Shown here: in pieces, positions 1 through 64,000 of the stretch
How positions within the stretch are numbered: the stretch's first letter is position 1
How the letters are laid out: every line of letters starts with the position of its first letter
DNA from: Archaeoglobus sp. JdFR-37
GTDB taxonomy: Archaea; Halobacteriota; Archaeoglobi; Archaeoglobales; Archaeoglobaceae
Assembly (NCBI GenBank): GCA_002010215.1
Contig: MTMY01000007.1
Span: 1-64,000 of the forward strand
Reading direction: 5' to 3'
Length of the DNA: 64,000 bases
Notes under the pieces: model-generated
Told to the model about the DNA's origin: nothing
What the model saw: only the letters and a program-made list of their open reading frames with translations
The model's database searches: none
Program-made: the position numbers and the translations under genes

Positions 1-108
1 GAGTTTTTCAAGAACAGACTTATCCATCTCGTTATTTCTGTCAATCTCTCCCGCCTTCGCCGCCACAAACTCCGCAACTTCTTTAACAGCCTCTTCAAAT
101 GCAGCCAT
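1..108 (-). CDS. 5' part of a probable acyl-CoA dehydrogenase (runs off window)
   Basis: Manual translation from ATG at 108: MAAFEEAVKEVAEFVAAKAGEIDRNNEMDKSVLEKL, resembling the ACAD N-terminal helix pattern; only 36 codons visible. Confidence 0.55.
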   Translation of the reverse strand, partial: MAAFEEAVKEVAEFVAAKAGEIDRNNEMDKSVLEKL

Positions 109-281
109 GATTTTTAAAACAATTTTTTGGTATAATATTCTTTCGACAGGGTGTAATCTTTTTTGGTATCAGGACGATCTGTCCGGAGTTATCCAAGGGT
201 ATAAGGGGTTATGGACAATCAAACAGCATGTAAATAGCAGATTTAAATAAGTTTTATATAAGAGGGGAAGGATTGCCATAC

Positions 282-1058
282 ATGAAACTACTTGCAATTG
301 TAGGCACAGAAAGAAAAATCGGAAACAGCATTCTTGCAGCAAAATACATCTCCAAGCAGCTCGGTTCTGATCTGGAAATTCTCAGACTGACAAAAATGGA
401 CATTCAGCCCTGCAAGGCCTGCTATGCCTGTCTTTTTGGAGAGGAATGCAAGATAGAGGACGATGTGAACGACATTCTAAAGAAAATCGATGAAAGTGAT
501 GCAATTCTAATAGCCTCACCGGTATATATTTTGGACGCAACATCAAAAATCAAGGCTCTCATGGATAGGGGATTCATGGTTCTGCCATATCTGGAATCGT
601 ATTCTAAAAAATCCTGCATCATTCTGACCTTCCACGGCTTCAAGGACATGGTAGGATGGGCATCAGCAACTCACCTCACCCTTGCAAGGTTCTTTGGGTT
701 CAATGTCCTTGCCAATCTCGAGGTTAACGCTGCCCTGCCAGCGGAAATCTTTGTGAAGGAGGAGAATCTTAAGAAGCTGGACCTCGCTGCAAGACTTCTG
801 AAGGAAGGTGGAAGGCATAGAGAGCCGGATCAGTGCCCGGTATGCTTCGGCACCATTTTCAGGATTGAGAATGGCAATCTGGTTTGCCCGGTATGTAATT
901 CAACGCTTGACTTCCAGCTCAACGTCATTGAAGCCAGCAACAGGTTCACTGCCGAGTGGTTCGTCAAGCACTTCGGAGAGGAGCTCAGAGGCCTCAAGGA
1001 GAAGTTTATTGCTGAAAGGGAGAAGCTGATGGAGGCTGCGAAGATAGTTGAGAGTTAA
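282..1058 (+). CDS. Iron-sulfur flavoprotein / NADPH-dependent FMN reductase family protein with C-terminal Zn-ribbon
   Basis: CKACYAC...C cluster motif, ASPVY flavodoxin loop, CPVC...CPVC at C-terminus. Confidence 0.85.
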   Translation: MKLLAIVGTERKIGNSILAAKYISKQLGSDLEILRLTKMDIQPCKACYACLFGEECKIEDDVNDILKKIDESDAILIASPVYILDATSKIKALMDRGFMVLPYLESYSKKSCIILTFHGFKDMVGWASATHLTLARFFGFNVLANLEVNAALPAEIFVKEENLKKLDLAARLLKEGGRHREPDQCPVCFGTIFRIENGNLVCPVCNSTLDFQLNVIEASNRFTAEWFVKHFGEELRGLKEKFIAEREKLMEAAKIVES

Positions 1059-1114
1059 CTTTGCAATATTATTTCCTATTTATCGACCTCAAGAATATTA
1101 GATTCATTTTTTTG

Positions 1115-1146
1115 CCCACCCACCTAGCTCCTCCTCCATCCCTGAA
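1115..1146 (+). repeat. Dispersed ~32-bp C-rich intergenic repeat, copy 1
   Basis: CCCACCCACCTAGCTCCTCCTCCATCCCTGAA; 25-26/32 identical by hand alignment to the reverse complement of the copies at 30957-30987 and 46483-46514. Confidence 0.65.
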
Positions 1147-1265
1147 CCTCATTTGGATTGAGTTGATGAATTCAGAATTGAATTGAGCAGATTTCAAATT
1201 TTTGCTCTCTTTGATTTCTTTTGGTACAACGTCACCCGTTATATCTCCAACCAATAAGTTTAAAT

Positions 1266-1281
1266 AGTATGAAAAGTATGA
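1266..1281 (+). promoter_or_regulatory. Direct-repeat putative autoregulatory operator of the AbrB-family gene
   Basis: AGTATGA-AA-AGTATGA immediately after a TATA-like TTTAAATA. Confidence 0.4.
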
Positions 1282-1318
1282 TTTGAGTGATTTGAATGAA
1301 TTGTTTGAGGTGTCAGAA

Positions 1319-1567
1319 ATGGAACTCGAGAAGGGTAAATATGTATTCGGAATCGTGAAAGTGGGGGAGAGGGGACAAATAGTCATACCAAAGGAAGCTA
1401 GGGAAAAATTCGACATAAAGCCGGGAGATAGCCTGCTAGTTCTAGGAGATGAAAATAAAGGAGGTATAGCACTTGTTAAAGCTGATCTGATGAAGAGTTT
1501 CGCCTTGAAAATACTGGAAGGTTTAGGACACATAAAAGAGACATTCAAAGAGGGTCAAGGAGAGTAA
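1319..1567 (+). CDS. AbrB/MazE/SpoVT family DNA-binding protein
   Basis: VKVGERGQIVIPKEAREKFDIKPGD signature; GAGGTG SD before ATG 1319. Confidence 0.9.
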   Translation: MELEKGKYVFGIVKVGERGQIVIPKEAREKFDIKPGDSLLVLGDENKGGIALVKADLMKSFALKILEGLGHIKETFKEGQGE

Positions 1568-1612
1568 GATAGGAGAATAATAATATGTCTAAATGATAAA
1601 AAATTCCAAAGG

Positions 1613-2011
1613 CTATAGTGATTCAGGGTCATATCCCAGTACGGCAGTCCACCACCATCTGGCCATATCAGCCAAATCCTTACTGAAAACACCGCTCAGC
1701 CTGTATTCTCCATTCTTTATGGTTATCATACCGGCTCCCAGCAACTTGTTCCTCATGGAGTAAAAGGAGGAACGAACCATATCCAGTTCTTCCATAACCT
1801 TTTCCCATTCATCAACTCTAAGCGGCTTTCCGCTTTTTTGCCTTTCCTCAACGATGCTGATGAACTTTACGGCTTTCATTGCCACATCTTCTTTCCTGAA
1901 TAGTCTCCTCATAAGCTCAAGGAAAGGGTTCTTTGACTGGGAAATTCTGGCGTTTGCGGCGCTTCTGACAATAATGGATGTGGCAGTCCTCGGAGCCTCG
2001 CTTACCTTCAT
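1613..2011 (-). CDS. Conserved archaeal hypothetical protein, probable winged-helix
   Basis: 132-aa ORF with [17 protein letters not shown]...GEYRLS wHTH-like segment. Confidence 0.65.
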
Positions 2012-2120
2012 ATTACAACATTTGTGAGATGAAGGATAAAAATGTTTTTACCTCATAGAAGAGGCCGAAATTAAAGCGGAATCCGAAAGAATTTCAAATA
2101 CTAGGGTTTATGAAAAAACT

Positions 2121-2861
2121 ATGAAACCAGTTATAGGTGTCATCCACCTCAAACCTCTTCCAGGAGCCCCCATGCACGGAGACTTCTCTGAAGTTCTCGA
2201 CGCTGCCATGAAAGATGCTAGGGCGCTGGAAGAGGGAGGGGTTGATGCTCTGTTAATTGAGAATTTTGGAGACATGCCTTTTCTCAAAACTGCTCCACCT
2301 GAAACCATTGCCTGCATGACTGCTATTGCGAAAGAAATTGCCAGAGAAACCTCCCTCCCTTTCGGCATAAATGTCCTGAGAAATGATGCCGTTGCAGCCC
2401 TTGCTATTGCAAAAGCTGTGAATGCAGACTTTGTCAGAGTCAATCAGCTCATATTCCCATCTTTCATGCCTGAAGGGTTCATGGATGTTGATGTTGGCCA
2501 AATTCTCAGATATAAGAGGCAGATAGGCTGCAGAGCCATGATTTTTGCAGATGTCAGCGTGAAGCATTCCGTTCAACTCGCAACTCTCCAGCACTTCGCC
2601 GAGAACTTCGAAAGGAGCTTGGCGGATGCAGTCATAATAACCGGCTCATCAACCGGCTCTGCTCCCGATATTGGGGTTGTATCTCAAGCGAAAAAGCTTT
2701 TCAAAGTCCCAGTGCTTGTTGGAAGCGGCGTCAACGCTGAAAACGTTTCAGAATTCATGAGGCTGTGCGATGGCATAATAGTGGGGACTTATTTCAAAAA
2801 ATCTGGAAGAGTTGAGGTTGATAGGGTCAGAAATCTCATCAGGATTGCAAAAGGTTTTTAA
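2121..2861 (+). CDS. BtpA/SgcQ family TIM-barrel protein
   Basis: IGVIHLKPLPGAP, IENFGDMPF, GINVLRND, ADVSVKH motifs. Confidence 0.92.
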   Translation: MKPVIGVIHLKPLPGAPMHGDFSEVLDAAMKDARALEEGGVDALLIENFGDMPFLKTAPPETIACMTAIAKEIARETSLPFGINVLRNDAVAALAIAKAVNADFVRVNQLIFPSFMPEGFMDVDVGQILRYKRQIGCRAMIFADVSVKHSVQLATLQHFAENFERSLADAVIITGSSTGSAPDIGVVSQAKKLFKVPVLVGSGVNAENVSEFMRLCDGIIVGTYFKKSGRVEVDRVRNLIRIAKGF

Positions 2862-2887
2862 ACATTTTTAGGTCAGTCTAAAAATGT
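2862..2887. promoter_or_regulatory. DtxR/IdeR-type iron-box operator upstream of feoB
   Basis: Perfect 10-bp arms ACATTTTTAG-N6-CTAAAAATGT; core TTAGGTCAGTCTAA resembles the DtxR consensus TTAGGTTAGCCTAA; lies between TATA-like TTTTTAAA and the feoB start. Confidence 0.75.
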
Positions 2888-4898
2888 GAAATGCCACTCA
2901 TGCTGTGCAGAGAAAATGGATGTAACTGGTGTTAAACACAGAGTACTGCTGGTTGGCAGTCCAAATGTCGGGAAAAGCATGATATTCTTCCATCTCACAG
3001 GGAAATATGCCACAGTATCAAATTATCCCGGTACAACCGTTGAAATTGCTAGGGGAAAAATCCCAGAGCTTGATGCTGAGGTCATCGACACTCCGGGCAT
3101 GTATTCTCTCATGTCCATAACCGAAGAAGAGAGGGTTGCCAAAAAAATGCTTTTTGAGGGAGATGCTGTCATTGTTCATGTTGTGGATGCAAAGAACATC
3201 GACAGAATGCTCCCCTTCACCCTACAGCTAATTGATGCAGGGTTCAACGTCATTCTCGTCCTGAATGCCATGGATGAGGCTGAAAGGGCAGGTCTGGTTA
3301 TAGACATCGAAAAGCTCAGAAAAAGGCTGGGGATACCAGTAATTCCCACAATTGCCATCAAAAAGAAGGGAATAAGGGAGCTGAAGGAAGAGCTTACAAA
3401 GACCTTGAAAGAACCGAAGTCATCAGAAACGAATGCACCAACGGATGCATCGAATCTGCCAGTTACACCAGAGGGTGAAGAACATGGAAAATGGATTCTG
3501 AACTCCAGTCTGGAAAAGAGCATTCAGAGAATATCGTCGGTTCTTTCAGGAGAGCATTCTGTGAGCAAAAGGGTATTGGCGTTGCTTCTGCTTGCGGGCG
3601 ATCCAGATGTGGAAAGCATGCTGGAACCCCATGAGCTGGATATGGCCAAAAAAGAGCTTGAAGAGTTAAGGGTAAGATATGGCCAGTCTCCAGCTTACCG
3701 CATCGCCATGGAATACGAAAAACTTGCCGAGAAAATACTGGAAGGCATCGTATCTCAGCGTGAAGTCAGAAGGAACATCGCTGACAGGCTTGGAGAACTC
3801 ACGTTAAACCCTATCTTCGCAATTCCCATGTCTCTGCTGACTCTCTACGCCCTCTACCTCTTTGCCGGAGTGATTGGAGCTCAAATTCTTGTGGACGCCA
3901 TAGAAGGATGGTTTGAGCAAAACATCAATACAGCCCTCAACGCTTGGCTGGAAGCAAACGTTCCAAATTACTGGCTGAGAGAACTTGTGGGAGGGGATTA
4001 CGGAATCATAACCCTCGCCTTCAGATATGCCATTGCTATTGTCCTTCCCGTGGTTACTTCATTCTTCTTGATCTTCTCCATCATTGAGGATTCTGGATAT
4101 CTACCTCGGATGGCCTTTCTGCTGGATGGACTCTTCAAAAAAGTGGGGCTTAGCGGGAGAGCAGTAATTCCTCTGGTTCTTGGTTTTGGGTGCGGAACCA
4201 TGGCAACCATCGTTACCCGTGTCCTCGAATCCAGAAGGGAAAGGATGATTGCAACCCTTATGCTTGCTGTAGCCATCCCATGCTCAGCCCAGCTTGGTGT
4301 GATAATGGCAATAGCTCCTGATTTCAGAGCCATTATGCTCTGGGCTTTCTTTGTTTTTGGTGTCCTTCTAACCGTGGGCTTTCTTGCCTCGCAATTCATG
4401 CCGGGAGAAAAGCCGGTGTTTTTTATGGAAATTCCTCCCCTTAGAATGCCCTCAGCAAGGAATGTATTCATGAAAACCTTTACCAGACTCGAATGGTATT
4501 TCAAGGAAGTTTTGCCTATATTCGTAATTGCCAGCATCCTCATCTGGGTTGGTAGAATCACCGGGATTTTCCAGCTCCTTATATCAGTACTGAGTGTTCC
4601 GGCAATGGCAATTGGTCTGCCGGCAGAGTCAGCAGTGGTCTTCCTTTACGGATTCTTCAGGAGGGATTACGGAGCTGCAGGGCTATATGACATTGTGGGG
4701 CAGGGAATCATGGACTACAGACAAATTGTGGTAGCCATGATTAGTCTTACGCTATTCGTTCCTTGCGTGGCCCAGTTTGGGGTTATGATCAGGGAGAGGG
4801 GCATCCCCTTTGCAGTTTTGACCTTCACAATCTCAGCTCTGGTGGCATTCGGCGTAGGTTATTTAGCCAGCATAATCCTTTCAGCAATGGGGGTATAA
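2886..4898 (+). CDS. feoB: Ferrous iron transporter FeoB
   Basis: GSPNVGKS, NYPGTTVE, DTPG G-domain plus multi-TM C-terminus with GFGC, PCSA and FVPC motifs. Confidence 0.96.
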   Translation: MKCHSCCAEKMDVTGVKHRVLLVGSPNVGKSMIFFHLTGKYATVSNYPGTTVEIARGKIPELDAEVIDTPGMYSLMSITEEERVAKKMLFEGDAVIVHVVDAKNIDRMLPFTLQLIDAGFNVILVLNAMDEAERAGLVIDIEKLRKRLGIPVIPTIAIKKKGIRELKEELTKTLKEPKSSETNAPTDASNLPVTPEGEEHGKWILNSSLEKSIQRISSVLSGEHSVSKRVLALLLLAGDPDVESMLEPHELDMAKKELEELRVRYGQSPAYRIAMEYEKLAEKILEGIVSQREVRRNIADRLGELTLNPIFAIPMSLLTLYALYLFAGVIGAQILVDAIEGWFEQNINTALNAWLEANVPNYWLRELVGGDYGIITLAFRYAIAIVLPVVTSFFLIFSIIEDSGYLPRMAFLLDGLFKKVGLSGRAVIPLVLGFGCGTMATIVTRVLESRRERMIATLMLAVAIPCSAQLGVIMAIAPDFRAIMLWAFFVFGVLLTVGFLASQFMPGEKPVFFMEIPPLRMPSARNVFMKTFTRLEWYFKEVLPIFVIASILIWVGRITGIFQLLISVLSVPAMAIGLPAESAVVFLYGFFRRDYGAAGLYDIVGQGIMDYRQIVVAMISLTLFVPCVAQFGVMIRERGIPFAVLTFTISALVAFGVGYLASIILSAMGV

Positions 4899-4909
4899 AA
4901 TTGAGAGAA

Positions 4910-5560
4910 ATGAGAGAAGGAGAATTGCGAGAAGTGGGGGAAGAGAGGGAGGAGATTGAAAATTCCCTCAAAAACATCTGGATTGCGGAGTTTGAGGAAA
5001 ACAGGCATATAGGCAGAGGAGAAGTGGAAAAGTTGGATGAGTTGCTGAAAGATGGTTTTGTGGAAATTAAAGGCGACAGAATCGTGCTGACAGAGAAAGG
5101 AAAGGACATGGCAGAGAGAATAATCCGTCTCCACAGGCTTGCAGAGAGGCTTCTTCTCGACGTACTTGGAACAGCAGAGAGTTCCGTAGAGCAGAATGCA
5201 TGCAGGTTTGAGCACTTCCTGAGCAGGGAGGTGGAGGAAGCGATCTGCACACTTCTCGGCCATCCTGAAATATGTCCTCATGGGCGGCGAATTCCCAAGG
5301 GCAAGTGCTGCGAGGAGAGGGAAGAAGAGGTAAAAAGAGTGATTTACAGGCTGAGTGAGTTGAATCCCGGAGAGGAAGGGGAGATAAAGTACATAGCGGG
5401 AGATGAAAGAATTCTGAAAAAGGTTATAGCAGTAGGTTTGCTGCCCGGTAAGAAAGTGAAGGTCATTCGAGTCTTTCCCGGAGCCATCATACAAGCAGGC
5501 AACACTCAATTTGCGGTGGATGAAGAGATAGCAGAGACAATCTACGTTCTTAAAATTTGA
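4910..5560 (+). CDS. DtxR-family metal-binding protein fused to a C-terminal FeoA/SH3 domain (shortened N-terminal HTH)
   Basis: RLHRLAERLL, ACRFEH, CPHGRRIP motifs and FeoA-like C-terminus; start ambiguous (TTG 4901 / ATG 4910). Confidence 0.88.
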   Translation: MREGELREVGEEREEIENSLKNIWIAEFEENRHIGRGEVEKLDELLKDGFVEIKGDRIVLTEKGKDMAERIIRLHRLAERLLLDVLGTAESSVEQNACRFEHFLSREVEEAICTLLGHPEICPHGRRIPKGKCCEEREEEVKRVIYRLSELNPGEEGEIKYIAGDERILKKVIAVGLLPGKKVKVIRVFPGAIIQAGNTQFAVDEEIAETIYVLKI

Positions 5561-5589
5561 AGAGTAGTGAAATGTAGAGAAATTACGAT

Positions 5590-6177
5590 ATGATGACCTT
5601 AAGAGGAAAGCACTCCACAGTTTTCGTGAAAGAGGGTGTTGCCAGAAAGGTTTTTCACCCGGAGTTCAGGTTTAATTTCTGGAAGGAAGCGAGGTTTCTG
5701 GCAGCTCTCCAGCCCTTTCATTTCGTCCCTAGGCTTTATGCCATTATTCCCGAGAAGCTAATCGTGGAAATGGAGTTTGTGGAGGGCGAAACCATAGGAG
5801 AGATCATACGAACTGGAGATGCAGACGAGATCAAATTTACAGCCCTCAGAACTGCTGAAATATGTAGAACCCTAGACATGCTCGGGATACAGAAGGAGGA
5901 GATGAACCATCCTGACAAGCATGTGATTGTGAGCTGGAGTGGTGAGAGTACAAAATGGAGTCCGGAATGTGTAAATGTGAAGCTGATTGATTTTGAAAGG
6001 TCGAAGGAGAGTGGGAAGCCATCAAACCTGACTCAGTTCATTGTATACCTCCTCAGGAAAAGGATCGTCGTTAATCGAAAGGATGAGATAATATCTCTAC
6101 TGAAATCGTACAAAGCAACCTATTCTGAGGAGGTATACCGGAAAATTATCAATCTTTTGATGGAAAGCTTTAAGTAG
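5590..6177 (+). CDS. Small archaeal Ser/Thr protein kinase-like protein
   Basis: RGKHSTVF..K, KEARFL, VPRLY, MEFVEG, LIDFE kinase-like motifs. Confidence 0.8.
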   Translation: MMTLRGKHSTVFVKEGVARKVFHPEFRFNFWKEARFLAALQPFHFVPRLYAIIPEKLIVEMEFVEGETIGEIIRTGDADEIKFTALRTAEICRTLDMLGIQKEEMNHPDKHVIVSWSGESTKWSPECVNVKLIDFERSKESGKPSNLTQFIVYLLRKRIVVNRKDEIISLLKSYKATYSEEVYRKIINLLMESFK

Positions 6178-6220
6178 TAGGAAATAAGAGGCTGAGAAAT
6201 TAGATTTGGAGGTGGATTTA

Positions 6221-6421
6221 GTGGATTTTGAAAGTAGACCTCCCGTGGAGGTCGGAGACGTAAGAAGCGTAAAAATTGAGGCATTGGGAAGCGGCGGTGA
6301 CGGAATTGCAAGAATTGGTGGATTCGTAGTGTTTGTTCCAGGAACCAAGGTTAATGATGAAGTGACTGTAAGAATTACCAAGGTTTTGAGAAAGTACGCT
6401 TTTGCAGAAGTGGTTGAATAA
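6221..6421 (+). CDS. Single TRAM-domain RNA-binding protein
   Basis: PPVEVG...[19 protein letters not shown]...YAFAEVVE. Confidence 0.93.
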
Positions 6422-6433
6422 GTCAGGGTTTTG

Positions 6434-6733
6434 TCAGAGTTTTGAAATTATCTCGGAAATTCTGGAAATTTGTTCCTCCAGTTCTTTTATATCTTTTTTT
6501 AACTTCTTTATGTTCAGTTCGGCTCCCTCCCTCAGTACGGCGCCATACTGGGTGGGTTCGATTATTCCTGACTGCTCCAGAACTCGAAGCGAGTATCGTA
6601 CCTTGTGACGGGGCATGTTCAGAAGTTCAGCCAGCTTGAAGATTCCTATGGGTTGATTTGATTTAACTGCCTCGAGAACTTCCAAATGCCTCAGGGCTAT
6701 TTCAGCCTCCTGTTTAAGCTTCCTCAAAACCAT
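6434..6733 (-). CDS. Conserved euryarchaeal winged-helix transcriptional regulator
   Basis: RHLEVL...PIGIFKLAE...HKVRYSLRVLEQ..IIEPT..GA. Confidence 0.85.
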   Translation of the reverse strand: MVLRKLKQEAEIALRHLEVLEAVKSNQPIGIFKLAELLNMPRHKVRYSLRVLEQSGIIEPTQYGAVLREGAELNIKKLKKDIKELEEQISRISEIISKL

Positions 6734-6829
6734 GCCTTAATGTTCATATCAAAATATTAAAATGTAACTACTCAACTTCTAACCTTTAAGCCCTCACGAC
6801 TCCTTTCTGACTCCGACATTCACATTACT

Positions 6830-7591
6830 TCACTCAACTTCTGTGCGGGAGAAAAGGAACGAGGAGAGCAGAAGAAACAAGAAGCAGCTCAGAAATATTA
6901 CTGCGATACTAAGAATTGGATTAAAAAAGGCATATCCTGTTGTGCTCCATCTCAGCGCATCAACTGAGTACGTCAGGGGATTGAGCATGGCTAGGGCCTC
7001 TACAAAACTAGGCAGCTCGCTTAACGGGAAAAGAGCACCTGACAGGAAAAAGATAGGGAAAACAAAGAAGTTCACAACTATCTGGAACCCGTGGATGTCC
7101 CGCATTACAGTTGAAATGGCAATTCCTATGGATGTGAAGGTGAGAGCTGTAAGGAAGAGCAGCACAGGGAAAAGAAGAAGATTGTTTCCAGCTGGTCTGA
7201 ATCCAATAAGCATGCTGACAGCCACCATTATCAAACCCTGCACGAAGGCTGTTGTTGCCCCTCCAAGAGCTCTGCCCAAGGCAATAGAGAATCTGCTTGC
7301 TGGAGACACCATTATTTCCCGCAAAAATCCAAACTGCCTGTCCCAGACTACTGAGACTCCTGAGAACACACCGGTGAAAAGCACCACCATTGCTGCTATG
7401 CCGGGAGATATGAAGCTCACGTAATCTATCTCAACTCCCGGAAACTCAACCCGTCTGAAACCCAGGCTGAAGAAAGCGAGAAAGAAGAAAGGCATGCCTA
7501 TGCTGCCAAAAACCCTGCTTTTAGCCCTCAGATACCTTTTCAAATCCCTCAGCCACAAGACGTAGACTGCATCAAGTTCCCCCATGCTCAT
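6830..7591 (-). CDS. ABC-2 type exporter permease (DrrB-like)
   Basis: DRQFGFLREIMVSP, FLSGALFP, NPLTYSVDALR; 6 TM. Confidence 0.92.
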   Translation of the reverse strand: MSMGELDAVYVLWLRDLKRYLRAKSRVFGSIGMPFFFLAFFSLGFRRVEFPGVEIDYVSFISPGIAAMVVLFTGVFSGVSVVWDRQFGFLREIMVSPASRFSIALGRALGGATTAFVQGLIMVAVSMLIGFRPAGNNLLLFPVLLFLTALTFTSIGIAISTVMRDIHGFQIVVNFFVFPIFFLSGALFPLSELPSFVEALAMLNPLTYSVDALRWSTTGYAFFNPILSIAVIFLSCFLFLLLSSFLFSRTEVE

Positions 7592-8531
7592 CCCCCGAAG
7601 TTGAGTCGCCTGAAAGAGTTATGAAAACATCCTCCAGCGTGGGCTTTCTGATTTCGACTCCTTTCACATTAACGTCTCTTAAAGTCCTCAGAACCTCCAT
7701 AACCTCTGGAAGCACAGCTGAAGCGCTTTTTACATGTATTTCTATAGCATTGCCATTCAGGGAAATGTGGGTGGCTAGGCCAGTGAGGCCGTCTGAAACT
7801 GCCTTAAGCCTTTCGACGTTTATATCAGAGCTTTCAAAACTCAGAACTATGATTTCCTCTCCAATTCTCTCTTTCAGCGACTGTGGTGAGTCTAATGCTA
7901 CTATTTTTCCATTCCGCATGACTGCAACCCTGTCGCAGAGTTTCTCAGCCTCCTCCATATAGTGGGTTGACAGTATTATTGTTACATCCTCCGAAATCTC
8001 CTCTATGTGCCTCCATATGGTTCTCCTTGTTGCCGCATCCAGACCGAGGGTAGGTTCATCGAGAATCAGGATGTCGGGAGAATGCATTATTCCTCTTATA
8101 ACCTCAAGCTTTCTCTTCATCCCACCGCTCAGCTTTTTCACCTGAACGTTTCTGTAATCTTCGAGATTGACGAGTTCGAGCAGCTCATCAATTCTGCTCC
8201 TCCTCTCGTTAATGCCCATTCCATAAAGCCTGCCGTGCAAGTCGAGGTTCTCAAAGACTGTAAGCTCAATATCTAGGGTTGATTCCTGAAAAACAACTCC
8301 GAGCTTCTCTCTTACCTTTTTTGGGTCCCTTCTAACGCTGTACCCCTCCACAAATGCGTCACCGCTGGTGGGCTTCAGAAGAGTGCAGAGTATTTTCATC
8401 GTCGTCGTCTTTCCAGCCCCATTGGGGCCAAGCAATCCGAAAATCTCGCCTTTTTCCACTGAAAAGTTTATAGAATCAACTGCCACTATATTGCCAAATA
8501 CCTTCACGAGATTCTTTACTACCACAGACAT
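7572..8531 (-). CDS. ABC exporter ATP-binding subunit (DrrA-like)
   Basis: GPNGAGKTT, LSGGM, LDEPT, PTLEDVF. Confidence 0.95.
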   Translation of the reverse strand: MSVVVKNLVKVFGNIVAVDSINFSVEKGEIFGLLGPNGAGKTTTMKILCTLLKPTSGDAFVEGYSVRRDPKKVREKLGVVFQESTLDIELTVFENLDLHGRLYGMGINERRSRIDELLELVNLEDYRNVQVKKLSGGMKRKLEVIRGIMHSPDILILDEPTLGLDAATRRTIWRHIEEISEDVTIILSTHYMEEAEKLCDRVAVMRNGKIVALDSPQSLKERIGEEIIVLSFESSDINVERLKAVSDGLTGLATHISLNGNAIEIHVKSASAVLPEVMEVLRTLRDVNVKGVEIRKPTLEDVFITLSGDSTSGDEHGGT

Positions 8532-8532
8532 T

Positions 8533-8892
8533 TCAGCGGTGGAGGTCCTTCTCTTCCACTCCTACAACCGCTAGAAAAACGTTTGCCTTGACTGTCATTT
8601 CAAAATAGTTTATATCTGGCTCGAGAACAGCAAATTTCTTGGGGATAGGTATGCAAAGCCTCTCTCCTGAGCAATAACGGTACCTCCCATGTCTGTCTAC
8701 CACAACCCTGACCCTGCTAGGGCGCTTCTTGTTTACGACGATAAAAATATTGCTTCCGTTGTTCTGTCTGACGATTTCCATAAGTTTCTCTGCGTTGTAT
8801 TTTCTAAAGAGGCAGCGACAGATTTTTTCGGCAACGTAATTATCTACGTGAATTTCTGAGGAATCCTCATCCATAACCTCGAGCTCCAACAT
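8533..8892 (-). CDS. Hypothetical protein
   Basis: 119-aa ORF abutting the ABC ATPase in operon; no motif recognised. Confidence 0.6.
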   Translation of the reverse strand: MLELEVMDEDSSEIHVDNYVAEKICRCLFRKYNAEKLMEIVRQNNGSNIFIVVNKKRPSRVRVVVDRHGRYRYCSGERLCIPIPKKFAVLEPDINYFEMTVKANVFLAVVGVEEKDLHR

Positions 8893-8980
8893 TCCATCAT
8901 CAATTGGATAGGTAGGATATAAGCCTTTTCCTCTTTTCTATTCTTCTTTTTTACAATGTCTGTAAAATTACTATTGGTAA

Positions 8981-9604
8981 TTAATCCTGATCGCTTTTCA
9001 TCCTTTTAGGCCTCCATCTGCCTCCAAAGCCTTTTCCTATGAAATAAGTTTCTGCACTTCTTTTCCTTGACGCTTGTGGGGAGTGAAATTTTTTGAATCT
9101 AAAATAGGGCTTTAACTCTCTTTGAAACTTCCCGGTCTCCTCTCCCTGAAAGATCTTGACAACAAAATTTCCACCTGGCTTTAGAACTTCCTTAGCTATG
9201 TTGAATGCAGCCCTTGCCAGCTCGATACTTATAAAGTGATCCATTGACCACTTTCCGGTTATTTTAGGTGCGGCATCGCTTATCACAACGTCAAACTCGC
9301 TTCTAACCTCTTTTATCTTTTCAAGGGTCTCTTTCTTTGTTATGTCTCCTCTGATGAACGTTACACCTTCAATGGGGGGCATCGGGTTGATATCCACAGC
9401 CACCACTTCTGCACCGAGCTTTACTGCTACCTGACTCCATCCACCCGGAGATGCGCCGAGATCCAGAACAGAGTACCCTTTTTTGATAATTCCGAATTTG
9501 CCGTTTATCTGCAAGAGCTTGAAGGCTGCTCTGCTTCTGTAACCTTTCTTTTTTGCCTCCCAGTAGTAATAGTCCTGCCTGTCGTCAACTCTCCTGGGCT
9601 TCAT
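8981..9604 (-). CDS. rlmE: 23S rRNA U2552 2'-O-methyltransferase RlmE/RrmJ
   Basis: YRSRAAFKL, VLDLGASPGGWSQ, SDAAP, ASRKRSAETY. Confidence 0.96.
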   Translation of the reverse strand: MKPRRVDDRQDYYYWEAKKKGYRSRAAFKLLQINGKFGIIKKGYSVLDLGASPGGWSQVAVKLGAEVVAVDINPMPPIEGVTFIRGDITKKETLEKIKEVRSEFDVVISDAAPKITGKWSMDHFISIELARAAFNIAKEVLKPGGNFVVKIFQGEETGKFQRELKPYFRFKKFHSPQASRKRSAETYFIGKGFGGRWRPKRMKSDQD

Positions 9605-10015
9605 TCAATCACCCTTAATCACTCTGACAATTACCCTTCGAGTTCTTGGACCATCAAGCTCCACGAAGAGCACCCTTTGCCAAGTTCCCAGCACAGGACT
9701 TCCACCATCCACCAGAATGACGATGCTGTTGCCCAGCAATGTGGCTCTCAGATGAGCATCAGCATTGCTGTCAATAATATCATGTTTGTATCTGGCTCCA
9801 CGCGGAATGAGTTTTTCCAGCATCTTTTCAAGGTCTTCCAGTAAACCTTTCTCCCCCTCGTTAAGGATTATGGCTGTTGTGGTGTGGAGCGAATAAACTA
9901 TGACAATTCCGTTTTGGACACCACTCTTCTGGACTTCTTCTACAACTTTATCTGTAATATCCACAATTTCAACCCGCTTACCGGTTCTGATTTCTATCAT
10001 ATTCATCATATTCAT
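9605..10015 (-). CDS. yjbQ: YjbQ / UPF0047 family protein
   Basis: HTTTAIILNE, NADAHLR, LGTWQ, ELDGPR. Confidence 0.92.
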   Translation of the reverse strand: MNMMNMIEIRTGKRVEIVDITDKVVEEVQKSGVQNGIVIVYSLHTTTAIILNEGEKGLLEDLEKMLEKLIPRGARYKHDIIDSNADAHLRATLLGNSIVILVDGGSPVLGTWQRVLFVELDGPRTRRVIVRVIKGD

Positions 10016-11214
10016 GGAACTCTGACGAAGTACTCTTTAAAACCTTCGTGCCCTTCGTGCCCTTCTAGCTTCTGCAGTCTAATCTCTCCAAAATCTATTC
10101 TGCGAATATTTTCTCCAATCCTTGTTACTATCGCAATTTCCTTTTTCTCAAAATCTATGGATTCAAGCAGCCCCATTCCTAGGTATTTGTCTCCATATAG
10201 TCCAACCAGGAGGCCTTTAAGCTCTTCAATGGACACAAAATTTACTTCTTGGACTTCAAAGATCTCGCAAAGGCTTTTAATCACGTTCGGCGAGGGCTTC
10301 TGAGGCGTTGAAGTGAAGACATTCAGAAAATCATATCCTCGTTCAGCATAAACAACAGAGTCAATAATCCCTTCCAGATTTATTTCTTCTCCGCTGAAAA
10401 GAGAAGTGTTTCCCAGTTTGACTTCCCCGGCCTCTCCAGCCTTGAAGACTCTTATGAAGCTGTCATTCAACTTCTCCCTGTATATCTCCCCCCGAATTTC
10501 ACATCTCAGCTCTCTGCTCCTCCTTTTCACCACGAATGACTCAACCTGTATTGTGTTAAAATCGTCCAAGTAATATGGTATATCCCCAAAGCATGCAATT
10601 ACTTCAGGTTCAAGAATCTCCAATTTTGCAAGCTTGTAGTCTCTCGCCTTCCTTCCTCTCACCCAGCCAGTGGAGTCAAAGATTGCTTTGTCACCTCTTC
10701 TCAAGTTCTTCAGTTTTGAAATGGCCTTCAGGCACAGACTTTCCCTTCCTGCAGGAGAAATGCTACCGATGAAATATCCATCATGCATCTGGAGCTGAGA
10801 GATGTGGAGAACTCTGTTGTTTGTGAAAGCGTATCCCATAGCACCGGGATGTGCAATGTCGCTTTGCCCTATATCAAAATCGAAGACATCTTTGCTTCCA
10901 TCCATCCTGTTTACAAGGAAAGTGGCAAGGCTACTCTTTCCACTGTCCACGTCTCCGAAAATGAAGATGCTGTTGAAGTCTGACTTCGCCAGTTCCTCCC
11001 AGCTCTCCGGAATGGTGGAACCGTTGAGCCGGATGTAGTTACCTGAAATTCTGATAAGTGATTTTTCCAGAATTAAAATTGGGACGATTCTGCCCTTTGG
11101 AACCCTTAGCCTCTCCACGGAACAGCCAAACACCTCTGCTCTACCCTCTATCTCAACATTGGCCTTGCCTTCCACAAGAAGGGTTGAATTGGGAGTCTCT
11201 TCAAACTCCGTCAT
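10012..11214 (-). CDS. Clp1/Grc3 family polynucleotide 5'-kinase
   Basis: GDVDSGKSS P-loop, DIGQSD, DSTGW motifs. Confidence 0.85.
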   Translation of the reverse strand: MTEFEETPNSTLLVEGKANVEIEGRAEVFGCSVERLRVPKGRIVPILILEKSLIRISGNYIRLNGSTIPESWEELAKSDFNSIFIFGDVDSGKSSLATFLVNRMDGSKDVFDFDIGQSDIAHPGAMGYAFTNNRVLHISQLQMHDGYFIGSISPAGRESLCLKAISKLKNLRRGDKAIFDSTGWVRGRKARDYKLAKLEILEPEVIACFGDIPYYLDDFNTIQVESFVVKRRSRELRCEIRGEIYREKLNDSFIRVFKAGEAGEVKLGNTSLFSGEEINLEGIIDSVVYAERGYDFLNVFTSTPQKPSPNVIKSLCEIFEVQEVNFVSIEELKGLLVGLYGDKYLGMGLLESIDFEKKEIAIVTRIGENIRRIDFGEIRLQKLEGHEGHEGFKEYFVRVP

Positions 11215-12077
11215 TGCTCCATCTGGATCATTACTCTCCTTAACTCTGGCTGGGCATCCATCAACTTGGTCAGGTTATAATCACCCATTATGGAGATGCT
11301 TAGACCGTCCATGTTCTTTACATAATTGTAGGCGGTCTGATTCCCTCTTATGAAGAAAACATTTGGCTCGGTGAAGTGCATGGCAACGACTTTTTCGTAA
11401 TAACTGCCGTTCATGCGGTAGGCAACGGCATAGAAGTCCACGGAGACATTTCCAGACAGTATATTCTTCAACACATCTCCTTTGAATACCAGCATGAATT
11501 CAGCATAGCCTATCTGCGATGTGTAATTGATTATGTCATTGGTCTTTTTGCCTTCGTACACGTCTATAGCGTCGAGAACAGCTGGATATGTCCCTAGCAA
11601 AATCGGAGAAGTCTGGAAAACAGCAGCATATGGGCCATTGACACGAACTTCAAACCCATTATAATTTTCCTTGTCAGTGTAGGTGAAATAGGCTTTTTTT
11701 CTGCCGATATCTATCATGTAAAGAGTGTTACCGTCTGTGTAGTTGTACGATACCACCATTTCTCTGATAGATGCACCAGATGAGAGGGTAAAGTGCCTGA
11801 AAACTTGATCTTTAAATACATTTTTCAGGTAGGCGTTTGCGAGAATCATGAGGCTTGAATTTGGTGTGAAATTGAAATAAATAATCTCATCTCCACCTGT
11901 ATACTTCAACAGCTCGGTTCCATCTCCCAGCTCAGCTTTTATCTCTCTTCCTGGAGAAGTGCCACCTCTGAAAGCGTAAGCGAGAACTGAACCAAGCATG
12001 ATCAGTGCTAGAAGGAATGCGAGAAGTCTTGCTGATTTGTTCTGCATTCTGTCCACCATGCCTCTCCCTACAACCAC
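11211..12077 (-). CDS. Exported/membrane-anchored hypothetical protein
   Basis: N-terminal hydrophobic helix (LLAFLLALIMLGSVLAY) and many N-x-S/T sequons; true start probably a downstream ATG. Confidence 0.75.
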   Translation of the reverse strand: MVVGRGMVDRMQNKSARLLAFLLALIMLGSVLAYAFRGGTSPGREIKAELGDGTELLKYTGGDEIIYFNFTPNSSLMILANAYLKNVFKDQVFRHFTLSSGASIREMVVSYNYTDGNTLYMIDIGRKKAYFTYTDKENYNGFEVRVNGPYAAVFQTSPILLGTYPAVLDAIDVYEGKKTNDIINYTSQIGYAEFMLVFKGDVLKNILSGNVSVDFYAVAYRMNGSYYEKVVAMHFTEPNVFFIRGNQTAYNYVKNMDGLSISIMGDYNLTKLMDAQPELRRVMIQMEQ

Positions 12078-12242
12078 TGGTAAATAAAATTTGTCTGTAT
12101 TCTAGCAGAAGTGACCGAAGTGATTAGATGATGACATCAACCTGGCACGGATTAATCTCTATATTGAGGGTTGAGGTAAAATTGTGGGTATGGGCCGGTA
12201 AGGGTCAAATCACCAGTCATTGATCTCATGGAGGGTTTAATT

Positions 12243-12452
12243 TCATGGAAGGTTATCCTCACCTCTGAGCTCCGAAACCCTATCCTGCAGCATCCCGTTT
12301 ATTTCCTCGAAAATTCTCTTCACCCTTCCCACGTCTAATCCCATTTCCAGAGCTAAGCTGTTAACTTCAACCAGATCAAAAAGTTTCGCACCACTCCTCT
12401 CCACTCTTTCATCCAACGCTTTCTTCAGCAGGTTCAGGAATTCCTCTTCCAT
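12243..12452 (-). CDS. Small hypothetical protein
   Basis: 69-aa ORF with host-like composition. Confidence 0.55.
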   Translation of the reverse strand: MEEEFLNLLKKALDERVERSGAKLFDLVEVNSLALEMGLDVGRVKRIFEEINGMLQDRVSELRGEDNLP

Positions 12453-12573
12453 ATATGCATGTTGGACTACGACATAGTTATTGATTTCGAATTAGTTTTT
12501 CGTATTGGATTCCAAAGTCCAAAAAGCGCAAAAATTATATCCTGAATCCCGCAGCATCTTCGGAGGTGTTATC

Positions 12574-12744
12574 ATGCCAGCTGTGGTTGATGCTGAAAAA
12601 TGCACTGCATGTGGGACATGCGTAGATGAATGTCCTGTTGGTGCCATCGAGCTTGAGGATGTGGCTGTAGTAGATGCAGACGCATGTACTGAGTGTGGTA
12701 CATGCGTTGATGTCTGCCCAAGCGACGCCATAACCCTCGAGTAA
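12574..12744 (+). CDS. 2[4Fe-4S] ferredoxin
   Basis: Two CxxCxxCxxxCP motifs; GGAGGTG SD before ATG 12574. Confidence 0.96.
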   Translation: MPAVVDAEKCTACGTCVDECPVGAIELEDVAVVDADACTECGTCVDVCPSDAITLE

Positions 12745-12818
12745 TTCTTTTTTCCACTACATCTTTTTTTCACCACAAATTTTTTAATTGGCTGACGTAA
12801 TTTTTTGGGGGAGACTTC

Positions 12819-13454
12819 ATGGGAATCATACTCAGTCTGAAAAAGAGGTTCGGGTTTATTTTCAGGTGGATATTCAAGAAAGACAAAATGCGTATCGGTA
12901 TTTACGGCCCACCGAATGCTGGGAAAACGACACTGGCAAACAGAATTCTCAGGGACTGGACGGGCGATGTTATAGGCTCGGCAAGCGAAATCCCTCATGA
13001 GACGAGAAGGGCGAGGCTGAGGGAAGGTGTAAAGATCGAGGTTGACGGGAAAAGCCTGACCCTTGACATCGTTGATACTCCAGGGCTGGCAACGAAAATA
13101 GACTTCCACGATTTTCTAAAATTTGGTCTGACTGAGGAGGAAGCGAAAAGGAGAGCGAAAGAGGCCACTGAGGGTGTTATAGAGGCAATAAAGTGGTTAG
13201 ATGACCTTGATGGCATACTGCTGGTTATGGACTCAACAGAGGACCCGTACACCCAGGTGAACGTTACGATAGTAGGGAACATCGAAGCGAGGAACCTGCC
13301 TCTGCTGATAGTCGCCAATAAAATTGACCTTCCAAATGCATCGCCAGCCAGAATAAAAGCAGCATTTCCACAGCATCCCGTTGTCCCCATTTCTGCACTG
13401 AAGGGTCTGAATATAGACAGCCTATACAAAGCCATGGCTGAGAGGTTCGGGTGA
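12819..13454 (+). CDS. oapA: Small Era-like GTPase OapA/ArvA
   Basis: [34 protein letters not shown]; followed by the two usual partner genes. Confidence 0.9.
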
Positions 13455-13813
13455 TGGGGATGGAGGGGGTTCAGCTTAATCTGATATCCAAGGAAAGGCT
13501 GGACAAAATGCCTTCCATGGAGAAGTTGAGGATGATTCTGGACAGTGTGAAAGAGGGCAAAATAGTGGTGCTGGAAAGCGGTTTGACGCCGGAAGAAGAG
13601 GCAAAGCTCATCGAGCTCACAATGCTCGAAATAGACCACGAAAATTTTGTGGGGATAGAGGTGGAGTCTTACCCCCACAGGGAGAAATCACTCTTCAGCA
13701 GGATATTTGGCAAGAAAGGAGGGAGGTTGACAGTTATCGGGCCTGCCAATCGACTGAAAACACTTTCCAAGCAGGAGGATTTAATAACTGCTCTGGTTCA
13801 GCTTGGTGAATAG
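13451..13813 (+). CDS. oapB: OapB/ArvB (DUF2073) protein
   Basis: [32 protein letters not shown]. Confidence 0.88.
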
Positions 13814-13890
13814 ATGGTAGTAGTCGGGAGGAGCTGGGAGGAGTTAGGAGGAGTTGTTTAGGGAGAGAATTAAAATTTTGGTGAAAAATA

Positions 13891-14208
13891 ATGCCTCATC
13901 AATGCACGAAATGCGGAAAGGAGTATGCAGACGGAGATGTTCGCATACTCAGCGGATGCGAGTGCGGGAACAACAGGTTTCTCTACGTTCCCAAGGTTAA
14001 GAGGGAAAGAGAGGAGCAGGTAGAGGAGATCAAGGAGCAGCTTTCAGAGATGGGGATTGAAAGCGTCAAGATTCTGGCTCCGGGTATGTATGAGATAAAT
14101 CTAGAGAGAATTCTCGAGCGGGATGAGATTGTTATTGCGCTGCAGGAGGATGGGAGATACGTCATCCACCTCCCCTCTCTTTTGAGGAGAAGGAAGGAAA
14201 AAAGGTAG
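13891..14208 (+). CDS. oapC: OapC/ArvC (DUF2072) Zn-ribbon protein
   Basis: MPHQCTKCG...GCECG; IESVKI..PG.YEINL; EDGRYVI. Confidence 0.88.
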   Translation: MPHQCTKCGKEYADGDVRILSGCECGNNRFLYVPKVKREREEQVEEIKEQLSEMGIESVKILAPGMYEINLERILERDEIVIALQEDGRYVIHLPSLLRRRKEKR

Positions 14209-14292
14209 AGAGGGAGGATGAATCTGTGCTCGGTAGAGCCTGAACCACAACGAATTTCACTCTTTCTACAGTCCTCCACTTATCTTTTAGGA

Positions 14293-14526
14293 CTAATTTT
14301 TAAGCCCCCTCACCCCCAATCCTAAAAGCTTCACAATTTTATCAATCATCAAATACTCCTTCAGATAAACTCTATAATCCATTCTACCATTCACTTCAAT
14401 CACACCAATCCTCTTTAACCCCCTCAGATGGTGATGGACGGGATTCAAATCCATATTCAGGGCTGAAGGTACGTCTTTAGAAGTCATGCTTCCATTTCTG
14501 TTAAGCAATTCAACTATTTTCCTCAC
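14293..14526 (-). CDS. Small winged-helix protein (possibly remnant)
   Basis: VHHHLRGLKRIGVIE HTH-like pattern; overlaps the stop of the HxlR gene. Confidence 0.5.
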   Translation of the reverse strand: MRKIVELLNRNGSMTSKDVPSALNMDLNPVHHHLRGLKRIGVIEVNGRMDYRVYLKEYLMIDKIVKLLGLGVRGLKN

Positions 14527-14879
14527 CCACCCCTCTCAGATGCCCACTCCATCAAAGGTCTCATGGCATCTCTTAATTCAACCCCATTCTGAGTCAGTGA
14601 ATATTCCACCCTTGGTGGTATTTCTGGAAAAACTTCTCTGTTGATTAGTCCAACCTCTTCTAATTCCTTCAGTCGATCTGTCAGTGTTTTGGGGCTTATG
14701 GCTCCCAGATTCTTCATAATTTCTCCAAACCTCAATTTTTTGTGATTACCTATTGTGGCAATGATTTGAAGTGCCCATTTTTTACTGATGACGTTTATAA
14801 TACCCTCGGTTGGGCATAAACAGACCTCATTTCTTTCTTTACTTGTGCCGAGACAGTGAATTCTACTTTCATCTTCCAT
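14523..14879 (-). CDS. HxlR-family transcriptional regulator
   Basis: CP...ISKKW, ISPKTLTDRLKELE, PPRVEYSLT. Confidence 0.93.
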   Translation of the reverse strand: MEDESRIHCLGTSKERNEVCLCPTEGIINVISKKWALQIIATIGNHKKLRFGEIMKNLGAISPKTLTDRLKELEEVGLINREVFPEIPPRVEYSLTQNGVELRDAMRPLMEWASERGG

Positions 14880-14984
14880 AGCAAGTCACTTTTTCTTTAC
14901 TTCCTATATTACTATAAACTTGATAATTTAAATACTTTATTATTAATAACTACTACGGAGTATAAAGTTTTGGAGGATGAAAAA

Positions 14985-15182
14985 ATGTGTGAAGAATGCA
15001 TTACACCACAGCCCCGCAGAAAAATTAGGTCTCCATATTGTGGGTGTGGCTGTTTGGCAATCAGGCGATTTCTGACGCCAGAGGAAAAGATAGAGATGCT
15101 AGAGGACTATAGAAAGCAGTTACAAAAAGAGATTACAGGTGTAGGAAAAGCGATTGAGGAAATAAAACGAGAGATGAAATGA
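14985..15182 (+). CDS. Small Cys-rich coiled-coil protein (DUF5320-like)
   Basis: GGAGG SD; MCEEC...CGCGC...RRFLTPEEKIEMLEDY..QL.KEI. Confidence 0.75.
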   Translation: MCEECITPQPRRKIRSPYCGCGCLAIRRFLTPEEKIEMLEDYRKQLQKEITGVGKAIEEIKREMK

Positions 15183-15192
15183 TGTTGGTATT

Positions 15193-15222
15193 GGGTGGAG
15201 TTTACGCTCTATCCTATTTTTT
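15193..15222 (+). terminator. Putative terminator hairpin with T-tract
   Basis: GGGTGGAG-tttacg-CTCTATCC (with G-U pairs) followed by a T-run just after the stop codon. Confidence 0.35.
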
Positions 15223-15503
15223 GGTGATGAGGAGTGGGGAAGGTGTTTGAGGGTGTTTGAAGGTTATTATCCAACAAGAGGGTAAAAATGAATGTAAGTA
15301 ATTCACCTAACTACGAAATGGTCACATCTATTAGCGACTGCTGTATGCTATGATTACAATACACGTCGGCCGCAATAAGATTATTGCACCGAAATTGGAG
15401 CAAATGGCAACCCAGAAGTCATCAAGTACTTTATTCCTAAAAACCGTGACTTCCCACACCATCATGGAATACTTTTTATACCCACTTTGTGACCCCTTTC
15501 CGA

Positions 15504-15950
15504 ATGAAGGTGGCTCTTGGCGGAACCTTCGAACCGCTGCACGAAGGGCACAAGAAGCTGATTGATATTGCAATCCAGCTGGGCGGGAAAGACATAACCA
15601 TCGGCATAACTAGCGATGAAATGGCTAGGATGCGAATAAGGAGCGTTCTACCTTTCGAAATAAGGGCTGAGAATGTGAGGCAGTATGTTAAGAGGAAATA
15701 CGGCTTTGAGCCGCAGATAGTTAAGATCACCAATCCCTTTGGAAAAACTCTTGAGAGAGATTTTGAATACCTCGTTGTCTCTCCTGAAACCTGTGAAATG
15801 GCCATGAAGATAAATGAGAAAAGGAGAGAGCTTGGAAAGAAGGAGATAAAAATTGTGAAGGTTGACTTCGTTCTTGCCGAAGACGGCAAGCCCATCTCTG
15901 CTACCAGAATAAAGAAGGGAGAAATAGATCGGTACGGAAGGCTAATATGA
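15504..15950 (+). CDS. coaD: Phosphopantetheine adenylyltransferase (archaeal)
   Basis: GGTFEPLHEGH, VVSPET, PISATRI. Confidence 0.93.
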   Translation: MKVALGGTFEPLHEGHKKLIDIAIQLGGKDITIGITSDEMARMRIRSVLPFEIRAENVRQYVKRKYGFEPQIVKITNPFGKTLERDFEYLVVSPETCEMAMKINEKRRELGKKEIKIVKVDFVLAEDGKPISATRIKKGEIDRYGRLI

Positions 15951-16477
15951 AGGTCGTGAGAGTCGTTGTGGGCTCCACAAACCCCACCAAAATTGAGGGG
16001 GTAAAAAAGGCTTTTCTGCAGTATTTTGGCAGTGTTGAGGTTGCTGGAAAGGAAGTTGATAGTAACGTCTCTTCCCAGCCCTTTGATGATGAAGTAATTA
16101 GAGGAGCCATTAACAGGGCGAAAGCTGCCTACAGCAGCGAATATGACTTTTCCGTAGGAATTGAGGCAGGTCTATTCAGAATGAAGAGCACTATAACTGG
16201 ATTTATTGACTTTCAGGTCGCTGCAATTTTTGATGGGGAAAAGATCAGCATAGGCTTCGGACCTGGGTTTGAGTATCCGCCTCAAGTCGTACAGAGCGTT
16301 CTGAAGGGCAAGGAAGTTGGAGATGTCATGGATGAAATCACAGGTATCAAAGACTTGGGAGAGAAATTCGGAGCAATTTACGTCTTGACGAATGGTATTA
16401 TTTCTAGAAGCGAGCTCTCCAGAATTGCAGTAACCATGGCTCTTATCCCATTCCTCAACAGCCATGACTACTTTTAG
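15947..16477 (+). CDS. yjjX: Inosine/xanthosine triphosphatase (YjjX family)
   Basis: GSTNPTK, GAINRA, GIEAG, GAI..LT. Confidence 0.92.
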   Translation: MKVVRVVVGSTNPTKIEGVKKAFLQYFGSVEVAGKEVDSNVSSQPFDDEVIRGAINRAKAAYSSEYDFSVGIEAGLFRMKSTITGFIDFQVAAIFDGEKISIGFGPGFEYPPQVVQSVLKGKEVGDVMDEITGIKDLGEKFGAIYVLTNGIISRSELSRIAVTMALIPFLNSHDYF

Positions 16478-17318
16478 CGTCATAACTCCCTTTGACCCTT
16501 GGAAGGGGAAGCTCTGCACATGCCAGCAAAAGTACTCATTCAATCCTTACACTGGATGCATGCATGGCTGCCTTTACTGCTATGCAACTTACATCCCAAA
16601 CTTCTACCGATTGAGATTGAAAGAGAGATTGCTGATAAGGCTGGAGAAAGACCTGAAAAAGCTGCCTGAGAATTCGGTCATCTCCATGTCCAACAGTAGC
16701 GATCCATATCCACCCGTGGAAAAGCAGCTTGGAATTACCAGGAAATGCTTGGAACTCATAAAGGAACACGATTTTCCGCTGCTAGTCATCACGAAAAGCG
16801 ATATTGTAGCTAGGGATGCAAAGTTGCTTTCCGAGATGAAATGCGCTGTGAGCATAACCGTGACGGGTTTCCGTAACGCTGGGATAATCGAGCCGGGAGC
16901 ACCAGCAGCGGAAAGAAGAATTGAGGCTTTGAAGGCTATGGCAGAACATGACATTTCCACAATTTTGAGGTTTGACCCCATTATTCCCTTCATCAACGAA
17001 GATGAAGTGGAAGAAGTTTTATCGAAATGTGACTTTGTTGACCAGGTTGTCTCATCAACTCTGAAGCTCAGGAAAGACTCATTCAAAAGGCTATCCAGCA
17101 CCTTTCCTGACTTGACCCCAAAATTCAGGGAACTTTACTTTATCAGGGGTGAGAAGATTGGAAATTCTTTCTACCTTCCTGTAGAGCTGAGAAAACAGTT
17201 GTTGGGGAGGATTGCACAAATCTGCGATAACATGGGAGTTCCCTACTCCTTCTGCAGAGAAGGTTTTAAATTTAAAGCAAGAAGTTGTGATGGTAAAGAC
17301 TTGATAAATTATTCATAA
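16464..17318 (+). CDS. Radical SAM protein (spore-photoproduct-lyase-like clade)
   Basis: NPYTGCMHGCLYCY, SDPYPP, TKS, RFDP. Confidence 0.9.
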   Translation: MTTFSVITPFDPWKGKLCTCQQKYSFNPYTGCMHGCLYCYATYIPNFYRLRLKERLLIRLEKDLKKLPENSVISMSNSSDPYPPVEKQLGITRKCLELIKEHDFPLLVITKSDIVARDAKLLSEMKCAVSITVTGFRNAGIIEPGAPAAERRIEALKAMAEHDISTILRFDPIIPFINEDEVEEVLSKCDFVDQVVSSTLKLRKDSFKRLSSTFPDLTPKFRELYFIRGEKIGNSFYLPVELRKQLLGRIAQICDNMGVPYSFCREGFKFKARSCDGKDLINYS

Positions 17319-17391
17319 AAAACAAGATATTTTTATTAAATGAATCATATGGAAAGATTTATTAAGAAAAAATGTCATCATAATAATCGGG

Positions 17392-18975
17392 ATGAGGGTT
17401 ATTGGCAAGTACTACAGACTTCTCGACAAGTACCTTCCAGAAGGGGATGTAACTCTTATTGAAGAATATGGAATGATTGAGGATGAAGAGCTTGTTGAAG
17501 ATTACTGGATTTACAGGCCCTTTGTCAGGGCTGAGATTGTAAAAATTCTAGATTCAGAAGAATTGAGATACAGAGTCATGGAACCAACCCTCACGGTTGA
17601 AGAATTCGGTGTGCTTGAGGAACTTTATAAGGACATAGGAGATGTTTTGATTCTCAAAGACCTCACTATAGAGATTGAAGCAAAAGAGAAAATTCTTCTT
17701 TCAACTTTTAAGGATTTAATTGGCGAATACGGCATCGAACTCGATCTTATATTGCAATGCAAATATGTCTATTATCTTTTCAGAGATTTCCTTGGTTTTG
17801 GACCTATAGATGCTGTGCTGAACGATCCATATGTTGAGGACATACACTGCGATGGTTACGACATTCCCATTTACCTCAACCACAAAAAGTACGGGAATAT
17901 TGCAACGGACATTAGATTCAGCGAGGAGGAGCTCGACAAGTATGTCCAAGCTCTGGTTCAGATGAGCGGGAAGCATGTGAGCCATGGTAATCCAATTATC
18001 GATGCAACCCTGCCTGATGGGAGTAGGCTTCAGGCAACTTATGGTATTGAAGTTACGCCTCGTGGCTCTTCATTCACCATAAGAAAGTTCACAGAAGAGC
18101 CTCTCACACCTGTGGATCTGATAAGGTTCGGCACCTACACTGCAGAACAGCTGGCGTATTTCTGGCTTGTTGTAGAACACAAGCTCAACCTGATGGTGGT
18201 TGGTGAAACAGCCGCTGGAAAAACAACAACGCTTAACGCCATCCTGATGTTCCTGCCCCCGGAAGCGAAGGTGGTGTCAATAGAGGATACCAGAGAGATA
18301 GCCCTCAAACATGAAAACTGGATTGCCGGAGTTACGAGAGAAGCAGTAACGGGAGATGAAAGGGAAATAAGTATGTATGACCTGCTGAGGGCCGCTCTGA
18401 GACAGCGACCGGACTACATCGTGGTTGGTGAAGTAAGGGGTAAGGAAGCCCAAACACTTTTCCAGGCCATGTCCACCGGGCATGCAGCCTATGCAACACT
18501 TCATGCTGGAGACATCCACCAGACAATTTACAGGCTTGAGACTGAACCGCTGAACGTGCCAAGAAGCCTGATACAGTTCTTGGACGTCATTTCCATTCAG
18601 ACCCAGTGGACTAGAGAGGGGATAAGGAAGAGGAGGGCAAAAAGTGTTTATGAGATACTTGGCATAGATCCTAATGACAAGAATCTCCTGATAAATGAGG
18701 TTTATCGCTGGAACCCTTACACTGATGAGCACTATCCACTCAATCCGCTGAAAAAGCTTGAGAAAATCTCGATCATTAGGGGAGAAGATGTGGGCCAGAC
18801 CATGGAGGAGCTAAACAGGCGTGCAGAATTTCTGGAATTTCTGAACAAGCTCGACATCAGAGATCTCAGAAATGTTACTTCCATGATTCACGCCTATTAT
18901 CGTAACCCCTATGAGTCTTTTGATGTAATCATTAAAGAGGGCAGGAAATATGAGAAGGCTGAAGCAAAAGCCTGA
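17392..18975 (+). CDS. Type IV pilus/type II secretion assembly ATPase (PilB/ArlI/VirB11 family)
   Basis: GETAAGKTT, IEDTRE, LRQRPDYIVVGEVRG, TGH..ATLHA. Confidence 0.95.
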   Translation: MRVIGKYYRLLDKYLPEGDVTLIEEYGMIEDEELVEDYWIYRPFVRAEIVKILDSEELRYRVMEPTLTVEEFGVLEELYKDIGDVLILKDLTIEIEAKEKILLSTFKDLIGEYGIELDLILQCKYVYYLFRDFLGFGPIDAVLNDPYVEDIHCDGYDIPIYLNHKKYGNIATDIRFSEEELDKYVQALVQMSGKHVSHGNPIIDATLPDGSRLQATYGIEVTPRGSSFTIRKFTEEPLTPVDLIRFGTYTAEQLAYFWLVVEHKLNLMVVGETAAGKTTTLNAILMFLPPEAKVVSIEDTREIALKHENWIAGVTREAVTGDEREISMYDLLRAALRQRPDYIVVGEVRGKEAQTLFQAMSTGHAAYATLHAGDIHQTIYRLETEPLNVPRSLIQFLDVISIQTQWTREGIRKRRAKSVYEILGIDPNDKNLLINEVYRWNPYTDEHYPLNPLKKLEKISIIRGEDVGQTMEELNRRAEFLEFLNKLDIRDLRNVTSMIHAYYRNPYESFDVIIKEGRKYEKAEAKA

Positions 18976-20890
18976 TGAGTTGGAAAAATTAAAAGTTTAT
19001 GTACCCACTGCTCTCATCAGATATTACAGAAAAGCATACGAGAAAAATCCAGGGAAGTTCAGAGATCTGGAGAGATCGCTTGTAAGCGCCAGAATACCTG
19101 TTACAGCTCCGAAATATGCTGCAATTGTTACCTTTTATACGCTCCTCGTTTCTCCTCTGCTTGTCATCGCATCTTTATGGATTTCTGATGTGATTTATGC
19201 TGCATACACTTCTCTTTCTAGTTTATCCATTGGTGTGGGGTTTCCGATTGATAAATCAGCATTGGAGAGCGCAGTAAAATTCTCTTCAGAGATAATAGCT
19301 TTTATCCTCCTCTTTTATTTCCTCAGAACGGCATTGTTGAAGTATCCTTCCCTTTATGCTGCCCAGAGAAGGAGCAAGATAGATTCCACGCTTCCTCATG
19401 TTGTGAATATAATGCTGGGGATGGCGAAAGGCGGCAGCTCACCTCTTGAGATTTTCAGGACGATTGCTCAAGAAAGGGCAATTACCGGAGAGGTCGGAAA
19501 GGAATTTTCGATTGTTGTAAGGGATGTTGACTTTTTCCATAAGGACATCATATCTGCTCTTCGCAGCGTCGCCAATACGACACCATCTTCCAAACTCTCT
19601 GAATTTCTTGAAGACCTAATTAGTGTGCTGGAGGGTGGAGGGAGGCTGAGCGAGTTCCTCCAGTTCAAGTCATCCCACTACATAGAGGAAAGGGAAAGGT
19701 ATCACGAGATCTTCCTGAATTCCATGGGTGTGTTGGCGGAAATTTACGTGTCGGTATTCGTTGTGGCACCCCTCTTCGCTCTGATTATCTTTGTGGTCAT
19801 GGGAATGCTTGGAGAGGAAATCGAGAGACTGATGATAGCAATGGTGTACATTTACATCCCCGCTGGGGGAATTGCTTTCCTCTGGCTGGTGTATTCAATG
19901 GTAAAGGGTGAGAAAGTTGAGTGGACGGCTGAGAGACTCAGACCTATCACAATCAAGGCTAGGGTTGTGGAAGGTCAGCGGGAGCCAGGTTTCAAGGTCA
20001 AAACGGGTTTGGTGGCCCTAATCTTAAGAACATTTATACGGCTCAGAAGAACACTTAATCTCTCTCTATTTCTCTACAAGCCCGAGTATCTCCTTTACAT
20101 AACAATACCGGTATCTCTTGCCTTGCTAGCCCTTAGCTTCAACCGGTTGAAGTATGAAACCATTCTGATAGCACTTTTTGCCATCAACGCCTTTCCGTAC
20201 ACCATTGCAAATGAAATCCGGAGTTTCAGGGTGAGAAGACTGGAAAATGAGCTTCCGGAGTTCTTAAAGCAGCTTGCAAGCCTTAATGAAAGCGGTCTGA
20301 CAATAGTTGCCGCCTTAAGAGTCCTTTCCACAACAAACTTGGGTGCGCTCACCAGTGAGGTGATAAACATAAGAAAAGATATTGAGTGGGGAAAGCTTGT
20401 CACAGAAGCGCTTCAGAGGTTTGAGGCACGTGTTGGCAGTGCTGTGGTATCGAAGGTGGTATCGATTTTGATTAAAGCTCTAGAGTCGACAGATAACATA
20501 AAGGCTGCTCTTTTCACGGCTGCAACAGATGCTGAGATGTACCTTGAATTTAGAAAGAGGATGAGCAACGAGATGTTTGTGTATACCATCATAGTTTACA
20601 TGACTTTCGCGGTCTTTCTTTTCACCATCGTTGTCCTTTCAGAAAATTTCATCAATATATTTACGAAGATTGAAGCTCCCCAGACGTTTACTGGAGCAAG
20701 TTTCACCCTTCCAGATGTGGAAATGCTTACAAGGCTCTTTTACCACACAACACTCCTTAATGGGTTCTTCAGCGGCCTTGTGGCGGGAGTAATGGGGAGT
20801 GGGAGTGTTAGAGCCGGTATAAAACACTCCCTGCTTATGGTGGTGGTTTCGTTGATTGTATTCCATTATTTCTTGGGGGTGAGTTTATGA
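18950..20890 (+). CDS. Type IV pilus membrane platform protein (PilC/TadC, two T2SS-F domains)
   Basis: Two repeats of F domain plus TM helices; TTPS motif; coupled to the ATPase. Confidence 0.92.
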   Translation: MRRLKQKPDELEKLKVYVPTALIRYYRKAYEKNPGKFRDLERSLVSARIPVTAPKYAAIVTFYTLLVSPLLVIASLWISDVIYAAYTSLSSLSIGVGFPIDKSALESAVKFSSEIIAFILLFYFLRTALLKYPSLYAAQRRSKIDSTLPHVVNIMLGMAKGGSSPLEIFRTIAQERAITGEVGKEFSIVVRDVDFFHKDIISALRSVANTTPSSKLSEFLEDLISVLEGGGRLSEFLQFKSSHYIEERERYHEIFLNSMGVLAEIYVSVFVVAPLFALIIFVVMGMLGEEIERLMIAMVYIYIPAGGIAFLWLVYSMVKGEKVEWTAERLRPITIKARVVEGQREPGFKVKTGLVALILRTFIRLRRTLNLSLFLYKPEYLLYITIPVSLALLALSFNRLKYETILIALFAINAFPYTIANEIRSFRVRRLENELPEFLKQLASLNESGLTIVAALRVLSTTNLGALTSEVINIRKDIEWGKLVTEALQRFEARVGSAVVSKVVSILIKALESTDNIKAALFTAATDAEMYLEFRKRMSNEMFVYTIIVYMTFAVFLFTIVVLSENFINIFTKIEAPQTFTGASFTLPDVEMLTRLFYHTTLLNGFFSGLVAGVMGSGSVRAGIKHSLLMVVVSLIVFHYFLGVSL

Positions 20891-22485
20891 GAAATGATGG
20901 GGTTTCACCCCTCATTGGCATGATTCTCGGCTTGGGTATAATTGTAGGTTTTATTGGAATCGTTCAGAACTTTTTCGTTCCAGAGTGGATGAAAGCTGAG
21001 GAGTGGGATCATTACGAGCTGGTTTCTTCCGAATTTTCATATCTTGCGAAAATAGTAGCTCTTTCATCAAGCACTGGAAGTCCTAATACCGTTACCATTG
21101 ATATGGGGGTTAAACATTCGGATTATCCTTTTCTGTTAACCCCACCCGACACTGCAAGCTTTATAAAAGTTAGGGAACTTTATATTAATATCACATATTA
21201 TGAGATATTCCCTAATAGGAGTATTGCCTTAAAACCAAAAACGCTTGTGCTTAACACTTCAGCCATCATTCTTAAACCCGATTATGTCTATCTGGATGAT
21301 GTGGAGTTCACTTATGAGCATGGTTATGCCTTCAAGAGATATAGGAATGCGAATGTAACTCTAACGGATCAAAACATGTTCATAGGAGATACTGTGAACA
21401 TCTACATAATCAACACAACCTTTGACTCTCTAGCCACAACCCAGCCGTTAAACTTGGTTTTTTCACCGCTATCCTATGGAGGAGTCATCAGCGTTGCAAA
21501 TGCCACAATCCAGTTTGAGTCTCTAAACCCCAGTTATTGGGAAAGTATTGGAGCCGATGTTACTGGCAATATTGTTGAGGTTAATGTTACAAATGCTCGC
21601 CTGAAAATTGCTACAATTATGGTCACTTCCAGTGGGAGTAACATAACAACAACATCAGATATCTCGCCACAACTAAATGAACTTGTACCTCTATCTTCAC
21701 AACTGAATCTCTTCGTTGGTGAGACTGAGAAGGTTGAAGTGATGGCAAGAGATCAGTTTGGTAATCCGATTACCGGTATAACAATTAATGCGTCTATCTC
21801 AGGAAATATAGGAAATTTTGATGGAAGTTTTGCGACTTCAGAAAAGACGGATGCAAATGGAATTGCAACGTTTTATTTCACAGCTACAAACGAGGGTCTC
21901 GGTACATTAAATTTCGAAGCAGAATCAAAGCAAGCATCACTTCCTGTAGAAGTTATTGACGTTAATACCAGTGTTGAGAAGAAATGGGATCAAGATAAAT
22001 CCAATACTTCAGTCGTTGTGTCTCCTGATTTTGTGTGGACGGGCATATCAGGTGCCAGTAAGATTGTACTGAAAAATGCTGTGAGTCTTACTGGACAGGA
22101 TAATAATAAATTTAATATAATATTCACTCTTTATAATTCAAGCACTTATTATACTTTTGGGGTGGGACTGAAAATAGAAGGAGACGAATATAAAGTTAAA
22201 TCCAAAAAAGTATTTCTATATAAAAATGGACAGGAACTGTTCAATAACAAAGAGCTAAATTCCACCGCATGGGACAATATTTTTACAAATATTGGGACAG
22301 ATATATTGGATGTGGACAATTACGCGAGCAGTGATCAGTCTTCGATTGAAACCTACCTTCAAGAGGTAATTAATTTCCTCCAGAATGCTCCGCCTTCTGA
22401 TCCAGTAAAGCTCGCAGTGCAGAATATTGGCTTCCAAGAGGAGCATGGAGGTGGTGGCTGGAAAGTGGATATTCAGATTATATGA
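20887..22485 (+). CDS. Large pilin-like protein/adhesin with class III signal peptide and Ig-like (Big_1-type) domain
   Basis: MRNDG|VSPLIGMIL... prepilin-like N-terminus; ARDQFGNP...TDANGIATF invasin/Ig motif; many N-glycosylation sequons. Confidence 0.8.
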   Translation: MRNDGVSPLIGMILGLGIIVGFIGIVQNFFVPEWMKAEEWDHYELVSSEFSYLAKIVALSSSTGSPNTVTIDMGVKHSDYPFLLTPPDTASFIKVRELYINITYYEIFPNRSIALKPKTLVLNTSAIILKPDYVYLDDVEFTYEHGYAFKRYRNANVTLTDQNMFIGDTVNIYIINTTFDSLATTQPLNLVFSPLSYGGVISVANATIQFESLNPSYWESIGADVTGNIVEVNVTNARLKIATIMVTSSGSNITTTSDISPQLNELVPLSSQLNLFVGETEKVEVMARDQFGNPITGITINASISGNIGNFDGSFATSEKTDANGIATFYFTATNEGLGTLNFEAESKQASLPVEVIDVNTSVEKKWDQDKSNTSVVVSPDFVWTGISGASKIVLKNAVSLTGQDNNKFNIIFTLYNSSTYYTFGVGLKIEGDEYKVKSKKVFLYKNGQELFNNKELNSTAWDNIFTNIGTDILDVDNYASSDQSSIETYLQEVINFLQNAPPSDPVKLAVQNIGFQEEHGGGGWKVDIQII

Positions 22486-22620
22486 TGTTAAATTCTGGTC
22501 AATCACATTTAGGATGACCTTTCAGAGCTGGCTGGTGCACTTAAAATTACTTGAAATTGGATAGACCAATTCTGATCAGGAGGCTTTAGGTTTTTTACCA
22601 CTTCCTCCACATTATCTACT

Positions 22621-22844
22621 ATGACTACAAAATCCATAAAGGCAAGCTAGGAAACCTACACTAAACTCGTTTGAAATTGCAAGTAAACTGCAGGTTGAGC
22701 TGAAAAAACCGGTCTTTATTGAGGAAGCCGTAAGTATCTGATAAGAACGAAAGTAAGCAATTTAGGCAGATCATGGGAAGTCAACGACGAAGAAGTCGAG
22801 AAAATCAAAAAGGCCATAGAAGGGGGTGGAACGCTTGGAAATAG
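22621..22844 (+). pseudogene. Degraded VapB-type antitoxin
   Basis: MTTKSIKAS*ETYTKLV / EIASKLQVELKKPV.IEEAV / ..LGRSWEVNDEEVEKIKKA..W..WK, interrupted by a stop and frameshifts. Confidence 0.7.
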
Positions 22845-22963
22845 TCTGTTTAGATGCTGATATTCTCATAGACTTTCTAAAGGGAAACGCTGTGGTTATA
22901 AAGGAAATTCAGCAACTTGAGGCTAAACATCAGCTTGTAACGTTGAAATTGTGCTGCAGTTAA
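22835..22963 (+). pseudogene. Truncated VapC PIN-domain toxin
   Basis: (M)EIVCLDADILIDFLKGN... PIN N-terminus; stops after 42 codons; overlaps the antitoxin end. Confidence 0.75.
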
Positions 22964-23005
22964 ATTGTTAGAGCAAAAGGTAAAAATGCCAGACGATTAG
23001 CATCT

Positions 23006-23398
23006 TTACCTGCACAAAACAACCTCAAACCTCCTCGCACAGTAATCGAGCAGGAATCTGAAGTCCTTTGCGAATTCCACTCCCACGACCACCTCTTCGA
23101 CACCTCTTGACGCCTCCACGAAACCATCTTTAGACAGGTTAAGTTCTGAAAGCGTTAATTTGCCATAAGTGCCAACAGTCTCTGCAATGCTGCCGTTGGG
23201 CAAAACAGCAGCCCTTTTATACTGGCTTAGTTCATCAAATCTTAGTTTTTTGAATAGATTTTCAGGAATTATGGCAAAGCCTTCGTAACCGGTATCGAAA
23301 ACGGCAAATGTATTTCCTTCATCAGGATACCTTGTTGAAAGCATAGGATTCTCCAGAACGATCTCTAAAACAGGTGTTCCATTGAGGAGATGTCCCAC
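23006..23398 (-). CDS. Clan AA retropepsin-like aspartic protease (AF_0612-like family)
   Basis: AVFDTGYEG catalytic motif, LPNG flap, VVVGVEF C-terminal motif. Confidence 0.85.
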   Translation of the reverse strand: MGHLLNGTPVLEIVLENPMLSTRYPDEGNTFAVFDTGYEGFAIIPENLFKKLRFDELSQYKRAAVLPNGSIAETVGTYGKLTLSELNLSKDGFVEASRGVEEVVVGVEFAKDFRFLLDYCARRFEVVLCR

Positions 23399-23404
23399 AG
23401 CGTG

Positions 23405-23713
23405 TCACCTCCACCCCCTTTTTATCAGGGGTCTGATGGTTCCGTGGAAATTATTCTCACGTCTCTTGGGCCCACTCTCTTCTCACGCAAAATTTCGGCG
23501 AGTTCATCAAGATTAGAGGCCTGAGCGATTAGTTGATCACCCATATATGCTTTAAAGTAAACTGTTTTCCGGTAGAGGGATGAAAAAGTAATTCTTGAGA
23601 GCATCCTCAACTACTTTGGATATGGCTCCTTTGCTGGAACCGTACATCTCTCTTACGATCTCTCTCAGCTTCTTTTCAGTCTCATCGCTGAGTGAAATGA
23701 TCAGCGTTCCCAT
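23405..23713 (-). pseudogene. Frameshifted ribbon-helix-helix protein, upstream partner of the aspartic protease
   Basis: MGTLIISLSDETEKKLR...GAISKVVEDALKNYF joins SSLYRKTVYFKAY...LDELAEIL if one base is removed from the A5 run at 23583-23587; probable second shift near the C-terminus. Confidence 0.7.
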
Positions 23714-24011
23714 ATAATTAATTATTAATTAAATAGTAATTAAATTTTTTGAATCGAATGGCTACATGCATAATTCAGAATAATTCTTGTATTCTGAAGA
23801 TCCGCGATCTAATCTTCGAGCCTGAAATAATCCATTGGATAATCCCGTGTTCAAATCTCAATTACTTGTATTTGCAATACATCCGATAGAATCCAAAGAA
23901 AGATTGTACAGGAACTTTGTTCTCCGACAATCAAACGATTTCACAAAAATAAATACAGCTTTACAACATCCACCGCAACTAATATCTTTTAGAAATCCCA
24001 TAATATCTACT

Positions 24012-24275
24012 ATGCCAAAGGCTCCCTATGTTAGGGAGTACAAGCAGAGCAAATCCAGAGGAAAAGACTACATGATCAGATGTGATGGGTGTGGCAGGAA
24101 AGTGCCCAGATTCAAGACTTTTGTGGGCTATCGAGGCTTTAGAGTTGATTATGAAATCCAGAGGATGGTGGGGAGTAAAAACATCCACACAATAAGCATC
24201 AAAAGCTATTACTGCCCCAAATGTGCAAGGAATCTGGGAATTGTTCAGCCTGGGAAGCTTGGCAGGAGACGATAG
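24012..24275 (+). CDS. rps26e: Ribosomal protein eS26 (S26e) homologue
   Basis: MPK...RG...IRCDGCGRKVPRFK...YCPKCARNLGIV matches the eS26 pattern (C-x2-C-x3-VP-x2-K ... YC-x2-CA-x2-xGIV); 87 aa, very basic. Confidence 0.8.
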   Translation: MPKAPYVREYKQSKSRGKDYMIRCDGCGRKVPRFKTFVGYRGFRVDYEIQRMVGSKNIHTISIKSYYCPKCARNLGIVQPGKLGRRR

Positions 24276-24310
24276 GCTGCAATAGAAGTATATGGTGCAT
24301 TGGGGCGCAA

Positions 24311-24595
24311 TCATCCGTCACTTGGCAAATCCCACCTATCACTCGGATTTCGCTGGAGATATTTCTCCACCAGAACTATGTCCGGCTCCACACCAAAGAA
24401 GTTAGCTAGGCTTAGGATCATGAATAGCACATCTGCCAGCTCCTCTTCAACGTCGTCCTTGACACCTTTCCTTACAGCCTCTGCAAGCTCCCCTACTTCC
24501 TCAAATAACACAGCCAGCAAAAACAACTCTCCCGACTTCCTGTCTAGATCATAGTACCTTTTTTTTATTTCATCTCTCAAATCTTTCACACTCAT
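24311..24595 (-). CDS. MazG-like NTP pyrophosphohydrolase
   Basis: EEVGELAEA...EEELADV motif. Confidence 0.9.
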   Translation of the reverse strand: MSVKDLRDEIKKRYYDLDRKSGELFLLAVLFEEVGELAEAVRKGVKDDVEEELADVLFMILSLANFFGVEPDIVLVEKYLQRNPSDRWDLPSDG

Positions 24596-24664
24596 CACAC
24601 CTGTCAAGTCTGAACCTCCTGAAGGCGATTACCTTAAATACACTATAATCTTTTTTTTAATGCA

Positions 24665-26110
24665 ATGCCTGAAACCTCTGAATATTACCAGCATGACTAC
24701 ATTGTTATTGGCTGTGGTGGATTTGGATTAGCGGTGATAAAAGACTTATCCAGAACAAACAAAAAGGTTCTTGCTGTTGACATCAATAGGGAGAAGGTGG
24801 AAGTTCTCATTGAACAGGGGATTGAGGCTGTAGAAGGGGATGCGAAAGATAAATCCTTTTTCGACCGGATTGATTATTCCAGAGTTTCAGCAGTTCTGAT
24901 ATTCACCCCTGACGATGACGTGAACACCTTTGCGGTTGAAGAGCTCAGAAAGAGGAGCATTGGAATATTCATAGTCGTCAGAGCTTCCGACATTAAAGCA
25001 AAGGAAGAGATGGAGCAGAAGGGAGCTGACTATGTCGTAACGCCTTATGAAGCGATGAAAAGTGTTGTTGTCAGCGCCCTGAAAAGGATGGAATCTATAA
25101 GGCGAGTCAAGAGGCTCCGGGAAGTTCTTGAGACCGTCAAGAACGGTAAGCTCGGAATATTCACTCACGACAACCCTGATCCAGATGCAATATCTTCTGC
25201 TATGGCTCTCAGAGAAATAGCAAGGCATTATGGTGTTGAGGCGGACATTTTGTATTTTGGTGAGATATCTCACCAGCAGAACAAAGCGATGGTAAATCTC
25301 CTGGAGATCTCCATTCTGAGTGCAGAGGATATAGATCTCTCTGCTTATAGGAAATTTGCTCTGGTGGATTCTTCTGCACCCGGCGTCAACAATTCAATTC
25401 CGGAAACAATAAAACCGAGCATCGTAATTGACCACCATCCCGCAGATAATGTGGAGGGTGAATTTGTAGATCTTCGGGACGATGTTGGAGCCACAGCAAC
25501 GATTCTCGCTGGCTATCTCCAGGATTTGAAAATAGTTCCCAGCAGAACTCTGGCAACAGCCCTATTCTTCGGAATACAAACTGAAACTGAGGAGTTCAGA
25601 AAGAACACCAGAACTGCTGATTTTACGGCTGCAGCATTTCTCTATCCGTTTGTTGACCATGAGATGATTGAGAAGATGGAGGGACCAGCCCTCTCAACTG
25701 AAACTCTTGATGTACTTGGTACAGCAATAAAGAACAGACAGGTATTCTCGTCATTCGTGATCTCCTTTGGCGGCTTCATAAACGACAGAGATGCTTTGCC
25801 TCAGGCTGCCGACTTTTTGCTGAAGCTGGAAGGAATCTCAACTGTATTAGTCTTTGGAATTTTGAAGGATGTAGTTTATATTTCAGCGAGAAACAAGGAT
25901 GTCAGGATAAATATCGGCGAGGTTCTGAAGAAGGCCTTTGGCGATGTAGGTAGTGCTGGCGGACATGCTCATGCTGCAGGTGGACAAATTCCTCTCGGCA
26001 TTTTTGGAGACGTTTCAGACAGAGAAATGCTCTCAAAGCTTGTTACAGAGGCAGTGAAACGAAGATTCTTGAATGCTGTAGGAATTGAACACACACCTGA
26101 GAAAATCTGA
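24665..26110 (+). CDS. TrkA-N (RCK) domain fused to DHH/DHHA1 phosphoesterase
   Basis: GCGGFG Rossmann fold, HDNPDPDA, IDHH, GGHAHAAGG. Confidence 0.92.
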   Translation: MPETSEYYQHDYIVIGCGGFGLAVIKDLSRTNKKVLAVDINREKVEVLIEQGIEAVEGDAKDKSFFDRIDYSRVSAVLIFTPDDDVNTFAVEELRKRSIGIFIVVRASDIKAKEEMEQKGADYVVTPYEAMKSVVVSALKRMESIRRVKRLREVLETVKNGKLGIFTHDNPDPDAISSAMALREIARHYGVEADILYFGEISHQQNKAMVNLLEISILSAEDIDLSAYRKFALVDSSAPGVNNSIPETIKPSIVIDHHPADNVEGEFVDLRDDVGATATILAGYLQDLKIVPSRTLATALFFGIQTETEEFRKNTRTADFTAAAFLYPFVDHEMIEKMEGPALSTETLDVLGTAIKNRQVFSSFVISFGGFINDRDALPQAADFLLKLEGISTVLVFGILKDVVYISARNKDVRINIGEVLKKAFGDVGSAGGHAHAAGGQIPLGIFGDVSDREMLSKLVTEAVKRRFLNAVGIEHTPEKI

Positions 26111-26121
26111 AAGTCATCTCT

Positions 26122-27006
26122 TCATCTTCTCTCTATCCTCCCCATAATCTTGTCATAGGTGGTTCTCAGGTCCTCTCTTCCCACTGAACAAACGTGAATG
26201 ATTGCATAAGCGATCTCTGGCATCTCTTTTCGAAGCTTTCTGGCAATCTCCTCTGTCAACTCATCGGCTTCTCTGACTGTCATGTCTCCTCTCACAGCTA
26301 TATGCATGTCAAGATGGATGCTGTCCTTACCCATGTATGTTGCTATTATGTCGTGGACATTCTCAACCTCTCTGAACTCCTCCACAACACTTCTGACTTT
26401 TCTGTAAAAGGAGTCATCCGGGCTCATCCCCAGTAACATTTCGGCATTGCTCCTAAAAAGAATGTAGCCGTTGTATGCGATTATTAAGGCGATAATCATT
26501 GACAGCAAACCATCAACATGAGGGTAAAATGTGGAAAGAGCTATACCTATAGAACCGCCAGTGCCTGATATTACGTCGTTTTTCAGCTCGAATCTGGCAG
26601 CGACCTCCTCAGGTAGCTGATATTTTCTAGAGTATAGAAAGACAGCAAGCAAAACCAGTGTAGTGACGATCATTATTGAAAGGGCAAAGCCTGGCATGTA
26701 GACTTCAGATGGGTTGAGGAACCTTCTGAAACCCTCAACAAACAGCTCCAGTGAGACAACGGTGATGAAAACGATTCCTGCCACCATGGAGCTGAGATTT
26801 CTTGCCAAGCCATGGCCGAGGGGGTGGCCATAGTCTGCTGGTTTCTCCGAAATCTTTGATGCGTAATGCAAGACGATCAAGACAACAATATCCACAAGAC
26901 TGTGGAGAGCTTCAGCCAGAATAACAAGGAAACCGCTAATTAAGTAGCCAACGACTCGGGCAGCGAAGAGAAGAATGTATATTGTCATCACTTTTTTAAG
27001 AAGCAC
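26122..27006 (-). CDS. Cation diffusion facilitator (CDF) transporter
   Basis: AEALHSLVD, KPADYGHPLGHG, C-terminal dimerisation domain; start approximate. Confidence 0.9.
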   Translation of the reverse strand: MLLKKVMTIYILLFAARVVGYLISGFLVILAEALHSLVDIVVLIVLHYASKISEKPADYGHPLGHGLARNLSSMVAGIVFITVVSLELFVEGFRRFLNPSEVYMPGFALSIMIVTTLVLLAVFLYSRKYQLPEEVAARFELKNDVISGTGGSIGIALSTFYPHVDGLLSMIIALIIAYNGYILFRSNAEMLLGMSPDDSFYRKVRSVVEEFREVENVHDIIATYMGKDSIHLDMHIAVRGDMTVREADELTEEIARKLRKEMPEIAYAIIHVCSVGREDLRTTYDKIMGRIERR

Positions 27007-27141
27007 GTGACCACTGAGACAAAGTGGCAAATAAAGATTATCCCATCCTGTTTCGGGGAGCAATTGGGGAGAGATACTTTTAAATACCCTTCCCGATAGT
27101 TGCCAAAGCTAAAAGTTTACGATGATGGGAGGCATGAATAC

Positions 27142-27519
27142 ATGAGCAGGTTGAGAAAGCTGCAGAGGAGAAAGAGCAATCCCAATCTTTCCGCTCTCAT
27201 AGACACGTTGCTGGAGGAAGGAGCGAAAAACAAGGCTACTATATGGAAGGACGTTGCAGAGAGACTTGCAAAGCCAAGGAGACTCTATGCAGAGGTGAAC
27301 CTCTCGAAAATCCAGAAATATGCCAGAGAAGGCGAGACGATTCTGGTGCCGGGAAAAGTTCTGGGAAGTGGTGAAATAGATAAGAAGGTAGATGTTGCCG
27401 CCCTTTCATTCTCTGAAAAGGCAAAATCAAAAATTGAGACTTCTGGTGGGAAATGTCTGACGATACTGGAACTTGTAAGAGAAAATCCGAAAGGAAGCAA
27501 CGTCAGGATTATTGTGTGA
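27142..27519 (+). CDS. rpl18e: 50S ribosomal protein eL18
   Basis: KSNPNL...IWKDVAERL.KPRR..AEVNL, VPGKVLGSG. Confidence 0.97.
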   Translation: MSRLRKLQRRKSNPNLSALIDTLLEEGAKNKATIWKDVAERLAKPRRLYAEVNLSKIQKYAREGETILVPGKVLGSGEIDKKVDVAALSFSEKAKSKIETSGGKCLTILELVRENPKGSNVRIIV

Positions 27520-27538
27520 GCTTTGTGAGGTGGTTTTA

Positions 27539-28012
27539 ATGAGTGTTAGTGTTGAGAGAGTCATCAAAACTCTTGGTGACGACTTCGTTGTAATTGATGC
27601 AGAAAATCATGTTTTGGGCAGACTTTCAAGCATAATTGCAAAGCGTTTGCTTAATGGTGAGAAGATTGTGGTTGTGAACGCCGAAAAAGCTGTTGTAACC
27701 GGCGACAAATACATGGTCTTTGCCAGATACAAAGAGAAATACGACAGGGGGAGCAAGGAGAAAGGCCCGTATTTCCCAAGACATCCCGAAAAAATCTTCA
27801 AGAGAACTGTCAGAGGAATGCTGCCTTGGAAAAGCAGAAGAGGGAGAGAGGCTTTCAGAAGGCTCAGAGTCTTTGTAAGTGTTCCAAAAGAGCTTGAAGG
27901 CAAGGAATTCATTACTGTTGATGATGCTCTTCTTTCGAAAGTTTCAAAGACCGAAAAGTATGTGTCTCTTCAGGAGATCAGCAGATATTTGGGTTATGAG
28001 GTGAAAGCATGA
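27539..28012 (+). CDS. rpl13: 50S ribosomal protein uL13
   Basis: [25 protein letters not shown]. Confidence 0.97.
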
Positions 28013-28407
28013 AAATCGTTGTTACCAGCGGTAAGAGGAAGACTGCAGTAGCAAGAGCTACTGTCAGGCCGGGAGCTGGCAGGATAAGGATAAACAAGAT
28101 TCCCGTAGAACTTCTGCAGCCCGAAATGGTCAGGATGACAGTTATGGAACCCCTCATCATCGCTAAAGAGCTGGCAAATAAGGTTGATATTGATGTTGTG
28201 GTTGATGGCGGTGGCTTCATGGGGCAAGCAGAAGCTGCCCGAACCGCAATTGCAAGAGGACTGCTGGAGTTCAGCAATGATGCAGAGCTGAAAAGAGTTT
28301 TTCTTGAGTATGACAGAACTCTGCTTGTTAATGACATAAGAAGAAAGGAGCCCAAGAAGCAGGGTGGAAGAGGAGCAAGAAAGAGGAGACAAACTTCGTA
28401 CAGGTGA
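28009..28407 (+). CDS. rps9: 30S ribosomal protein uS9
   Basis: [25 protein letters not shown]. Confidence 0.98.
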
Positions 28408-28411
28408 ACTC

Positions 28412-28612
28412 ATGTTTCCCATTCGTTGCTTTTCCTGCGGGGCTGTGATTGCCCACAAGTGGGAGGAATATTTAGCGAAGCTTAAAGAGGGTAAAAGTGC
28501 AAAGGATGCACTTAACGAGCTTGGGATAGACAGATATTGTTGCAGACGGATGTTCCTGACCCACAAATCTGTGATTGATGAATTTGCCCGATTTAGAGGG
28601 GCCGTAGGGTAG
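28412..28612 (+). CDS. rpoN: RNA polymerase subunit Rpo10 (N)
   Basis: PIRCFSCG...RYCCRRM. Confidence 0.97.
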   Translation: MFPIRCFSCGAVIAHKWEEYLAKLKEGKSAKDALNELGIDRYCCRRMFLTHKSVIDEFARFRGAVG

Positions 28613-28671
28613 CCTGGTTATCCTCCCGGCTTCGGGAGCCGGTGACCCGAGTTCAAATCTCGGCGGCCCCA
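28598..28671 (+). tRNA. tRNA-Pro(CGG), no intron, CCA not encoded
   Basis: Acceptor GGGGCCG/CGGCCCC-A, anticodon arm CCGGC-TTCGGGA-GCCGG, T arm CCGAG-TTCAAAT-CTCGG. Confidence 0.96.
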
Positions 28672-28684
28672 TCCCTGAAGAGAG

Positions 28685-28930
28685 GTGATGATTACGTCGG
28701 CGAAAGTAAGAAGGATAACATTCCCATTTGACTATACAAGATTTGAAAAAGCGAGGATAATCGGGGCGAGGGCTTTGCAGATAGCCATGGGTGCGCCCGT
28801 TCTTATTGAAACTGATAAAAAAGACCCCCTTGAAATCGCAAGGGAGGAGTTTGAAAAGGGCGTAATTCCGATAACTGTAAAGAGGAGAAGAAGCAGTTTT
28901 GTGTGGCTTGAAAGACATGACCTCTTTTGA
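28685..28930 (+). CDS. rpoK: RNA polymerase subunit Rpo6 (K)
   Basis: [21 protein letters not shown]. Confidence 0.97.
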
Positions 28931-28976
28931 GGTGTGCACGAAAGACACGAGAGTAACGGGGTAATGAGGTGGTAAT

Positions 28977-30194
28977 TTGATAATAGAGGATGTTTCTTAC
29001 AGAATCGTATTTGATTCGAGAGGAAGAGAAACTATTGAGTGTGAAGTTTTTGCTGAAGAAGCTTATGGAAGTGCTATTGCTCCAAGTGGAGCCTCGACAG
29101 GCAGTGAAGAGGCTGTTGCAGTTGATGTTTATCGGATAGATGAGATTGAGGAAAGAGTATCAAAGGCCTTAACAGGATACAGCATTTTCGAACAGAGAAG
29201 TGTGGATAAAGCACTGAGGGAGGAAGATGGGACGGAGAATTTCTCCAGCATTGGTGGAAATTTCGCCATTACCGCAAGTTTGGCAGTGGCGAAAGCAGCC
29301 AGCGACTGGCTGGGAATTCCACTTTTTGCCTATTTGGGCGGCGTTCTTGCTGATGAACTTCCGTACCCTCTTGGAAATGTTATTGGAGGCGGAGCTCATG
29401 CAGAAGGCTCCACCAATATTCAGGAGTTCCTCGTGATTCCTGTTGGAGCTGAAAACTTTTTTGAAGCTCAGTTTGTCAATACGAGGGTTCACAGAGCTTT
29501 AAAGGATGAGTTCAAGAAGCGAAATATCTTTGCAGCCAAAGGTGATGAGGGAGCTTGGGCAGCCAAGATAAGCGATGAGGAGGCCTTTGAAATACTCAGT
29601 TCTGCCATATCGAGAGTTGAGGATGAGACTGGAGTGAAAGTAAGAATTGGAGTTGATATTGCCGCAACTGAGCTCTGGAACGGTGAGTTTTACGTTTATG
29701 GTGAGAAAAAGCTATCCCCTGACGAGCAAGTTTCTTTCATAGCCGAACTTGTTGACAGGTATGAGTTGCTGTATGTTGAAGACCCCCTCCACGAAAACGA
29801 TTTCGAAGGCTTTGCCGAGCTAACAAGGTCGGTGGACTGCATGGTGTGCGGAGATGACTTGTTTGTTACCAACATAAAGAGAATTCAGAAAGGCATTGAA
29901 ATTAGAGCTGCCAACACCGTCCTGATCAAGCCTAACCAGATAGGGACGCTGAGTGATACAATTGATGCGGTAAAGCTTGCTAAGAAAGAGGGTTGGGATG
30001 TGGTTGTATCCCACAGGAGTGGTGAGACTGAGGATGATTCAATAGCACATCTCAGCGTGGCCTTCAACGCAACATTAATAAAGACAGGTGTGGTGGGTGG
30101 CGAGAGAACGGCAAAGCTGAATGAACTCATCAGAATTGAGGAGTATCTTGATAATCCCAAGATGGTTGAGATTAAAAAGATTAAGAGGCTGTAA
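28977..30194 (+). CDS. eno: Enolase
   Basis: DSRG, PSGASTG, KPNQIG, SHRSGET. Confidence 0.97.
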   Translation: MIIEDVSYRIVFDSRGRETIECEVFAEEAYGSAIAPSGASTGSEEAVAVDVYRIDEIEERVSKALTGYSIFEQRSVDKALREEDGTENFSSIGGNFAITASLAVAKAASDWLGIPLFAYLGGVLADELPYPLGNVIGGGAHAEGSTNIQEFLVIPVGAENFFEAQFVNTRVHRALKDEFKKRNIFAAKGDEGAWAAKISDEEAFEILSSAISRVEDETGVKVRIGVDIAATELWNGEFYVYGEKKLSPDEQVSFIAELVDRYELLYVEDPLHENDFEGFAELTRSVDCMVCGDDLFVTNIKRIQKGIEIRAANTVLIKPNQIGTLSDTIDAVKLAKKEGWDVVVSHRSGETEDDSIAHLSVAFNATLIKTGVVGGERTAKLNELIRIEEYLDNPKMVEIKKIKRL

Positions 30195-30225
30195 AAGGCT
30201 GTAAAAGTGGCTGAAGGTGATTTGA

Positions 30226-30852
30226 ATGGCGAGAGAAAGCGATGCAATGATGAGAGAACCAGAAGAGGGTTATGAGTATCTGGTAGCTCCTGATGAATAT
30301 CTGGCAGCAGGAGTTCATATCGGCACGCAGGTGAAGACGGGAGACATGACAAGGTTCATCTACAAGGTGAGGCCTGACGGTCTTTACGTTTTGGACATCA
30401 GAGTTCTGGATGAGAGGCTGAAGATTGCAGGGAAGTTTCTGGCGAGATTTGAACCGTTGAAGGTACTCGTTGTTTCAGCAAGGCAATACGGTCAGAAACC
30501 GGCAAGGATGTTCTCTAAGGCAACCGGTGCAGATTACGTTGTTGGGCGCTTCATTCCGGGAACCCTTACAAACCCTGTTCTCAGGGATTACAGGGAACCT
30601 GATGTCATTCTTGTTACAGACCCAGCAATCGACGCCCAGGCTGTCCAGGAGGCAACTGATGTGGGAATACCCGTTGTTGCTTTATGTGACTCTAACAACA
30701 GCATTGCAAATGTTGACTTAGTTATACCCACTAACAACAAGGGTAGAAAAGCTTTAGCACTGGTTTACTGGCTTCTTGCAAAAGAAGTTCTCAAGAACAG
30801 GGGCTTTACCGAATTCCACTACACTGTTGAGGACTTCGAAGCTGATCTTTAA
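30226..30852 (+). CDS. rps2: 30S ribosomal protein uS2
   Basis: [27 protein letters not shown]. Confidence 0.98.
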
Positions 30853-30956
30853 TTCAAATTTCACTTAATTTTCTTTTCTGAGGTCTGATACTATTTGATT
30901 TCAAAAAATTATCCACTTATTTTGCAAAACGCTTAGCTCCCGTTTACTCAATGGAA

Positions 30957-30987
30957 CTCAGGGACGGGGAGGGGCTGGGTGGGCGGG
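30957..30987 (-). repeat. Dispersed ~32-bp repeat, copy 2 (G-rich on + strand, G-quadruplex-type)
   Basis: CTCAGGGACGGGGAGGGGCTGGGTGGGCGGG, six G>=3 runs. Confidence 0.65.
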
Positions 30988-31037
30988 ATACATTGGGGTA
31001 ATTAGGGTAAGGAAGTCTCAAAGTTAGGTAAAAGCCG

Positions 31038-31463
31038 TCACTGACTCGTCACAAGTACCAATCCCAGAACAATCAGGAGTGTTCCAGCCATCACCTTCGG
31101 CAGGTTCACCTTCTCGCCAAGAATCAGCACTGAGAGCACAACTGTAACCAGTGGATAGACAGAGGTTATTGGGACTGCTTTGGCTGCGCCAATAGACTTG
31201 AGAGCTCCGTAGTAGATCACCATTGCGATACCTCCGGCTATGGCTCCGGCTGTGAGGAGTATCAAGATGTTAATTCCCCGTATCCCCTCAAAATTCAGCT
31301 CCCGAATCAAAAGCGACAGAATTAGGAGTGAAAGCAGCGCTCCTGCACTTCTAACTATGTTGGCTGCTACTGGCGATATGGCGGTTGCGGCAATGATCTT
31401 GTCCAGCAGTGGAACGGTGCCCCATAGAAGCGCTGCCATGAATGCAAGAAGTTCACCCTTCAT
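31038..31463 (-). CDS. EamA/DMT family small transporter
   Basis: AALLWG...DK, YYGALK, AVPITSVYP, LGEK. Confidence 0.9.
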   Translation of the reverse strand: MKGELLAFMAALLWGTVPLLDKIIAATAISPVAANIVRSAGALLSLLILSLLIRELNFEGIRGINILILLTAGAIAGGIAMVIYYGALKSIGAAKAVPITSVYPLVTVVLSVLILGEKVNLPKVMAGTLLIVLGLVLVTSQ

Positions 31464-31497
31464 TTTATCCCTCCTTTCTATTACTCTACTTTTTACT

Positions 31498-32208
31498 CTA
31501 ACCCCTCTGACTCCTTGTAAACTCGTACATAAATATTCCCGCTGCAACCGAGAGGTTAAGACTCTCAACCCTCCCGTAGCAGGGGATGGATGCAATCACA
31601 TCGCACTGCTTTCTCACGGGCCTTGAAATACCCTTATCTTCTCCACCTATCACAATCGCAACCGGTGGGGTGAAGCTGACCTTCCAGAGTTCTTCACCAC
31701 CAACCTCAGCACCAATCACGTAAAATCCAAGCTTTTTCAGCTTCTTCACAGCGCTTGCCAGGTTCTCTTCCCTAGCTACATCCACATGTAATGCAGCTCC
31801 GGCAGAAACCCTTATAACTGCTTCAGTCACCTGGGCAGACCTTCTTTTTGGGATGAGAACTCCAGCACAGCCGAAGAATTCAGCACTTCTCAGGCATGCT
31901 CCCAGATTGTGGGGGTCGTCAACACCATCTAGAATTAGAATGAATTTTCCTTCCCGGATAGCTTTTTCGATGATGTAGTCAAAATCTATGTATTTGATGG
32001 GAGCAACATCTGCAGCCACACCCTTTGATTCTGCAGGCAGAGTTGAGCGGGGAACATAAACAACGGGAATGCCCATTTTCCTTGCCTTGCTCTCTATGGA
32101 GGTTATTTTTGGGCTTTTAGCGCTTTTAGCTTCTCTTGCAAGGTATATCTTGCTTGCTTTCCCGGTTTTAATCGCCTCCAGTACACTGTTCACTCCGTAG
32201 ACTTTCAT
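31498..32208 (-). CDS. rlmB: TrmH/SpoU family rRNA methyltransferase (RlmB-like)
   Basis: DPHNLGA.LRSA, GGEDKG, ESLNLSVAAG. Confidence 0.92.
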   Translation of the reverse strand: MKVYGVNSVLEAIKTGKASKIYLAREAKSAKSPKITSIESKARKMGIPVVYVPRSTLPAESKGVAADVAPIKYIDFDYIIEKAIREGKFILILDGVDDPHNLGACLRSAEFFGCAGVLIPKRRSAQVTEAVIRVSAGAALHVDVAREENLASAVKKLKKLGFYVIGAEVGGEELWKVSFTPPVAIVIGGEDKGISRPVRKQCDVIASIPCYGRVESLNLSVAAGIFMYEFTRSQRG

Positions 32209-32306
32209 GCAACCCAGATAGCAGGTAAGGATTAAGACCTTACCGCCTTATGTCTTATCGCAAAACTATCGCAAAACCTTTATCCTATCTGGCAAAACCA
32301 TGGAGA

Positions 32307-32711
32307 GTGAAGAAAAAGGGGATTCGCTATGAAAGGGAGCTGATAAAGCTCCTGTGGGATAGCGGCTTCGCTGCTGTGAGAGTAGCGGGAAGTGGAGTAA
32401 GCATCTTCCCATCTCCTGACATAGTTGCCGGCGATGGAAAGAGATTTCTGGCCTTTGAGGTAAAATCCCGGAAAGGTTTGCCCCTCTACATCTCTAAGGA
32501 AGAAGTTAAGCAGCTCATAATGTTCTCCAACCTGTTTGGGGCAGAGGCGTATATAGCCTTAAAGCTCCCTAATTCTCCCTGGCGTTTCTTTGCCATCAAT
32601 TCGCTGAGGGAGACGGAAAAGGGTTTTGTGGTGGATGAAGCAGCTTACGCTTCTGGAGCAGACATTTATGAGGTCACAGGGAAAAGCAGGCAGTTGAGGC
32701 TGGAGTGGTAG
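32307..32711 (+). CDS. hjc: Holliday junction resolvase Hjc
   Basis: KG..YEREL, RVAGSG, PDIVAG, FEVKS. Confidence 0.94.
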   Translation: MKKKGIRYERELIKLLWDSGFAAVRVAGSGVSIFPSPDIVAGDGKRFLAFEVKSRKGLPLYISKEEVKQLIMFSNLFGAEAYIALKLPNSPWRFFAINSLRETEKGFVVDEAAYASGADIYEVTGKSRQLRLEW

Positions 32712-32803
32712 TCCGAAGCAATTTTCCTGTATTCCTACGCTTATTCTATAAATTCTAACAAATCAAAAAGCTTTATGTGGTTGCATGGAATACTAATAAA
32801 AAT

Positions 32804-34735
32804 ATGGGATTTAAATGGAAGTCTAAATGGTGGATATTTGTATTGGTAACTGGATTGGCTATCACTCTGATAGCACTGACTGGCTGCGTTCAGGAGGAGA
32901 AACCTCCAGAATTGAATAACAAAAGCAAGGCAAAACCCGAACTGAAAGCTTTCACGAATTTTTCCTCAGAAGAGGAATTAAGAGAATATCTGTCAAAGTC
33001 TCAAAGTGTCGGATATTCTTTCGGCATCTGGGGAGAATTGGTAATTACAGCGGATGTTGCAAAGGGGGGTGTTCCAGAGGCCGTTCCAGCTCCACGCCCT
33101 GCAACAACTCCAGCACCTATTCCCGCCCCCACACCTACCCCGGCTCCAACTCCAGGCAGGTATTCAACCACAAATGTGCAGGTTGCAGGCATCGATGAGC
33201 CGGACATAGTCAAAACAGATGGCAGAAACATTTACTTCTCCAGATTCTGGATGGGCTGGGTACATCCAGTCAAATTCGTCCCGGAAATGGGCGGGAATAC
33301 AAAGATAATACTGGCATTTCCACCTGAAGAGCTGGAGAAGAAATTCGAGATCGATGAGTCCGGTCAGCTTCTTCTAGACAACAGCACCCTTATAATACTG
33401 GACTATGACCGCATTGTAGCTTATAACGTTTCAGGAAAGCCTGAGAAGGTATGGAATGCAGACCTGAACAGTAGGCTGGTTGCTGCAAGGCTTTATGACT
33501 CAAAGCTTTATCTAATCACCCGAAGCTGGATAGACTATTACGAGCCCATTCCTGTCAAACCACTGGTAATTAACGGAAAAGAGGTTATCATAGACTACAC
33601 CAGAATCTACCACCCAATCGAACCCGTTTATGCAGATGTAACCTATAACGTCCTAATTCTTGACCCTGAAACTGGGAGGGTTGAGAACTCAGCTTCCTTT
33701 ATCGGCTCTGCGGGTCAGTCGATTGTTTACATGTCTACCAGTGCCATTTACATCACCTACTTCCAGACGCCTGATCAGGCAGACCTGATGTACAAGTTTC
33801 TGAAGGAGAACAGAGATCTAGTCTCGAATGAAGTAATCCAGAGAATTGAGAAACTCAGACAGTATGACATAAGCAATCGAGCGAAGTATGTAGAGATACA
33901 GGAGATTCTGCGGCAATATTCATCATCTCTTGACAGGGATGAGCGGAAAAAGTTTGAAAATGAGTTCTGGAACAGGCTGATGAAGTACAGGGAAGAACAT
34001 AAGAGAGACCTTGAAAAGACTAGGATTGTGAAGATGTCTCTGGATCTGAAACCTCTGGCAGCTGGCGAGATTCCGGGCAGGCTCCTGAATCAGTTCTCTC
34101 TGGATGAGTACCAAGGATACCTTAGGGTTGCTACCACCATAGGAGACACCAACGATCTCTACGTACTGGATGCAGACCTCAAAGTGGTTGGCTCCATAAA
34201 GGACTTCGGCCAGGATGAGAGGATATATGCTGTCAGGTTCATTGGTGACAGAGGCTACATCGTCACCTTCAGGCAGACAGACCCATTCTTCGTCATAGAC
34301 CTCTCAGACCCAACAAAGCCGGAAATAAAGGGTGAATTGAAAATTCCGGGATATTCATCATACCTCCACCCCATTTCGGAACACATCATACTTGGGGTCG
34401 GGAAGGAAGGCAGCGAAGTAAAGGTATCTCTCTTCGACGTCTCCTCGCCAGAGAAGCCTGAAGAAATAGACAGGTACATACTGAAAGAGCACTGGTCGGA
34501 TATATTGAGAACGCATCACGCCTTCCTGCTGGATAACAAGCACAAGATATTCTTCCTTCCAGGGGCAAGCGGTGGATACATTTTCTCCTACAGCGAAAAG
34601 CTTGAACTTGTTAAAGCAGTAGACATGCCGGCCATCAGGGCCATCTACATAGACGACTACCTCTACATAATCGGCGACAAAATCGCGGTCTTCGATGAGA
34701 AGACTTGGGAGAAAGTAAATGAGCTGGATTTATAA
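32804..34735 (+). CDS. Secreted lipoprotein with beta-propeller domain and Pro/Ala/Thr linker
   Basis: LTGC lipobox, YSTTNVQVAGIDEPDIVKTDG, LLNQFSLDE, GELKIPGYSSYLHP. Confidence 0.9.
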   Translation: MGFKWKSKWWIFVLVTGLAITLIALTGCVQEEKPPELNNKSKAKPELKAFTNFSSEEELREYLSKSQSVGYSFGIWGELVITADVAKGGVPEAVPAPRPATTPAPIPAPTPTPAPTPGRYSTTNVQVAGIDEPDIVKTDGRNIYFSRFWMGWVHPVKFVPEMGGNTKIILAFPPEELEKKFEIDESGQLLLDNSTLIILDYDRIVAYNVSGKPEKVWNADLNSRLVAARLYDSKLYLITRSWIDYYEPIPVKPLVINGKEVIIDYTRIYHPIEPVYADVTYNVLILDPETGRVENSASFIGSAGQSIVYMSTSAIYITYFQTPDQADLMYKFLKENRDLVSNEVIQRIEKLRQYDISNRAKYVEIQEILRQYSSSLDRDERKKFENEFWNRLMKYREEHKRDLEKTRIVKMSLDLKPLAAGEIPGRLLNQFSLDEYQGYLRVATTIGDTNDLYVLDADLKVVGSIKDFGQDERIYAVRFIGDRGYIVTFRQTDPFFVIDLSDPTKPEIKGELKIPGYSSYLHPISEHIILGVGKEGSEVKVSLFDVSSPEKPEEIDRYILKEHWSDILRTHHAFLLDNKHKIFFLPGASGGYIFSYSEKLELVKAVDMPAIRAIYIDDYLYIIGDKIAVFDEKTWEKVNELDL

Positions 34736-34865
34736 ATTTTAATTTTTTATTTTGAGAGTTTGAAAATTGTAACTCAAGCATTTCCTTCAATTTCGATCAA
34801 CTTTCAATTCCAACCTTGGATAATATTGCCTCTTTTGTGGACTAATCTTTAGAAATAAACGAAAT

Positions 34866-35627
34866 TCAATCAGGTGAAGCCTCCAACTTTCTTGCAACAA
34901 CTGTCACATATACACTTTCTCCTGCCTCTAAAAACTCTACTACATGGAAAGAACTCTCCTCAAGAAATGACTGAATCTCCAAACTATCGAAAGTTCTCAG
35001 CTCATGAGTCTCTTCGAATAGGTCTATGAGTTCTCTGTCCTTATAGATGATGCATTTAAACAGCAATGTGAGAAACCTTGTCTCCAGATTAAACTTGGGA
35101 AGAGATACTCTAATAGATTTCAAATCATCCTTTTCTCCCTCCAGAACACTTGGTTTAACCCCATGTGTCTTGAAGAATTCGAAACTGGGAAAATCGAATA
35201 TGAATAAGCCTCCATCCCGAAGGTTGTTGAAGGTATTTCTAAAAAAGCTCTCAACTTCGTCATCTTCATGCAAATAGCCAAGAGTACCGAACAGGCAGGT
35301 TACCACATCAAAAGGCTTGGGCAATCTGAACGAGCGGGCATCGGCAAGTAATATGTTGGCATCAACCCCCATATTGCGGGCTTTCTCTCTGGCAAGTTCA
35401 ACCATAACTTCCGAGTTGTCTATCCCTCACACTTCGTACCCTTTCTTGGAAAAATAGATCAGGAGGTCGCCAGTACCACATCCTATGTCCAGTATTGTTT
35501 TAAACTCTCTCCCAAGGAATTTCTTGGCTATTTTCTCCACGAACCTTGCATTTTCCTCTGTGTCGAAGGAACTGTAAATGAGGTCATAGTACTTGCCATA
35601 TTTTTTATAAATGTCTGCAGGCGCCAT
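34866..35627 (-). pseudogene. Class I SAM-dependent methyltransferase interrupted by a single in-frame TGA
   Basis: ORFs 35427-35627 and 34866-35405 are in the same frame: ILDIGCGTG...KGYEV*GIDNSEVMVELAR. Confidence 0.85.
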
Positions 35628-35766
35628 TTGTTTAACTTATTCTGACGCTTTGTAAATGTATCTTACTGCCTAAGCTCTGTATAGCTCATACTTCATGCTC
35701 TCTCAGCCCCAGCACTCGTATCTCAAAACAGCAAAATTTTTATGACTATGTTAACCGCACCAGATT

Positions 35767-36384
35767 ATGGTTAACCAACTGAAGTTCGTGCTGGCTGTAG
35801 TGATGGCAGTGCTAACAGCTTTAACAGCTCAGATAAAATTTAACATCTCAATTGTGCCCTACACCATGCAGAACTTCGCTGTCGTGCTCTCGGGACTCCT
35901 TCTCGGCCCCTTGTATGGTTTCATCTCTCAGCTCATATACATAGGCATGATTGCTATCGGCATACCGGCGGGAGCTGGATTTAAAGGAGGACTGGGCATC
36001 CTTACAGGGCCAACGGCAGGGTATATTCTGACATTCCCGGTGGCTGCAGCCATATGTGGCTACTTCAGAAAACTCTTCTGGAAGGAGGGGCAAAGAGCTG
36101 AGAAGATGGTAGTGTGGGCAGGGAGTGCTGTTGCGTTCATTCCGGTCTATCTGGTGGGCTTTTACGTATTCTACATGTTCGCTACCAGAGTCAGCGGATA
36201 TATGAGCTGGAGTGAGAGTGCCGCTGCTCTCTTCGGATTTTCGGGACTTTCACCGGCTCTGACTGTTTTTATTGCTTCAGTAGTAATCTTCGTTCCTCAG
36301 GACTTTTTCATCGACCACGTTCTGGCCATTGCTGCTTTCAGTTACGTCTATCAGATGCTGAAGGAGAGGGGGATTGAAATCTGA
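35767..36384 (+). CDS. bioY: Biotin ECF transporter S component BioY
   Basis: VPYTMQNF, LLLG..G, GPTAGY. Confidence 0.93.
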   Translation: MVNQLKFVLAVVMAVLTALTAQIKFNISIVPYTMQNFAVVLSGLLLGPLYGFISQLIYIGMIAIGIPAGAGFKGGLGILTGPTAGYILTFPVAAAICGYFRKLFWKEGQRAEKMVVWAGSAVAFIPVYLVGFYVFYMFATRVSGYMSWSESAAALFGFSGLSPALTVFIASVVIFVPQDFFIDHVLAIAAFSYVYQMLKERGIEI

Positions 36385-37634
36385 TCGAGCTGATAGGTGT
36401 TAGCTATACCTACCCGAATGGAGTGAAGGCATTATCGGGCATTGATTTCGTTGCAGAGGAAGGTGAGAAAGTATTCATTGCCGGGAAAACGGGGAGTGGA
36501 AAATCAACACTCCTCAGAATTTTTAACGGTCTGATACCTTTCTTTTACGGTGGAAAGCTAAAAGGAGAGGTGAACATTTTCGGGAAGTCCAGTGAGGATG
36601 TGAAGAAAGATGTCTTTTTCATCTCTCAGTTTCCCGACGAACAGATTTTAATGGGTAGAGTCAGGGATGAAATAGTCTTTCCACTTCTCCAGAGGGGCTT
36701 AGACTTTGAAGAGGCGGAGAAAAAGGCTTTGAAAGTGGCAAAGAAGCTTGGCGTTGAGGATCTGATGGAAAAGCGAACTGATGAAATCTCGGAGGGGCAG
36801 AAACAGATGGTGATGCTGGCCACCGCCTTGGCCAGCGGTTCAAGGGCAATTGTGCTGGACGAGCCTTTCGCCCACCTTCATGTTAGGAGGGCAAAAACAC
36901 TTCACGAACTCCTTTTGAAAAGCGAGAATACCATAATAGCATCGGATCACAGAATCGAGCTTTCAAGGGGATTCAGAAAGGTCAGCATGACGGAACTTAA
37001 TCGAGAAGTCAATCAGGAAGCCGACCAGTATGGTGAAGATGAATCTGAGCAGGAAACCGAATTTCAAGTAAAACGTAAAGTAAGTAAAGTTGTGGAGGTT
37101 GAAAACCTTCACTTCAGCTACAGCCACTCAGATCAACTATTCTCAGGTCTGAGCTTTGAAGTGAGAGAAGGTATGACTCTGGCCATAACCGGAGATAACG
37201 GGGTAGGGAAGACGACGCTTCTAAAAATACTGGCAGGGCTTTTGAAGCCCGATAAAGGCAGGGTAATGGTTCACGGGAAACCGAGTCTATCAATGCAGTT
37301 CCCCAACTATCACTTTTTCAGCAGGAGCGTTGCGGACGAGCTTGGAAACATCACAATCTTTGGACTTGAAAAGCTTGCAGGAAGGCACCCCCACTCTCTC
37401 AGTGCCGGCGAGGCAAAAAGAGTTTCTATAGCCAAGGCTTTCAGAAGCGACATCGTGCTTTTGGATGAACCCATGTGCGGTCAGGACACATCCTTCAGAG
37501 TGCAGCTCCTCAACGAGGCCAGGAGAAGAGGGAGGACCCTGATACTGGCAACCCATGATGAAAAGCTGGCTGCCATGTGTGATGAGGTGATTAATCTTGA
37601 TGAGATTTGCAAAAATTGCAAGAAGGGCTCTTGA
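36381..37634 (+). CDS. ECF transporter ATPase with two ABC domains
   Basis: Two Walker A motifs (GKTGSGKS, GDNGVGKT) and two DEP motifs; conserved N-terminal IEL..VSYTYP extends upstream to a CTG at 36381 (first standard start GTG 36423). Confidence 0.88.
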   Translation: MIELIGVSYTYPNGVKALSGIDFVAEEGEKVFIAGKTGSGKSTLLRIFNGLIPFFYGGKLKGEVNIFGKSSEDVKKDVFFISQFPDEQILMGRVRDEIVFPLLQRGLDFEEAEKKALKVAKKLGVEDLMEKRTDEISEGQKQMVMLATALASGSRAIVLDEPFAHLHVRRAKTLHELLLKSENTIIASDHRIELSRGFRKVSMTELNREVNQEADQYGEDESEQETEFQVKRKVSKVVEVENLHFSYSHSDQLFSGLSFEVREGMTLAITGDNGVGKTTLLKILAGLLKPDKGRVMVHGKPSLSMQFPNYHFFSRSVADELGNITIFGLEKLAGRHPHSLSAGEAKRVSIAKAFRSDIVLLDEPMCGQDTSFRVQLLNEARRRGRTLILATHDEKLAAMCDEVINLDEICKNCKKGS

Positions 37635-37644
37635 AGGAGGTGGG

Positions 37645-38313
37645 ATGGAGGAAAGGACAGCCATCCTAACCTCAGCCTTCTTATCTCTCTCTGTGCTTAT
37701 CTCATTCATTCCCGCAATCTCTTTTGCAGCCCTCATCCCTCCTCTTCTTGTGGTCAAAAGAAGAGTTTTTTACTCTTTAGCGGCAGCGTCTCCCCTCCTC
37801 ATCGTCTTTTTCCTCACAACCCTTCTTCTTTCCGGCCTGGTCATTTCTGATTCTATTTCAGATTCCGGTCTGAATTCAACGTTACTCCCGGCACCGCTTT
37901 GGGCAGCTCTCACGTCAATTATGGCTGTTGCAGCTCTGATATCTGCCGGAACACTGCTGTTCACCGATAATCCGTCTAGAATGGTTGCAGCCCTGATGTT
38001 CTTTCGTATCCCTTTTCAGGCGGCTTTCAGCATAGCCCTTGCCATGAGGATGCTCCAGATGCTGATGAGAGACTTGGAAAACGTTTCAGCAATTCTTAAG
38101 ATGAGTGAAACTGGCTTGGGATACTACAAAAAGCTTTTATTGGCAATCACTTCAGTTTCAGTGCTTCGGGGAATTGCAGTTGCGGAAACTCTTTATTCTA
38201 GAGGCTTTCCCGGAAATTTTGATTATCCTCTCAAAAAGCCTGAAGCCAGAGAGGTTATTTTACTGCTTTATTCATTTATTCTGTTCCTTTATTCCCTTAA
38301 TTCTTTCTTTTGA
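37645..38313 (+). CDS. ECF transporter T component
   Basis: Hydrophobic N-terminus, ALAMR, AETLYSRG motif. Confidence 0.85.
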   Translation: MEERTAILTSAFLSLSVLISFIPAISFAALIPPLLVVKRRVFYSLAAASPLLIVFFLTTLLLSGLVISDSISDSGLNSTLLPAPLWAALTSIMAVAALISAGTLLFTDNPSRMVAALMFFRIPFQAAFSIALAMRMLQMLMRDLENVSAILKMSETGLGYYKKLLLAITSVSVLRGIAVAETLYSRGFPGNFDYPLKKPEAREVILLLYSFILFLYSLNSFF

Positions 38314-39247
38314 TTCTCTCTTTAACTTCATTCCAGTGCTGTCTTAGCTCCTCTTCGCTTCCTTTCCTCCTAACCTCCTTCCCCATCCACTCCACGAAAC
38401 CGTGATTGTGGAGGTAGTCGGTGTAAGCGGCAGCTTCACTGACTATCAAGAAAAGGAATTTAGGGTCAAAGCCATATATTTCGACGGCAGCATCATAGGG
38501 TGTTCGCCAGTCTTTGTAAGCACGCCAGAAACTGATTGTTTTTTCCGTGAAGTCATCTATGTAGCTCAGGAAAACCTTTATGACAGGATTTCTGAAATCA
38601 CGGTGTCCCGGAAACACAGTTTCGATTTGAATTGAGAGGAGCCTTTCAATGGTCTCCAAATACTGCTCAAGAACTGGAAGCCTTTCGACTTCATCCACCG
38701 GCTCGGGGGACTTGTAGGGGACTATTCCGTCAAGGACTGTATCGCCGGAGAAGAGAATGCCGTCTTTCAGCAGGCATATGTGGCTGAGGGAGTGGCCAGG
38801 AGCTGGCAGCACTTCAAAGCTCTTCAGTTTTTTAATTTCTTTTACTTCATTGCAGTTCTTGCATGGCTTTGAATACTGGGTGTACCTCTCCTCTGTCCTC
38901 TTCTCCATGATCTCTACCAGCTTTTCAGGCATTCCTAGATTGCGGAAGTGCCGAAAGACCAGCTTAAAATAACTAAACTCAGAATCTGAGATTCGCTCAC
39001 ACGCTATTTTGCTGGCATAAACTTCTGGGAAGAGGTATGCCATTCCGAAGTGATCTGCATGGCTGTGGGAGACCACGAGCTTAACGTCTTCGAAAGTAAG
39101 CCCCCTTTCCTCAAGTCCATTTTTTAACGCTTCAAAAGACTGGGGCGTGTAGATGCCGCAGTCAAAAAGAACTTCATCATCAATGAGGTATGCGTTGGTG
39201 TCCCCAGTTGGAAATGGGGAGGGGATTCTTATTCTGAAAATTTCCAT
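38297..39247 (-). CDS. Metallo-beta-lactamase fold hydrolase
   Basis: SHSHADHFG, PGHS, SGD, PGH. Confidence 0.92.
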   Translation of the reverse strand: MEIFRIRIPSPFPTGDTNAYLIDDEVLFDCGIYTPQSFEALKNGLEERGLTFEDVKLVVSHSHADHFGMAYLFPEVYASKIACERISDSEFSYFKLVFRHFRNLGMPEKLVEIMEKRTEERYTQYSKPCKNCNEVKEIKKLKSFEVLPAPGHSLSHICLLKDGILFSGDTVLDGIVPYKSPEPVDEVERLPVLEQYLETIERLLSIQIETVFPGHRDFRNPVIKVFLSYIDDFTEKTISFWRAYKDWRTPYDAAVEIYGFDPKFLFLIVSEAAAYTDYLHNHGFVEWMGKEVRRKGSEEELRQHWNEVKERIKRKN

Positions 39248-39313
39248 AGACAGAGGTTGAACATGTGAAATTTAAATCCTACCTCTGGACTTTTGACACC
39301 TGATTGTTTCCGC

Positions 39314-40216
39314 TTATCCGAACCTGTCCACAAGGTACGCATGGAGGAGTGGCAGAGCAATTGTGACATCGCAGTAGACTGTTACAGCTTTGGCATCGCT
39401 TTTCAGCTTGCACCAGCTCTTCGCTTCCTCGAGCGTTGCCCCACTGAGTCCTCCCCACTGGGGAGAATCTGTAGTAACCTGAATTGCGTAATCGAAGCCT
39501 TCAGCCAGAAGCATTGCCTGGAGGGTGAAGTTCTTGGGAACCCCTCCACCGAAAATTGCTGTGCCAATTGCCCCATCCTGAAAGCACAAGTCCACCATTT
39601 TCCTGATGTCCTTTATTACATCGAGGATCATATCCTTACTGTATATCGAGAGGTGCAGACCGGCAATTGAATCGTGGAGAGTAGGAGAGAAAACAGGGAC
39701 ACCTTTTCTGGCTGCTATGTGGAGGAAAGACTCCTTGTCGGGCAGTCTGAGGCCTATCTCTCTGATGAATTCATGAGTACTCATTTTTCCATCCATTTCT
39801 TGGATTATGCGGGCAAGAAATTCTTCTATGCCCTCAAAGGCATCCTGGGAGACGAAAACATCATATATTCTGTTTATATTTTGCCGGGAAAGTTCTAAAT
39901 CATTAGCTCTGGCATCACCTTTCTCGTGCCTGTACCCCAGTGCTTCTGCCACCTCATGAACGATGTTGGCCCCTGTCGTCACTATGCAGCTTGCAAAGCC
40001 CTTCTCAACCATATCTGCTATGATACTCCTCATCCCGGCAGGTATCAGAGCGCCAGAGAAAGCCAGAAAGATAAAAGCGTCTTTCTCCACCATCTCTGCG
40101 TATATCCTTGCAGCCTCCCCGAGCCTTCTGGCATTGAAGGCAGTATCAGCCATTGCCTCAACGAGTTCCGATATTCCCATGCCTCTCCTGACATTCAGTG
40201 GTTTAACGTTCACCAT
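39314..40216 (-). CDS. dys: Deoxyhypusine synthase
   Basis: TGANIVH, NRIYDV, GGGVPKN, GGLSGATLEEAKSWCK. Confidence 0.95.
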   Translation of the reverse strand: MVNVKPLNVRRGMGISELVEAMADTAFNARRLGEAARIYAEMVEKDAFIFLAFSGALIPAGMRSIIADMVEKGFASCIVTTGANIVHEVAEALGYRHEKGDARANDLELSRQNINRIYDVFVSQDAFEGIEEFLARIIQEMDGKMSTHEFIREIGLRLPDKESFLHIAARKGVPVFSPTLHDSIAGLHLSIYSKDMILDVIKDIRKMVDLCFQDGAIGTAIFGGGVPKNFTLQAMLLAEGFDYAIQVTTDSPQWGGLSGATLEEAKSWCKLKSDAKAVTVYCDVTIALPLLHAYLVDRFG

Positions 40217-40304
40217 GCAGGGAGGTGGCGGCGTGGATTAAAGTTTTTTGTTCCTCTTCGTCAATTCCACCACATTTAAATAGCCTCATACCGAGCAATT
40301 TCTC

Positions 40305-40898
40305 ATGAACAGGCGTGTTTTGCTTCTCAGCATATCTCTCCTGCCTGTTATGATTGCATCGGGGATGATCTACTCTGTACTGCCAATCTACCTCAACCAG
40401 GAGCTTGGAGCTGGGAAGGTGCAAGTTGGAACCCTCTTCACCTTAGGTGCACTAACAGGAACTCTCACATCTCTGGGGATCGGGAAGCTTGCGGACAGAT
40501 TCGGGAAAATACCTCTAATTCTGTTCTCCCAGATTTGTTTCTCCGCTGTGATGATTCTGTACTCCTTTATAAATTCTTACATCTTCGCCTATCCCATCCA
40601 CGTCTTTGAGGGCTTTGCATGGGCCAGCCTTGGAGTTTCAGCTCCAGCGCTAATAGCTGATGTCTCCAGAAAGGGTGAAAGGGGAGAGGCAATGGGCATT
40701 TACAATACATTCTGGGGGCTGGGATGGGTCATAGGCCCCATTCTGGGCGGAGGTCTGGCAGAGCTTTTTGGCTTCCGGATTATGCTTAGGGTGTCATTTT
40801 TGATGATAATGCTTGGGCTGGCTCTTTCCCTGATGCTGATCAAAGGGAACGTTATGTCTGGCCCATCTGAAGCCCCATCTGAAGTGTCCGAGGCTTAG
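40305..40898 (+). CDS. Half-size (6-TM) major facilitator superfamily protein
   Basis: Motif A GKLADRFGK, ERGEAMG, GP..GG; only 197 aa. Confidence 0.8.
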   Translation: MNRRVLLLSISLLPVMIASGMIYSVLPIYLNQELGAGKVQVGTLFTLGALTGTLTSLGIGKLADRFGKIPLILFSQICFSAVMILYSFINSYIFAYPIHVFEGFAWASLGVSAPALIADVSRKGERGEAMGIYNTFWGLGWVIGPILGGGLAELFGFRIMLRVSFLMIMLGLALSLMLIKGNVMSGPSEAPSEVSEA

Positions 40899-42154
40899 AG
40901 GAGGTGTTCGGGAATCCTCTGCTTCACAATCAGGTCTCCGTAGCTTTCGGCTTCTCTCGTTAAGTAATGGTGGCTGCCTTCCACAAGCACTTCAGCACAT
41001 CTCGTTCTGCCGTTGTACTGGCTGCTCATAGCGAATCCATATGCTCCAGCATCGAAAATTGCGATGATATCTCCCTTCTCAACCTTCGGTAGCTTTCGAT
41101 CCTCCCCCAGAATGTCTCCGCTCTCACATATGGGTCCTACTATGGTGTATACTTCCTCCCCCTCTCTATCCATCTTGTTCGCAACAGCAATGCGGTGGTA
41201 GGCATTATACATTGCAGGTCTCAAAAGCAGATTGAATCCAGCATCCACAGCAACGAAGTTCTTGTAACTTTTCTTGACGGCATTTACTTTTGTGAGAAGG
41301 ACTGTCGTATCTCCAACTATGCTCCTGCCCGGCTCCAGCCAGAGTTCTGGGTCAGATTTGAGCTCTGATAAGCCATTTTCAAAAACGGGCAAGAGTTTTT
41401 CAGCAAGCTGAGCCGGAGTGGGTGCACCCTTTCCTTCATAATCTATTCCGAGTCCTCCTCCAATGTCAATAAACTCTAGCTCCACTCCGATTTCCTCCAC
41501 TTGCTTCGCTATCTGGAACATCTTTTCCAGAGCTTCTACGAAGGGAGAAATATCTGTTATCTGGCTGCCTATGTGGCAGTGAATGCCGCACGGCTCGACG
41601 CCTGGCAACTCGTAGGCGGTTCTGTAAATGTCAACTATGCCCTCCCACGGAATCCCGAATTTTGAGGTTCTAAGGGCTGTGGCTATCTTGGGATGGGTTT
41701 TTGCATCTATTTCAGGATTGACTCTGAATGCAATTCTAACCTCAGAATCTTCAAGAATAGCGGTTTCGGAGAGGGTGTAAAGCTCGTCAATGCTGTCCAC
41801 GCTGAAGGCAACACCGCTCCGCACACCCATTCTGATTTCCTCATCACTCTTGGAGTTGCCATTGAAAAGAATGTACTCTTTCGGAAAATCGGCAAGCAGA
41901 GCAATATACAGCTCTCCGCCGCTGAATACGTCTGCGCCAAATCCGTTTGCCGAGATTATTCTGAGTATGGAGAGGTTGTTGTTGGCCTTAACGGCATATA
42001 GGAGCTTTGCATCCTTAAAAGCATCCTTATAGGCCTTGATGTTTCTCTCCAGTGTCGATCTGGAGGTGACATAAAGTGGAGTGCCGTAGCTTTCAACAAG
42101 CTCCTTTATGCTAACGTCCTCCACGAACAGCCAGCCGTTGCGAACAGAGAACAT
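40895..42154 (-). CDS. lysA: Diaminopimelate decarboxylase
   Basis: YAVKAN, SKFG, HIGSQ, EPGR, GPICESGD, GAYG. Confidence 0.97.
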   Translation of the reverse strand: MFSVRNGWLFVEDVSIKELVESYGTPLYVTSRSTLERNIKAYKDAFKDAKLLYAVKANNNLSILRIISANGFGADVFSGGELYIALLADFPKEYILFNGNSKSDEEIRMGVRSGVAFSVDSIDELYTLSETAILEDSEVRIAFRVNPEIDAKTHPKIATALRTSKFGIPWEGIVDIYRTAYELPGVEPCGIHCHIGSQITDISPFVEALEKMFQIAKQVEEIGVELEFIDIGGGLGIDYEGKGAPTPAQLAEKLLPVFENGLSELKSDPELWLEPGRSIVGDTTVLLTKVNAVKKSYKNFVAVDAGFNLLLRPAMYNAYHRIAVANKMDREGEEVYTIVGPICESGDILGEDRKLPKVEKGDIIAIFDAGAYGFAMSSQYNGRTRCAEVLVEGSHHYLTREAESYGDLIVKQRIPEHLL

Positions 42155-42168
42155 TTTTATCACCTTTT

Positions 42169-43617
42169 TCAGTAGGTTTTGGCCACTGCCGTAAGATTCC
42201 CGAGCTCTCCGCACACTGCACAGCTCCCTTTCTCCTGGAGTTCCATCCATTCTGGAATTTCTTCGAATCTCCCGAGAACGCTGCCTTTCAGAGCCTCTTC
42301 AACATCCTCACCGCATTCAAGGCTGTCGCAGAGGTAAATCAGGGCAACACCCTTACCAATCCACTCATTAGCGTCCTCAACACTCTCGAAAAACTTCAAT
42401 TTATCCATCATTTTTCCGGTTGCCTTTCTCAACAACCTTTCCTTCATTTCTGCAGCCCATTTGCGTATTCTCTCTTCCGTTATCTCCTCAACCGACATCT
42501 TATGCTTTACCCTTTCATCCCTGAAGGATACAATAGCGCTACCTTCATCCACCTCTCGTGGTCCAATTTCCAGCCTCACGGGCACGCCCTTGAGTTCCCA
42601 CTTGTAGTATTTAGCTCCGGGCCTCTCCTCGCTGTCATCCAAAACCGCCCTGAATCCCATGTCCGTTAACTTCTCATAAAGCTGCCTTGCCACTTCCATT
42701 ACTTTCTCTTCGCTCCCCTTATACAGAATCGGGATTATGACTATCTGAACGGGTGAGACTTCGAAGGGAAGAACCAGGCCGAGATCGTCCCCATGAATGC
42801 TTATGAGGGCTGCTATGCACCTCTCTGAAATGCCGTAGCACGTCTGGTGGACGTAAGCGTGATCCCCATCGGGTGTTTCATATTCAATATCGAAAGTCTT
42901 TGCAAAGTTGTCAGCTAGGTGATGAACGGTTCCGATCTGCATTGTTCTGCCGTCTGGCATTACAGTATCGAAGGCAACGGTATAGGCTGCTCCCGGAAAC
43001 TTATCCCACTCCGGACGCCTTATCACCAGATACGGTATGGCCAGGAAGTCGTAGAATTCCTTGTAGAGCTTTATTGCATCTCTTACCTGCCTCTCAGCAT
43101 CTTCGTAATCCACATGGGCTGTGTGGGCTTCCTTGAAGGACGTAATCTCCCTCAGCCTTATCAGGGGGCGGGTATGCTTGGTTTCATAACGGAAAGTGTT
43201 TACAACCTGGTAGACTTTAAGCGGGAGGTCGGCATGACTCCTTATCCATAACTTGAACATGGGATACATGGCGGTCTCGCTTGTGGGCCTTAAAGCCAGC
43301 TTCACGTCAAGGGGGTCTCTTCCACCGTGGGTTACCCAGTAAACTTCATCTTCAAACCCCTTTATGTGTTCTCCCTCCTTCCCAAGCTCGGTTTCAGGGA
43401 TGAGGGTTGGGAAGTAAACTTCATCATGGTCTCTGTCCATAATTTCCCGTAACTTCCCGTAAACAAGCTGTCTAATCTTGAAACCGAATGGGAACCACAC
43501 ATATAATCCTTTAACGGGATATCGAACATCCATTATTTCTGCTCTCTGAATCAGCTCATGATACCATTCTGAAAAGTTCTCCTTTGACGGTAAGGCCTTT
43601 GATGTAATAACCTCCAT
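42169..43617 (-). CDS. proS: Proline--tRNA ligase (archaeal/eukaryotic type)
   Basis: [31 protein letters not shown]-terminal AKTY. Confidence 0.98.
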
Positions 43618-43652
43618 TTTAACACCCAAAGCTTTGCAGTAAGCTGCGAATA

Positions 43653-44210
43653 TTAAATTTTCGTAGTTGCTATCAGAGGAGTGATGAATGTTTCGATGAA
43701 TGCGGCCAAAAGCAGGATGGGGACGATTTTAGTGAAGAACTTTCTTATTGCAAAACGATAAGCTCTGCCAATGGAAACATCCTCACCCCTGACCTTCTCA
43801 TAAAAAATTCCTCCAAGCCACACACCGTAGCTGGACGCCATTAGGACTGCAGGAATTTCGAATATTCCATGGGGTAGGAGGAGCATCATTACATTTGTCA
43901 GCCCAATTTCTTGGGACTTGACGAAGACCACCACACCTATGAAAAAACCATTGAGGAAAATGAAGAGAACGGGAAATATTCCGAAAAAGAAGCCAGTAAG
44001 CATTGCAAATAAGGATTTAAGGCTGTTGTTCAGGAATATAAGGGCAAAAAGTTTCAGTGGGTCCAGCTCTTTGATAAACTCGAACTGAGTAAAGAACTGG
44101 CCGACAACGCTTTGAGCGTTTTCAGGGTTAATCATTGCGGATATGTAACCAGAGAGGGCTGATACGAAGAAAAGCAATGTTAGCAGTGAGAAGTAAATCC
44201 ACATTCTCAT
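43653..44210 (-). CDS. SpoIIM/DUF95 family membrane protein
   Basis: [27 protein letters not shown]. Confidence 0.9.
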
Positions 44211-44357
44211 ACTTTATTCCGTGTTTTTGGAGTTTATATATTTAAGGTGAGAAGTTTGTGATGGTGATGTGGTTTTTAGCCTACCTAACCCACTCTAGCC
44301 CCCTAGCCACTCTTCCTGTCTCATCCATCCCCTCCATCCCGAAATTATCCCCGAGTT

Positions 44358-45161
44358 TCAGACCGAGAACGTCATCCGCAGGGCATCTCTTATTCCTGGA
44401 GCAAACCCAAGAACCATCAGAACGAATTTAACGAATTCCCGCACATCTTCACTTTCATCTGATGTGTCTAACAGGTAAAGAATGACCAGAAACAGGAAGA
44501 ACTTGGCGGGAACCATTATCCAGGGGCCGAAGGTGTTGATGAGAAAACGTGGTAGCACATGGAGCTCCCAGTAGCCGAGATACTGAATGCCGAGGAACGT
44601 GGCAAAGCCATCTGTCATCTGGGCGAACATTACAAGAGTGCTGGTGTCGTCATTCATTCTCTTAAGGCGTGATGCTATCAGCCGAAACAGAATTGTGAAA
44701 ATTAAAGCTCCGAGGAGGCTTAATGGCAAAACCCACCAGTTGATGACTTCCAGCGATGAGAAAAGAAAAATGAGGATTATGAGGGAAAGAATTGCCCCGA
44801 AAGTAGCATGATATCGCCAGTAGTCCTTACCCCTTAATTTGAATGAAATAAGGAGTGATGGGAATGTAATTAAGAAGATTATGACGTAGATGAAGGGAGT
44901 CATGAAAAAGTATGAGATTGGAGGCTTCAGGAAGGCGGCGTCCTCCACAACTCTTACTGATGAGCCAAGGATGACGAAGGGCAGGTTTGAGATGGAAAAT
45001 TTAATGTCGAAAGGAACGCCTGTTCTGCTTAAATATCTGAAAATGAGATAGACGGCGATTATCAGGATGATGGCGAAGGTTATGGTGTTGACGGGGTTGT
45101 AACCTTCTTTATAAATAATTGAGTCAATATAGTATTCTTTTATGAACTCCCAAAAACCCAT
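44358..45161 (-). CDS. DUF63 family archaeal membrane protein
   Basis: GYNPVNT, RVVED, DG.AT..G, E.HVLP, LGFAPG.RD. Confidence 0.88.
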   Translation of the reverse strand: MGFWEFIKEYYIDSIIYKEGYNPVNTITFAIILIIAVYLIFRYLSRTGVPFDIKFSISNLPFVILGSSVRVVEDAAFLKPPISYFFMTPFIYVIIFLITFPSLLISFKLRGKDYWRYHATFGAILSLIILIFLFSSLEVINWWVLPLSLLGALIFTILFRLIASRLKRMNDDTSTLVMFAQMTDGFATFLGIQYLGYWELHVLPRFLINTFGPWIMVPAKFFLFLVILYLLDTSDESEDVREFVKFVLMVLGFAPGIRDALRMTFSV

Positions 45162-45310
45162 GGATTTCGGGATGCTGCTGTATTTTTAAATGTTGCTATC
45201 TACTCTCATTTTTTGAGAATTGTTTATCCACCGGCTGTTGTTTTAAACGGGGAAATTTGGCAGCGTAACCAGTTTAGCTGGGTGTTTAATTAAATTCTAA
45301 CTGAACACCT

Positions 45311-46354
45311 TCATTCTACTCTGTTGCTATCCAGTATAGCCATCAGCTCGCTAACATCTATCTCTCCCAGCCCTATGGCTGAATCAGCCGCTCCGTAAGA
45401 TATGAGAAGCTTGTCATCAACAAGCTGTGCTCCACACGGGAAAACTGTGAAAGGCCTGTCACCATAAATCTCGTAGATCTCCTTTGGTTCCATAATGTAG
45501 TGGGGGGTTATGGCTGTTACTTCCATCTCATCGTTCATGAGTATTGAAAAAACTCTGTAGCTCTTCATTTCTCTGTCAACGCTGTGGAGGATCAGTAGGT
45601 ATTCTTTATCGATTTTGACAGGTGGCGGTCCCCATCCAAGTTTGTCCTCAAATTCTGCTGGCTCCAAAGCAAGAGCGGTATTGGAAACGCTTATTTCCGT
45701 GAACTTCTCCGCTTCCAGAAGACTTTCTGGAACATCGCTCACCACCAGATAGAAATTCTCGTCTTTCATGTGGAGCCTGTGAAAGAGCTTGATGCCTTTC
45801 TTGGTCTCAACAAGGAATGCATCCTTATCGCTTATCACAAAACCTCTGGTTTCAGGAGGGAGTCTGAAAACACAGAGCTTCCTCCACCCATCCTTCTCCA
45901 GAATAACCGTTACAGGCAGGGTTCTTTCAGTTCTTATGGAGGGGTCGAAGTAGTTTACGGTTCTTCCGCAGTAAGTCATGAGCCTCCGTCCGTTTATCTC
46001 ATACACCCTTGGGTCTTCCACACCCCACAGGTCGAATTTGTTATCGGGAAATACGGTAATCTCAGCGGTATAATGTCCTGAGAGGGTGTTGTTGAAAACA
46101 TCCCTAACAGGCAGAATTATTTCAGCAACGGCACTGGCGTAAGTGAAGTATCCCAGGACAATTCTACCGTAAATTGTGATTTCACCACCATCAAGAATGA
46201 GAGAGGGATTGAAGACGGTAACAGGAGTATCCACCGGATATTTTTTGAGATGAACTCTGTCGGCAGTTATAACACCTATTCTTTTTACAATATCTCGGGT
46301 TTTGGGCTCCCTGCAAATTTTATCCTTGGGCAGCTTGCAGATTAAATCAAACAT
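45311..46354 (-). CDS. GH130-like glycosidase/glycoside phosphorylase
   Basis: VFNP, GVEDPR, KDA, HRL, TVFPCG, YGAADS. Confidence 0.88.
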   Translation of the reverse strand: MFDLICKLPKDKICREPKTRDIVKRIGVITADRVHLKKYPVDTPVTVFNPSLILDGGEITIYGRIVLGYFTYASAVAEIILPVRDVFNNTLSGHYTAEITVFPDNKFDLWGVEDPRVYEINGRRLMTYCGRTVNYFDPSIRTERTLPVTVILEKDGWRKLCVFRLPPETRGFVISDKDAFLVETKKGIKLFHRLHMKDENFYLVVSDVPESLLEAEKFTEISVSNTALALEPAEFEDKLGWGPPPVKIDKEYLLILHSVDREMKSYRVFSILMNDEMEVTAITPHYIMEPKEIYEIYGDRPFTVFPCGAQLVDDKLLISYGAADSAIGLGEIDVSELMAILDSNRVE

Positions 46355-46482
46355 CTGGGAATTACATAGCTAGTACTTATAAAAATTTTACCCCGCTCTG
46401 TTATTTTTCAGTATTCTGATGTTAGGTTTGATATTTCCATTTGAAAGCTTCCAATTAAAGCTTCCAATTAAAAATCCTGAAT

Positions 46483-46514
46483 CTCCGGGACGGAAGAGGG
46501 GCCAGGTGGGCGGG
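46483..46514 (-). repeat. Dispersed ~32-bp repeat, copy 3
   Basis: CTCCGGGACGGAAGAGGGGCCAGGTGGGCGGG; 27/32 identical to copy 2. Confidence 0.65.
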
Positions 46515-46536
46515 CTCTTAATTCAGTTCCACTCTT

Positions 46537-46968
46537 CTACTTCCCTCTCTTCTGAACGTATTCTTCAATCATGACCATGAACTCTTCCACATCTTCAAGG
46601 CTGTGTTCTACGATCTCCATAATGTATTTCATGTTTACCTCCCAGTATCTGTGAACGAGAAGATTTCTGAATCTTGCCATTCTTGCGAGCTTTTCAGCAA
46701 GTTCCCCGGAAATAACCCCGTGCTTTCCCAGCGTAATAAACATCTCTCCATATTCTTCAGCTCTCTCAAATCTCTCCGCTGAGATTATGTGATTTGCTAT
46801 GTCTATACAAGCCTCCACTATCTCAAAAAGGGAGAATTTCAAAGCCTGTGAGTCCTTATAACTTGCCTCTATCTCTTCCGCAGATTTGCCAGTATATTCT
46901 TCCTGAATAAATTTCAGGTTTCTCTCGATAATATCAAACTTTGCCTCTATTATGTCTCTGTCTATCAT
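46537..46968 (-). CDS. hepT: HepT/DUF86 HEPN RNase toxin
   Basis: FRNLLVHRY (Rx4HxY) motif. Confidence 0.92.
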   Translation of the reverse strand: MIDRDIIEAKFDIIERNLKFIQEEYTGKSAEEIEASYKDSQALKFSLFEIVEACIDIANHIISAERFERAEEYGEMFITLGKHGVISGELAEKLARMARFRNLLVHRYWEVNMKYIMEIVEHSLEDVEEFMVMIEEYVQKRGK

Positions 46969-47354
46969 GCTTTGAACCTCATTCTGTCGTATTCCCTGTA
47001 ATGGGGAAGGAAGTCAATGTAAGCCTTGGTTACATAGGTTTCAAAAGCAATTCTGGCTTTTTCATCCCTTGAAAAGATGAGTTTTCCGTATCTCAAAACC
47101 TGATTGAGGAACCTTAAAGGTTTTTTGTTCAGAACCTTGTTCAGAATCACCACCTCTACACCTCTCAATCCGCACTCCCTCTCGATCTCCATCGCAAGCT
47201 CTATCTCATAAAATGCATTAACTTCAAAATCCTCTCTCACAAAAATTCCTATGTCCACATCACTTTTTTTGCCAGCCTCACCTCTTGCCGCTGAACCGTA
47301 AAGGTAGGCAAAGAGTATCTCGCTATGCCTTTCCAGCACCTCAGCAATTTCCAT
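46965..47354 (-). CDS. mntA: MntA minimal nucleotidyltransferase antitoxin
   Basis: YLYGSAARG...SDVDIG; 4-nt overlap with hepT. Confidence 0.92.
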   Translation of the reverse strand: MEIAEVLERHSEILFAYLYGSAARGEAGKKSDVDIGIFVREDFEVNAFYEIELAMEIERECGLRGVEVVILNKVLNKKPLRFLNQVLRYGKLIFSRDEKARIAFETYVTKAYIDFLPHYREYDRMRFKA

Positions 47355-47529
47355 TATGATTATTCCTTCAATAAAAGAAATAAAAAGATTATCCCCTTTT
47401 TGGGAGTGTCTAACATCTCACCTCCTTTATTCTGACTCTCGACAAAATTCTCAGAGCGTAGTGAGCAACCCTAATAAGAATCGTAATCCTTGTTTCCCTT
47501 AAAAGGTATAGAATTCTTATAGATTCCCC

Positions 47530-47610
47530 ACGCTTCTTTCTGTCAAATATCATATCTTTTATTATTCTGGTCCCATAACCTTTCCTTTTATTCTTCCTCG
47601 GCTTTATAAC
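47530..47610 (-). pseudogene. Possible GNAT acetyltransferase fragment
   Basis: ...KRKGYGTRIIKDMI, an acetyl-CoA-binding-like motif in a startless stretch. Confidence 0.3.
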
Positions 47611-47694
47611 CAGTTAATATCTCTTACAACTACTCTATTTAGAAAAATCCTGCGTATTCCGCATCTCCGTGGAAGTATTCTCAGAAAATTTTTC

Positions 47695-47825
47695 TTAGCA
47701 TCTTTCCCATCCATCTTTCCCCCTCAGCATGAGGAATATCAGGAAAAGACTGCCATGAACTTCAATTCCGTATATCTCCCCTACCTCCCTTGCTATGCTA
47801 TCATCAAGAATTGTAATGCCATTTT
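47695..47825 (-). pseudogene. Fragment of DUF3368/PIN-like toxin
   Basis: ITILDDSIAREVGEIYGIEVHGSLFLI motif without its N-terminus. Confidence 0.6.
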
Positions 47826-47900
47826 TAGGGACAGAAGAGGGTTGGGTGGGAGAGATATAATTTGGAGAAAATTTAACAAAGATACCTCCACTAAAATACA

Positions 47901-48806
47901 CTACTTTGCATAAATTTTTACGATCATTGCACCGTCGCTTTCAATTGTGTAATTGCCCGTTATTGCAGGAATGAGGCATGAAAATCCTTTCTTCAGCTCC
48001 GCCCTTTCTCCCCCACTTTTCAGAGTTGCACTTCCGTCTAAGCAGAGCAGCAGGTTGAATACTTCATCGGTGCTAGTTTCCATACTTCCAGCAACTTCCA
48101 GCACTTCAGCAGCAAATCCTGGTATTTCAAGCTTGCCCTTTTCTCCTCTGACCTCACTCTCGCCACTCCTGGCAAAATTCAGCGCCTTCATCGCTTTTTC
48201 AATCTGCACATCCCTGCCCCAGAAGTCAAAAATCCGGTAGGTGATATTGGAGTTTGAAGATATCTCCAGAATTCGAACGTCTTCGGCGGAATGGATTGTG
48301 CCGGCGGATATCATGAAGGTGTCGAGAAATTCTGCATCATACTTATTTAACCTTGAAAGCACGTCCTCTCTGAGCTCATCAGCTGTCGGATCTTCAACAT
48401 CCTCTTTGAAACCAATATAAACCTTCCCGCCTTCTAGTATGATCCACCCTTCATCCTTTCCCGACTCCTCCTCGCCAAGTGCCCTCGCAATATCATCTGA
48501 AGGGTGCACCTGCACGCTGATCCTTTCCCTTATGTCTAGAATTTTCACAAGTAGTGGGAAAGAAGAATACTTCTCCACCAGTTTGCCCAGAATCTCTTTC
48601 TTTGCCACCGAAACCAGATCAGGAAATCTCAGTTTCCTGCCGTCAACCAAAACCTCGGAAGGTCTGGAAGGATGAGCTGAAAACTCCCAGGATTCTCCAA
48701 TTTTCTTAAACACCTTCAGCCCTTTGAAATTTGCAATCCAGCAGCCGCCCCACACTTTTTCAACAAGATTCTCCTTTGCCTGAAATATGAATCTGGGCAG
48801 CTTCAT
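47901..48806 (-). CDS. manA: Type I phosphomannose isomerase (cupin)
   Basis: KVWGG, GESWE, FPLLVKILD, SVQVHP, GK.EGW, GTIH, TYRIFD. Confidence 0.92.
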   Translation of the reverse strand: MKLPRFIFQAKENLVEKVWGGCWIANFKGLKVFKKIGESWEFSAHPSRPSEVLVDGRKLRFPDLVSVAKKEILGKLVEKYSSFPLLVKILDIRERISVQVHPSDDIARALGEEESGKDEGWIILEGGKVYIGFKEDVEDPTADELREDVLSRLNKYDAEFLDTFMISAGTIHSAEDVRILEISSNSNITYRIFDFWGRDVQIEKAMKALNFARSGESEVRGEKGKLEIPGFAAEVLEVAGSMETSTDEVFNLLLCLDGSATLKSGGERAELKKGFSCLIPAITGNYTIESDGAMIVKIYAK

Positions 48807-48906
48807 GTTCGTGGTGTGGTGCTTTCTGAATATTCAATTTACGCCATAATTTTTGTGCCATAAAAGCCATAAAGCTTTTCTTCTTCTTGTTAACCTGAAT
48901 ACTGGC

Positions 48907-49869
48907 ATGGCAAATCTGGAGGAGAAATTGAGGAAATCTGAGAAGGTTTTCATCGTGGGAATTGCTGGAGACAGCGGTTCGGGCAAAACAACCTTTGCCA
49001 GTGCAATCAGAGACCTGCTTGGTGATGATCTGGTTTCGGCCATCTCGCTGGATGATTACCACGTTTACGACAGAAAAACGAGATGGGAGTTGAATATAAC
49101 TCCCCTTAATCCGGCAGCCACAAACCTCAAGCTTGTGGAAACTCACCTCATGCTCCTCAAAAAGGGTGAAACGATTAGGAAGCCCACCTACGACCACACC
49201 AAGGGTGAGCTTGGGGATTGGGAGGATTTTTCCCCCACTCCTGTGATTATAGTGGAGGGGCTCCACACACTCTATGACGGAATCCGTGACAAGCTGGATT
49301 TCAGAATTTTTGTTGATCCTGTGAGATTCATCAGGCGGAAATGGAAGATCAAGAGAGATGTGGAGACAAGAGGATATGATAGGGCGAAAGTCATAGAGGA
49401 GATCATCCGCAGAGAGCCCGATTACAAGCGCTACATAGATTTCCAGAAGATCTATGCAGATGTTGTTGTGAAGATCATGCCAACATCTCTTCAAAGTGTA
49501 GAGAGGATTACCTATCTTGCAGAGCAACCTCCAGAACTTTACAGAGTCAGGCTGATAATGAAAAGGGAGGACTTCAAGGATTCTGAACCGATAAGACTGG
49601 ATATAGATCTTTCAGCCTTTGTAAGGGCAAGCGAGAAAGATTTCGCAATCGGTTTCTTTTCTGACTACTATTACGAGAAACCCGCCAGTTTCATTGACAT
49701 AGATGGCCTGATGAATGTGGAGCTTTTTTCAACCCTCCTTGACACCCTCAAGAGAGAGGTTGGAAGGGATGTTAACTGGAAAGCAGAACGCTACGTCAAC
49801 GCAATAGAGGTTGCAAGATTGCTGATATGCTGGCGTTTCCTTGAGATGGTTAGATATCAGCTGAGCTGA
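48907..49869 (+). CDS. prk: Phosphoribulokinase (archaeal type)
   Basis: GIAGDSGSGKTT, LDDYH..DR..R, ITPL.P.A, YDH.KG, EGLH, KIKRD...RG. Confidence 0.85.
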   Translation: MANLEEKLRKSEKVFIVGIAGDSGSGKTTFASAIRDLLGDDLVSAISLDDYHVYDRKTRWELNITPLNPAATNLKLVETHLMLLKKGETIRKPTYDHTKGELGDWEDFSPTPVIIVEGLHTLYDGIRDKLDFRIFVDPVRFIRRKWKIKRDVETRGYDRAKVIEEIIRREPDYKRYIDFQKIYADVVVKIMPTSLQSVERITYLAEQPPELYRVRLIMKREDFKDSEPIRLDIDLSAFVRASEKDFAIGFFSDYYYEKPASFIDIDGLMNVELFSTLLDTLKREVGRDVNWKAERYVNAIEVARLLICWRFLEMVRYQLS

Positions 49870-49922
49870 ATTCTATAAAAATCAAATATATTGAGAATTT
49901 GGTTCAGAGATTAGTTATCTCT

Positions 49923-50955
49923 TCATAGATGAAGAAGATCGCTGAAAGAGTTGATAACCCGAAACCTATACCTGAAAATCATTCCTAATATTCCTAATAG
50001 ATTAGTAGATCCATGGAACAATACTATAAGCGGAATACCTATTCCTGTCAAGGCCATAAGTATAAACGACAGAACTGTTCTAACTTTACTCTTGTAGGTA
50101 TAACTACCGTATTTATCAATCTTATCCTTAATCTCATCAATCTTATATCTCATTTCAATAATAAGTTTAAAGAAATTGTCGTAGAATTTCGGTTCAGATT
50201 CTGTCATTTGAATAGATTCTCTCAATTGCTTCTCAGCCCATGCTGCACCCTGTTTTTTCAACTCCTCTATAGTTTTAAGGTCCGCTCAACTGACTCCCTA
50301 TGCACTTCCTTCAAATGCTCAATTTTAGGGCGTAACTGATAGAGATACATTCTATAAACATCTTCGAAGAACCTATCGAAACGAGATATCCACTTAAGAA
50401 AGGATTCACGATTTTTAGGAAAATAATATCTCACAAAAGACCTGACGTTTACTGGAACACCATGCACATCCTCATAATCTCCTGGGGGTGAGGGGAACTC
50501 ACGGTATAGGGCATGAAATAGATCTCGTAGAGCAAACTTCACCTCTAAATATAGTGCAGGCCCTGCGACTAATTCTCCATCTGTTTGAGTCCTTTCCTTT
50601 CTCTTTTTCTCCGATGCCTTTCTATACTCCTCCTATACCTCTTCTAAATAGGATTGCAAGACTTCTGAAGGTGAATCCCTCCAGCTTTCATTAGATAGAA
50701 TCTCTACGTATCTGCTGATAGGAGGGCGCCACTGTGGAAGGGGATGTTCTTCAAGAATACTCCACTCAAAAATCAGCCTGTCAAGAGCCTGGAAATCCTT
50801 AATTAACATCTCACGGTACTTATCTCGCTGTTGTCGTAGATAGACTATGTAACTTGCATAGAACACCATAATAATAGAAAGTACAGTTGCAGACACACTG
50901 GCTAAAGTAGTGAAGTATTCCGTATATACGATCCACACTTCATATTAGGTAGCAT
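49923..50955 (-). pseudogene. Fragmented AT-rich membrane-protein gene of unknown function
   Basis: ORFs 50633-50938 and 50267-50542 share one frame across a TAG; frameshift into 49923-50261; TM helices at both ends. Confidence 0.7.
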
Positions 50956-51147
50956 GTTACTTTTGGTGTTTACTGATTATCAATTACTCATAAGAGCTAC
51001 TTCCTGATAATTAATGTTATTCCTCATTTAATGAAAATAATTCATTAAGTCCCCAAAAAGAAAATGGTAAATAATGATAAATTTTATGGATTATTGCAGA
51101 ATGTGAAAAACAAAAAGGATATTTTCAGAGACATGCAATAGATCCTC

Positions 51148-52185
51148 ATGAACGTTGGCATTCTCACTAGGTGGAATGCCACGTGCGGTGTTTCTCTCCA
51201 TGCTGAACTTCTTGCTGAAGAATTTTTCAAAATGGGGCGTAATGTGAGGATATTCGCTCCCCATATCCACACCGCCAACAGGTGGTGGCACCACAGAATT
51301 ATCAGGGATGATGAGGACTTCGTCATCAGGTGTTACAATGAGCTCAGACCCGAAACCATGGCTGGTGGAGCTCTAGAAGAAGACAAAGTGCTTTCAGAAG
51401 ATCTGGATCTCCTTATAGTTGAGTCATATACCAGCATTCCCTACTCTGACGTTGAAAAACTGGTGGAAAAGGTGGATGCGGTAACCATTGCTGTCATTCA
51501 TGAAGGAGGGAGAGAGGACATACGCTATTCTGACATGAGCGTATTTGATGCTATTGTTGCCTTCGATGAGCGGTACATCAGGGAGATCCTCTATGATTGT
51601 GTGGAGAAGGTAAGAATAATCCCGTACCCCTGCTATCCCGTCAGAAAAGGCGAAAGGAGATTTGCAGAAGATGGGATGACCTTCTTCAGCTTCGGAAGGC
51701 AGCCCTACGCAGAATATGCAGATTTTATCAATGCTCTAGAAAAGTTCAACAGAAAGTATGATTTTGTTTACAGGGTTGTAAGATCTGATGGTTTGCTGCC
51801 ATTCGAAAGGGAGTGGCTGAAGCAGGAGCAGAGGAGGCTGAGGGATACTGAAGAGGTTTACAGATACCTTCACTCCTCTGACATCCACTTGTTACCGAAA
51901 GGAAATACCAGTAAGGTTGTAGTATCCTCAACTTTCTACCAGTGCATCGGCTCACTGATACCGATAGTTGTGCCAGATACCAGACACTTCGAGCTTCTGC
52001 CAGACCATAAACCGGCTGTAGTCTATCATGATGTGGCCGATTTAACGAAAAAGCTGGAGCTCCTGATAGAGGATGATGCCTTCAGAAACAGAATCGTTGA
52101 AGCAGCTAGAGAATTCGTTGAGGAGTTCAGAAGCGATAAGATAGCCAAGAGATTCATAGAGCTCTACAAGTCACTGTCTGGCTGA
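51148..52185 (+). CDS. GT-B (family 4-like) glycosyltransferase
   Basis: WNATCGVSLHAE N-terminal motif, SFG, DIHLLP, SST....G..PIV. Confidence 0.85.
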   Translation: MNVGILTRWNATCGVSLHAELLAEEFFKMGRNVRIFAPHIHTANRWWHHRIIRDDEDFVIRCYNELRPETMAGGALEEDKVLSEDLDLLIVESYTSIPYSDVEKLVEKVDAVTIAVIHEGGREDIRYSDMSVFDAIVAFDERYIREILYDCVEKVRIIPYPCYPVRKGERRFAEDGMTFFSFGRQPYAEYADFINALEKFNRKYDFVYRVVRSDGLLPFEREWLKQEQRRLRDTEEVYRYLHSSDIHLLPKGNTSKVVVSSTFYQCIGSLIPIVVPDTRHFELLPDHKPAVVYHDVADLTKKLELLIEDDAFRNRIVEAAREFVEEFRSDKIAKRFIELYKSLSG

Positions 52186-52282
52186 GCCTAGCTGCAATTC
52201 GACATCTGGCAAACTTGATAAGATTTAGCATAAGATTTAGCAAAAACAATAAAATTTTATAGCATCTGTACCATCATAATTT

Positions 52283-53248
52283 ATGGAAACACTGGTTCTG
52301 ACCCAGCAGGAAGTAGAGTCTGTTCTCACCATGCGCGATGTTATGGAGGCCGTTGAGAGGGCATTCAAACTTCATGGCCTCGGCAAAACCCAGATGCCTC
52401 CAAAAGTGTATCTGACCTTTGATAAAGGGGACCTGCGAGCCATGCCTGCGTATCTTGATGGTAAAGCTGGTATAAAGTGGGTCAACTCCCATCCTGACAA
52501 TCCCAAGAAAGGCTTCCCTACGGTAATGGCAGTACTGATATATAACGATCCCGAAACGGGCTTTCCTCTAGCAGTAATGGATGCGACGCACATCACCAAC
52601 ATGCGAACAGGAGCAGCAGGAGGGATTGCAGCAAAGTATCTGGCTAAGAAGGATAGTAAGGTTTTCGGATTCGTTGGATGCGGAATGCAGGCAAAAACTC
52701 AGCTTCTCAGTCTGAAAGAGGTTTTTGACATCGAAACTGTCAAAGCTTATGACATCAGCCAGGAAAAAGCAAGGAGTTTTGCAGACTTCTGCTCAGCTTT
52801 GGGCATTGAATGTGTGGCTGAGGAGGTCAAGGATGTTTGCAGGTGTGATGTGCTTGTTACCACAACCCCTTCCAGAAAACCCGTTGTGAAGAATGAGTGG
52901 ATACAGGAAGGAACGCATATAAATGCCATTGGTGCTGACGCCCCTGGCAAGCAGGAGCTGGAGTCTGAAATCCTCCTGAGGGGTAAGGTGGTGGTGGATG
53001 ACGTTCCACAGGCAGTGCACAGCGGAGAGATCAACGTTCCCCTCAGCCAGGGGGTTTTCAGGGAGGAGGACATTTATGCAACCCTCGGCGAAATCGTTGC
53101 CGGAAAGAAAAAAAGAAGAGAGGGGGATGAGATAACTATCTTCGACTCAACAGGCCTTGCAATTCAGGACATCGCTACGGCATCGGTAGTATATGAGAGG
53201 GCGGTTGAGAAGGGGCTGGGAATGAAGATTGAGTTCTTCAGGATATAG
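52283..53248 (+). CDS. ala: Alanine dehydrogenase (archaeal OCD/mu-crystallin type)
   Basis: MPPKVYL, GDLRAMP, KWVNSHP, RTGAAGG, DSTGLAIQD. Confidence 0.93.
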   Translation: METLVLTQQEVESVLTMRDVMEAVERAFKLHGLGKTQMPPKVYLTFDKGDLRAMPAYLDGKAGIKWVNSHPDNPKKGFPTVMAVLIYNDPETGFPLAVMDATHITNMRTGAAGGIAAKYLAKKDSKVFGFVGCGMQAKTQLLSLKEVFDIETVKAYDISQEKARSFADFCSALGIECVAEEVKDVCRCDVLVTTTPSRKPVVKNEWIQEGTHINAIGADAPGKQELESEILLRGKVVVDDVPQAVHSGEINVPLSQGVFREEDIYATLGEIVAGKKKRREGDEITIFDSTGLAIQDIATASVVYERAVEKGLGMKIEFFRI

Positions 53249-53317
53249 CATGGAGTTAGCGTAGGAATATGGCTTATAACACGAATAGCATATAACACGA
53301 GCTTACAAGTGAAGCGT

Positions 53318-53992
53318 ATGAAGCTTGCTGCACTGATATCTGGTGGTAAGGATTCCATGCTTGCACTGCACATGGCAGCGGAACGGCACGACATCGCTTG
53401 TCTAGTCACAGCCGTCCCCGACAATGTTGACTCCTACATGTTTCACACTCCCAATCTTCACATTGTGGATGCCATAGCCAAATGCCTTGGGAAGCCTCTC
53501 CTCAAGATCCCTGTCAGTGGTGAGGAGGAAAAGGAGGTTGAAGAGCTTCGTGAAGGTATTGAGTGCCTGAGCATTGATGGACTTGTGATAGGTGGGATGG
53601 AGTCAGAATATCAGCGGAAGAGATTTGCTGCCATCTGCGAAAGGCTGGGTTTGGAGATGGTGGCGCCCCTTTGGGGAAAAGAGGCAGAATGGATAATGAA
53701 GAAAGTGGCTGAGAGCTTTGACGCCATATTTGTCAAGGTTGCTGCTTATGGGCTCGATGAAAAATGGCTGGGAAGAAAAATTGATGAGAAGGCCATTGAG
53801 GAGCTCAAGGAACTGAACAGAAAGTATGGCATTCATGTGGCTGGCGAGGGTGGTGAGTTCGAGACTCTGGTTCTTGATGCACCGCTTTACAAGAAGCGGA
53901 TAGTTGTAAAGGGTTCAATTCCGAAATGGTTCGGTGATAGTGGAGTTTACGTAATCGAGGAATTCAATATTGTAGATAAAATTATTGTGTAG
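53318..53992 (+). CDS. dph6: Diphthine--ammonia ligase family PP-loop ATPase
   Basis: SGGKDS, DSYMFH, GEGGEFET. Confidence 0.88.
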   Translation: MKLAALISGGKDSMLALHMAAERHDIACLVTAVPDNVDSYMFHTPNLHIVDAIAKCLGKPLLKIPVSGEEEKEVEELREGIECLSIDGLVIGGMESEYQRKRFAAICERLGLEMVAPLWGKEAEWIMKKVAESFDAIFVKVAAYGLDEKWLGRKIDEKAIEELKELNRKYGIHVAGEGGEFETLVLDAPLYKKRIVVKGSIPKWFGDSGVYVIEEFNIVDKIIV

Positions 53993-54140
53993 ATAAGTAA
54001 TACGGTATAATGGAATCAACTTCGATGAATTCAAGAAAGCAAGAATGCAAACAGCCCAGAGGTTCCGGGAAATTGCAGAAAACGGTACAACTCAGTAAAG
54101 CTTATTTATGATTTAGAAAATTTCCTTTAGAGGTGATGTA

Positions 54141-54527
54141 ATGAAATGTGATGACCTCTTCTGCGGTATTAACCGCCCGAAGAGTTTGAATCCCGATGAA
54201 ATGAGCGATTTGGAAAAGAAACATACTCCCGTTATCATGGCTCCCAGCAGTGTAAAGCTGGAAGAGCCCTTTGAAGTTAAGGTTGAACTTGGCAAGTATC
54301 TTGCTCATCCTAATGAATACGGACATTTCTTCCAATGGATTGAGATCTGGCTGGATGAAACATTCATTGCCCGATTCGATCTGACACCGAAATCATCCTA
54401 TCCGGAAGTCTCCGTTAAAATTGCCATTAATCACGCTCATGAAGGCAGAGCGAAGCTTAAAGCTCTTGCCTTCTGCAATCTCCATGGTGTTTGGGAAGGT
54501 ATTAAAGAAATAATTGTGGAGGAGTGA
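54141..54527 (+). CDS. sor: Superoxide reductase (neelaredoxin, 1Fe-SOR)
   Basis: EKKH, HP...H, CNLHG ligands. Confidence 0.93.
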
Positions 54528-54531
54528 TAGA

Positions 54532-54690
54532 TTGAGGTACCAGTGCAAGATTTGCGGATATGTGTACGATGAGAATGAAGGGGACCCAGAAAACGATATT
54601 CCAGCAGGAACAAAATGGGAGGATCTGCCTGAAGACTGGGTATGTCCTGTTTGCGGTGCAAGCAAGGAGGATTTTGAGAAAATAGAGTAA
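54532..54690 (+). CDS. rub: Rubredoxin
   Basis: Manual translation from [22 protein letters not shown]...[17 protein letters not shown]. Confidence 0.95.
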
Positions 54691-54743
54691 TTTTTATTTT
54701 ATTTTTATTTTTAAAAATTCGAAACAAAATTAGGAATAAGGAG

Positions 54744-55940
54744 GTGAGTATTTTGCACGTTACTATTAAGCCCGGTATTTACTGGGTAGGAGCGGTTGAC
54801 TGGAACGTCCGAGATTTCCACGGCTATCACACCCAGTACGGAACGTCCTATAACGCTTATGTGGTTAAAGGAGATAAAGTAGCCCTCGTTGATACCGTCA
54901 AGCATGGCTTCGAGAGTCAGCTCTTCGAAAGGCTTGAACACGTCGGGATTGAGCAGATTGATTACTTGGTGGTAAATCATGTAGAGATGGATCATGCTGG
55001 CTCTGTGAAGGCAGTCATGGAGAAGTTTCCGGATGTTAAAATAGTCACCAATGCTAGAGGGAAGATTGGTTTGAAGGAGGCTTACGGGATTGATGAAGAC
55101 GTCATAATCGTAAAAACCGGCGATAAGCTTGAGCTTGGTGGAAAAACCCTCACTTTCATTGAAACACCCATGGTTCATTGGCCTGACAGCATGGCTACTT
55201 ATGTTATAGAGGACAGGGTTCTTCTGCCAAACGACGCCTTCGGCATGCACTATGCCAGCAGCAAGAGGTTCGATGATGAATTCAGCCAGGAAGAGATGGG
55301 CAGAATTTTCTTTGAGGCTGCCAAGTATTATGCTAACATAGTTCTGCTTTACAGCAATCAGGTTCAGAAGGTTTTGAAGCAGATTGAAGAGCTGGGACTG
55401 GAGTTGGATGTTATAGCTCCCTCTCACGGCATTATATGGAGAGATAAAATCCCTGAAATTTTACAACGATATAAAGCTTGGAGCTCAGGGGAAGCAGATG
55501 AAAGAGTCATTATTATTTACGATTCCATGTGGCTCCATACAGAAGAGGCAGCATTTGAGGTTGCGGAAGGTGTGGTGGATGAAGGGGTTGAATTCAGGCT
55601 TTACAGGCTTAAGAATTCCGACTGGACTGAGGTAATGACGGAGATAATGATCTCCAAGGGAGTCATAGTGGGTTCGCCAACCCTTAACAGAGAACTTTTC
55701 CCCACCGTTGCAGGTTTTCTGGCGTACATGAAGGGATTGAAGCCATTCAACAAAGTTGCTGGCGCATTTGGAAGTTATGGATGGAGTGGTGAGGCTGTGG
55801 GGAAGATTGTCGACATTTTCAACCAGCTCAAGTTTGATGTGGTGGGGAGTGTCAGATGGAAGTACAGTGCGGACGAGAAAACGCTTGAAGAGCTGAGAGA
55901 GCTTGGAAGGAGCGTGGCTAGGAAAGTCAGAGGGAGTTAA
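54744..55940 (+). CDS. fprA: Flavodiiron protein FprA
   Basis: GTSYNAY, HVEMDH, HWPD, DAFG, PSHG plus flavodoxin domain. Confidence 0.95.
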   Translation: MSILHVTIKPGIYWVGAVDWNVRDFHGYHTQYGTSYNAYVVKGDKVALVDTVKHGFESQLFERLEHVGIEQIDYLVVNHVEMDHAGSVKAVMEKFPDVKIVTNARGKIGLKEAYGIDEDVIIVKTGDKLELGGKTLTFIETPMVHWPDSMATYVIEDRVLLPNDAFGMHYASSKRFDDEFSQEEMGRIFFEAAKYYANIVLLYSNQVQKVLKQIEELGLELDVIAPSHGIIWRDKIPEILQRYKAWSSGEADERVIIIYDSMWLHTEEAAFEVAEGVVDEGVEFRLYRLKNSDWTEVMTEIMISKGVIVGSPTLNRELFPTVAGFLAYMKGLKPFNKVAGAFGSYGWSGEAVGKIVDIFNQLKFDVVGSVRWKYSADEKTLEELRELGRSVARKVRGS

Positions 55941-56017
55941 TATTTTGCTTAGGTGAGGTTGTCTGATTAATCCTCTCTGCCCCTTCCGACCGAATACAAA
56001 CACAAATCACAATCCAA

Positions 56018-56665
56018 TCATCTAATAAGAGATAACACTACAGCCTCCACCTCGCCCAACGAAGCAGAAATACTTCTTATTTCTTCCAGCTCAAGCTCTC
56101 CTTTTTTATTCAGCGAAGCATCCACAAACATTCCATCGCTAATGACTTTCCCGAATTGTTTTGGTGGAAGATAGCTCACCACTGCATATCTGCCGGGTTT
56201 GAACGCTTCGCTGTTCGTCACAACCTCCATTCTGAAACCGCAATCCACCACACATAGCCAGAGACTCCCCATCTCGGTTCTGGAAGTTATCTCCCCAGAA
56301 AAGTACCTTATGGCCTCATATGCTCTCTCTATCTCTCCCCTGCCCATCAGATTCGGGAGAGATGTGAGGTAATCCAGCCAGTAATAAGTCTGTTTCCACT
56401 GGAAATCTCTTTCAGCCTTCTCAATTGCTCCTTTTATGGATTCTGAAACTTCCACAATTTTCTTGAAATTCTCGAGCTTTACGATCTCCTCTGGAGGCAT
56501 GTAGGAGTACTTAACAACCTGAATCTCACTTCCCAGACTCCTTGCAGCTGAAACCAGCTCTTTCCTTTTCTGCACCTTGACGCTGTTCAAAGCCTTCTCT
56601 AGCTCATTCACGGCCTTTTCAGCCAGCCTTATTCTGAAATCGGATGCTGTATCCACGATTATCAC
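56018..56665 (-). CDS. Archaeal protein with C-terminal EMAP/tRNA-binding OB fold
   Basis: DTASDFRI..AE, KYSY, VVTN, YLPP..FG..S.GMF. Confidence 0.75.
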   Translation of the reverse strand: MIIVDTASDFRIRLAEKAVNELEKALNSVKVQKRKELVSAARSLGSEIQVVKYSYMPPEEIVKLENFKKIVEVSESIKGAIEKAERDFQWKQTYYWLDYLTSLPNLMGRGEIERAYEAIRYFSGEITSRTEMGSLWLCVVDCGFRMEVVTNSEAFKPGRYAVVSYLPPKQFGKVISDGMFVDASLNKKGELELEEIRSISASLGEVEAVVLSLIR

Positions 56666-56678
56666 CTACTTGTACACC

Positions 56679-57269
56679 TTAAATTTCATCAAGTTCTCCT
56701 TCAAGCTCCTTCAAAAACCACTCCACAAATTTGAGATTCTCCTCTGCAATCTTTCTTGCTTCTTCCGTATAAAGCCTTTTTCTGGCCTTTTCTATTTTGC
56801 TGCGATACCACTCAACAGCTTCTCCTACACCCATCCCCAGCTTTCCCGCATACATGAAAACCCTAGCAATACCTATCGCTCCAATGCCGTCCAGTTTATC
56901 GGCATCGAAAAGAATCTTGGCTTCGATGCTCTGTGCATCAACATCATCCTCGCTGGAATGGCTTTTTATGAGTTCCTTTATCTTCTCAGTCTCCAATTGA
57001 TTAAATCCAGCTTCTCTGAGGAACTCTTCTGCCTTCTGAGCACTTCTTTCTGCATGTCCGTCCTTTGCATCATATGTCTCCTCAACATCGTGAAGGAGAG
57101 CTGCGGCGGCTACAAGCTCTTTATCGCCGCCATAAGCTTCAGCCAGATGCAGGGCTCGAATCATAACCCTCTTAGCGTGATCGAAGCGATGAGCGGGGCT
57201 CTGCTGATTTTTTGACTTCAGATATTCCTTCACGAGATTTTCAAGTTTCTGGAGCCTTTCAGTTTTCAT
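56679..57269 (-). CDS. HD-domain phosphohydrolase
   Basis: H..DH..RV, ALLHD, DADKLD.IGA.G.AR. Confidence 0.92.
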   Translation of the reverse strand: MKTERLQKLENLVKEYLKSKNQQSPAHRFDHAKRVMIRALHLAEAYGGDKELVAAAALLHDVEETYDAKDGHAERSAQKAEEFLREAGFNQLETEKIKELIKSHSSEDDVDAQSIEAKILFDADKLDGIGAIGIARVFMYAGKLGMGVGEAVEWYRSKIEKARKRLYTEEARKIAEENLKFVEWFLKELEGELDEI

Positions 57270-57280
57270 AGGTCTTCACT

Positions 57281-57904
57281 TTATGGCTGAACGACTTTTC
57301 CTGAGATGATCACTACCAGTTTGCTCCAGAATGAATAGGGGCCTGTTTCCACCACTCTTATATCCTCAAGCCCCACCTGACTGAACCAGGCAACACACTG
57401 CTGCGTCGATGGAAAAAGCATGATGCTTTCGGCAAATTTTCTGGCAAGAATGTTGTTGGGTTTTCTGGGGGCGAGTATTACAACCCTTCCACCTTCTTTT
57501 GTCACCCTTGCCATCTCAGTAATCCCTTTGACCGGATTGGGCCAGTATTCTATACTTCCCGCAGAAATTGATGCGTCGAAGGTTGAATCTCGGAATGGAA
57601 GATTCTCAGCATCCCCTCTGAAAAAGCTGGCGGAAGGGTACCTCTTAACGGCTTTCATCATCTGCTCAGGGGTTAAATCCACAGCAACGACGTTTTCCTC
57701 ACCAACTCTGCTGGCAATCTCGTAAGTGGTGAAGCCCGTACCGCAGCCAACCTCCAGAACAAAATCTCCGTTCTTCACTTCTGCCATATCAACGACACAG
57801 CGACGCATATCGTCAGAGTAGAAAATAGGGTTAATTCTGTCGTAAATCTTGGAAAAATAACGGTAGAATATCCTGGCCCTCTTCTTATCTTCCAGAACTC
57901 CCAT
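57281..57904 (-). CDS. UbiE/MenG-like (MPBQ/MSBQ-type) SAM methyltransferase
   Basis: VLEVGCGTGF, GDAENLPF, SAGSIEYWP. Confidence 0.88.
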   Translation of the reverse strand: MGVLEDKKRARIFYRYFSKIYDRINPIFYSDDMRRCVVDMAEVKNGDFVLEVGCGTGFTTYEIASRVGEENVVAVDLTPEQMMKAVKRYPSASFFRGDAENLPFRDSTFDASISAGSIEYWPNPVKGITEMARVTKEGGRVVILAPRKPNNILARKFAESIMLFPSTQQCVAWFSQVGLEDIRVVETGPYSFWSKLVVIISGKVVQP

Positions 57905-57965
57905 AATATCCTGTTAACTCTTCTGATGACTTTCTGTTGACCTTCGCTAATTCATTATTTGTCCA

Positions 57966-58346
57966 TTACTCCTTGAAGTACTCTTCCAGAGGTATCTTGC
58001 CATGCTTGACGACTTTCATATTTATCTGGACGATGTCCCTGTTTATGACTCTACCACGAACCATTTTTCTCCTTCTCATTCCCTTTTCTCTTGGCTTGTA
58101 TCCAATACCCCCAGAGAGCAGGATTCTCTTCCTAACTGTCCCGGGAATGTCGGGCCTTATTGGCACGCCATCCTTGTCACTTCCACCGGTAATCTGCAAT
58201 TCGTAATCTGGTGGAAGCTCTACCAGAGTCCCGTTAATCACGTCTCCAACCTGCTTTCCAACAAGCTTGTTGGCGTGGGCTCCACTAACAACCTTCTGGT
58301 AAGCTTTCCCTGTTTTTGGATCGGAAATCACAACTTTAAACTCCAT
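57966..58346 (-). CDS. rps6e: 30S ribosomal protein eS6
   Basis: FKVVISDP, ITGGSDKDG, RK.VRG. Confidence 0.97.
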   Translation of the reverse strand: MEFKVVISDPKTGKAYQKVVSGAHANKLVGKQVGDVINGTLVELPPDYELQITGGSDKDGVPIRPDIPGTVRKRILLSGGIGYKPREKGMRRRKMVRGRVINRDIVQINMKVVKHGKIPLEEYFKE

Positions 58347-58412
58347 ATTCACCACCTCTCATTTTTTCTTGGATTATCTTTCTCAGTTCTCTTATCTCTC
58401 TTATTTCTCTCA

Positions 58413-60182
58413 TTATCTTCCCCAGAATGAATTATCCTTTCTTTTTATGGCAAGGAATTCCTCAAAGGCCTCTTTCGCCTCTTCACTCAGCACGTCTATC
58501 ATGTCTCTCGTCAAGATTCTTGCGTGCTTCTCAGGAATGTCCACATATAAAATTTCATCGCCCTCAAGCTGCCTTCCGATAGTTACTCCGTCTATGGCTA
58601 TAGCCACTTCGTCACCTTCCTTTGCAACTTGGATGTTCTCGCCACCCTTCTGGATGCTCCTGACGGTTCCAGCTGGAGAACCATCAGGTTTGATGAGTCT
58701 GACGTCTCTTTTCAGCTCCCCTGCCAGAACTCTTACACCAACAACTGCAGGTTTGCTGCGCCTGAAAATGAAATCTTTGAGCAGCTGGATTTTTGCTGGC
58801 TTGATCAACGCTTCAACCTTCTTTCTCTCCCTCGCCCTGATGGTTTCTTCTCTCCAGTTAACGACATTCTCCACCAAGTTGTATATTATCTGGTCAATAA
58901 AGAGTCTTACTCCGTATTTTGCAGCCTCCTCCTCCACTCCAGGCAATGTTTTAACGTTGAAGCCCAGAACTAGGCGATTAACATCATCGCTGTTTGCAGA
59001 AGCATCAACGATATCCCTCTTATCTATATCTCCCACCTCGGCCTTCTTTATCGGCACCCCTTCTTCTCTTAGCTCGTTTATGAGTGCCTCCAGAGAACCA
59101 AGGGTGTCAGTCTTGAGAACAACGCCCTCTTCATCGGTCTTAATTGCAACCTCTTCGTACTCCTCTTTGACCCTCTTCTTGAACTCCTCTAGATCCTCAT
59201 CACTATATATTGCCTCGAACTCGCTACCAGCCATCACGTTCTCAAGGTCGGGAGCAACAAGCTTCACACCAGCAGCAGCGGTAACACTATCTACACTTCT
59301 GAATCTACTCTCCAGTCTTATTTCCTGTGCGGGTCTCGGCTTCAGGATGCCGCGGACGTGTGTAACAATCACATCCTTGCCGCTGGAAATGACAATTCTG
59401 TCACCAACCCTCAGCGTACCATCATAGAGGATAACGTCGCACGTGACACCCAGCCCCTTCTCCTCCTTAACCTCCAGTATCGTTCCCTTCGCTCTACCCT
59501 CAACATGGAGCCTGAGGTTCTCCTCCAGATAACGCTGTGCCAGTCCAACAAGAATCATCAGAAGCTCAGGGATGCCTTCTCCAGTCAGAGCAGAAATGGG
59601 TATAATTGCTACAGTCCTAGTAAAATCTTTGATTCTGTCGAATCTATCTGCTGCGAAACCGTACTTATAGAGCTCACCTATTAGCTCGTAAATCCTGTTT
59701 TCAAGGGTTTGCTGGGCTTTCTCTTCCTGCTGGGTGTAACTCTTCAGGAAAGGTGTGTCAGGAAAGCTCTGCCATCCTGGAAGCTTGTCGATCTTGTTGG
59801 CAGCAACGACAAAGGGTGTTTTGAAAGTTTTTAGAATGGATAAAGCCTCCTCCGTCTGGGGCTTGAACCCCTCATTTATATCCACAATCAGGATGGCAAG
59901 ATCCGCTAAAGCCCCTCCCCTTCTCCTTAAATTTGTAAAGGCCTTGTGGCCGGGAGTATCAATAAAAAGAAGACCGGGAACATCAACCTTTACCTTCCAA
60001 ATGTCTCTGCATATCTCTTTTACCAGATCTATGGGGATTTCTGTAGCGCCAATGTGCTGGGTGATGCCACCAGCTTCCTTTGCTGTAACTCTTGTTCTTC
60101 TTATTCTGTCAAGTAACGTCGTCTTGCCATGATCAACGTGTCCGAGCACTGCAACGATGGGTGTTCTGAGCTGCTTCGTCAT
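58413..60182 (-). CDS. infB: Translation initiation factor aIF5B (IF-2)
   Basis: GHVDHGKT, GGITQHIGA, DTPGH; normal length, no intein. Confidence 0.98.
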   Translation of the reverse strand: MTKQLRTPIVAVLGHVDHGKTTLLDRIRRTRVTAKEAGGITQHIGATEIPIDLVKEICRDIWKVKVDVPGLLFIDTPGHKAFTNLRRRGGALADLAILIVDINEGFKPQTEEALSILKTFKTPFVVAANKIDKLPGWQSFPDTPFLKSYTQQEEKAQQTLENRIYELIGELYKYGFAADRFDRIKDFTRTVAIIPISALTGEGIPELLMILVGLAQRYLEENLRLHVEGRAKGTILEVKEEKGLGVTCDVILYDGTLRVGDRIVISSGKDVIVTHVRGILKPRPAQEIRLESRFRSVDSVTAAAGVKLVAPDLENVMAGSEFEAIYSDEDLEEFKKRVKEEYEEVAIKTDEEGVVLKTDTLGSLEALINELREEGVPIKKAEVGDIDKRDIVDASANSDDVNRLVLGFNVKTLPGVEEEAAKYGVRLFIDQIIYNLVENVVNWREETIRARERKKVEALIKPAKIQLLKDFIFRRSKPAVVGVRVLAGELKRDVRLIKPDGSPAGTVRSIQKGGENIQVAKEGDEVAIAIDGVTIGRQLEGDEILYVDIPEKHARILTRDMIDVLSEEAKEAFEEFLAIKRKDNSFWGR

Positions 60183-60187
60183 GAGCT

Positions 60188-60637
60188 TCACTCATAAATC
60201 CACTCTTCGTCCATTCTTGGATATTCAAGTATTTCTTCTGCATCGAAAAAGAGGGAGATCTCCCTTTCTGCGGATTCAAGGGAGTCAGATGCGTGAACAA
60301 CATTCCTCCCTATATCCAGCCCGTAATCTCCTCTGATTGTTCCAGGCTGGGCTTCAATGGGGTTTGTTGCCCCAACAAGTGTCCTGACAGCTCTCACAGC
60401 TTCTCTGCCCTCCACCACCATTGCTACAACAGGACCAGAGGTTATGTAGTCGATGAGGCTCTGGAAAAAGGGTTTTTCGATGTGTTCTGCGTAATGGTCT
60501 CTGGCAAGACCGTCCTCAATTTTGAGCATCTTTAAAGCCACAATTTTGAGACCCTTCCTTTCCAGGCGGCTTATTATTTCTCCAACAAGCCCTCGCTGGA
60601 CGCCGTCGGGTTTGACCATAACGAACGTCCGTTCCAT
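60188..60637 (-). CDS. ndk: Nucleoside diphosphate kinase
   Basis: [22 protein letters not shown]. Confidence 0.98.
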
Positions 60638-60658
60638 TTCATCACTTCCTTACTTTAC

Positions 60659-60835
60659 TTACTTTCTGTAGTATTTTGTCCACTTCAGCTTTCTCGGGTT
60701 TCTACCCAGTTCTAGCATGTTCTTCTCACACTTCCTTGAGCAGAAGTGGAGAACCCTGCCATCTCTTCTGACAAAGATCTTGCCCGTACCTACCTCTATC
60801 TCTTCGCCGCAGAATGAGCATATCCTTCTTTCCAT
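60659..60835 (-). CDS. rpl24e: 50S ribosomal protein eL24
   Basis: Manual translation: [39 protein letters not shown]...RNPRKLKWT. Confidence 0.96.
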
Positions 60836-60854
60836 GAATCATCACCTACCATGA

Positions 60855-61070
60855 TCACCTTACCATGAGCTTCTTGGCCTCTCTGGCAGTCTCCTTAATC
60901 ATCAGTATGTCTCCAACTCTAACCGGCCCGAAAACATTACGGGTTATAATCCTGCCCTTATTCTCTCCGCCGAGGACTCTAACCTTCACCTGCGTTGCTT
61001 CACCATGCATTCCAGTTCTTCCCACGATCTCTATTACCTCAGCGGGCTGGATGTCTTCTTCTTCAGCCAT
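60855..61070 (-). CDS. rps28e: 30S ribosomal protein eS28
   Basis: [20 protein letters not shown]. Confidence 0.97.
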
Positions 61071-61115
61071 CTAACTCACCTCTAATTCCTCTACTTCTTC
61101 CACCACTCTCTATCT

Positions 61116-61481
61116 TTACTTCCTGAGCCCGTTCAGTTTGGCAACCAGCGCCTCAAGCTCCTTCTTTGCCTCACCCTCGCTTATTATTGCCGCTGCCGCA
61201 CAATCCACTTCTATGCCTACAGCCCTTCCCAGCTCATTTTTGCTCTTCACATATGTGTATGGAATGTTCTTCTCCTCGCAGATGAGTGGCAGGTGTGCAA
61301 CAACCTCTGGAGGGTCTACATCCATTGCTATGTACACTAGCTTCGCCAAACCTCTCTCAACACTCTTCGTCGTCTCATTTGTTCCTTTTTTCACCTTTCC
61401 CGTCTCCCTTACTTTCTCCAGCAGGGTCAAAGCCTCATTTTGCAGATCCTCTGGAACCTGAAATCTTACATAAACCATCAT
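61116..61481 (-). CDS. rpl7ae: 50S ribosomal protein eL8 (L7Ae)
   Basis: [23 protein letters not shown]. Confidence 0.98.
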
Positions 61482-61483
61482 TT

Positions 61484-61513
61484 CACCTCCTTCAGAGCAT
61501 CATCATTCATCGG
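61484..61513 (-). promoter_or_regulatory. K-turn/K-loop L7Ae autoregulatory element overlapping the SD
   Basis: Minus strand CCGATGAATGATGATGCTCTGAAGGAGGTG: box C-like TGATGA and box D CTGA next to GGAGGTG. Confidence 0.75.
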
Positions 61514-61540
61514 TTCTCTCTCCAGCATGACAGCGATATT

Positions 61541-62548
61541 TTAAACTTTTTGGTTAGCTTTTGCGGAGAGATGCTCTCTGACAGATTTGTTAAAAGCCAC
61601 CTCTCCTATGGATTTTATATGTCTGGTAGCATCCAGAAGGGATTCCAAAGCAAGCCTGTAATAAACGTCGTCTTTCTCACCCATGGCCTTTAGAAGCTCT
61701 TCCTCGAGATCTTCCACCATCCTTATTACGTCCTCCGATAACTCCATGTCGCCTTCCGTGTAGGCTTTGAAGACCTTATTAAAAGTGTCGTAGACATCAC
61801 CCAAATACTTCAGCAGATCGGTCTCCTTTGATTCTATGAGGTACTCGGCGTAGCCAGCAAAATCGTACATGGAATCTGCTATCTCCTCAAACAGCTTTGC
61901 CACCATACGCACTCCCAACATGTAGCGAAGCTCGTTCCATCTGGCCGGACTTGAGTATTCTCTTACCAGCCTATTTTCCAGCCTCACAGCAAGGAGATAT
62001 AGCCTGTCGGTGTCGCTTTCCAGTTGTGCCACCTCTTTTAGTCCTTCCTTATCACCAAGTCTTATGCTGTCTTCAATGCCTTCAATCATTCCAGAAATTA
62101 TCTGAGCCATTCTTCTTAAAACACCCTTGACATCTAGGTCTGGAGAGGTCATGCACCTGAGAACTACTCTCTTTGGACTGGCATCTATTATCTCCACTCC
62201 AATCATCGTTCTTACGATATCACTCAGCCTGCTGAGAACCTTTGCAGACATGGTCTTATCTTCTATGACAATCTCATCGAGCCCTTGGATATAAAGGGCA
62301 TATACGTATCTCGTAAGGAACTTCTCGTCGTGTCTAGGAATTCTGTTTACGTAAGCCTTTACAACTTTTTCCTCATCAAGAATCTTCTTTGGCTGAATCC
62401 TTACGTAACCCTTGTCCACGATCAGAAAAAGCTCGTCTCCTTGCTCTAAATTGTTGGCTTTTACCCAATCCTTTGGCAAGCTCACCATGTAGCTTGATCC
62501 ACCAATAAGCTGAAGTTTACGAATCTCGGACACGAAATTAGTATGCAA
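61541..62548 (-). CDS. AbrB-PhoU phosphate-uptake regulator family protein
   Basis: RKLQLIGGSSYMVSLPKDW N-terminus, E...DRLY PhoU repeats. Confidence 0.9.
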   Translation of the reverse strand: MHTNFVSEIRKLQLIGGSSYMVSLPKDWVKANNLEQGDELFLIVDKGYVRIQPKKILDEEKVVKAYVNRIPRHDEKFLTRYVYALYIQGLDEIVIEDKTMSAKVLSRLSDIVRTMIGVEIIDASPKRVVLRCMTSPDLDVKGVLRRMAQIISGMIEGIEDSIRLGDKEGLKEVAQLESDTDRLYLLAVRLENRLVREYSSPARWNELRYMLGVRMVAKLFEEIADSMYDFAGYAEYLIESKETDLLKYLGDVYDTFNKVFKAYTEGDMELSEDVIRMVEDLEEELLKAMGEKDDVYYRLALESLLDATRHIKSIGEVAFNKSVREHLSAKANQKV

Positions 62549-62581
62549 AAGTAGGAATTAAAATACTTTCGGTGAAATTTG

Positions 62582-62854
62582 TTATGATACGTATGGCTTC
62601 TCGTCGCTACCGTAAGTTATATCCTGAAGCATTTTTGTGGCAAGCCCTAACAGGAGCTTGTCTTCCCCTACTATCTCTCTAATAAGCATGAGAGAAGCAG
62701 ATTCTTTCAATTCATAACTTCTCAATTCTTCCAGTAATTTCACAAGCCTGTTAGCAGTCTTAAATATCTCGGCCAGCCTAATTTCGTCATCTTCACTTAT
62801 TTCTTCTTCATCCTCTTCAAACAGATCTAGTATCAGTTCCTCAAACTCATCCAT
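62582..62854 (-). CDS. Small acidic hypothetical protein
   Basis: 90-aa ORF with GGGGTG SD. Confidence 0.7.
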   Translation of the reverse strand: MDEFEELILDLFEEDEEEISEDDEIRLAEIFKTANRLVKLLEELRSYELKESASLMLIREIVGEDKLLLGLATKMLQDITYGSDEKPYVS

Positions 62855-62894
62855 ACTGATTCACCCCACCCGGTTCGCAGATTTAAGCTTTTCG

Positions 62895-63563
62895 CTAAAT
62901 CAATTTTACTAGGCATCCATCGTGTGAAATTTTGTATCTGGAAACTCCAGGCTTCAATTCGGGAATTATGCTGTCTTTAATGCCTATGTAGTAATTATCA
63001 ACTTCAAAGAACATTTCCTCAGCTCTTTTTATTTTTATAATTACATCAAAAAGTTTGTCCATGAGCCTAGTTACCGCATCTTCATATGAGTTGCGACATG
63101 AAACTATAACAGTCGCCTTCTGGGGTATGGAATCAAAGATATCTAGTATATTCTTGACGATATCTTTACCGTAAATTTCTGGGATCATATACAGTCCCCT
63201 AAACACTATTAGGTCTTTATTATCGAGCCTAGAAAGGATGTCTTTGAGTTCTGAAAGTTCATCTTCTGGATCTCCAGTTGGTATATGGGCATAGAGATTG
63301 CCAAATGACACGCTACTCCTCTTGCCAATCTTTATTATGTGACTCCTGTCTAGGATAGAGGGTATTTCATCAGATACACCTGCTATGCTTCGATATATTT
63401 CGCTCTGTCTTCTGCATATGGTGTCTGAATATATGACGAAGAACAAACGGCGATGAGAAAAGGCGGGAACTATGTGGAAGAAGAGGAGGCTAATCATAGG
63501 AGCTATTGTGTCATATTCTATTTTTACTCTCCTGCCCTCTAGATGGGGAATTATTTCCTGCAT
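62895..63563 (-). CDS. Hypothetical protein, degenerate RecA/KaiC-like fold (DUF257-like)
   Basis: IEY N-terminal strand, IIKIG, FDVIIKI; no intact P-loop; start at ATG 63563 inferred. Confidence 0.55.
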   Translation of the reverse strand: MQEIIPHLEGRRVKIEYDTIAPMISLLFFHIVPAFSHRRLFFVIYSDTICRRQSEIYRSIAGVSDEIPSILDRSHIIKIGKRSSVSFGNLYAHIPTGDPEDELSELKDILSRLDNKDLIVFRGLYMIPEIYGKDIVKNILDIFDSIPQKATVIVSCRNSYEDAVTRLMDKLFDVIIKIKRAEEMFFEVDNYYIGIKDSIIPELKPGVSRYKISHDGCLVKLI

Positions 63564-63648
63564 TACAATCACTATAATAATCATTGTTAATGCAAGCATA
63601 AAAAGGTTTCGATTATTTAAGTTATACACAAAAAATAAATTTTTCTTA

Positions 63649-64000
63649 TTATTTGATAAATATCTTTCTTCTCTCTTCAACCAGTGATTTTATCAGTTCT
63701 TCTACAAAATCAACCACTTCGATTTTATCCACTTCGTTAATAGGGACCCATCTGATTTCCTCTGCATCGCTTCCCGGTCTTACGTTTCCATCAACTATTC
63801 TGGCGAAAAAGTCTATTATCACATAATGAAACTTGACTTCACCGTTTCTGAAGATCTCTTCGCTGACACATGCAACGTCATCCACTTCAATTTCAACCCC
63901 GACCTCTTCTCTGATCTCCCTTTTCAGGGCTTCAATCAGTGACTCACCAATTCTCACTAGCCCACCTGGAACGCTCCACTTACCTTTGTTGGGCTCATTG
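63649..64000 (-). CDS. NUDIX hydrolase (5' end outside window)
   Basis: W.VPGGLVRIGESLIEALKREIREEVG Nudix box. Confidence 0.92.
   Translation of the reverse strand, partial: NEPNKGKWSVPGGLVRIGESLIEALKREIREEVGVEIEVDDVACVSEEIFRNGEVKFHYVIIDFFARIVDGNVRPGSDAEEIRWVPINEVDKIEVVDFVEELIKSLVEERRKIFIK

Follow-up and report, generated by a model that had tools for sequence, protein, structure and literature searches.

A divergent eS26 gene of Archaeoglobus, inherited within its family with repeated loss, may encode an optional anti-SD-masking factor of the 30S subunit

The analysed DNA (hereafter the window) is a 64,000-nucleotide stretch of contig MTMY01000007.1 from Archaeoglobus sp. JdFR-37. The gene under study and its surroundings contain the following features:

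22500..24011, no strand: AT-richer patch (PIN-like remnant, clan AA aspartic protease, frameshifted partner, RHH gene), GC 0.398
23974..23995, + strand: putative BRE and weak TATA-like element, ~25–32 nt before the ATG and without an SD, from upstream comparison; less canonical than in homologues
24012..24275, + strand: eS26 (rps26e / arCOG04305) gene of the euryarchaeal–Aenigmarchaeal subfamily, 87 aa, from homology and fold
24081..24092, + strand: first Zn knuckle, Cys24-x2-Cys27, invariant in homologues; Zn binding presumed from the family
24213..24224, + strand: second Zn knuckle, Cys68-Pro-x-Cys71, in the CPxCA form that marks the subfamily in alignments
24311..24595, − strand: MazG-family pyrophosphohydrolase (PF03819, E 1.2e-12), a convergent neighbour found in the same place in locus L074
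24665..26110, + strand: TrkA_N-DHH-DHHA1 gene, from its Pfam domains

The ORF at 24012–24275 (+) is intact and consists of 87 codons; its product is basic (pI 10.4, with 22 K/R against 5 D/E) and contains two CxxC knuckles that lie 30–50 residues apart, as is characteristic of the eS26 family. The original prediction of an intact, basic 87-aa ORF with both halves of the eS26 zinc finger is borne out, and the motifs that it quoted are present. Cys24, Cys27, Cys68 and Cys71 are kept in 19/19 close and 33/33 distant homologues, and these four residues are predicted to ligate zinc.

As also predicted, the gene lies outside any ribosomal protein operon, the nearest run (rpl18e-rpl13-rps9) beginning 2.8 kb downstream. 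Its GC content is 0.458, compared with 0.448 for both 24012–27063 and the whole genome and 0.398 for the upstream patch. The AT-rich, decayed patch in which the gene had been placed is real upstream (22500–24011, GC ~0.40, with remnants), but it only abuts the gene and does not include it. Within the patch, a truncated PIN-like gene (~22835–22965, +; read by eye) lies 3′ of an antitoxin-like remnant; the aspartic protease (23006–23398, −) is intact and matches TIGR03698 at the cut-off; its frameshifted partner (~23425–23590) lies upstream of it; and the RHH gene (23552–23713) has a weak RHH_6 match. Farther upstream, at 17392–22485, inspection by eye suggests genes for a type II/IV secretion ATPase-like and a TadC-like protein; 3′ of the latter lies the gene of a 532-aa protein whose N-terminus is pilin-like and which carries an Ig-like domain of the Big_1 type. 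Downstream of eS26, MazG is followed by TrkA/DHH, a CDF-type transporter (named by eye) and the L18e operon, an arrangement shared with the same-genus locus L074. The gene is thus not an orphan of an accessory patch, as is indicated by its GC content, its synteny in a congener and its relatives elsewhere in the class. A chimeric assembly, raised earlier as a possibility, is excluded by contigs of two other studies that bridge the gene and its downstream core-gene neighbours (X3, 23825–27500; X4, 23874–26555); X1 contigs, which may come from the source sample, are not counted, and among the X3 and X4 pieces listed none covers the whole 6 kb.

Sequence, profile and fold all agree that the ORF is an eS26 homologue, so that the original identification holds. 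The Pfam search proposed as its check gives a mixed outcome: PF01283 is the top Pfam match (E 0.0031) but scores 18.4 bits, under the 27-bit gathering cut-off. NF006816 S26e is likewise the top NCBIfam match (E 1.2e-6) at 28.8 bits, under a 118-bit cut-off. PF01283 reaches its cut-off in 0/96 genomes of the class, and because this cut-off, which is a threshold and no biological feature, is missed, the gene annotation is missed too. In a single-sequence phmmer search against the PDB, the nine matches that follow the top one are eS26 chains. The top match itself, a plant heavy-metal-associated protein (E 3.7e-5), was rejected, having neither the second knuckle nor support from the fold. With a 19-sequence profile (A1), chains 9e71_BX of a Pyrobaculum entry (E 4.9e-6) and 9fs6_b (E 1.2e-5) lead the PDB matches. 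In the reciprocal search, profile A2 retrieves 668 proteins, mostly PF01283-labelled among the 120 matches listed; the intermediates P0026, P0032, P0034 and P0036 score above the PF01283 cut-off, and the orthologue Ferp_1775 carries the arCOG04305 assignment.

The fold points the same way. The AlphaFold model of the protein is of modest confidence (pLDDT 66.8). Foldseek returns 304 matches, 3 of them at E ≤ 0.001; the best 50 are all ribosome entries, ranks 1, 2, 4 and 5 are chains named eS26, and S. solfataricus eS26 is among the matches. VIA-align over 48,161 chains places four small-subunit chains best, three of them named eS26, with 80–83 aligned residues, an rmsd of 3.8–3.9 and Z values of 6.3, 6.2, 5.0 and 4.9 (Z below 8 is weak on its own); unrelated zinc fingers follow at Z 3.5. 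By homology and fold, the ORF is a genuine, divergent eS26. It falls outside the TACK S26e equivalog, given its 28.8 of 118 bits and the occurrence of the TACK motifs in 0/42 Archaeoglobi rows.

We then compared the distribution of the gene among Archaeoglobi. Matches are present in 42 of the 96 class genomes (33 of 73 high-quality ones) and in 13 of 21 genera, all within the window's family and one per genome. Forty, the window's among them, are full length at 70–84% identity; another is truncated by a contig end, and the last is decayed. The decayed copy, in genome G045 (L122:470–760), has lost one Cys and its 3′ part and runs into an apparent tRNA gene; it looks like a loss in progress. Over 401 genomes of the phylum, the A2 profile is positive in 33 of 70 family genomes besides that of the window (G000) and in 0/4 sister-family/order genomes, and among the 326 others it gives two weak partial matches (G142 and G298), neither convincing. 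The G142 match, the one of the two that was inspected, is a zinc ribbon of 56 aa whose knuckles lie close together, and was rejected. The profile adds no Archaeoglobi carriers among genomes at least 90% complete, and no TACK-type eS26 scores above cut-off in non-carrier genomes of the class. A. fulgidus is without S26e.

On a species tree built from S13, S4 and RpoD (95 of 96 genomes; one genome without two of the markers was left out), eS26 presence takes 8 changes against a shuffled mean of ~31, and carriers occur in every deep branch of the family. Gene and species distances are correlated (Mantel rho 0.82, p 0.001, 38 genomes). With 39 of the 40 genes recovered, and over the 206 of 741 pairs that are unsaturated, the median dN/dS is 0.052 and the maximum 0.20, and the window gene differs from that of a congener at 11 positions over 75 bases (25 codons), none of them non-synonymous. 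Synonymous sites are saturated against relatives, and the gene's closest kin all come from Archaeoglobi, at a mean identity of 78%, with TACK proteins reaching 31% at most. The gene is thus a single-copy gene under strong purifying selection, and the simplest reading is that the family ancestor had eS26, followed by vertical descent with about seven independent losses and one decaying copy. The original prediction took the gene to be horizontally acquired, a view that fails for any recent transfer in light of the 42/96 genomes, the Mantel correlation and the genome-average GC. Vertical presence across Archaeoglobales, which it named as the observation that would speak against it, is largely what we find (13 of 21 genera, all deep branches). 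The survey of presence/absence and dN/dS that it suggested does reveal a patchy gene (42/96), but one that is vertically inherited under a low median dN/dS.

Signals upstream of the gene bear on how it is expressed. Of 40 Archaeoglobi eS26 loci, the search pattern picked up 39, and an SD occurs in none of these 39 upstream regions; TATA-like hexamers are concentrated between −25 and −29 upstream of the homologues. The BRE call at 23974..23995 follows the BRE consensus. The eS26 transcript is probably leaderless, as judged from these upstream patterns. The genome itself uses SD motifs, as was claimed: with crude ORF calls, ATGs are preceded by an SD peak between −9 and −13 and by a TATA peak between −27 and −32, and G000 appears to have both SD-led and leaderless-type mRNAs. 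About 50% of single and first genes are reported to be leaderless in A. fulgidus (PMC3035285). The 16S anti-SD is intact in 5/5 complete relatives; an altered anti-SD in carriers was considered and rejected, as three carriers and two non-carriers have the identical 17-mer. G000 itself yielded no convincing 16S 3′ end. Among genomes at least 90% complete, 33 with and 42 without the gene, eS26 presence is associated with neither strong-SD density (p 0.68) nor leaderless signal (p 0.12), in a test that relies on crude pattern counts and on kin that are not independent. Positive genomes are somewhat smaller (median 1.6 versus 1.9 Mb, p 0.008), a difference confounded by kinship.

Outside the Archaeoglobi, the A2 profile is positive in 6/6 genomes of the Methanopyri-labelled phylum, 2/2 Hydrothermarchaeota-labelled genomes, 1/1 further Methanobacteriota-labelled genome and 118/121 genomes of the Aenigmatarchaeota-labelled phylum. 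In Aenigmatarchaeota the gene is often directly upstream of an apparent rpoF-DUF655-ksgA run or of a type IV pilus/secretion ATPase (by eye; L128–L152, L066). Some proteins carry an N-terminal eS26 domain fused to Ig-like/BatD-type domains (216–325 aa; L067:1010–2869, L069:6001–6978, L073:917–1876; P0021, P0022, P0030), and one fused protein of 619 aa has a transglutaminase-like domain too; in the three genomes checked, no copy besides the fused one was found. A third, short group without the N-terminal arm (P0040–P0058, P0146), which includes a Micrarchaeota-labelled member, has support of 99/91.

Archaeoglobi eS26 has a mean identity of 41–45% to the Methanopyri, Hydrothermarchaeota-type and Aenigmarchaeal groups and of 27–28% to TACK and Asgard. 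The CPxCA motif is present in 76/76 Archaeoglobi, Aenigmarchaeal, Methanopyri and fused rows versus 0/25 TACK/Asgard rows, a contrast that is partly circular because the motifs were picked after alignment and the relatives were recruited with Archaeoglobi-weighted queries. Trees of 91–93 columns always recover an Archaeoglobi clade (99/98–99) outside a TACK+Asgard clade (99/96–99). The sister group differs by tree: Aenigmatarchaeota with 43 rows (97/92), other euryarchaea with 105 rows (98/84). In the search for a donor the trees conflict, and AU rejects no topology tested. Grouping Archaeoglobi with TACK and Asgard has an AU p of 0.10 in the small set and 0.61 in the large set, where the constrained tree is 10 lnL units above the free one, and grouping them with other euryarchaea has an AU p of 0.41 (small set).

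Three histories can be set against these data. We lean towards vertical descent from a euryarchaeal or archaeal ancestor as the origin before the family ancestor. A single ancient transfer into the Archaeoglobaceae ancestor, from a Methanopyri/Hydrothermarchaeota-like thermophile or an Aenigmarchaeal symbiont and followed by inheritance and loss, is a serious competitor for that origin, albeit a somewhat less probable one. The empty sister-family/order genomes (0/4), the lack of a convincing match in 326 other genomes of the phylum and the pairing of Archaeoglobi with Aenigmatarchaeota in the 43-row tree all fit a transfer, but the larger tree gives a euryarchaeal clade that the small set also accepts (p-AU 0.41), two or three further losses add little cost when the gene has already disappeared about seven times in the family, and 93 columns are too few to fix a donor. 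The TrkA-DHH gene lies directly 3′ of eS26 in four Methanopyri-type loci (L068, L070, L071 and L072), one gene away in the window and 2.2 kb away in L050; this adjacency was counted for the transfer, and it fits either vertical descent or an ancient transfer. By contrast, the earlier version, in which the gene is a recent orphan of an AT-rich accessory patch or a misassembly, is scarcely credible. The gene does abut a patch with remnants, 54 of 96 class genomes are without a match and a tree with Archaeoglobi beside TACK+Asgard is tolerated; the constrained trees, however, demand only sisterhood with TACK+Asgard, which is not recent transfer. Average GC, saturated synonymous sites, a congruent tree, nearest relatives that are all Archaeoglobi, independent contigs and congener synteny argue against this version. 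The window eS26 probably belongs to an old subfamily common to Archaeoglobaceae, Methanopyri, Hydrothermarchaeota-type genomes and Aenigmatarchaeota, and would be an anti-SD-masking 30S factor.

The suggested role is modelled on the S. solfataricus protein. According to PMC11698992, that protein is loosely attached at the mRNA exit channel, where it touches uS11 and eS1 and winds around the 16S 3′ end; there is no steric room for it and the SD duplex together, and it inhibits toeprints on SD-led mRNAs while sparing leaderless ones. By analogy, (i) the Cys4 zinc ribbon and basic arms of the window eS26 would attach loosely to the platform of the 30S, next to uS11 and eS1; (ii) the docked protein would wrap the 16S 3′ end and exclude the SD:anti-SD duplex; and (iii) this exclusion would shift initiation to leaderless mRNAs in genomes with both mRNA types. 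The eS26 mRNA, being apparently leaderless, would escape its own inhibition, and a tuning factor, unlike a core subunit, can be lost. By this analogy, an optional subunit at the SD/anti-SD site appears to be the likeliest role. That the protein binds the 30S subunit is likely; that it acts by competing with SD pairing is a more cautious proposal, which we favour only slightly. Two observations speak against this mechanism: eS26 presence follows neither strong-SD density nor leaderless signal, and A. fulgidus has no eS26 despite the large share of its mRNAs reported to be leaderless.

Genomic context provides some links to the ribosome. Of 35 Archaeoglobi loci, many of them cut short, 7 have the gene adjacent to the rps13-rps4-rps11-rpoD operon. 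In two of the seven (L047 and L055; 6001–6255), eS26 stands at the head of this run, separated from rps13 by 60 nt and sharing its strand, and in the other five it is convergent on rpoD. Of the uS11 substitutions, 113/194 fall on branches without eS26 versus ~50% for S13, S4 and RpoD (Fisher p 0.02–0.03), a rate signal that is post hoc and small. In the uS11 alignment (loci L153–L249), the loop before the PGPG motif is near-fixed in carriers and changes repeatedly without eS26 (non-carriers versus carriers: Thr 5 versus 0, Lys 8 versus 1); this co-variation may be taken as a hint. The core-gene behaviour of eS26 in Aenigmatarchaeota (118/121) also counts for a ribosomal link. In five genomes, eS25 gives weak partial matches only, none over cut-off (7 of 14 controls also match), and eS30 is over cut-off in 0/5.

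Two other roles deserve consideration. As in eukaryotes, eS26 could be a stable, stoichiometric 30S subunit that helps 16S 3′-end maturation or mRNA accommodation and leaves SD pairing unblocked. Its near-universal single copy in Aenigmatarchaeota, its strong conservation and a presence unlinked to SD or leaderless usage would suit such a subunit. We regard it as unlikely, since these genomes use SD heavily whereas bound S. solfataricus eS26 clashes with the SD duplex, and repeated loss is unlike a core subunit. Slightly less likely still is a function off the ribosome, as an extra-ribosomal Zn-finger protein for RNA binding or Zn storage. The replacement of TACK motifs and an identity of 20–36% to TACK/Asgard proteins mean that rRNA contacts may differ, and the fusions to Ig-like/transglutaminase domains in three genomes suggest a domain open to other uses; these subfamily-specific changes and fusions, together with the variable neighbourhood and the eS25 and eS30 results, are what an extra-ribosomal protein has in its favour. 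Against it stand the eS26 fold and basic arms, kept over the whole length, the uS11-operon adjacency, the Aenigmarchaeal core-gene behaviour and the uS11 rate shift. The optional SD-competing subunit is the reading that we retain.

The presence of eS26 in Archaeoglobi is not new and was only overlooked. In their File S5, Yutin et al. 2012 (PMC3353972) record S26e in two of three Archaeoglobi, Methanopyrus and Nanoarchaeum, and Arcpr_0730 and Ferp_1775 are listed as misannotated S26e (Table S4/File S5). That study covers three Archaeoglobi genomes, and the portions of it considered here hold no loss map, selection test or subfamily description. Later papers (PMC7531240, PMC11698992 and PMC12993045; 2020–2026) limit eS26 to TACK, Asgard and eukaryotes, and one of the three takes this restriction as support for eukaryote origins; eS26 is missing from the list of proteins absent from Euryarchaeota in the relevant part of PMC9932298. 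The claim that eS26 is absent from Euryarchaeota hence echoes recent statements but conflicts with the 2012 record, and a large, conserved Archaeoglobi family contradicts the restriction to TACK, Asgard and eukaryotes. We found no paper devoted to Archaeoglobi eS26 in literature whose coverage excludes most subscription journals, nor in print the family-wide vertical inheritance with repeated loss, the Pfam-missed, motif-defined subfamily or the near-universal presence in Aenigmatarchaeota.

Given these losses, cultured species offer a way to test what archaeal eS26 does: the carriers F. placidus, A. profundus and A. veneficus and the non-carrier A. fulgidus allow a test of anti-SD masking. 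A broader and more tentative possibility, which we think may well not hold in full, is that eS26 is pan-archaeal and older than the TACK/Asgard split, that a distinct subfamily below current HMM cut-offs survives in Archaeoglobaceae, Methanopyri, Hydrothermarchaeota-type genomes and nearly all Aenigmatarchaeota, and that the Archaeoglobi form masks the anti-SD as a facultative factor expressed from a leaderless mRNA, its roughly seven losses being matched by relaxation of a uS11 loop. If this reading were true, eS26 could not be used to argue that eukaryotic ribosomes arose from TACK/Asgard archaea, and comparing cultured sister species that have or lack the gene would amount to a series of natural knockouts.

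Among known proteins, the window eS26 is closest to those of its own class. It shares 75% identity over 87 aa with Ferp_1775 of F. placidus, a direct orthologue, and 79% with the A. veneficus protein, both of which UniRef names S26e; from the Archaeoglobi S26e of Yutin 2012 (Ferp_1775 and Arcpr_0730) it differs only in host genus and neighbourhood. With S. solfataricus eS26 (PDB 9FS6/9FS8) and the TACK/Asgard family it has in common the Cys4 ribbon, a similar length, a fold match and the residues G17, G28, V31-P32, K35, D46, A72 and G76-I77, and S. solfataricus is likewise a host with SD-led and leaderless mRNAs. It differs in its ~25–27% identity, its scores below the NF006816 and PF01283 cut-offs and its motifs: PKKR, PxDKA and C[VI][SN]CA of TACK/Asgard are replaced by PY-x-R, PR[FYWH]K, G[FLM][RK][ILV] and CPxCA in the window's subfamily. 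Moreover, eS26 is universal in TACK/Asgard but patchy in Archaeoglobi, and eS25 and eS30 give nothing over cut-off in the five genomes searched. The eukaryotic eS26/Rps26 has the same fold and Zn ligands, whereas the window protein has a shorter central segment and is without the long C-terminal tail; the eukaryotic protein is a bona fide subunit chaperoned by Tsr2 (PMC11698992). Methanopyri and Aenigmarchaeal eS26 share 36–53% identity and motifs with the Archaeoglobi proteins and form one subfamily with them, but are universal or nearly so in their own groups, in contrast to a presence in under half of Archaeoglobi.
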